DNA of 30,253 bases, taken from the NCBI GenBank assembly GCA_965369935.1, contig CBDUSX010000001.1, forward strand, positions 1 to 30,253. The letters run 5' to 3'. Source of the stretch: an uncultured bacterium (GTDB taxonomy: Bacteria > SAR324 > JACQKK01). The translations under genes were made by a program, and so were the position numbers. Under the pieces are notes generated by a model that saw only the letters and a list, made by a program, of their open reading frames with translations, made no database searches and was not told where the DNA came from. This document shows positions 1 through 30,253 of the stretch, piece after piece. Position 1 is the stretch's first letter. The number at the start of each line of letters is the position of its first letter.

Positions 1-14
1 TGACTTGTGTCTAT

Positions 15-51
15 CGCCCGCTCCCTGATACGGGGGGCGGGCGTTTTTTTT
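15..51 (+). terminator. Intrinsic (Rho-independent) terminator of a gene upstream of the window
   Basis: Stem CGCCCGCTCCC (15-25) pairs with GGGGGCGGGCG (33-43, one G-U pair) and is followed directly by T8 (44-51). TGA at 1-3 may be the upstream stop codon. Confidence 0.85.
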
Positions 52-92
52 GCCTGTCCGCTGGGGACCATCACCAACCATTCCGAATATTC

Positions 93-116
93 GTAGGGGC
101 GCTTCGCGAAGCGCCC
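93..116. repeat. REP-like palindrome (GTAG tetranucleotide plus perfect 20-bp palindrome)
   Basis: GTAG (93-96) followed by GGGCGCTTCG|CGAAGCGCCC (97-116). Intergenic, just after a terminator. Only one copy seen in the window. Confidence 0.55.
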
Positions 117-300
117 TTGCCGGGAACGGCGCTTGCCGCTGGATTGCGCAGCCTCGTCTTTTTTGCCTCACCCCCCTGACCACTAAAACCCCGTCTTGCG
201 GGAAATCTCCATTCCGGCCGCTGCTGGCGGCTTCTCCAGTTTCCGTCATTGTGTTCCCCGCTTTTCGCGCGAGGTTTTAGTGGTCAGGCGCAATACGAAT

Positions 301-330
301 TTGAATCCCGGGGTGGATTACCGCTATCAT
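301..330 (+). promoter_or_regulatory. Putative sigma70 promoter for the 391..1212 gene
   Basis: TTGAAT (301-306), 18-nt spacer, TATCAT (325-330), 60 nt upstream of the ATG at 391. Confidence 0.45.
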
Positions 331-390
331 GGCCCCTATGGCCGATCACATCGCAAGCATGCCCCCGGGCGCCCCGTCACGGATCATCCC

Positions 391-1212
391 ATGAGCGCCG
401 CCCCCGCCCCGCGCCCCCGTCTTGACGAGGCCCTGCAGCGCCAGTTCGCCGGGCTGATCCTGATGGACCGCGTCATCAACGAGCCGGAGCACTATCACGC
501 CGCCCTGCTGGAGCAGGAGGACGACGAACTGCTGGAGAAGCTGTTCGAGTACCTCTCGGCCGAGGACCTGGTGGAAATCGCGGAGGACGACCACTACCGC
601 CCCACCGAGCGGGGCCGGCAGGCCTACCAGAACATGCTGCACCAGCAGCAGAGCTACCTGGTGCATTTCGACATCTTCGCGCGGGTGGACCTGGCCGATG
701 GGACGTTCGCGGACCTGGACCAGGACTTCCTGGAGGATTCGCGCTGGAACGACCTGCGGGTGGCCGTGGCCGAATACAAGGGCGTGGACATCTACCGCTT
801 GATCTTCCTGGCCATGCTGGCCGAGGGGAAATTCTTCGAAAATCCCGACTGGAAGTTCGATCTGGCCCTGGGCTCCTCGTTCTTCAAGGAGCTGGAGGAA
901 GTGGCCTCCTCGCAGATTTCCGTCGGAGAATTGGGCTACGTGGCGGAGGACGGCGCCCGGGTTTCCGGCGAGGACGTGATCGAGGACGTGATCTTGCAGG
1001 GCTCCAGCGTCAACAAGGAACGCATGGAGCGCGAGCGCGCGCGGCAGCAGTCCCTGCTGAACGAGGAGCAGGAGCAGGCGCGGCGGGACGACGATGACGA
1101 CGGCTACGAGGACCAATGGATGATGGTGCCCTACGACCCCTGGCTGCCCATGGCGGCCTATGCGGGCAGCGCCCTGTTCGTGGAGGCGCTCTGGCTCTCC
1201 GCGTTCTGGTAG
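391..1212 (+). CDS. Hypothetical acidic protein (273 aa) with a possible winged-helix-like N-terminal segment and an aromatic/hydrophobic C-terminal tail
   Basis: Host-like GC-rich codon usage from ATG 391; the longer ORF-track start at 196 crosses promoter-like sequence. LVEIAEDDHYRPTERGRQ resembles a wing plus helix. No family recognised with certainty. Confidence 0.8.
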   Translation: MSAAPAPRPRLDEALQRQFAGLILMDRVINEPEHYHAALLEQEDDELLEKLFEYLSAEDLVEIAEDDHYRPTERGRQAYQNMLHQQQSYLVHFDIFARVDLADGTFADLDQDFLEDSRWNDLRVAVAEYKGVDIYRLIFLAMLAEGKFFENPDWKFDLALGSSFFKELEEVASSQISVGELGYVAEDGARVSGEDVIEDVILQGSSVNKERMERERARQQSLLNEEQEQARRDDDDDGYEDQWMMVPYDPWLPMAAYAGSALFVEALWLSAFW

Positions 1213-1372
1213 TCAGAGGCGCGAGGCAAAGAAATCACCCGCCTTTCCACCCCTTTTGCGGGAGCGGGTACTGCGTCTGTTTCACCACAGTATCAGGCAA
1301 ATCCGCCACACCTCGCCCGCCCCCGTTTCTTCCCTCCAACGCCAAGCCGCTGTTATTCCTTGCGTTTACCAC

Positions 1373-1388
1373 TGGCCCGATAATTGCA
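1373..1388 (+). promoter_or_regulatory. Sigma54 (-24/-12) promoter upstream of lpxC
   Basis: TGGCCCGATAATTGCA versus consensus TGGCACGNNNNTTGCW: one mismatch, with GG (1374-75) and GC (1386-87) at the required spacing. Confidence 0.75.
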
Positions 1389-1578
1389 GTTTTGCTTGAA
1401 ATACAGTGATTGAGATACCCACTGCATTCATCCTTCGTGAGAGGGTCCATGAAGACCCGATTTGGTGAATGCGGCGCATTGCCAGGCGGAAGCGAAGGGC
1501 ACGGGCAGACATAGCCAGAGATCTGGAAAGAGACCCGGAATTCAGACAAAGATATAGCGACAGAGAAAGACCTCCACC

Positions 1579-2460
1579 ATGCAGCAGCAAACTTTGAGGA
1601 CTCCCTGCCACATTCATGGGATCGGCCTCCATTCCGGCAACAACGTCACCATCAGCCTCTTGCCCGCGCCCGCCGATACGGGCATCACCTTCCGGGTCAA
1701 CAACGGCCAACGCCAGGTGGAAATCCCCGCCAAGGCCGAATTCGTGGTGCACACCAACAACAGCACCAGCCTGGGCCGGGACGGCATGGAAATCGGAACG
1801 GTCGAGCATGTGCTGGCCGCCCTGAGAGGCCTGGGGATAGACAACGCGGTCATTTTCACCCAGGGCACGGAAATCCCGGCCATGGATGGTTCCGCGCTGC
1901 CCTTCGTGGCCCGCATCATGGAAGTGGGCCACCAGCTTCAGGGCGCGCCCAGGCGCTCCATCAGGATCACGGCCCCCATCGAGGTGCGGGACGGGGACAA
2001 GTTCGCGGGGCTCTATCCGGCGCCCGCGCCCATGTTCGCCTTCACCATTGATTTTCCCCATCCCGTCGTGCGCCGCCAGTCCCTCAAGCTGCGCCTGAGC
2101 CCGCAAAACTTCGTGTCCGAAGTGGCCAAGGCCCGCACTTTCGGCTTCGAGGAAGACCTGCAGACCCTGCACGCCAAGGGTCTTGCCCTGGGGGCGAGCC
2201 TGGACAACGCGGTGGGACTGGGCCGGGACGGCAGCGTACTCAACGGCGACGGCCTGCGCTTCGCCGACGAGTTCGTGCGCCACAAGATTCTCGACGCCAT
2301 CGGGGACCTCTCCCTGTTGGGCTATCCCGTGCTGGGCGAGTACCGTGGCATCAAGTCGGGCCACTCCCTCAATCTCAAGCTGATGCGGAGCCTGGCCGAG
2401 CATCCCAGGCACTGGGAAGTCATTTCCGACGCCGATCTGCTGGAGGCCAAGGCCGTCTGA
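1579..2460 (+). CDS. lpxC: UDP-3-O-acyl-N-acetylglucosamine deacetylase (lipid A biosynthesis)
   Basis: Motifs GIGLHSG, TVEHVLAAL, EIPAMDGSA, ARTFGF, RHKILDAIGDL and SGH (zinc ligands and catalytic residues). Confidence 0.98.
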   Translation: MQQQTLRTPCHIHGIGLHSGNNVTISLLPAPADTGITFRVNNGQRQVEIPAKAEFVVHTNNSTSLGRDGMEIGTVEHVLAALRGLGIDNAVIFTQGTEIPAMDGSALPFVARIMEVGHQLQGAPRRSIRITAPIEVRDGDKFAGLYPAPAPMFAFTIDFPHPVVRRQSLKLRLSPQNFVSEVAKARTFGFEEDLQTLHAKGLALGASLDNAVGLGRDGSVLNGDGLRFADEFVRHKILDAIGDLSLLGYPVLGEYRGIKSGHSLNLKLMRSLAEHPRHWEVISDADLLEAKAV

Positions 2461-2647
2461 TCCGGCCCCCGCCCCGGCTGTCCCCCCCCACTCCGCCCGC
2501 ATTCCCGCGCCTCCGCGCTTCTCTTCTCCCGTCGCAAACGCGCCGGGCATGCTGTACAATTGCGGCATACCTGAATCGGCTCCAGAGACACCAGCTCCTT
2601 GAGATGGTGCAATCACCGGTGGACAAGGGGCCGGGAGAGGACTTCGC

Positions 2648-3073
2648 ATGGTGCGCGCACACGACGATATGCTTGCGGGCGTGCTGGAGACGGAGCACCG
2701 GCCTTCCGGGGCCTTCGACGACAGCAAGGCCCTGGTGCGGGCCGCCGAGGCCATGGCGCCGGTGCCCGTCAATTTGCGGGAATTCGCCCCCTTCATTCCC
2801 GCGGGAACGCAGGAGCCCCTGGCCGATTACTTCCGCTTCGCCCTGCTGGGCGTGAGCGTGGGCTTTGCCGAGCGCCATCTTTCGCCCTACCTGCGGGAGC
2901 ACCTGGAAATCATCCCCCCGCTGCTGGAGGACATCCGCGCGGTCTTCGAACGGCTCGAAGCCGCCCACTCCCCCTACGATCCGGACGAGTTCCGCTTCCG
3001 GGCCTACGACTACGGCGTTCACAAGGCCTGCTACCTGGACTGGCGGCTCTATCTGTCCAGGGACATGTATTAG
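2648..3073 (+). CDS. Hypothetical protein (141 aa, predicted helical)
   Basis: AGAGGA RBS 6 nt before ATG 2648 and host-like codon usage. A TACAAT -10-like hexamer lies at 2555-2560. Confidence 0.75.
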   Translation: MVRAHDDMLAGVLETEHRPSGAFDDSKALVRAAEAMAPVPVNLREFAPFIPAGTQEPLADYFRFALLGVSVGFAERHLSPYLREHLEIIPPLLEDIRAVFERLEAAHSPYDPDEFRFRAYDYGVHKACYLDWRLYLSRDMY

Positions 3074-3104
3074 CCTCTGTCTGAAAAAACAGATTGCGGG
3101 GGAA

Positions 3105-3142
3105 GAAACGCGCGACACGCAAGCGTTTCGGGGCAACGCCCC
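3105..3142. terminator. Tandem hairpins between convergent genes (possible bidirectional terminator)
   Basis: GAAACGC...GCGTTTC (3105-3129) and GGGGC-AAC-GCCCC (3130-3142). No clear U-tract. Confidence 0.3.
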
Positions 3143-3177
3143 CCAAAGGCACTAAGAGTGCGGCGCCGGGCGCGGCC

Positions 3178-3918
3178 TCACTCCAGGGTATGGATGGTGA
3201 CGGCGGGGAGCTGCCCTTCCTCCAACTCGATCATCAGGTAGGTGCCCTTGCTGTCTTTCGAGATGGGGATGGGCGCACCGCTGTAAAACGCGGCGGTGCT
3301 CTCGCGGGACACGTCCAGCAGGGCGTGGTGGTGCCCCAGGGCGATATAGTCGTAGCCGCTGTTCCCGATCTCCGCCGCCTCCACGGGAGAGGAGCGGTAG
3401 CCGTTGCCCTCGTTGCCCACGTAAATGCCGTGGCCCAGGGCCAGGTTCCACAATCCGGGGCGCGGAGCGGGCAGTCCCCCCAGGGGCCGGTACTGCGGGG
3501 TGTGCTCCACCATGGCCTTGCCCCACACGAACGCCCCCAATTCCGGGAACTCCCGCGACTCGCCGTCCGCCGAGAGCAGCATCTCCACGTTGGGCAGGCG
3601 GGAGAAATCGTGGCGGTGGAAGATGCCGCCGGGCTCCAGGCAGTCGTGATTGCCGGGAATCATCACCACCGGCCAGGGCAGCGCGGAGAGCAGCTCCATC
3701 GTCCATTCGATCGTGTCCCGCGAGGCGCGGTTGGAGTCGAACAGGTCCCCCGGCAGCATCAGCAGTTGCGGCGCCTGCTTCCTGAGCTTCTCCAGCAGGG
3801 CCAGGAAAACACCGCGGCAATAGTCCCGCGAGACCAGGTCTTCCTCGCCGCCGAAATAGTCCGTATCCAGGTGGATGTCCGAGGCATGGGCGATGCGCAG
3901 GGGGGCTCTGGCGGTCAT
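3178..3918 (-). CDS. Calcineurin-like metallophosphoesterase, SbcD/Mre11-like catalytic domain (246 aa)
   Basis: All five motifs present: SDIH, GDLFD, GNHD, GHG, GHHH. The start ATG overlaps the upstream stop (ATGA). Confidence 0.9.
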   Translation of the reverse strand: MTARAPLRIAHASDIHLDTDYFGGEEDLVSRDYCRGVFLALLEKLRKQAPQLLMLPGDLFDSNRASRDTIEWTMELLSALPWPVVMIPGNHDCLEPGGIFHRHDFSRLPNVEMLLSADGESREFPELGAFVWGKAMVEHTPQYRPLGGLPAPRPGLWNLALGHGIYVGNEGNGYRSSPVEAAEIGNSGYDYIALGHHHALLDVSRESTAAFYSGAPIPISKDSKGTYLMIELEEGQLPAVTIHTLE

Positions 3919-4766
3919 GGGGCGCCGGAGAGGAAGCGCCCCACGCTTTCGGCGAAGGCGGCGGGCTGCTCGGTGAACAGGGCGTGGCCGGCGTTTGCGA
4001 TGCCCTCCAGCCGGCAGTCGGCCATTTCCGCGGCCATGCGCGCGGCGATCTCCGGGGTCACCACCTTGCTGTTCTCGCCCCGCAGCAGGAGGGTCGGGCA
4101 GGCGATGGTCTTCACCGCCTCCCACAGATCCCACTCGCGTTTGCCCGGCGCCGGGCGGGGCGCGATACCCAGGGAGGGGTCGTACTTCCAGGTCAGGCGG
4201 CCGTCCGGGTTTTCCCGCATGCCGTGCACCACGCTTTCCTCGATCATGTCCCGTGGCGCCTGCTTGAGAATGGCGCCCAGATAGACGATGGCCTCCTCGT
4301 GGGAGGCGAAGTCCTGGGGCGGAGGGGTTTCGGTGATGCGGGAGAAATCCTGCCGGCTGATGGGGTTGGGCAGCCCCGCGCCCATGTCCACCAGCACCAG
4401 CTTTTCCACCCGCTCCGGATGGAGATGGGCATACAGCATCGCCGTGCGTGCGCCCAGGGAGTGGCCGATCAGCATCACCCGCTCCAGTCCGCACGCTTCC
4501 AGCACCCCGCACAGGTCCTCGTAATAGGTATGCAGGTGATAGTCCCCCTCGGGCGACCATGCGCTGTCCCCGTGGCCGCGGGCGTCCAGCGCCAGCACGC
4601 GGTAGTCTCCGCGATATCTGCGGGCGAAGTCGCCCCAGCAATGGGCGTGCAGGCGGATGCCGTGCAGCAGCACCACCGGCGTGCGCCCGGCGCCGCCCCA
4701 GTCCAGGTGATGCAGGCGCAGGCCGTTGACCTCGACGAATTGGCTGGCGGGGGAGGGGTCGCTCAT
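3915..4766 (-). CDS. Alpha/beta-fold hydrolase (283 aa)
   Basis: LLHG oxyanion segment, DARGHGDS, GHSLG nucleophile elbow, C-terminal AGH catalytic His. Confidence 0.92.
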   Translation of the reverse strand: MSDPSPASQFVEVNGLRLHHLDWGGAGRTPVVLLHGIRLHAHCWGDFARRYRGDYRVLALDARGHGDSAWSPEGDYHLHTYYEDLCGVLEACGLERVMLIGHSLGARTAMLYAHLHPERVEKLVLVDMGAGLPNPISRQDFSRITETPPPQDFASHEEAIVYLGAILKQAPRDMIEESVVHGMRENPDGRLTWKYDPSLGIAPRPAPGKREWDLWEAVKTIACPTLLLRGENSKVVTPEIAARMAAEMADCRLEGIANAGHALFTEQPAAFAESVGRFLSGAP

Positions 4767-4832
4767 GAAGGGCGCATCTTCCGATCTATCGCTCAAGCGG
4801 ATCGCTCAAATAAGGCGGTAAAAGAAGCAAAT

Positions 4833-6884
4833 CTACCAGAGTTTTTGCAGTTCGTTAATGTTTTCCGTCGTTCCCAGCAGCACCAGCACGTCACCGTCCC
4901 GGATGGAGTCGCTGCTCTCAGGCACCCACACCTTTCTGCCTGCTTCCTCTCCCCCCTCGCCGGGCCGCTTGATGGCCAGCACGTTCACGCCGAAGCGGTT
5001 GCGCAAGTCCAGTTCCCGTAGCGGCTTGCCGGCAAAGTCGTGGGGGGCCTCCAGCTCGATGATGCCATAGCCGTCCATCACGTTCACGGTCTCCATGCGA
5101 TGGGGATGGTTGATGCCGTAGGCGAAGGTGTCCCCCGCGCTCTGCTTGATCATCTCGCGCTGGTAGGCGTCCATCAGGTCGCCCTTGTGGACGATGCCCA
5201 GCACGTGGCGCTCCTTCAGATCGTCCACCACGTAGAGTTCCCGGCAGCTGCGCTCGCGGAAGACGTGGATCACCTGGTCCAGGGTCTGGTTGGGCAGGGC
5301 CGTGGGAGCTTCGGGGGTCGCCACGTCCCTGGCGATCACCATGTCGGTGAGCAGGTTCCTGTCCGCCAGGAATTTCTGCGCCACGTCGCGGGTCACCGTG
5401 CCCACCATGCGCCCCTCGCCGTCCACCACGGGAATGCGCGAGCGGGCCGTTTGCAGCAGCAGGTCGATCAGGGCGTCGAAGGGCATGTCCTGGGGCGCCT
5501 TGGCGAATTCGGTGCGCATCATGTCGGAGACCCGCACCTTCTTCAACAGGTTGGTTTCCATGCCCTGCTGCAGCTCGATGCCCTTGCGCCGCAGCTTGTG
5601 GGTGTAGATGGAGTCCCGGTACAGGTAGGCCGCGGTGAGCACGGCGATGATGGTGCTGATCATCAGCGGCAGGATGATCTTGTAATCGTTGGTCAGTTCG
5701 AAAATGATCACGATGGCCGTGATCGGCGCGTGGGTGGCGGCGCCCACCATGGCCGCCATTCCCACCAGGGAATAAGCCCCGCTGCTCGCAGTGAGGCCTG
5801 GGGCCACGAATTTGGCCAGCTTGCCCACCACGCCCCCCAGCATGGCCCCCATGAACAGGGAGGGCGCGAATATGCCCCCGGAGCCGCCGGAAGCCAGGGT
5901 GATGGTGGTGGCCAGCAGCTTGGCAAAGCTCAGGGCCAGCATCAGCAGCAGGGGCAGTTGCCCGTGCAGCACCTCGGTAATCGTGCCGTAGCCCACGCCG
6001 AACACTTGGGGCAGCACCAGCCCGATCGCCCCCACCAGCAGACCTCCCAGCGCCGGGCGCACGGCCTCGTGCAGGGGCACGTGCTTCTCGAAGGCCCGCT
6101 CCATCTTGTCCAGGGTGCGGATGAACAGCACCGCAGCAATGCCGCAGATCAGCCCCAGACCCACGTAGAACAACAGCTCCACCGGGTTGGCCAGCTCATA
6201 GGCCGGCACGTCGAACGAGGCGAAATCGCCCTCCACGCCGCGGGAGATGACCGTGGCGATGACGGAACTGGTCATGATCGGAGCGAGCTGGGCGAATCCG
6301 AAATCCCCCAGAATCACCTCCACGGCGAACAGGCCGCCCGCGATGGGCGCGTTGAAGGTGGCCGCGATGCCCGCCGCCGCTCCGCAGGCCACGAAGGTGC
6401 GCATCAGCCGGGGCGGCACGTGCAGCAGGTGGCCCAGGATGGAGCCTATGGTGGAGCCGATCTGGACAATCGGCCCCTCCCGCCCCACCGATCCGCCCGA
6501 ACTGATGCTCACCGCCGAGGCGAAGGACTTGATCCACACCACCCGCGCGCGGATGAAGCCGCCGCTCCGAATGACCGCGGCCATCACTTCCGGCACGCCG
6601 TGGCCGCGCGCTTCCCGGGCGAAGCGGTAGATCACCGGCCCCACGATCAGCCCCCCCACCGCGGGCGCCAGCAGAACGCCGGGCCAGCCCATCCCCAGCG
6701 CCTGCCCGCTCCACCGGGCGAAGCTCCCGAAGAACTCGCCGAAGCCCTCGATCAGGTAGCGGAAACCCAGGGCTCCCAGCCCGCCCGCCACGCCGATGGC
6801 GAAGGCCACCAGCAGGGTGAACAGCCGCTCATGGGCCATGAATCTGCGCAGGTGGGTCTGGGAGAAAAAGACGAGGCGTTTCAT
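4833..6884 (-). CDS. CLC-family anion channel/transporter with a CBS pair and a C-terminal RCK_C (TrkA_C) domain
   Basis: GHGVPE, GGSVGREGP, FNAPIAG, GGSGGIFAP and SIYT motifs; many TM helices; CBS-like region; C-terminal FAGKPLRELDLRNRFGVNVLAIKR...DGDVLVLLG. Alternative start at 6839. Confidence 0.95.
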   Translation of the reverse strand: MKRLVFFSQTHLRRFMAHERLFTLLVAFAIGVAGGLGALGFRYLIEGFGEFFGSFARWSGQALGMGWPGVLLAPAVGGLIVGPVIYRFAREARGHGVPEVMAAVIRSGGFIRARVVWIKSFASAVSISSGGSVGREGPIVQIGSTIGSILGHLLHVPPRLMRTFVACGAAAGIAATFNAPIAGGLFAVEVILGDFGFAQLAPIMTSSVIATVISRGVEGDFASFDVPAYELANPVELLFYVGLGLICGIAAVLFIRTLDKMERAFEKHVPLHEAVRPALGGLLVGAIGLVLPQVFGVGYGTITEVLHGQLPLLLMLALSFAKLLATTITLASGGSGGIFAPSLFMGAMLGGVVGKLAKFVAPGLTASSGAYSLVGMAAMVGAATHAPITAIVIIFELTNDYKIILPLMISTIIAVLTAAYLYRDSIYTHKLRRKGIELQQGMETNLLKKVRVSDMMRTEFAKAPQDMPFDALIDLLLQTARSRIPVVDGEGRMVGTVTRDVAQKFLADRNLLTDMVIARDVATPEAPTALPNQTLDQVIHVFRERSCRELYVVDDLKERHVLGIVHKGDLMDAYQREMIKQSAGDTFAYGINHPHRMETVNVMDGYGIIELEAPHDFAGKPLRELDLRNRFGVNVLAIKRPGEGGEEAGRKVWVPESSDSIRDGDVLVLLGTTENINELQKLW

Positions 6885-6902
6885 CGGGACCGGGATCGCC
6901 GG

Positions 6903-6930
6903 GGCAGAGTCATCGCGGCAGAGTCATCGG
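6903..6930. repeat. 14-bp tandem direct repeat upstream of the CLC gene
   Basis: GGCAGAGTCATCGC (6903-6916) and GGCAGAGTCATCGG (6917-6930), plus a degenerate third unit at 6931-6945. Confidence 0.7.
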
Positions 6931-7060
6931 GCCACGGATCATCGTGCCGGCGGCTTGTTGCACGCTGCGCGGGCCGCCGCCCACTCACGGGCGCCGCGGC
7001 CTGCGGCATGGGCCTCCACGGCGCACCCTGCGCCGTGGCAAAAATTTGGCGGCGGCGGCG

Positions 7061-7816
7061 TTACACCGCGGGTTGCTCCTGCGCCTCACGGCGCAACCCT
7101 TCCCCCTTCAGAGACCCTTGCAGGAATTTTTGCAAGAATTCCTGCAGAAACTCCCGGTGCGGCAATTCCGCCAGGGAAGCCAGGCCGGCTTCCACCACCT
7201 GCGGCGGCAACTGCCCGCGGCGCCGGGAGATAATTTCCCTCACTTCCTCGTTGTCCATCTCCGGGTGGCCCTGCAGGCACAACACCCGCGGGCCCAGATG
7301 GTATATTTCGTACTCTGTCCTGGCGCTGGAGGCCAGCCGCAAGGCCCCCGGCGGCAGGCGGGTCACCACGTCCTGGTGGGTCTCCAGAATGCGCAGGGGC
7401 CGGGGCGCATCCGCCAGGCCGCCGTATGCCCCGCTTTCCGGCGTAAGCTCCAGTGCGGTGAGCCCAAGGTCCCAGCCCTGGGGATTGACCCCCACCTCGC
7501 CGCCCAGGGCCTTGGCCACCACCTGATGGCCCAGGCATATGCCGAGCAGCATCACGCCGCTCCGGTGAGCCTCGCGCACGGTGTCCAGCAGGCGCAACAT
7601 CCACGGTTCCTCATCGTAGGCGGAGGCCCGGCCGCCGGTGATGACGAGTCCGTCGTATTCGGCCAGGCGCTCGGGAAACTCGCCGTGCTCCACGTCGTGC
7701 ACGTCCCAGCGGTCATCGGGCCGGGACAGCAAGCTGACGAACATCGCGTCCGTGTCGCCGATGCGCTCCCGCGCCGCACGGGTGGCCCGGCCTGCCTTGA
7801 GCACCGAGAACCTCAT
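7061..7816 (-). CDS. Standalone class I glutamine amidotransferase-like protein (GMP-synthase/gamma-glutamyl-peptidase-like, 251 aa)
   Basis: DGLVITGG, GICLGHQ (catalytic Cys), HQD and QGHPE (His-Glu). No synthase domain attached. Confidence 0.92.
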   Translation of the reverse strand: MRFSVLKAGRATRAARERIGDTDAMFVSLLSRPDDRWDVHDVEHGEFPERLAEYDGLVITGGRASAYDEEPWMLRLLDTVREAHRSGVMLLGICLGHQVVAKALGGEVGVNPQGWDLGLTALELTPESGAYGGLADAPRPLRILETHQDVVTRLPPGALRLASSARTEYEIYHLGPRVLCLQGHPEMDNEEVREIISRRRGQLPPQVVEAGLASLAELPHREFLQEFLQKFLQGSLKGEGLRREAQEQPAV

Positions 7817-7898
7817 GCGGCCGGCCGCGCCTTGCCGGGGGTGCTTCCGGAAGCCCCGATGCAGGGGCGGAATCTCTTGGCTGCGGATGAGTAAACCA

Positions 7899-7940
7899 TT
7901 GCTCAACAAACGAATATCATTTATAAAATATCAATTGCAT
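7899..7940. promoter_or_regulatory. AT-rich divergent promoter region
   Basis: Sharp AT-rich patch between divergent genes. TTGCTC-N17-TATAAA at 7899-7927 on the + strand. Confidence 0.35.
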
Positions 7941-8059
7941 GAGGAAACAGGTCAGGCTGCTTTTCCTTACAGATCACGCTTCCTCAGCGGCTCCATCGGC
8001 GGCAGCCAGCCTGATTCGGTTGTGTACCATTCTTGCCGAGGCAGGAGCAAATTTTCCGG

Positions 8060-8836
8060 ATGAAGCCCCAAAGCACATTAACCTTTATCATCTCAAGAAA
8101 TTACGGTCACCCCATTTCCCTCAGCCTTCCCGTGTGGCGGGTGTACCTGGGTGGCACGCTGCTGGTGCTGGTGCTGGCGGGAATGTTCTTGATGAGTGTG
8201 CTCTTTCTGGCCACCTATCCCCGCATGCGCACCCTGGAGCGGGAGCGCGACGCGCTCAGGAGCGAGCGGGACGCTCTGCGCGATCAGGTGCTCTCCGCGA
8301 ACCAGAAGGCCTTCGATCTCAAGGAGTCACGGATCGCGCTGGGCGGGCCCAACGGCAACGCCGCGGGCGTGGAGGCCAGAGCCAGCCGATCCGACGGGGA
8401 TTCGCCAAGCGGCTACCAGCCCCCCATCGAGATCACGTCCATCAAGGCCAACGTGAACCGCAAAACGGTGGAGGTGGTGTTCCGCATCTCCGCCCAGGGC
8501 GACCCGCTGCGCAACCGGGGGGGGTTCCTGTTCGCCGTGTTTGAAAACACCGACGTGCGGCCCAGGGTGTTCGTGGCCAGTCCCACGGTGGGGCTCAACA
8601 CGGAAGGGTTTCCGGCCACCTACAAATCCGGCATCCGCTTTCCGCGGGTGCGCAACACGGTGACCTATCGGCGCAGGGTGCGCCGCCAGGGGCAGGAGGA
8701 ATACTTCACCCACGTCACCCTGTATCTTTTCTCCCTGCGCGGCGGGCTGCTGGTCAAGGACCGCTTCGAGCTCGAGCGGGAGCTGTTCGTCAAGGCGATC
8801 TCCCGCCGCGGGGCTGCGCAGCCCGGGGTCTCCTAG
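8060..8836 (+). CDS. Single-pass membrane protein with a coiled coil and a C-terminal beta-rich domain, upstream of bactofilin (258 aa)
   Basis: AGGAG upstream of ATG 8060; hydrophobic span YLGGTLLVLVLAGMFLMSVLFL; heptad repeat ERERDALRSERDALR; alternating beta-strand pattern in the C-terminal half; no M23 HxxxD/HxH motifs. Confidence 0.8.
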   Translation: MKPQSTLTFIISRNYGHPISLSLPVWRVYLGGTLLVLVLAGMFLMSVLFLATYPRMRTLERERDALRSERDALRDQVLSANQKAFDLKESRIALGGPNGNAAGVEARASRSDGDSPSGYQPPIEITSIKANVNRKTVEVVFRISAQGDPLRNRGGFLFAVFENTDVRPRVFVASPTVGLNTEGFPATYKSGIRFPRVRNTVTYRRRVRRQGQEEYFTHVTLYLFSLRGGLLVKDRFELERELFVKAISRRGAAQPGVS

Positions 8837-8899
8837 GGAAGGCGTGCGCCACCGGCGCGGAAACACGGAATTTTGAAAGCAACTCGTTCGGGAAGCAAT

Positions 8900-9394
8900 A
8901 TGTTCTGGCGGAAAAACGACAACTCGGATAACGGCGCGGACGCCCCGGCAGAGCAGGCCTCCACGGCCCCGGTTTCCAAGGCCCCTGCCTCCAAGGAAAT
9001 CGGAATGCTGGGGGTGGATACCCGCTTTAAGGGCAATATCCGCTTCAAGGGCACCCTCCGGCTGGACGGGGAGGTGGACGGCACCATCTCTTCCCAGGAA
9101 GGCAGCGGCTCCATGCTGATCGTCAATCAGGAGGCCGTGGTGACCGGAAACATCACCTCGGATACCGTGCTCATCGGCGGCAAGGTGCGGGGCAACATCA
9201 AGGCCATGAACCGCGTGGAGATTTACCGCTCAGGGCAATTGAAGGGCGACGTGTACACCGGAGACATCATGATCGAGGGTGGCGCTGAATTCGAGGGCAG
9301 TTGCTGCATGATCAACAGCCTTCCGCCCGGACAGCGGGAAAAGGTGCTCGAGACCGCATTCACCAAAGCCGGCCACGGCGCGAGATCGGGATAG
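8900..9394 (+). CDS. Bactofilin (polymer-forming cytoskeletal protein, 164 aa)
   Basis: Beta-helix repeats LGVDTRFKGNIRF, LDGEVDGTI, VTGNI, GKVRGNI, LKGDVYT, IEGGAEFEGSC. Short aromatic/basic N-terminus MFWRK is typical of bactofilin membrane-targeting ends. Confidence 0.95.
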   Translation: MFWRKNDNSDNGADAPAEQASTAPVSKAPASKEIGMLGVDTRFKGNIRFKGTLRLDGEVDGTISSQEGSGSMLIVNQEAVVTGNITSDTVLIGGKVRGNIKAMNRVEIYRSGQLKGDVYTGDIMIEGGAEFEGSCCMINSLPPGQREKVLETAFTKAGHGARSG

Positions 9395-9509
9395 GGCTTA
9401 AAGCGCCCCTGCCGTCCGGCTAAGCGATCGCCGGCGGCAGGCCGCAACAAGAAAAACCGGCCCCATGGAGGAGCCGGGGAAGTGCCCGCAAAGCTCCAAG
9501 GATGAACCA

Positions 9510-12335
9510 ATGAGCATGACGGCTCCGCGCACAGGGTATGGATCGGTACTGCTCGGGCTGGCGGTGTTCCTGCTTGTTTCCGCCCCCGCTTTGGCCCAGG
9601 CTCCCGGCGGCTCCCCCGCCGCCGGGGGCGCTTCGGAAATTGTGGGCTTGCGACTCCGCAAGGACGGGGGCCAGCTCAACCTGCACTTTATTTTCAGCGC
9701 CCCGCCCAGCTTCGAGTTGGTGGAGAACCTGGCCCGGCGGGTGGTGGTGGTCAAGTTCCGCAACGCCCGCGCAGCCTTTCCCGGCGCCCAGCAGCAGTTC
9801 CTGTTCAACGATCCCATGGTGGAAGGGGTGGCCTTCGAGGCCGTGTCGGACACCGACACCTGGGCCAAGATCCGCCTGCGCGGCACCAATCTCGCCTTCC
9901 AGGTGGTGACGCCCCCTGACCCCAATCAGATGGTGGTCGGATTCAGGGTGGCCCCGCCTTCGCGCTCGATCGGGCTGGGGCGGGTTTCCCTGCGGCGGGA
10001 GGAAGGGGCCACCCGGGTCGTGCTCGATCTGTCCCGCCTGCCCCGCTACGAAAGCCAACAGGACGGCAGCAGCTATCTGGTGCGCCTGCTTGGGGTCACG
10101 CCGCGGCTGCGCACGCCGTTGCGGGGTGGGGATGAGCGGCTGCAACTGGTCAGCCTGGAGCAGGACGGGGAGGACACGCTGCTCCAGATCAAGCTGAACC
10201 GCGAAAATCTGCGCACCTCACCCCTGCTGCTCACCGGCCCTCCGCGGCTGGTGTTCGTGTTCCGCGACCCGCCGGCGCCCGGCCAGGCTTCCGTGGCGGC
10301 GCGAGGGCCCGCGAAGGCCGCCGCGCGGCGCGGCGAATCCGTGGAGCTCCTGCTGCGGGCGGAGCCGAATTCGTTCCTGCGTTCCTCTTACACCCTGGCC
10401 GAGCGGGAGTTTCGCGCGGGCAGCTTCCCTGCGGCGCGGCGGAATTTCATGCGGGTGTTCCGCGCCCGCCCGCGGGAGAAGCTGGGCATCCGGGCGTTGT
10501 TCCGCGCCGCCGACGCACAGTACGAGCAGTTGGTGAGTCAGGAGGCCAGGAATTTCCACGGGGTCATCATCAACTACCAGGGCGCCATCCGGGCGGCGAA
10601 CGAGGCAGGATACGACACCCAACTGATTCCCCACGCTTTCTTCAAGATCGGGCGCAGCTATCAGCACATGGACATCCATCACGAGGCGAACGTCCATTTT
10701 CGCATCCTGCAGGACAAGTTCCCCCCCGACAGCATCTACACCAGCGACTCGTACTTTTACCAGGGGCAGAGCTACATCCGCACGGGCAAGTACGAGGACG
10801 CCATCAAGGCCCTGCGGACGTTTCTGGAGCGGGAAGGCGACCCGGGCCTGATCGCCCCGGCTCACTATGGTCTGGGCGATTCCCTTTACAACCTGAAGCG
10901 CTTCTCCGAGGCCAGGCGGGAGTTCGACCGCGGGCGGAAGCTGAACAAGGACTACCCCAACGACCATCCGGTGGTGCTGTTCCGCATGGGGGAAACCTAT
11001 TACGAGAACGCGGAATTCGACATCGCGCGCAGCGTGTACCGGGAGCTGCTGGCCCGCTACCCCGCCAAGCCCTACACCAAGCTGGTGGGGCTGCGCCTGG
11101 GCGATTTCCTGCGGGAGGAAGGCAAGGAAACCGACGCCCTGCGCATCTACAAGCAAGTCGCCGAGAACGCCCCCCTGGAGATCGAGTTGCGGGCGAAAAT
11201 TCGCATCGCCAACATCTTCGCAAGCCGCCCCGTGGGGGACGACTTCAAGAAGGCGCTGGCCACCTACAACGAGGTGATCAAGGCGGGGGGGAAGCGGCCG
11301 GTGGTGCAGGAGGCGCTGATGCGCAAGGCCCTCACCCACACCCTGCACGAACAGCACCGCGAGGCCATCGCCGCTTTCGAGGAATTGACCAAGAAGCATC
11401 CCAACAGCTCATACGTGCGCCTGAAGGTGGTGAAATCCAATCTGGTGGAGAATCTGAAATCGCTGGTGGACACCCTGTTCGCGGAAAAAAAATACTGGGA
11501 GGTGGTCAAGGTCTACTCCAAGTACAGGACCGCCTATTTCCGCAATTTCCGCTTCAACTTCACCCTGTTCCAGGTGGCCCGGGCCTATCACTTCCTGGGG
11601 CTGCATGATGAAGCCCTCAGGATGTATGATAGAATCCTCAAGCACAAGCCGGGCTCCCTGCGCACCGTGATTGAATATCAGAAGGCCCTGGCCCATGCGG
11701 ACAAGGACGACCTGGGCAAGGCGGAGGACAGCCTGCTGAAATTCATCAAAGCCTATCCCAAGGACCGCTACAATACCGATGCGCGCATGAAGGTGGGGAA
11801 GGTCTATTTCGAGGGCAGGCGCTACCAGGACGCCCTGGACGCCTACCGGATCATTCAGCAGGAATTTGAGAAGACCGGCAATGCGGACCTGCAGGAGGCC
11901 CTGCCGGTGGTGTTGTTCCAACTGGGAAACATCCACAAGGAGTTGGGGCAACTGAAGGAAGCGGTGGACGCTTACAAGGCAGTGGAGGAAAACTTCCACT
12001 ACCCCCTGCAGGGAGACAACGTGCCCGGGCACGTCATCCTCAGCCAATTCGCCCTGGGGGACGTGCTGTTCGATCTGGGGCAGGACGCGGAGGCCATGGC
12101 GGCATACGAGAGGGCCATCGGCCGCTATCCCGAGCATGCCAAGGCGCCCTGGGCGCGCTTCCAGATCGGGCTCATTCACCGCCGCAACGGACGGGAGCGC
12201 AAGGCCCTGGAGACCTTCAACGAGCTGGTGGAGCTGGCCAAGTCCAGGCCCGGCGAACTGTGGGAAACCCTGGCCAAGGAAAATCAGCGCGACCTGGTAA
12301 ATTCCCTGGGCTATCAGGACTACTTGAAGCAATGA
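9510..12335 (+). CDS. Secreted protein with N-terminal AMIN-like beta domains and a long TPR array (941 aa)
   Basis: Signal peptide ending ALA-Q; two beta-rich repeats, the second ending GPPRLVFVF (AMIN-like); many TPR units (AxYxLGxxY patterns). AAGGA RBS before ATG 9510. Confidence 0.85.
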   Translation: MSMTAPRTGYGSVLLGLAVFLLVSAPALAQAPGGSPAAGGASEIVGLRLRKDGGQLNLHFIFSAPPSFELVENLARRVVVVKFRNARAAFPGAQQQFLFNDPMVEGVAFEAVSDTDTWAKIRLRGTNLAFQVVTPPDPNQMVVGFRVAPPSRSIGLGRVSLRREEGATRVVLDLSRLPRYESQQDGSSYLVRLLGVTPRLRTPLRGGDERLQLVSLEQDGEDTLLQIKLNRENLRTSPLLLTGPPRLVFVFRDPPAPGQASVAARGPAKAAARRGESVELLLRAEPNSFLRSSYTLAEREFRAGSFPAARRNFMRVFRARPREKLGIRALFRAADAQYEQLVSQEARNFHGVIINYQGAIRAANEAGYDTQLIPHAFFKIGRSYQHMDIHHEANVHFRILQDKFPPDSIYTSDSYFYQGQSYIRTGKYEDAIKALRTFLEREGDPGLIAPAHYGLGDSLYNLKRFSEARREFDRGRKLNKDYPNDHPVVLFRMGETYYENAEFDIARSVYRELLARYPAKPYTKLVGLRLGDFLREEGKETDALRIYKQVAENAPLEIELRAKIRIANIFASRPVGDDFKKALATYNEVIKAGGKRPVVQEALMRKALTHTLHEQHREAIAAFEELTKKHPNSSYVRLKVVKSNLVENLKSLVDTLFAEKKYWEVVKVYSKYRTAYFRNFRFNFTLFQVARAYHFLGLHDEALRMYDRILKHKPGSLRTVIEYQKALAHADKDDLGKAEDSLLKFIKAYPKDRYNTDARMKVGKVYFEGRRYQDALDAYRIIQQEFEKTGNADLQEALPVVLFQLGNIHKELGQLKEAVDAYKAVEENFHYPLQGDNVPGHVILSQFALGDVLFDLGQDAEAMAAYERAIGRYPEHAKAPWARFQIGLIHRRNGRERKALETFNELVELAKSRPGELWETLAKENQRDLVNSLGYQDYLKQ

Positions 12336-13717
12336 CCAGCAAGACCGCCCACACCAAGCCGGCCCCGGCGATGGCCCTGGACCTGCGCGAGTTGCAGGCC
12401 CGGGTGGAGACGCTGCAACTGGAGTTGGCCCAGAAAAACCTGGAAATGGCCCAGAAGGACCTGTTGGTCAACCAGGGCCACCAAGCCTTTTTGCAGGCCG
12501 CGGAGAAGCTGCAGGAATCCTACAAGCGCCTGCAAAAAGAAGTGGCCGGGCTCAACCTCGAACTGGACCAAAAGAACAAGGAGCTGGAACGCAACCTGAT
12601 CGAAATGGACAAGGTCAAGAACTACCTGTCCGATATCTTCGAAAGCCAGGCCAATGGCGTGTTCGTGACCGACATGGAAGCCAGGGTGACCACGGTCAAC
12701 CGGGCCGGCCTGCGCATGCTGGGCGAGCGGGCGGATTCCCTGGCCGGCCGGCCGCTCAACGAGGTGCTGCGCTGCGAGATCATTCCCGTCCGGACGCATC
12801 ACGAGGGCGGGGCGGAGCCCATGGCCGAGTTCGACGAGAACATCACCTTCGCCCGGGACGACGGGGAGACGCTCAGGTTGCAGGCCTCCCTCACGGTGAT
12901 GACCGGGGAGAACCAGGAGCCGCAGGGCTACATCGTCAACGTGCAGGACGTGACCCAGCTCAAGAAACTGGAGGAGCACGCCGAGCGGCGCAACCGCTTT
13001 ACGGCCATGGGGGAAATGGCGGCGAACATAGCCCATGAAATCCGCAATCCCCTGGGCAGCATCGAGTTGTTCGCCTCCCTGGTCAGGAAGGGCCTGCCCC
13101 ACGGGGACGAGAAACTGGAGTTGGTGAACCACATCTCCAACGGCGTGGCCAGCATGAACCACATCATCTCCAACCTGCTGGAGTACACCAAGCCCCGCCC
13201 GTTGACCCTGCAAAAAGTGGACGCGCACCAGTTGGTGACGGAAGTGGCGGAGTTCACCAGCTTCAGCGCCTCGCACAACAAGGTGCGGTTTGCGCTGGCG
13301 CTGAAGGCGAAACAGCACCGCATCAACGGTGATCCCGAGCATTTGAAGCAGGTGTTTCACAACCTGATCCTCAACGCCGTTCAGGCCATGCCGGAAGGAG
13401 GCAAACTGACCATCGCCTCTCGCTCCCGCACGCTCACCAATGCCCGGCAGCTTTCCCGGCTGGGCGACGGCGCCGGCCAGGGGGCGCAGCGCAGGGAGGT
13501 GGTGGAGTTGAGTTTCACGGACACCGGCTGCGGGATGAGCGAGGACATTCAGAAACAGATCTTCGACCCTTTTTTTTCCACCAGGTCACTGGGAACGGGG
13601 CTGGGCCTGGCGATCGTGCACAACATCATCGAATCTCACCACGGAGTGATAGACGTGGAAAGCCGGGACCGCCAGGGCACGACCTTCGTCCTGATGTTTC
13701 CCCTGATCGCAAAATAG
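12332..13717 (+). CDS. Cytoplasmic PAS histidine kinase, FleS/FlgS-like (461 aa)
   Basis: Coiled coil FLQAAEKLQESYKRLQKEVAGLNLEL; PAS region; H-box AHEIRNPL; N-box NLILNAVQAM; DTGCGM; FDPFFST; GTGLGL. No TM helix. ATGA overlap with the TPR gene. Confidence 0.93.
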   Translation: MTSKTAHTKPAPAMALDLRELQARVETLQLELAQKNLEMAQKDLLVNQGHQAFLQAAEKLQESYKRLQKEVAGLNLELDQKNKELERNLIEMDKVKNYLSDIFESQANGVFVTDMEARVTTVNRAGLRMLGERADSLAGRPLNEVLRCEIIPVRTHHEGGAEPMAEFDENITFARDDGETLRLQASLTVMTGENQEPQGYIVNVQDVTQLKKLEEHAERRNRFTAMGEMAANIAHEIRNPLGSIELFASLVRKGLPHGDEKLELVNHISNGVASMNHIISNLLEYTKPRPLTLQKVDAHQLVTEVAEFTSFSASHNKVRFALALKAKQHRINGDPEHLKQVFHNLILNAVQAMPEGGKLTIASRSRTLTNARQLSRLGDGAGQGAQRREVVELSFTDTGCGMSEDIQKQIFDPFFSTRSLGTGLGLAIVHNIIESHHGVIDVESRDRQGTTFVLMFPLIAK

Positions 13718-13790
13718 CAAGGGCAAATTGCGCGGCCGTCCGGAGCATGGAGCTCCCCGCCACCGCCGGAGCCCGCACCATTGGAGGCAT

Positions 13791-15278
13791 ATGGACCCGA
13801 TCCTGATCGTAGACGACGAAGTGGAGATGCGCATAGCCATGTCCGAGACGCTCAAGCATTCCGGATACCCGGTGGAACTCTCGCACAATGCCATTGACGC
13901 GCTGAACAAGTGCAAGAAGAACCCGTATTCCATGGTCATCACGGACATGACCATGCCCAAGCGCAGCGGCATCGAGCTGCTCAAGGACATCCGCAAGCTC
14001 AGCGACGCCATGCCCGTGGTGATGGTCACCGCTTATGGAACCATAGAAACGGCGGTGGAAGCCATGAAGGTGGGGGCGTTCGACTACATTCTCAAGCCCT
14101 TCAAGTTCGACGTGTTCACCTTCGTCGTGGAACGCGCCCTGGCCCTGGCGGAGGAAAGCAAGAGAACGCGCAAGGACAAGCCGACCGTCACGGAAATCAA
14201 GGGGCCGGCGCCGGCGGCCGACGCGCGTAGTACCATCGTCACCTCCGATCCGGCGATTCAGCAGCTGCTGGGCGTGGCGGAGAACATCGCCCAGTCCAAG
14301 GCCACCGTGCTGGTGCAGAGCGAGACCGGCACCGGCAAGGAACTGCTGGCCCGCTACATCCACATCCATTCCGACCGGGCGGACGGCCCGTTCGTGGCGG
14401 TCAACTGCGCCGCCCTGCCTGAGACCCTGCTGGAAAGCGAGCTGTTCGGCCATCGCAAGGGCGCTTTCACCGGGGCTGTGCAGGATTACAAGGGGCGCTT
14501 CGAGCAGGCCAACGGCGGCACCATCCTGCTGGACGAGATCAGCGAGATGGCCACGCCCCTGCAGGCCAAGCTGCTGCGGGTGTTGCAGGAGCACGAGGTG
14601 GACCGCATCGGAGGCAAGGAGCCCATCGCGGTGGACATCCGCGTCATCGCCACGACCAACTGCGACCTCTTCGCGCGGGTGGAAGAGGGCAGGTTCCGCG
14701 AGGATCTCTATTTCCGCCTGAACGTGATTCCGTTGCAGTTGCCCCCGTTACGGGAGCGGAAAGGGGATATTCCGCTGCTGGCCAACCACTTCGTCAAGGT
14801 GCATGCGGCCCGCAACGGCCGCAAGCCGCTGGCCATCTCCGCGGCGGCCATGGAGGTGCTGTGCCATTACAACTGGCGCGGCAACGTGCGGGAGCTGGAA
14901 AACGTGATGGAGCGCGCCCTGCTGCTGTGCTCAGAGACAGATATCCAGCCCCAGCACCTGCTGATGGGCCAGAGTACCATCGCCGACATCGCGGCTTTGT
15001 CCGCCCCCAAGGGAAAGGGAAAAGGAAAGCAGGCCGCCACGGCAGGCAAGGGGAAGGCCGCGGCCTCCGGCAGCAACGGCAGCGGTGCGATGGGCATCGG
15101 GGTGGGCATGTCCATGCGCGAGGCGGAGAAGAAGCTGATCTTCGAGACCCTGCGCGAACTGAAGGGCAACCGCACCCAGGCGGCCAAGATGCTTTCCATC
15201 AGCATCCGCACCCTGCGCAACAAGCTGAGCGAATATTCGGCCGACGGCGAGAAGTTCGACTTCGATGTGAAGGATTAG
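13791..15278 (+). CDS. Sigma54-dependent response regulator (REC-AAA+-Fis HTH), FleR/FlbD-like (495 aa)
   Basis: GGAGG RBS; receiver DDE...DMTMP...KP; Walker A SETGTGKE; GAFTGA; LDEISE; DLYFRL; WRGNVREL; HTH GNRTQAAKMLSISIRTLRNKL. Confidence 0.95.
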   Translation: MDPILIVDDEVEMRIAMSETLKHSGYPVELSHNAIDALNKCKKNPYSMVITDMTMPKRSGIELLKDIRKLSDAMPVVMVTAYGTIETAVEAMKVGAFDYILKPFKFDVFTFVVERALALAEESKRTRKDKPTVTEIKGPAPAADARSTIVTSDPAIQQLLGVAENIAQSKATVLVQSETGTGKELLARYIHIHSDRADGPFVAVNCAALPETLLESELFGHRKGAFTGAVQDYKGRFEQANGGTILLDEISEMATPLQAKLLRVLQEHEVDRIGGKEPIAVDIRVIATTNCDLFARVEEGRFREDLYFRLNVIPLQLPPLRERKGDIPLLANHFVKVHAARNGRKPLAISAAAMEVLCHYNWRGNVRELENVMERALLLCSETDIQPQHLLMGQSTIADIAALSAPKGKGKGKQAATAGKGKAAASGSNGSGAMGIGVGMSMREAEKKLIFETLRELKGNRTQAAKMLSISIRTLRNKLSEYSADGEKFDFDVKD

Positions 15279-15385
15279 GCGCCGCGGGAAAGCGCGCGTC
15301 ACCCGGCGGCCGCCTGCATCCGCTCCCGAATGGCCTCGCCGGTCCCGCCTCCCGCGGGCGGCTCAGCGGAGCGGTTTCCCGGGTC

Positions 15386-16402
15386 CTAGAAGAACATCAG
15401 CAGGGAGAGGGTCAGGGTGTCTCCGAAGGGATGGTTGAAGCCCCGATTCACCTTCTCCACTTCCAGCCGCACCTGATAGGGAAATCCCACCGGCCCCTCC
15501 TCCAGATCCGCCAGATTGCCCAGCCCGAGCAGCAGGCGCAAAGTCTGCGCCTTCTCTCCGTCGAACAGGTTCTCCCCGCCGAGGCGGTTGTCCCGGAGAT
15601 CTATCCTTTCCAGTTCAAAGCCGTAGGAGAAGATGCCGATATCCTGAGTCCAGTTGAATTTGAGCAAAATCTGGTTGCCGGGGATCAGCCGTTGTTTCTG
15701 TCCGGAGGTGGTGTCCACCGATCGTTGAATGCCCCGCCGCACCTTAAACCTCACGTCGAAACGGGCCCGCGGCAGCGCAGGATAGCGGGTATAGTGGATA
15801 AAAAAGAACATCCAGCGCACCGGTGTGCTCAGGTCGAAGGTGCTGGAATCGTGGTAGGGCGATTGCTGGCCCGCGCCGGGCAAGGTCAGCCCGTAGGCCC
15901 AAATGAACGCGTTCGAGTCGGAAAAGACGGGGCGATGCAAGCTGGTGAATTCGATCTCCCCGATTCCGCTGATGGAGTCGGATTGCAGGCGGGCCACCGT
16001 GGCCACCGCCTCCGCCGACCCGGAGGTGGCGAGGGTGGAGTTTTGCTTCATGTCCAGCAAGGGGAGGTTGAGGGAGATGTTCCAGGTGTCCGACAGGCCC
16101 AGGGTGAAGCGGAAGTCGTAGCGGGTGATTTCACGCTCGATGTCCCCGCTGATCTGGCCGCGGATGGAGGCCTCTGGAATGGCGTAGTCCTTAAACGTCT
16201 GCGACTTGCTGAGGCGGCTGATGGCCCTGTCCTGGGTTACCGTGCGCAGGGTAAAGCCGGTGAACAGCGTGCCCTCCGGCACGAACTCGTCGTCCACGGC
16301 GGCGGGCGCCAGGGCGGGCAGCAGCAGCACCAGCACCATGGCCAGCAGGGCTGTCTTTCGCGCGCCCGCGTACAGGCGGGGGCCGGGGTTGGCTGGCCTC
16401 AT
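15386..16402 (-). CDS. Putative outer-membrane beta-barrel protein (338 aa; transporter/MetA-deg-like)
   Basis: Signal peptide LLAMVLVLLLPALAPA; alternating amphipathic strands (RYDFRFTLGL, WNISLNLP, FSYGFELE, YQVRLEVE); SGIGEIEF resembles the GxGD motif; terminal Phe. ATGA overlap with the maf stop. Confidence 0.7.
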   Translation of the reverse strand: MRPANPGPRLYAGARKTALLAMVLVLLLPALAPAAVDDEFVPEGTLFTGFTLRTVTQDRAISRLSKSQTFKDYAIPEASIRGQISGDIEREITRYDFRFTLGLSDTWNISLNLPLLDMKQNSTLATSGSAEAVATVARLQSDSISGIGEIEFTSLHRPVFSDSNAFIWAYGLTLPGAGQQSPYHDSSTFDLSTPVRWMFFFIHYTRYPALPRARFDVRFKVRRGIQRSVDTTSGQKQRLIPGNQILLKFNWTQDIGIFSYGFELERIDLRDNRLGGENLFDGEKAQTLRLLLGLGNLADLEEGPVGFPYQVRLEVEKVNRGFNHPFGDTLTLSLLMFF

Positions 16403-16983
16403 AGGGTGATCCATCCCCTGTCCAGCAGGTCCCACACGATCGCGTCCATGGGAAATCCCACCACAGTGCTCCAGGAACCCTCGATGCGCTCCACCATTGC
16501 GCCGCCCATGCCCTGGATGGCATAAGCCCCCGCCTTGTCCCGTGTTTCCTGCAGGCGGCTGTACCACTCGATCCACGCTTGGGGCAGGGTGCGGAAGGTG
16601 ACCAGGGTTTCCGGGGCTTGGGTATAATTCGCGCCGGTGGCTCCGTCCAGCAGGGTGTAGGCGGAGAGCACCCGGTGGGTCCTGCCCGAAAGACGGCCGA
16701 TCATGTCCGCGGCCTCCTCCCCGTCCCTGGGTTTGCCCATGATGTCCCCGTCCAGCACCACCACCGTGTCGCCGGCGAGGATGATGTGATCGGCGTGGCT
16801 GCTCCTGGCTTCCCCGGCCTTCAGGGCGGCCAGGCGCTTCACGTAGTCCGGCGGGTCTTCTCCGGCCAGGCGCTGCTCGTCCACCTCCACCGGATGGACG
16901 GAGAACTCCAAGCCGTATTGCGCCAGCAGGTCCCGCCTCCGGGGGGAGGCGGAGGCCAGGCAGAAGGGGCGGGTCTGTTTCAT
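16399..16983 (-). CDS. maf: Maf-family nucleoside triphosphate pyrophosphatase, YhdE-type (194 aa)
   Basis: LASASPRR, GDTVV, GKP, DKAGAYAIQG, VVGFP. The R/T/Q signature points to the YhdE (dTTP/UTP) subtype. Confidence 0.95.
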   Translation of the reverse strand: MKQTRPFCLASASPRRRDLLAQYGLEFSVHPVEVDEQRLAGEDPPDYVKRLAALKAGEARSSHADHIILAGDTVVVLDGDIMGKPRDGEEAADMIGRLSGRTHRVLSAYTLLDGATGANYTQAPETLVTFRTLPQAWIEWYSRLQETRDKAGAYAIQGMGGAMVERIEGSWSTVVGFPMDAIVWDLLDRGWITL

Positions 16984-17096
16984 GGCGCAACAGTCATGGC
17001 CTGCGGGGGAGCAAGGCATGCCCCGGGAGGATTCCTGCTTCAACCTCCCTGTTTTGGCAGCCTGCGGTTTGTGAGATCAAAGGCGGTTTCAGGATG

Positions 17097-19067
17097 TCAG
17101 TTGTCCGGCGAGGGGTTCTCCGCTTCCGGTTGGGCCGTGCCGGGCGGCGGCCCGAAAGCCTCCTCCAGCTTTTGCTGAAACTTCCGCCGGGACTCTTCGA
17201 TCACCGAGAACTGTGGCATCCGGGGTGCGAAGGCTTCGATGTGCTTATCATAGAATCGCAGAATTTGCTTGGCGATGGGCGCGGCCGCGGCCGATCCGGC
17301 GCCGCCGTGCTCCACCAGCACCACCACGGACACCTCGGGGTTATAAGCCGGCGCGTAGCCGACGAACAGGGAATGGGGCAGCAGACTCTCATCCTCTTTT
17401 TCCCCTTCGACAATGGCCAGCCGCGCCGCCCGGCCCACCACCTGGGAGGTGCCTGTCTTGCCCGCGGTGACGAAGTTGAGCGAGCGCACCTTTCGCGCGG
17501 TGCCGCGGCCTTCCACCGCTTCGATCATCCCTGCGCGGATCAGATCGAAGTTTTCGGCGGAAATGGGCAACAGCCGGGTCTGGCGGGGCAGATCGGCGGC
17601 GGATATGACATCGAAGCCGTCCGGACTGACGATCTGCCGCAGCAGGGTGGGCTTGACCCATACCCCGCGGTTGGCGATCGTGTTCACGTAATTGATGAGC
17701 TGGATCGGCGTCACGCTGACGTAGCCCTGCCCGATGGACACGGCCACGGTCTCCCCTATGTACCATTTTTCCTTGAGATTGCGGAGCTTCCATTCCTTGG
17801 TGGGCAACAGCCCTGCCTTTTCGCTTTCCGTTTCCAAGTTGGTGAGCTGGCCGAAGCCGAGCATGGTGGCGTACTCGCTGATGCGGTCCACCCCCAGTTC
17901 CTGACCCAGCTTGTAGAAGTACACGTTGCAGGAGGCCGCCAGCGCCGCTTTCAGATTCACGTAGCCGTGCCCCGAGCGCTTCCAGCAATAGCGGATATCC
18001 CGGTTGATGCGGAAATAGCCGGGGCAGCGGTAGGTGCTCTCCGGCCCGATCACCTGCTGGTCCAGCCCCGCCGCGGCCAGCACCATCTTGAAGGTGGAGC
18101 CTGGAGGATACTGGCCCTGGGTGGCCTTGTTGATCAGGGGTTTCTTCTCCCCCTGGGTGAGCTTGATCCAGTGCCGGCCCTTGATGCCGCCCACGAACAG
18201 GTTCGGATCGAAGTCGGGAAAGCTGTTCATGCTCAACACCTCTCCCGTGCGCGGCTTCATCACGATCACCACGCCGCTGCGCCCGGCCATCAGTGTGCGC
18301 ACCTGGCGCTGCAGGCGCAGGTCGATGGTCAGGGTGACCTCGTGGCCGGGAATGGGCCGCACGGGCAGGCCCAGCACGCGCAGTTCCCGTCCCACGTTGT
18401 CCACTTCCACCTGCCGTCCGCCGTCCAGTCCGATCAGCAGGTCGTTGAGCATGGATTCAATGCCCGACTGGCCCACGATGCGCCCGGAGTACAACTTCCT
18501 GATGGGCAGATTCTTCAGTTGATCCTCGTTGATGACGCCCACATAGCCCAGCACATGGGAGGACAGAAAGGCGGTGGGGTAGAGCCGTTTGGGCTCGACC
18601 GCCACGGATATGCCCGGCAGATCGCCCTGGTAGGTGTCCACCAGGTCCGCCGTCTTGCGGCCGATGTCCTTCAACAGCAGCACCGGCTTGAACTTGCGCT
18701 GGCGGCGCTTGGCGCTGGCCGCATCCACCAGGTTTTGGTAGGGCGCCGCGGTCACCTGGGCCAGTTTTCTCAGGGAAGCGGCGAGGTCCGGCGTGTCCTC
18801 GGGAATGAGCTGGACGTTGAAGGCCGGCCGGTTGAAGGCCAGGATGACCCCCTGGCGGTCGTAAACGATCCCCCGCGGCGCCTCCTGGGGAATGACCCGG
18901 ATGCGGTTGCCTCTGGACAACTCGGCATAGTAAGTGCCGTTCAGCAGCTGCAAATACCACAGGCGGCCCAGCAGCACGAGAAACAGGACGGCCAGCGTTG
19001 CGGCAATCACGGCCAGCCTGAACCGCAGCAGCTGGATCTCCTCGGTGGTCATCAACGTGTATCTCAT
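17097..19067 (-). CDS. mrdA: Penicillin-binding protein 2 (class B transpeptidase)
   Basis: N-terminal TM; RLWYLQ; APRGIVYDR; SxxK (PGSTFK), SCN and KTG motifs; directly downstream of mreD. Confidence 0.97.
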   Translation of the reverse strand: MRYTLMTTEEIQLLRFRLAVIAATLAVLFLVLLGRLWYLQLLNGTYYAELSRGNRIRVIPQEAPRGIVYDRQGVILAFNRPAFNVQLIPEDTPDLAASLRKLAQVTAAPYQNLVDAASAKRRQRKFKPVLLLKDIGRKTADLVDTYQGDLPGISVAVEPKRLYPTAFLSSHVLGYVGVINEDQLKNLPIRKLYSGRIVGQSGIESMLNDLLIGLDGGRQVEVDNVGRELRVLGLPVRPIPGHEVTLTIDLRLQRQVRTLMAGRSGVVIVMKPRTGEVLSMNSFPDFDPNLFVGGIKGRHWIKLTQGEKKPLINKATQGQYPPGSTFKMVLAAAGLDQQVIGPESTYRCPGYFRINRDIRYCWKRSGHGYVNLKAALAASCNVYFYKLGQELGVDRISEYATMLGFGQLTNLETESEKAGLLPTKEWKLRNLKEKWYIGETVAVSIGQGYVSVTPIQLINYVNTIANRGVWVKPTLLRQIVSPDGFDVISAADLPRQTRLLPISAENFDLIRAGMIEAVEGRGTARKVRSLNFVTAGKTGTSQVVGRAARLAIVEGEKEDESLLPHSLFVGYAPAYNPEVSVVVLVEHGGAGSAAAAPIAKQILRFYDKHIEAFAPRMPQFSVIEESRRKFQQKLEEAFGPPPGTAQPEAENPSPDN

Positions 19068-19573
19068 GGCCTCGTACGGATTGAGTCAGCCAGTTTAAGC
19101 CTGCGCTCCAGCCGCGCCAGGCCCCACACCAGGAAGGGGGCCAGGACGGCGTGGTAAATGGAGGCGGGCAGCACCTTGCGGAACAGCCACTGCCACCAGG
19201 GGGTGGCGCCGTCCAGGATTTCGAAGATCGAGATGGAGATCACCCCTTCGGCCAGGGTCAGTCCCGCCACGGCGGCCATGGTGAACCATACGGTATTCTC
19301 GTAAATGGAGCTGCCCACGTAAATCGAAAGAATGGAAATCAGGAAAAAACTGATTCCGTATACGCCCAGCATACCGTGGGAAAACACGTCCAGCGCAATT
19401 CCGGCCAGGCTCCCGTATAAGAACAGCCAGGGCGCCATCCAGCGCAGACCCAGCACCAGCACCGTCAGCAGCAACAGGTTGGGCTTTATCCCGAATACCG
19501 ACAGGTAGGGGAAGACCGTCAGTTGCAGCCACAGCGCGCCCAGCCCGATTCCCAGGTATATCCACGGCTTCAT
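19064..19573 (-). CDS. mreD: Rod shape-determining protein MreD
   Basis: Highly hydrophobic 169 aa; KPNLLLL and GIALDVFS...G motifs; ATGA overlaps with both mreC and mrdA. Confidence 0.9.
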   Translation of the reverse strand: MKPWIYLGIGLGALWLQLTVFPYLSVFGIKPNLLLLTVLVLGLRWMAPWLFLYGSLAGIALDVFSHGMLGVYGISFFLISILSIYVGSSIYENTVWFTMAAVAGLTLAEGVISISIFEILDGATPWWQWLFRKVLPASIYHAVLAPFLVWGLARLERRLKLADSIRTRP

Positions 19574-20469
19574 GGCTGGCTGAAAAACGGCTGCCCCGCC
19601 TCGTTGCGGTCAACCATGATCACATAGACCCCCTCGATCTTGTTGAAATCCACCACGGGCTGGATGATGGCGTTCTGAAACATCTCGTGCTGCTCCCGCG
19701 ACACCTCGGTGACGACGCCCACCAGAAACCCCCTGGGAAAAATGCCGGCCAGCCCGCTGGTGATCACCCGGTCTCCCTTCTCCACATCGGCCAGCATGCG
19801 GATGCGCTCCATGCGCAGCCCACTGCCCAGGCCCTTCACGATCCCCCGGTCCGGCGCCTTGAGGCGCAGGGAGCCTCCGCCGCCTTCCAGGATCAGGCGT
19901 TCCCGCGAGCGCTGGATGACGACCGGGAAGCGGTGCCTGCGGTCCACGATCAGCTGCACCACGGATTGCAGGGCGGTGACCGAGCGTATTCTGCCCACCA
20001 CCCCCTCGCGCAGCACCACCGGGAAATTGCGGCGAATGCCGGCCAGATGGCCCTTGTTGATCAGCAGGGTGTGGTGAAAATTGTCCAGGGATTCCCCAAT
20101 CACCTCGGAGTATATCCTCCGCTCCGGGTCGGCCTCCTTGAACTTCAGCTGCTCGCGCAGCATGTCGAATTGGATAGAGCCGTTGACGTAATGGTTCAAC
20201 TCCTCCCGCAGCGCCTGGTTTTCCAGTTCGAGGCGCTTGTTGTCTTCACCCAGCCGCACCAGGAAGACGTAGCGGTCGAACACGCCGGAAATCCAGTTGG
20301 CCGTGTTGGCAAAGCCTGCCTGGAAGGGGTAGGTCACCGCATTGACGGTCTCGTCCACCACGCCCGATTCGCGGGAGCCGGCCTGATGCACCGAGAGCAC
20401 CACGATCAGCAGGATCAACAGCCCGGCCGCCGCGAACAGAATCCGGTTGCGTTTGATGAGTTCGATCAT
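19570..20469 (-). CDS. mreC: Rod shape-determining protein MreC
   Basis: N-terminal TM, coiled coil (ENQALREEL), LLINKG, GVVGRI, GDRVITSGLAGIFPRG, PVVDFNKIE. Confidence 0.96.
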   Translation of the reverse strand: MIELIKRNRILFAAAGLLILLIVVLSVHQAGSRESGVVDETVNAVTYPFQAGFANTANWISGVFDRYVFLVRLGEDNKRLELENQALREELNHYVNGSIQFDMLREQLKFKEADPERRIYSEVIGESLDNFHHTLLINKGHLAGIRRNFPVVLREGVVGRIRSVTALQSVVQLIVDRRHRFPVVIQRSRERLILEGGGGSLRLKAPDRGIVKGLGSGLRMERIRMLADVEKGDRVITSGLAGIFPRGFLVGVVTEVSREQHEMFQNAIIQPVVDFNKIEGVYVIMVDRNEAGQPFFSQP

Positions 20470-20550
20470 GGCCAGATATTGCCCATCCCGGTTTTGCGCC
20501 GCAGGTCCGGAGGCGCCGCGTTTGTCCTGCGGCGGTGTTCGCCGTCCTGG

Positions 20551-21579
20551 TCAGACGGCCTGCTTCCCGTCTCCGTTGCCGTCCAGCACCCGCGGGGCGC
20601 CCAGCACGGTGGCGTTGACGGGGTCGTCCGTCAGCTTGAACTCCAGCCCGGTGCGCTCGCTCAGGTATGCGGGCAGTCCCTGCAAAAGCGCTCCGCCCCC
20701 CAGCAGGGTGATTCCGTTGCGGGCGATGTCGCCGGCCAGTTCGGGCGGAACCCCTTCGAACCCGCGTTGAAATCCCAGCAGCAGCCGTTCGCAGGCGTCC
20801 ATCAGAACGTCCCTGATTTCGTTGTCCTCCAGGATCAGGTGCTTGAGGTCGTCCGTGCGCTTGTCCCGCGCCTCCACCTGGATGGAGGCGGGCTTTTCCA
20901 TGGGATATACCGAGCCCACGGCGAGCTTGACCTGCTGCGCGGTCTCCGGGGAGATCACCCGCCCATAGCGCCGCGTCACATAGCGGCCGATGGCTTCGTC
21001 CAACTCCCTGCCGCCGAAATCCTCCTGCCACCAGGCGGCCAGTTCCCCCATGGTGAATAGGGCGAAGGAGGTCTTGCCGCCGCCGATATCCATCAACATC
21101 TGGCCCTGGGGCTCGCTCAGCCGCAAACCGCAGCCCAGTGCCGCGGCCAGGGGTGCCTGCAGCAGGTACTTGCGGCCGAACCCCATGTCCACCAGCAGCG
21201 CCCGCAGCCGCGCGGACTCTTCCTGTGGGAGTCCGGGCGGCACCAGCAAGGCCCCGATATTGCGGAGCGAAAGAAAGGCCCAACGGCTTTCGGTGCGCCG
21301 GATCAACTCCCGCAGCAGCTTTTCCATCGCGAATGCATCGGCCACGCGCCCGTGGGCGACGGGAGCCACCAATCGATCCGGGGGAGCTTTTTCGGGCCTC
21401 TTTTTCTTGGGTCGTCCGGCCTCCCTGCCTGCCTGCCGCGGAGGATCCGGCTGGCCGTTCGGGATGCCGATGAGGGAAGGCACTCTAAGAAGATGCGGTT
21501 TCCGGTTGGAAACGACGACGGTGTGAGAGGAGCCGATATCGAATATCAGTTCCCGCCGAAATGTCAGCCCGAACTTCAA
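20551..21579 (-). CDS. mreB: Divergent MreB-like actin-fold protein (342 aa)
   Basis: TTG start with GAGG RBS; motifs DIGSSHT, PLAAALG, DIGGG, GGRELDEAI, ELAGDIARNGITLLGGGALL, DDP; first gene of mreC-mreD-mrdA. Several catalytic positions are altered. Confidence 0.85.
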   Translation of the reverse strand: MKFGLTFRRELIFDIGSSHTVVVSNRKPHLLRVPSLIGIPNGQPDPPRQAGREAGRPKKKRPEKAPPDRLVAPVAHGRVADAFAMEKLLRELIRRTESRWAFLSLRNIGALLVPPGLPQEESARLRALLVDMGFGRKYLLQAPLAAALGCGLRLSEPQGQMLMDIGGGKTSFALFTMGELAAWWQEDFGGRELDEAIGRYVTRRYGRVISPETAQQVKLAVGSVYPMEKPASIQVEARDKRTDDLKHLILEDNEIRDVLMDACERLLLGFQRGFEGVPPELAGDIARNGITLLGGGALLQGLPAYLSERTGLEFKLTDDPVNATVLGAPRVLDGNGDGKQAV

Positions 21580-21707
21580 AAGCCTCGATCCCGTGTTAAA
21601 TCAGAGGACATCCCAGCCCCATACCTACCACCCCCCCTTGTTGAAGACAAGGGAGGCGCCCCGCCGCCGCAGCCGCCGGAGGGCGGGAGGAATCCCCCGG
21701 CGCAAGC

Positions 21708-21735
21708 TTGACAGTTGCGGTGGTTTCCATAATAT
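21708..21735 (+). promoter_or_regulatory. Sigma70 promoter of tRNA-Phe (possibly also mtnP-rodZ)
   Basis: Perfect TTGACA (21708-21713), 16-nt spacer, TAATAT (21730-21735), 21 nt before the tRNA. Confidence 0.75.
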
Positions 21736-21756
21736 GCCTTCTTTGGGAACGGTTCT

Positions 21757-21829
21757 GGCGAGATAGCTCAGTTGGTAGAGCAGGGGACTGAAAATCCCCG
21801 TGTCCACAGTTCGATTCTGTGTCTCGCCA
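21757..21829 (+). tRNA. tRNA-Phe (GAA), CCA end not encoded
   Basis: Acceptor GGCGAGA/TCTCGCC; D-arm GCTC-AGTTGGTA-GAGC; anticodon arm GGGGA-CTGAAAA-TCCCC; T-arm CACAG-TTCGATT-CTGTG; discriminator A21829 followed by CTT. Confidence 0.98.
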
Positions 21830-21893
21830 CTTTCTCCATCCCCGTCCCACCGGCGGCGGCGTGCCGCCCGCATCCTGATATTCCGGCAGCACG

Positions 21894-22754
21894 ATGTTGA
21901 AAATCGGCATCATTGGAGGCAGCGGTCTGTACGAGATCGAGGGCATCGAAGGGTTGCGGGAACACCGCATGGATACGCCCTTCGGCCCTCCTTCAGACGT
22001 GCTGATGAGCGGTAAGCTCACCGGCCGGGAGGTGGTCTTTCTGCCCCGCCACGGCAAGGGGCACCGCTATTTGCCCAGCGAAATTCCCTTCAAGGCCAAC
22101 GTGTGGAGCATGAAAAAGCTGGGCGTGAGCCACCTGCTGTCCGTCTCGGCGGTAGGGAGCCTGAAAGAAGAGATCGCGCCGGGCCACATCGTATTTCCGG
22201 ATCAGTTCATTGACAGGAGCACCCTGCGGGAATCCACCTTTTTCGGCAACGGAATCGTGGGGCACGTGCAGTTCGGCGACCCGGTCTGCCCCGACCTGCT
22301 GGAGACGCTCACCCAATGCGCAGGGCGGCAGGGGGTGGCCCATCACCGCGGGGGCACCTACATCTGCATGGAAGGACCCGCCTTTTCCACCCGCGCCGAA
22401 TCCCTCATGTACCGCTCCTGGAACGGGGCGGTGATCGGCATGACCAACCTGCAGGAAGCCAAGCTGGCCCGCGAGGCGGAGATGTGTTTTGCCACCATCG
22501 CCCTTGCTACCGACTACGATTGCTGGCATGAATCTGAAGAGGAGGTGAACGTCGAGACGATTCTGAGCGTGATGCGTCAGAACATCGCCACCTCCAAGTT
22601 GTTGCTGGCGGAAGCCGTGGGGCGGATCGCGGAGGATCGCTCCTGCGCCTGCGGGGACGCGCTGCGCAATGCCATCGTGACACCGCCGGAGAACATTCCG
22701 GAGCAGGTGCGCGCCGACCTGGAGCCGATCATCGGCCGTTACCTGATCACCTGA
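21894..22754 (+). CDS. mtnP: S-methyl-5'-thioadenosine phosphorylase
   Basis: GIIGGSG, PRHG, SAVGSL, DQFID, EGPAFSTRAES, IGMT and ATDYDCW motifs. Confidence 0.95.
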   Translation: MLKIGIIGGSGLYEIEGIEGLREHRMDTPFGPPSDVLMSGKLTGREVVFLPRHGKGHRYLPSEIPFKANVWSMKKLGVSHLLSVSAVGSLKEEIAPGHIVFPDQFIDRSTLRESTFFGNGIVGHVQFGDPVCPDLLETLTQCAGRQGVAHHRGGTYICMEGPAFSTRAESLMYRSWNGAVIGMTNLQEAKLAREAEMCFATIALATDYDCWHESEEEVNVETILSVMRQNIATSKLLLAEAVGRIAEDRSCACGDALRNAIVTPPENIPEQVRADLEPIIGRYLIT

Positions 22755-22779
22755 AACCCGCTGCACGGTTGTAAAGGCT

Positions 22780-23643
22780 ATGAGCGAGCACGAGTCGAGC
22801 CAAATGCAGGCAATGCTGAGCATCATTGGACCGAAGCTCAAGGCGGCGCGCAAGGAGAAAGACCTTACCATCAAGGAGATTGCCGCCTCCACGCGGATCA
22901 ATGTGGTGTTTCTGGAGCGGATAGAGTCCGCGCAGGCGCAGAATCTGCCGGGGCTGACCTTCGTGCGCGGATTCATCCGCAACTACCTGCAAGTGCTGGG
23001 GCTGCACGACGAGGAAATCGAGGAGCAGTTGCGGAGCATCGCCACCATGGACGAGTACCTCTCCCAGACCGCGCTGGGGCCGGAAATAAACGAAATGCAC
23101 GGGGAGGAGTTGCCTGCCTCCATACCCGCCCAGAAGCTGGTGATTATGGGCCTGGTAGCGGTGTTGGTCGTTGCGGCCGGCTATATGGGAATCCGCCTGT
23201 TCTCGCGCTCCGACGGAGATGCCCCCGCCCCGCCGGCGGTGATGGAAAAGGCAGCTGACGAGTCCTCCGTGGGGTCCGAGCAACCGCAGGCGCCGGGCGG
23301 CCAGTCCGAAAAGCCGTCCGCCGAGCCCCCCGCCCGCAGTGACGCCCGCTCCTCCCGGGGCGCAATCCTGGAAGCTCCGCAAAACCTGCGCCTCACGGTG
23401 CGGGGCCTGGAACCCACCTGGATCAGGGTTTCTCTGGATCGCGCGCCGCCGGTGGAGGTGCGCCTGGAGCCAGCGGAAACCATGAACTGGGAAGCCAACG
23501 AGGAAATCCGCCTCGTCATCGGAAAATCCCACGGCGTGGCCGTCTATCTGAACGGCGAGGACATTCTGATGCCCGAGGAACGCAACCAGCTCATCCCCAA
23601 CATCGTGCTGAACAAGCTGACTCTGCTCAGGCTGGAAAACTGA
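22780..23643 (+). CDS. rodZ: RodZ-like protein (HTH, single TM, linker, C-terminal DUF4115-like domain)
   Basis: HTH IGPKLKAARKEK...FVRGFIRNYLQVLGL; TM LVIMGLVAVLVVAAGYMGI; Pro/Ala/Ser linker; TWIRVSLD...IGKSHGVAVYLNG. Confidence 0.88.
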   Translation: MSEHESSQMQAMLSIIGPKLKAARKEKDLTIKEIAASTRINVVFLERIESAQAQNLPGLTFVRGFIRNYLQVLGLHDEEIEEQLRSIATMDEYLSQTALGPEINEMHGEELPASIPAQKLVIMGLVAVLVVAAGYMGIRLFSRSDGDAPAPPAVMEKAADESSVGSEQPQAPGGQSEKPSAEPPARSDARSSRGAILEAPQNLRLTVRGLEPTWIRVSLDRAPPVEVRLEPAETMNWEANEEIRLVIGKSHGVAVYLNGEDILMPEERNQLIPNIVLNKLTLLRLEN

Positions 23644-23807
23644 GAGCGGCGCCCATGCCTGTGCCGCTGAGGCGCGCGCCCCCGTTCCGGAACCGGTCTT
23701 GGGAGCGCCGCCGTTCCGTTCCGCTCCGCGGGGATTTTTCAGGGCCTCAGTCTCAATCGTAGACCCTCACCTCCCTGACCTCGATCTGGTGTGACTCCCC
23801 TCCCGGC

Positions 23808-24272
23808 CTATATGCTGTGGTAGCCGCCCATGTAGTAGAGCAGGGGGCGGCCTTCCCCGAGGTGAATTTCCCGCACCTCCCCCATGAAAATCAGGTGGTC
23901 CCCCCCGGGCACCGTGCGCGTCGTGCGGCATTCCAGCATGGCCAGGGAGTTTTCGATCAGGGGCATGCCTTCCGCCCCGTCCCTCAGGGCCAGGCCATCG
24001 AACTTGTCCTCTCCCCGCGAGGCGAATCGGTCGGAAATCTCCTGCTGGGTGTCGCTGAGGATATTCACCACAAAGCCCCGCGCTGCGAGGAAGGCATCGT
24101 AGCAGGTGGCGTCATTGGCCAGGCAGAACAGCACCATCGGAGGATTGATGGAGAGCGAGGTAAAGGAGGAGGCCGTAAAACCGGCGGGCTCGCCGTTTAC
24201 GTCGCGGGTCGTGACAACGGTAACGCCGGTGCCGAATCGGCCCAGGCCTGCTTTGAAATCGGCGGCATCCAT
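23808..24272 (-). CDS. Flavin reductase family protein (154 aa)
   Basis: FGTGVTVVTT, TASSFTSLSINPP, FVVNILS, GGDHLIFMGEV, PLLYY motifs. Confidence 0.95.
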   Translation of the reverse strand: MDAADFKAGLGRFGTGVTVVTTRDVNGEPAGFTASSFTSLSINPPMVLFCLANDATCYDAFLAARGFVVNILSDTQQEISDRFASRGEDKFDGLALRDGAEGMPLIENSLAMLECRTTRTVPGGDHLIFMGEVREIHLGEGRPLLYYMGGYHSI

Positions 24273-24312
24273 CCTGAATATCCATGTCCCGGCCCCCGCG
24301 CGAGGGGCTGCC

Positions 24313-25968
24313 TCAGGCGGGCTCCGCCTTCAGGGTTTCCCCGTTCTGCGCGTAATGAGGCTCGAAATACTGGCTGTAGAACTGGTTGAGGTACTTCTTC
24401 TGGTCGTCGTCCATGTAGAAGAAATCCACCCCGCGGTCCGTAATTTCCCAGAATTTACGGTCGGTCACCGCCAGCATTTCCTCCCGGATCGCATCCATCC
24501 GATCCTGGGGCTCGTCCTTCATGTCCTCGAAAATCTTCACGACGATTTCGCGGTCGCCCTTGGAGAGCAGAAAGCTGGCGAACATCAACTGGGCCTTGCG
24601 GACGGAGCGCAACTCGAACTCGTTGGCCTGCGTGGCGGGGGTGTCGTCCACCTCGAGGAAGGTCCGGATCAGGTTGTCCAGATTCGGCACGTTCTTCAGA
24701 TAGGCCTTTTCCAGCAGATAGGACAGGTCAAAGCAGGCCGTAATGAGAATCAGAGGAATGTTGTAGTTCTGCGCAATCTGTCCGTAGTATTTGAAATAAA
24801 ACGCGATCCGCTCGGCGAGCTTTTGATCCACGTCCAGCACGTCCTCGGCCAGCATGCGGTACTGGTACAGCAGATTGTAGATGGCCTTGGGATTGCGGTT
24901 GTTCACCGCCTGGCGCAGGAAGGTGTTGAAGAACTGGATGACGCTGGACAGCACCTGAAATTCCTTCAGCCGGATCGCATACTGTCCGATGATCTTGGCG
25001 TTGTTCGCCACCGCGCTGACCGCGTCGGGCATGTCCTTGATGGCGGTCTTGAAAATCAACTCCATGTCCATAAAGCCCTTGGCTTCCACCCAGGTATGGG
25101 AACTGAAAATTTCCTGGATGAAGTCGGAAGACAGGGCGGGGAAATGATCCTTTTGGCCATGGAACCAGCGCCTGGGCATGCGCTTCTTGATCAGCAGGTA
25201 GTCCACCAGCACGTCCTTGAGGGTGCGGATGGCGTGCAGCGCCACGTTGCGGTCCATCTGGGACACCGCGCTCAGGGCGATGTCGCTGATTTGCTCCATG
25301 GCATTGGCCACGTCGTTTTGCTTCCTGCGGATTTCCGCCGGCTTGCGCCGGGCTTCCAGCACCTTGAGCATGCCCTTCTTGGCGTTGGCGCGGATGATGG
25401 CGATGATGTTGTCCGGAGTCAGGAACTTGAAGACGTAATTGAAATAGGGAATCAGCAGACTCAGGATGAGGGTGGTCAAAATCAGCAGAAACAGGCTGCC
25501 CCAGAAGGGAAGAAACCCCTTGGTGGTGGAATACACCAGCAGCAGGCTGTACATGCTCGCCACCACCATCAGCACGAAGAAGGCTATGTTCACCCGGTCG
25601 GCGATAAACAGGTCAATCAGCTTGGGGGTGTAGCGCTGCGCGGCCAACTGCACCACGATGGCCACCACCGTGATCACCAGGCCCAGAATGGCGATCAGCA
25701 CTTCCGAAACGCCGCCCAGGGCGTCCCCAACCGCCTCCGGGTCGGTGAGGAACATCACCTCGGACAGGCGCAGTTGCCCGTCGCTCAGCGCGAAATCGAA
25801 GAACCTGAGGGCGATGTAGCCCGAAATGGCGGTCCCCGCCGTGAACCCGACCGGCAGCACCCAGTACTTGAACAGCCGCAGCCGGCTTTCCCTTTCGGCC
25901 GTGGTGTCGGCGCGCGATCTCTGCGGAGTCTCGGGGGCGGAGGATTTAAACAATTGCAGGAGGGCCAT
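24313..25968 (-). CDS. DUF2254-like membrane protein with a long helical cytoplasmic C-terminal region (551 aa)
   Basis: About four N-terminal TM helices; VVQLAAQRYTPKLIDLFIADRVN matches the DUF2254-type QxxSxxFSPRLxxxFxxD segment. Confidence 0.7.
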   Translation of the reverse strand: MALLQLFKSSAPETPQRSRADTTAERESRLRLFKYWVLPVGFTAGTAISGYIALRFFDFALSDGQLRLSEVMFLTDPEAVGDALGGVSEVLIAILGLVITVVAIVVQLAAQRYTPKLIDLFIADRVNIAFFVLMVVASMYSLLLVYSTTKGFLPFWGSLFLLILTTLILSLLIPYFNYVFKFLTPDNIIAIIRANAKKGMLKVLEARRKPAEIRRKQNDVANAMEQISDIALSAVSQMDRNVALHAIRTLKDVLVDYLLIKKRMPRRWFHGQKDHFPALSSDFIQEIFSSHTWVEAKGFMDMELIFKTAIKDMPDAVSAVANNAKIIGQYAIRLKEFQVLSSVIQFFNTFLRQAVNNRNPKAIYNLLYQYRMLAEDVLDVDQKLAERIAFYFKYYGQIAQNYNIPLILITACFDLSYLLEKAYLKNVPNLDNLIRTFLEVDDTPATQANEFELRSVRKAQLMFASFLLSKGDREIVVKIFEDMKDEPQDRMDAIREEMLAVTDRKFWEITDRGVDFFYMDDDQKKYLNQFYSQYFEPHYAQNGETLKAEPA

Positions 25969-26090
25969 CGGTCATTTTCCCGCCCATTCGGGAGCAAGCG
26001 CGTCGGAAGGCGGCTCTGACGCACCGGGGCGAATCAAATTCAATAGAAAGCTCCGCGGCTCACATGCGGTTTGCACAATGGAAGGCAAGT

Positions 26091-26312
26091 TCAATCAATC
26101 ACTTGCCAGAACTTGATCGCGGACTTGTTAATGACCTTTCCGTCTTTCATTCCAAGGTGGTAAGGTGTGTGCCACCTAAGCCGGTCAACGAGGATATCGC
26201 CATCCAGGAACGTGATCTGAATCTGTCTCTTTTCGGTAATGATTTTGCTGAGCAACACAGCCTCGTGCGGCGGTTGTTGGCGATGCTGATGCTCCTGTCT
26301 TTGTTCTCCCAT
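26091..26312 (-). CDS. Small divergent Sm/Hfq-like protein (73 aa)
   Basis: Strong GGGGAGG RBS 7 nt before ATG 26312. EAVLLSKIITEKRQIQITFLDGDILVDRLRWHTPYHLGM (helix plus Sm1-like) and KVINKSAIKFWQV (Sm2-like, cf. [10 protein letters not shown]). Gene call is more secure than the fold call. Confidence 0.6.
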   Translation of the reverse strand: MGEQRQEHQHRQQPPHEAVLLSKIITEKRQIQITFLDGDILVDRLRWHTPYHLGMKDGKVINKSAIKFWQVID

Positions 26313-26389
26313 AGGAAATCCTCCCCAGGGAATGGTGCTGAAATCACGTGAGCGGTATTCCACGGAAAACGAACCTGTAATCGCAACCA

Positions 26390-26418
26390 CCTATACAGAC
26401 TGTGAAAAAAAAATTCAA
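26390..26418 (-). promoter_or_regulatory. Putative sigma70 promoter for the Sm/Hfq-like gene, with a homopolymer in the spacer
   Basis: Minus strand: TTGAAT (26418-26413), 17-nt spacer beginning with T8, TATAGG (26395-26390). The -10 lacks the final T. Confidence 0.35.
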
Positions 26419-26452
26419 CGGCTCTCTGCCGCCGTGGCCCGGAGGCGTTTGA

Positions 26453-27836
<1,384 letters not shown>

Positions 27837-27850
<14 letters not shown>

Positions 27851-29075
27851 TCTGCTCGTCTCCACCCGCCGCAAGGGCCGCCTGCTGCCCCGTCTGCTCG
27901 ATCCCGCCGCGCCCGGGCTGGAGGCCGGGGCCGCGGCGCTGCTGGAGCTGTTCGCGGCCTGCCGGGGCCGGCGCAGAGGAGAGCTGGAGGAAGCCCTGAA
28001 GGATTTCGCGCCGCCCGGCGTGGAGGCCCGCGTGGCCCAGGGGCTGGCCAGGCTGTTGCTGGATCGCTGCACCTTCCAGGCGGGAGGCGCGGCGGAGCCC
28101 CGGCACCTGCGCAGGGAGCTGTTCGACGGCGCGGCGGAAGCCTGGCGGCGCCAGGGCGCTACCGGCATCGCCCAGTGGCGCGGGGCGCTGCTGGAGCGCG
28201 TGGCCGCGGGGCAGGGGCTGACCGTGCAGGAAGTGGAATCCGGCCTCTACGCGGACCTGGCGGAGAACCAGCTGCTGACCGAACTGCGCCCCATTTCCCC
28301 CGTGCAGCTGATCTACCGCTACAATGTGGCCCAGGTGCAGGGGCAGTTGCTGCGCGCCCAGCGGCTGACCCTGCGCAGCCCGCGCCCTTCTCCTCAGCGG
28401 CTGCGGCAGTTGTTCGGCTACCTGAAGTTCTTCGGGCTGCTGTTCCAGGTGGAACGCGGGACGGACGGGGAACTGGTGGTGGTGCTGGACGGGCCGCTGA
28501 GCCTGCTGGAATCCGGCGCCCGCTACGGCCTCAACCTGGCCCAGTTTCTGCCGGCGCTGTTGCATTGGGATCTGCCGTGGCGGCTGCGGGCCGTCCTCAC
28601 GCCGCGTCCCGGCGGGCCGGCGGCGGAGCTGGAGCTTGCCCCCCATCCCCTGCTGAAAAGCCACTATCCGGATCGCGGCCAGTGGGTGCCCGAGGAGGTG
28701 CTTCACTTCGCGGACGAGTTCAACGCGCTCGGCTGCGGCTGGCGGGTGGCGCCCGCGGAGCAGGTGGTCAGCCTGCCGGGCAATGCCTACCTGATCCCGG
28801 ACTTTTCCTTCCGGGCGGACGACGGGCGGCCGGACATTATGTTGGAATACCTGCGCTATCCGGCCAGGGAAGCGCTGGAGCGCCGGTTGGCGCTGATCGA
28901 ACAGAACCGCCTTGCCGGCTACGTGGTGGCCTGCCGGGGAGTGCCGTCCCTGCAGCCGCTGGCCGGGCGGTGTCCCTTTGTCTTTCTGTTCCGCCGCTCC
29001 CTGCTGCCGGGCCAGGTGAAGACCTTCCTTGAGGGGTTGGCGGGGAGCGCCGCCCAAGCCTCCTTGGGAATTTGA
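27837..29075 (+). CDS. DUF790 (Bax1-like) predicted nuclease partner of the XPB-like helicase (412 aa)
   Basis: MLTGNLL, LYADL, LIYRYNVAQVQG, YLKFFGL, DGPLSL...RYGLNLA and LIPDF motifs; 14-nt overlap with the helicase gene. Confidence 0.9.
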
Positions 29076-29239
29076 ACCGTTCGCCCGATCCGCGTTTCCA
29101 ACAACCAGGGCAGCGGGTATGCGCGCGTATAAACAAGCCCGGGCTTTGCCGGCAGGTTTCCGGCCTTTGCGTTCGCGCCGTTCCGCCGGCCGTAGATTTG
29201 TCCGCCCGGCCCCGGCACCGCTCCCAGGGCGCATCTCCC

Positions 29240-29256
29240 CATTGATCGAATCAATG
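29240..29256. promoter_or_regulatory. Perfect inverted repeat (operator-like) in an AT-rich patch upstream of the cis-prenyltransferase gene
   Basis: CATTGAT-CGA-ATCAATG (7-3-7). Confidence 0.4.
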
Positions 29257-29321
29257 ATTTCAGTTAATTGTATATATTGGAGCGCGGATTCCGCGCCCTT
29301 CGTTCACATGACGGATCAGCG

Positions 29322-30191
29322 ATGAGTCAACAGGCGCATAGCGTTCAGGATTTTCGGCACCGGATCGGGGAAATCACCCATTCCCTTGGGCGGGTCTGTG
29401 CCTGGTGTCTCGAGTTGTGCCTGGTGCCGTTTTACGCGGCCTACCAAATCTATCTGGAGTCCCAGCTGCAAGGCTGGCAGAAGCCCCAGCACATCGGCAT
29501 CATCATGGACGGCAACCGCCGCTTCGCCCGCCTGCAACAACTGGGCAGCGTGCTCAGCGGACACGAGAGGGGCGCGGACAAGCTGGAAGACGTGCTCAAC
29601 TGGTGCGAGGACGCACAGGTGCGCGTGGTGACGGTGTGGATATTCTCCATGGACAATTTCAAGCGCGACCCCCAGGAGGTGAGCGAGCTGATGGAGCTGT
29701 TCCAGCGGAAATTCCTGGAACTGGTCACCCATCCGCGCATTCACCGCAACCAAATGCGTGTCCGTTCCCTGGGCAAGATCAACGAGCTGCCCGAGCCCGT
29801 GCAGCAGGCCATCCGGGAGGCGGAGCAGGCGACCAGCCACTACACGCGGCGCGTGCTCAACATCGGCGTGGCCTATGGCGGACGGGAGGAGATCGTGGAC
29901 GCCCTGCGCAGCTACCTCAGGGAACAGGCCCGGGCAGGCAAGGGCGTTGAGGAAATTTGCGGGGAGGTCACGCCCGCGGCCATCGAGCCGTATCTGTACA
30001 CCTCCCACGTGCCCGACCCGGATTTGATCATCCGCACCAGCGGGGAGGTGCGGCTCTCGGGCTTCCTGCTCTGGCAGAGCGCGTACTCGGAGTTCTACTT
30101 CTGCGATACCAACTGGCCGGCCTTCCGTAAGATAGACTTCCTGCGCGCCCTGCGCGCCTACAACCAACGCAAGCGCCGTTTCGGACGCTAG
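29322..30191 (+). CDS. cis-Prenyltransferase (UppS superfamily; resembles short-chain Z-isoprenyl diphosphate synthases, 289 aa)
   Basis: HIGIIMDGNRR, FSMDNFKR, YGGREEI, PDLIIRTSGEVRLSGFLLWQSAYSE, WPAF, RRFG. Start taken at ATG 29322. Confidence 0.95.
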   Translation: MSQQAHSVQDFRHRIGEITHSLGRVCAWCLELCLVPFYAAYQIYLESQLQGWQKPQHIGIIMDGNRRFARLQQLGSVLSGHERGADKLEDVLNWCEDAQVRVVTVWIFSMDNFKRDPQEVSELMELFQRKFLELVTHPRIHRNQMRVRSLGKINELPEPVQQAIREAEQATSHYTRRVLNIGVAYGGREEIVDALRSYLREQARAGKGVEEICGEVTPAAIEPYLYTSHVPDPDLIIRTSGEVRLSGFLLWQSAYSEFYFCDTNWPAFRKIDFLRALRAYNQRKRRFGR

Positions 30192-30253
30192 CAGAGTGCG
30201 CGGAGTCCGCAACCGCCGGATACGGTTGCCAGACCCGTACTCTCGGACGGAAC

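Follow-up and report, generated by a model that had tools for sequence, protein, structure and literature searches.

In Caulobacter MreB (CcMreB), the attacking water is held in position by E140 and T167 (PMC4051119), and the triad E...T-X-[D/E], which constitutes the MreB hydrolysis motif, has been shown experimentally to control Pi release (PMC9597168). The T160K and D162S substitutions of SpeMreB5 decrease Pi release at least 5.6-fold (PMC9597168), and ScMreB5 E134A makes stable filaments although it is deficient in ATPase activity (PMC9195046). CcMreB with substitutions at E140 or T167 is viable and A22-resistant. Among catalytic Glu and Thr mutants, the phenotypes are filaments that are more stable and less bundled, or viability with altered shape and A22 resistance. 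The closest natural precedent for the gene described here is Spiroplasma MreB3 (SpeMreB3, PDB 7E1C/7E1G), a paralog that derives from Firmicute MreBH and lacks the triad, carrying D...K-X-S in its place. SpeMreB3 polymerises, but with slow Pi release and a lower polymerisation activity (PMC9597168). At the level of filament architecture, CcMreB V118E forms single protofilaments, and the V121E mutant of E. coli MreB is non-functional and does not support rod shape (PMC4051119). The contribution of ATP hydrolysis and of the antiparallel double filament to MreB function is debated, and the evidence comes mostly from engineered mutants. The locus described here is a natural experiment in a walled, diderm-type lineage, in which an operon MreB has long been kept without the triad and with a V118E-type interface, while a canonical paralog is present alongside. 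In the literature on SAR324 MreB and on MreB pseudoenzymes, we found no description of this divergent paralog.

The window, which denotes the whole stretch of 30,253 nucleotides that was analysed, contains the divergent mreB gene followed by mreC, mreD and the PBP2 gene on one strand, as identified by Pfam matches (Table 1). This arrangement agrees with the canonical operon position that had been proposed for the gene in the initial annotation. The TTG start codon of the divergent mreB points to low translation. A purine/MTA phosphorylase-family gene is also located upstream. The RodZ-like neighbour is also found at the corresponding locus of an independent ENA assembly (L058).

Table 1. Features of the divergent mreB locus (positions in the window; residue numbers refer to the divergent protein).
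Feature	Position	Strand	Remarks
Divergent MreB paralog	20551..21579	-	342 aa, TTG start, open reading frame
Asp14, phosphate-1 Asp (CcD16), kept	21538..21540	-	Invariant among 21 homologs; D in 16/18 operon copies
Pro/Lys-rich low-complexity stretch, subdomain IB, residues 44-67	21379..21450	-	Sequence and length vary across the family
Glu120, inter-protofilament position (CcMreB V118)	21220..21222	-	Gap-free alignment to PDB 4cze
Ala142, catalytic-Glu position (CcMreB E140)	21154..21156	-	Gap-free alignment to PDB 4cze
Asp164, phosphate-2 Asp (CcD162), kept	21088..21090	-	Invariant among 21 homologs; D in 15/18 operon copies
Lys169-Thr170-Ser171, in place of T-X-[D/E] (CcMreB T167...E169)	21067..21075	-	
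Conserved upstream leader	21580..21660	-	Common to the window and L059, the other genome of the genus
mreC	19570..20469	-	PF04085, 143.8 bits; adjoins the divergent copy in 18/18 sampled family genomes
mreD	19064..19573	-	PF04093, 22.3 bits, slightly below the cut-off; position and homologs conserved
PBP2 (mrdA-type transpeptidase)	17097..19067	-	PF03717 (PBP_dimer) and PF00905 (Transpeptidase)
maf	16399..17043	-	PF02545, 177.6 bits
tRNA-Phe	21757-21830	+	Upstream of the divergent mreB
RodZ-like protein	22780..23643	+	HTH_25 and RodZ_C Pfam matches; divergent, 1.2 kb upstream

Its sequence and its predicted four-subdomain actin fold place the divergent protein in the MreB/Mbl superfamily. It matches the Pfam family PF06723 (MreB_Mbl) with 189.8 bits (cut-off, 27 bits) over profile positions 3-321 of 327, compared with 472-480 bits for the canonical copies of the same genome. 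The AlphaFold2 model (pLDDT 87.4, pTM 0.83) is confident except for residues 43-64. In a Foldseek search with this model, MreB structures from Caulobacter and Thermotoga were on top (TM 0.82-0.84), and the entries at ranks 1-25 were all MreB or Mbl (TM 0.77-0.84; E-values down to 1e-31). The protein departs from canonical rod-shape MreB in its curated subfamily scores, the hydrolysis triad, and the V118 interface. Its scores lie below the MreB cut-offs of NCBIfam NF010539 (187.9 vs 293) and TIGR00904 (176.5 vs 365.75). Annotation pipelines name the gene 'rod shape-determining protein MreB', and this label masks the location of the real canonical MreB elsewhere in the genome.

All motifs quoted in the initial annotation were located by string search: DIGSSHT (residues 14-20), the Pro/Lys-rich stretch (44-67), RWAFL (99-103), LQAPLAAA (140-147), DIGGGKTS (164-171), AQQVK (214-218), and GGGALL (294-299). 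The codon it had assigned to Ala142 is also the correct one. Residue equivalences were read from an ungapped HMMER block to PDB 4cze after applying the construct offset given in PMC4051119. In this alignment, A142, K169, and S171 correspond to E140, T167, and E169 of CcMreB, respectively, and D14 and D164 correspond to D16 and D162; F102-L103, E120, and G283 are equivalent to F102-V103, V118, and S283. All three published hydrolysis-motif residues are therefore replaced in the window protein (A142...K169-T-S171), while the Asp/Gly loops and the adenosine motif are kept, in line with the initial reading of the gene. The position of CcD189 is occupied by Arg in the window protein and by Asp in 34 of the 35 canonical copies of the same order.

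A word-indexed protein search yielded approximately 21 homologs at 37-70% identity that carry xAPxAAA and GGGK. One of them bears the NCBI name 'SAR324 cluster bacterium'. The phosphate-1 DxG, phosphate-2 DxGGG, and adenosine GGG (G294-296) elements are invariant or nearly so in the alignment of the 21 homologs, with D14, G16, D164, G166-G168, and G294 being invariant. D194 and K218 are kept in the sub-clade of the window protein. When a profile built from these homologs was run against every entry of a library of 1.8 billion representative proteins, approximately 28 clusters of the divergent type were found.

The comparison set comprised 57 loci, drawn from 41 genomes of the order to which the window belongs. 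An mreC-linked copy without the catalytic Glu is present in all 18 genomes of the window's family. Position 142 in these operon copies is occupied by Ala (13 copies), Ile (2), Ser (2), or Leu (1), and never by Glu. Lys is found at position 169 in 10 of the 18, the others having Gln, Arg, Ser, Cys, or Thr, and position 171 is acidic in none. The canonical MreBs of the order have Glu, Thr, and Glu at the three motif columns in 35/35. The 20 sister-family copies all have Glu, Thr, and Glu as well, even the four located at the start of mreC-mreD-pbp2, indicating that the Glu loss is a derived trait of the operon paralog at the level of the family. When 88 genomes of the phylum were searched, high scores to the divergent profile were obtained only in the window's family.

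Some deeper members of the divergent clade (L018, L021, L022, and L023) additionally lack a phosphate-loop Asp or the glycines of GGG. In the deeper branches without the phosphate-loop Asp residues, nucleotide binding is probably gone altogether, so the clade would range from proteins that bind but do not hydrolyse nucleotide to those that probably bind none. The residue preceding the lost Glu is Gln141 in the window protein and Glu or Asp in most of its relatives. An acidic or amide residue at this position could support residual hydrolysis; canonical MreBs (EEP or DEP) often carry an acidic residue there as well.

The window's own assembly contains two more mreB genes (contigs 57 and 107; 472-480 bits), which have ITEPMAAA and DIGGGTTE. 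Neither adjoins mreC; a solo copy of this genome is located at L001:1480-2523 (-). The search for a second, canonical mreB that the initial annotation had called for thus yielded two, and its suggestion that the divergent protein might replace canonical MreB does not hold, because each of the 18 family genomes has a canonical gene. These organisms are uncultured and several of the genomes are fragmented bins; the canonical gene is represented in three of the 18 only by an N-terminal fragment at a contig end. These three genomes had at first seemed to be without a canonical MreB. Contamination of the bins as the source of the canonical copies was also rejected, because the divergent and canonical copies share the same contig in the single-contig closed genomes G010 and G018. 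Both are reduced genomes of 1.6-1.7 Mb that have kept the divergent copy. Since the canonical gene is found in all 18 genomes, including the closed ones, the divergent copy accompanies normal MreB and does not replace it. Every stand-alone copy in the window's family has Glu, Thr, and Glu in the motif, and the neighbours of this solo copy are unrelated to mreCD-pbp2.

Maximum-likelihood analysis unites all 18 mreC-linked copies of the window's family in a single clade (SH-aLRT 100), whose stem measures 2.0 changes per site. Their tip branches are approximately 1 in length; most canonical copies have tips of about 0.01-0.2, and the median over all tips is 0.15. The family's solo copies cluster with a 'solo-type' clade of the sister family, which implies that the gene was duplicated before the two families diverged. 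An unconstrained tree search placed the divergent clade outside, as the sister of, all other copies of the order. This placement is probably due to long-branch attraction, because a topology constrained to join the divergent clade with the operon-type clade of the sister family had a higher likelihood (lnL +10.7) and was not rejected by the AU test (p-AU 0.75). The synteny and the non-significant AU test favour, but do not prove, that the ancestral operon mreB degenerated in situ. The divergent clade groups with the other MreBs of the order rather than with the Firmicute outgroups. The pace of evolution in the operon paralog is several times that of canonical MreB. Pairwise identity among the divergent copies averages 29% for subdomain IA, 47% for IIA, and 38% for IIB, whereas it is 69-79% for the canonical copies of the same genomes.

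A sequencing or assembly error was rejected as the origin of these states, which recur in the independent assembly and in 17 other genomes. The protein of the independent assembly (L058) is 97.7% identical at the amino acid level and has the same LQAPLAAA, DIGGGKTS, and TTG start. The divergent copy has an open frame in 18/18 family genomes, which belong to more than 10 genera. Its dN/dS values for four genome pairs were 0.21, 0.18, 0.25, and 0.20 by the NG86 method; only NG86 values were used because the YN00 dS was unstable for most pairs owing to saturation, and the window-L058 pair contains very few substitutions. The corresponding values were 0.14-0.19 for mreC and 0.12 for pbp2 (0.12-0.19 overall for mreC, mreD, and pbp2), and 0.05-0.08 for the canonical solo MreB of the same genomes. 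Purifying selection on the divergent mreB is thus several-fold weaker than that on canonical MreB and approximately as strong as that on the genes with which it shares the operon. Because selection is weaker than on the canonical copy and the identity within the clade is only 29-47%, relaxed constraint on a protein of little importance could account for some of the signal. The view that the gene is neither an error nor a pseudogene is borne out by the agreement of the independent assembly, the 18 of 18 family copies without Glu, and the low dN/dS, and the comparison of orthologs that had been proposed as a check shows that the Glu loss is fixed in the family and that the gene is under purifying selection (dN/dS 0.18-0.25).

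The equivalent of V118 at the inter-protofilament interface is charged in 14 of the 18 operon copies (Glu in 8, Arg in 3, Lys in 2, and Asp in 1; other residues in 4), and is Val in 35/35 canonical copies. The intra-protofilament position corresponding to CcS283 has a small residue, G283, which is located inside a conserved PPELAGDIA segment. In subdomain IB, residues 43-64 are modelled as disordered (pLDDT <50). The IB stretch is no net insertion: in the alignment, it takes the place of the canonical hairpin-helix segment at approximately the same length; conservation counts within the stretch were discarded because the alignment is unreliable there. The V118E-type change and the predicted disorder of the IB tip argue against a classical antiparallel homofilament, and the conserved PPELAGDIA segment leaves longitudinal contacts possible. 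The hydrophobic membrane loop had been described as retained; this is correct for the window protein and its near relatives, but the loop is unconserved across the 18 operon copies. The N-terminal helix (residues 3-6) is short and modelled with low confidence.

Compared with canonical MreBs (Caulobacter, Thermotoga, and E. coli), the divergent copy shares the predicted actin fold, MreB_Mbl membership, the lead position in mreB-mreC-mreD-pbp2, the phosphate-1 and phosphate-2 Asp-Gly loops, the adenosine GGG, and a small residue at the S283 position. It differs from them in overall sequence (29-33% identity), in E140, T167, and E169 (Ala, Lys, and Ser), in V118 (Glu) and D189 (Arg), and in the helix region of IB, which is basic and predicted to be disordered. 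SpeMreB3 resembles it in the K-X-S half of the motif. K174-X-S176 of SpeMreB3 and K169-T-S171 of the divergent copy have the same Thr-to-Lys and Glu/Asp-to-Ser replacements, and both proteins coexist with hydrolysis-competent paralogs. However, the first motif position is Ala in the divergent copy, whereas SpeMreB3 keeps an acidic residue (D147). The host of SpeMreB3 is a wall-less Mollicute without an elongasome, whereas the divergent copy is linked to elongasome genes, and SpeMreB3 forms double-stranded filaments, whereas the divergent copy carries a V118E-type substitution. SpeMreB3 is a low-ranking match to the divergent protein (HMMER E-value 3e-24; Foldseek rank 23-25). The two proteins come from separate parts of the MreB tree, and the shared K-X-S is therefore taken as convergence. 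The engineered or selected mutants ScMreB5 E134A and Caulobacter E140A/G and T167A have the same kind of catalytic Glu or Thr change, but as single substitutions in canonical proteins; in the divergent copy, the changes are natural, fixed in the family, and accompanied by many others and by a second, canonical MreB. The premise of the initial annotation that MreB without the Glu still forms filaments agrees with the published results on ScMreB5 E134A (PMC9195046) and SpeMreB3 (PMC9597168).

Our preferred reading, to which we assign a probability of about 0.62, is that the divergent gene encodes a functional but catalytically degenerate MreB paralog, which would act as a non-hydrolysing scaffold or adaptor for the elongasome. 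The ancestor of the order appears, with good support, to have possessed a pair of MreB genes, the first at the head of mreC-mreD-pbp2 and the second on its own. The operon copy in the window's family has since lost the triad (E...T-X-[D/E] to A...K-T-S), gained a charged residue at the lateral interface of the antiparallel pair, and, by prediction, lost order in part of IB. Its evolution sped up several-fold, yet it remained under purifying selection and kept its place beside the elongasome genes; the stand-alone copy kept all canonical residues. The divergent protein probably retains ATP/Mg binding, as its phosphate loops (Asp and Gly), its adenosine motif, and, in its sub-clade, D194 and K218 are kept. 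From the published behaviour of E134A, SpeMreB3, and the Caulobacter E140 and T167 alleles, we infer that its ATP hydrolysis would be very slow or absent, which would lock the protein in an ATP-like state. The gene linkage suggests that it may serve as a static, membrane-proximal scaffold or adaptor for MreC, MreD, and PBP2, and possibly RodZ. Such a scaffold would work beside or on the dynamic canonical filament rather than as a classical antiparallel double filament. Insensitivity to A22-type inhibitors is a further prediction for the divergent protein, given that substitutions of E140 and T167 confer A22 resistance in Caulobacter.

The motif losses could also be compatible with a fast-evolving but active MreB that hydrolyses ATP at a useful rate through other residues, for instance the acidic or amide residue 141, or Lys169 if it acts on the gamma-phosphate. 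The conserved phosphate-loop Asp/Gly residues and adenosine motif fit such an enzyme. Lys is the commonest residue at position 169 (10/18, and nearly all of the 21 homologs), which suggests a selected role, and SpeMreB3 keeps a low activity (PMC9597168). However, the position-141 residue is shared with canonical EEP/DEP MreBs and is hence no new compensation, and the lost activity of ScMreB5 E134A (PMC9195046) and the decreased Pi release of SpeMreB5 T160K and D162S (PMC9597168) point in the opposite direction. Moreover, several clade members lack the Asp residues, which indicates that catalysis is not what selection maintains, and we regard an active ATPase as quite improbable. It is still harder to believe that the operon copy is a functionless relic, made redundant by the duplication and drifting toward loss. 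Its several-fold faster evolution than that of the solo MreB, a dN/dS 3-4 times that of the solo copy, and the progressive motif decay in L018 and L021-L023 would be expected of a relic, but its frames are intact in 18/18 genomes from more than 10 genera and it is represented by approximately 28 clusters. The dN/dS of 0.18-0.25 is low, like that of the neighbouring mreC, mreD, and pbp2, many clade-specific positions are invariant in the alignment of the 21 homologs, and the copy has been retained even in the reduced genomes G010 and G018.

The strict linkage to mreCD-pbp2, with the neighbours of the solo copy being unrelated, could instead mean that the divergent protein is the elongasome's own MreB, forming a non-dynamic single-stranded filament with MreCD/PBP2, and that the canonical solo MreB has moved to another task. 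In the maximum-likelihood tree, the clade of solo paralogs predates the family, and PPELAGDIA, with G283 in the intra-protofilament region, is highly conserved, both of which fit this division. In opposition to it, the solo copy keeps all features known to be needed for rod shape in model organisms (PMC4051119), nothing ties it to another process, and the divergent copy, whose polymerisation is putative, has an IB tip that is modelled as partly disordered. We consider this exchange of roles unlikely.

We tentatively put forward a natural two-component MreB system, although we would not expect it on balance to be correct. A subunit that is encoded with MreCD/PBP2, permanently in the ATP state, and incapable of lateral pairing (V118E-like, with a degenerate IB tip) might attach to the ends or sides of canonical filaments as a cap, nucleator, or docking subunit for the elongasome, such that the solo MreB would provide the dynamics and the dead paralog the coupling to the synthase, like actin-related proteins with actin. 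Co-polymerisation with canonical MreB would be complicated by the charged V118-equivalent and by subdomain IA being the least conserved part of the protein. If a dead scaffold does dock the elongasome, the organising role of MreB would be separable from its dynamic role, and the paralog would be a bacterial counterpart of the actin-related proteins.

Upstream of the divergent mreB, a promoter reading (TTGTCT-N17-TAGGTAT) was considered, but it was not flagged by a sigma-70 consensus scan and was kept as a conserved leader only. The leader sequence cttgtcttcaa...taggtatg...ctgatttaaca is, together with the TTG start, common to the window and L059.

The catalytic Glu, which is replaced by Ala142 in the divergent MreB-like protein of the window, is also absent from the MreB-like proteins P0058, P0059, P0072, P0085, P0104, P0114, P0124, P0183 and P0185 of the representative protein library, all of which belong to unrelated metagenomic lineages. 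The residue is replaced by Gln in many of these proteins and by Ala in some, and the Gln state matches that of actin, which has Gln137 at this site. P0058 (1010 aa) and P0059 (497 aa) are longer proteins in which the MreB-like domain is C-terminal. Judged from these sequences, Glu-less MreB homologs may occur more widely than has been assumed.

The genome bin of the window holds two canonical solo mreB genes, on contigs 57 and 107, which share 93% protein identity (dS ~0.6) and have different flanking genes. Only one canonical solo mreB occurs in the other genome of the genus, and it is nearer to the contig-57 copy than to the contig-107 copy. The second solo gene could be a true second paralog, or it could derive from another organism in the bin. 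In the relative G013, the DIGGGTTEVAVISLAGIVYS... segment of the canonical mreB is repeated in tandem, and the match of this gene falls into two parts; the repeat could be either an assembly artefact or a genuine internal duplication.

The MreB-like protein of the window differs at 8 amino acids from its counterpart in the near-identical strain (L058), and the changes inspected by eye are located in subdomain IIB (residues ~200–265). The dS value between the two strains is 0.05 for this gene, whereas mreC has a dS of 0 and 100% identity. This higher divergence could stem from local recombination or mark a surface patch that varies. The leader (cttgtcttcaa...taggtatg...ctgatttaaca) and the TTG start codon that follows it are common to both genomes of the genus, and a sigma-70 consensus scan of the leader in the window (minus strand) gave no recognition.

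Coordinates of the mreB genes and of features around the mre cluster
Feature	Location	Strand	Remark
Protein of ~338 aa after maf	window ~15386-16402	-	no Pfam match
Inspected changes, subdomain IIB	window 20780-20980
Leader of MreB-like gene	window 21580-21660	-	counterpart L059:370-450 (other genome of genus)
RodZ-like gene	window 22780-23643	+	HTH_25 + RodZ_C
Solo mreB, contig 57	L001:1480-2523	-
Solo mreB, contig 107	L002:1444-2508	+
Canonical mreB of G013 (L037)	contig 341, 9189-10235

In both the window and L058, the RodZ-like gene lies 1.2 kb upstream of the MreB-like gene on the opposite strand. Subdomain IIA of MreB is the RodZ binding site in model organisms, and conservation in the divergent protein is highest in this subdomain. 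The ~338-aa protein, whose gene is also found in L058 and L059, starts with a segment resembling a signal peptide and ends in Phe; it is a candidate beta-barrel of the outer membrane, closing the mre cluster.
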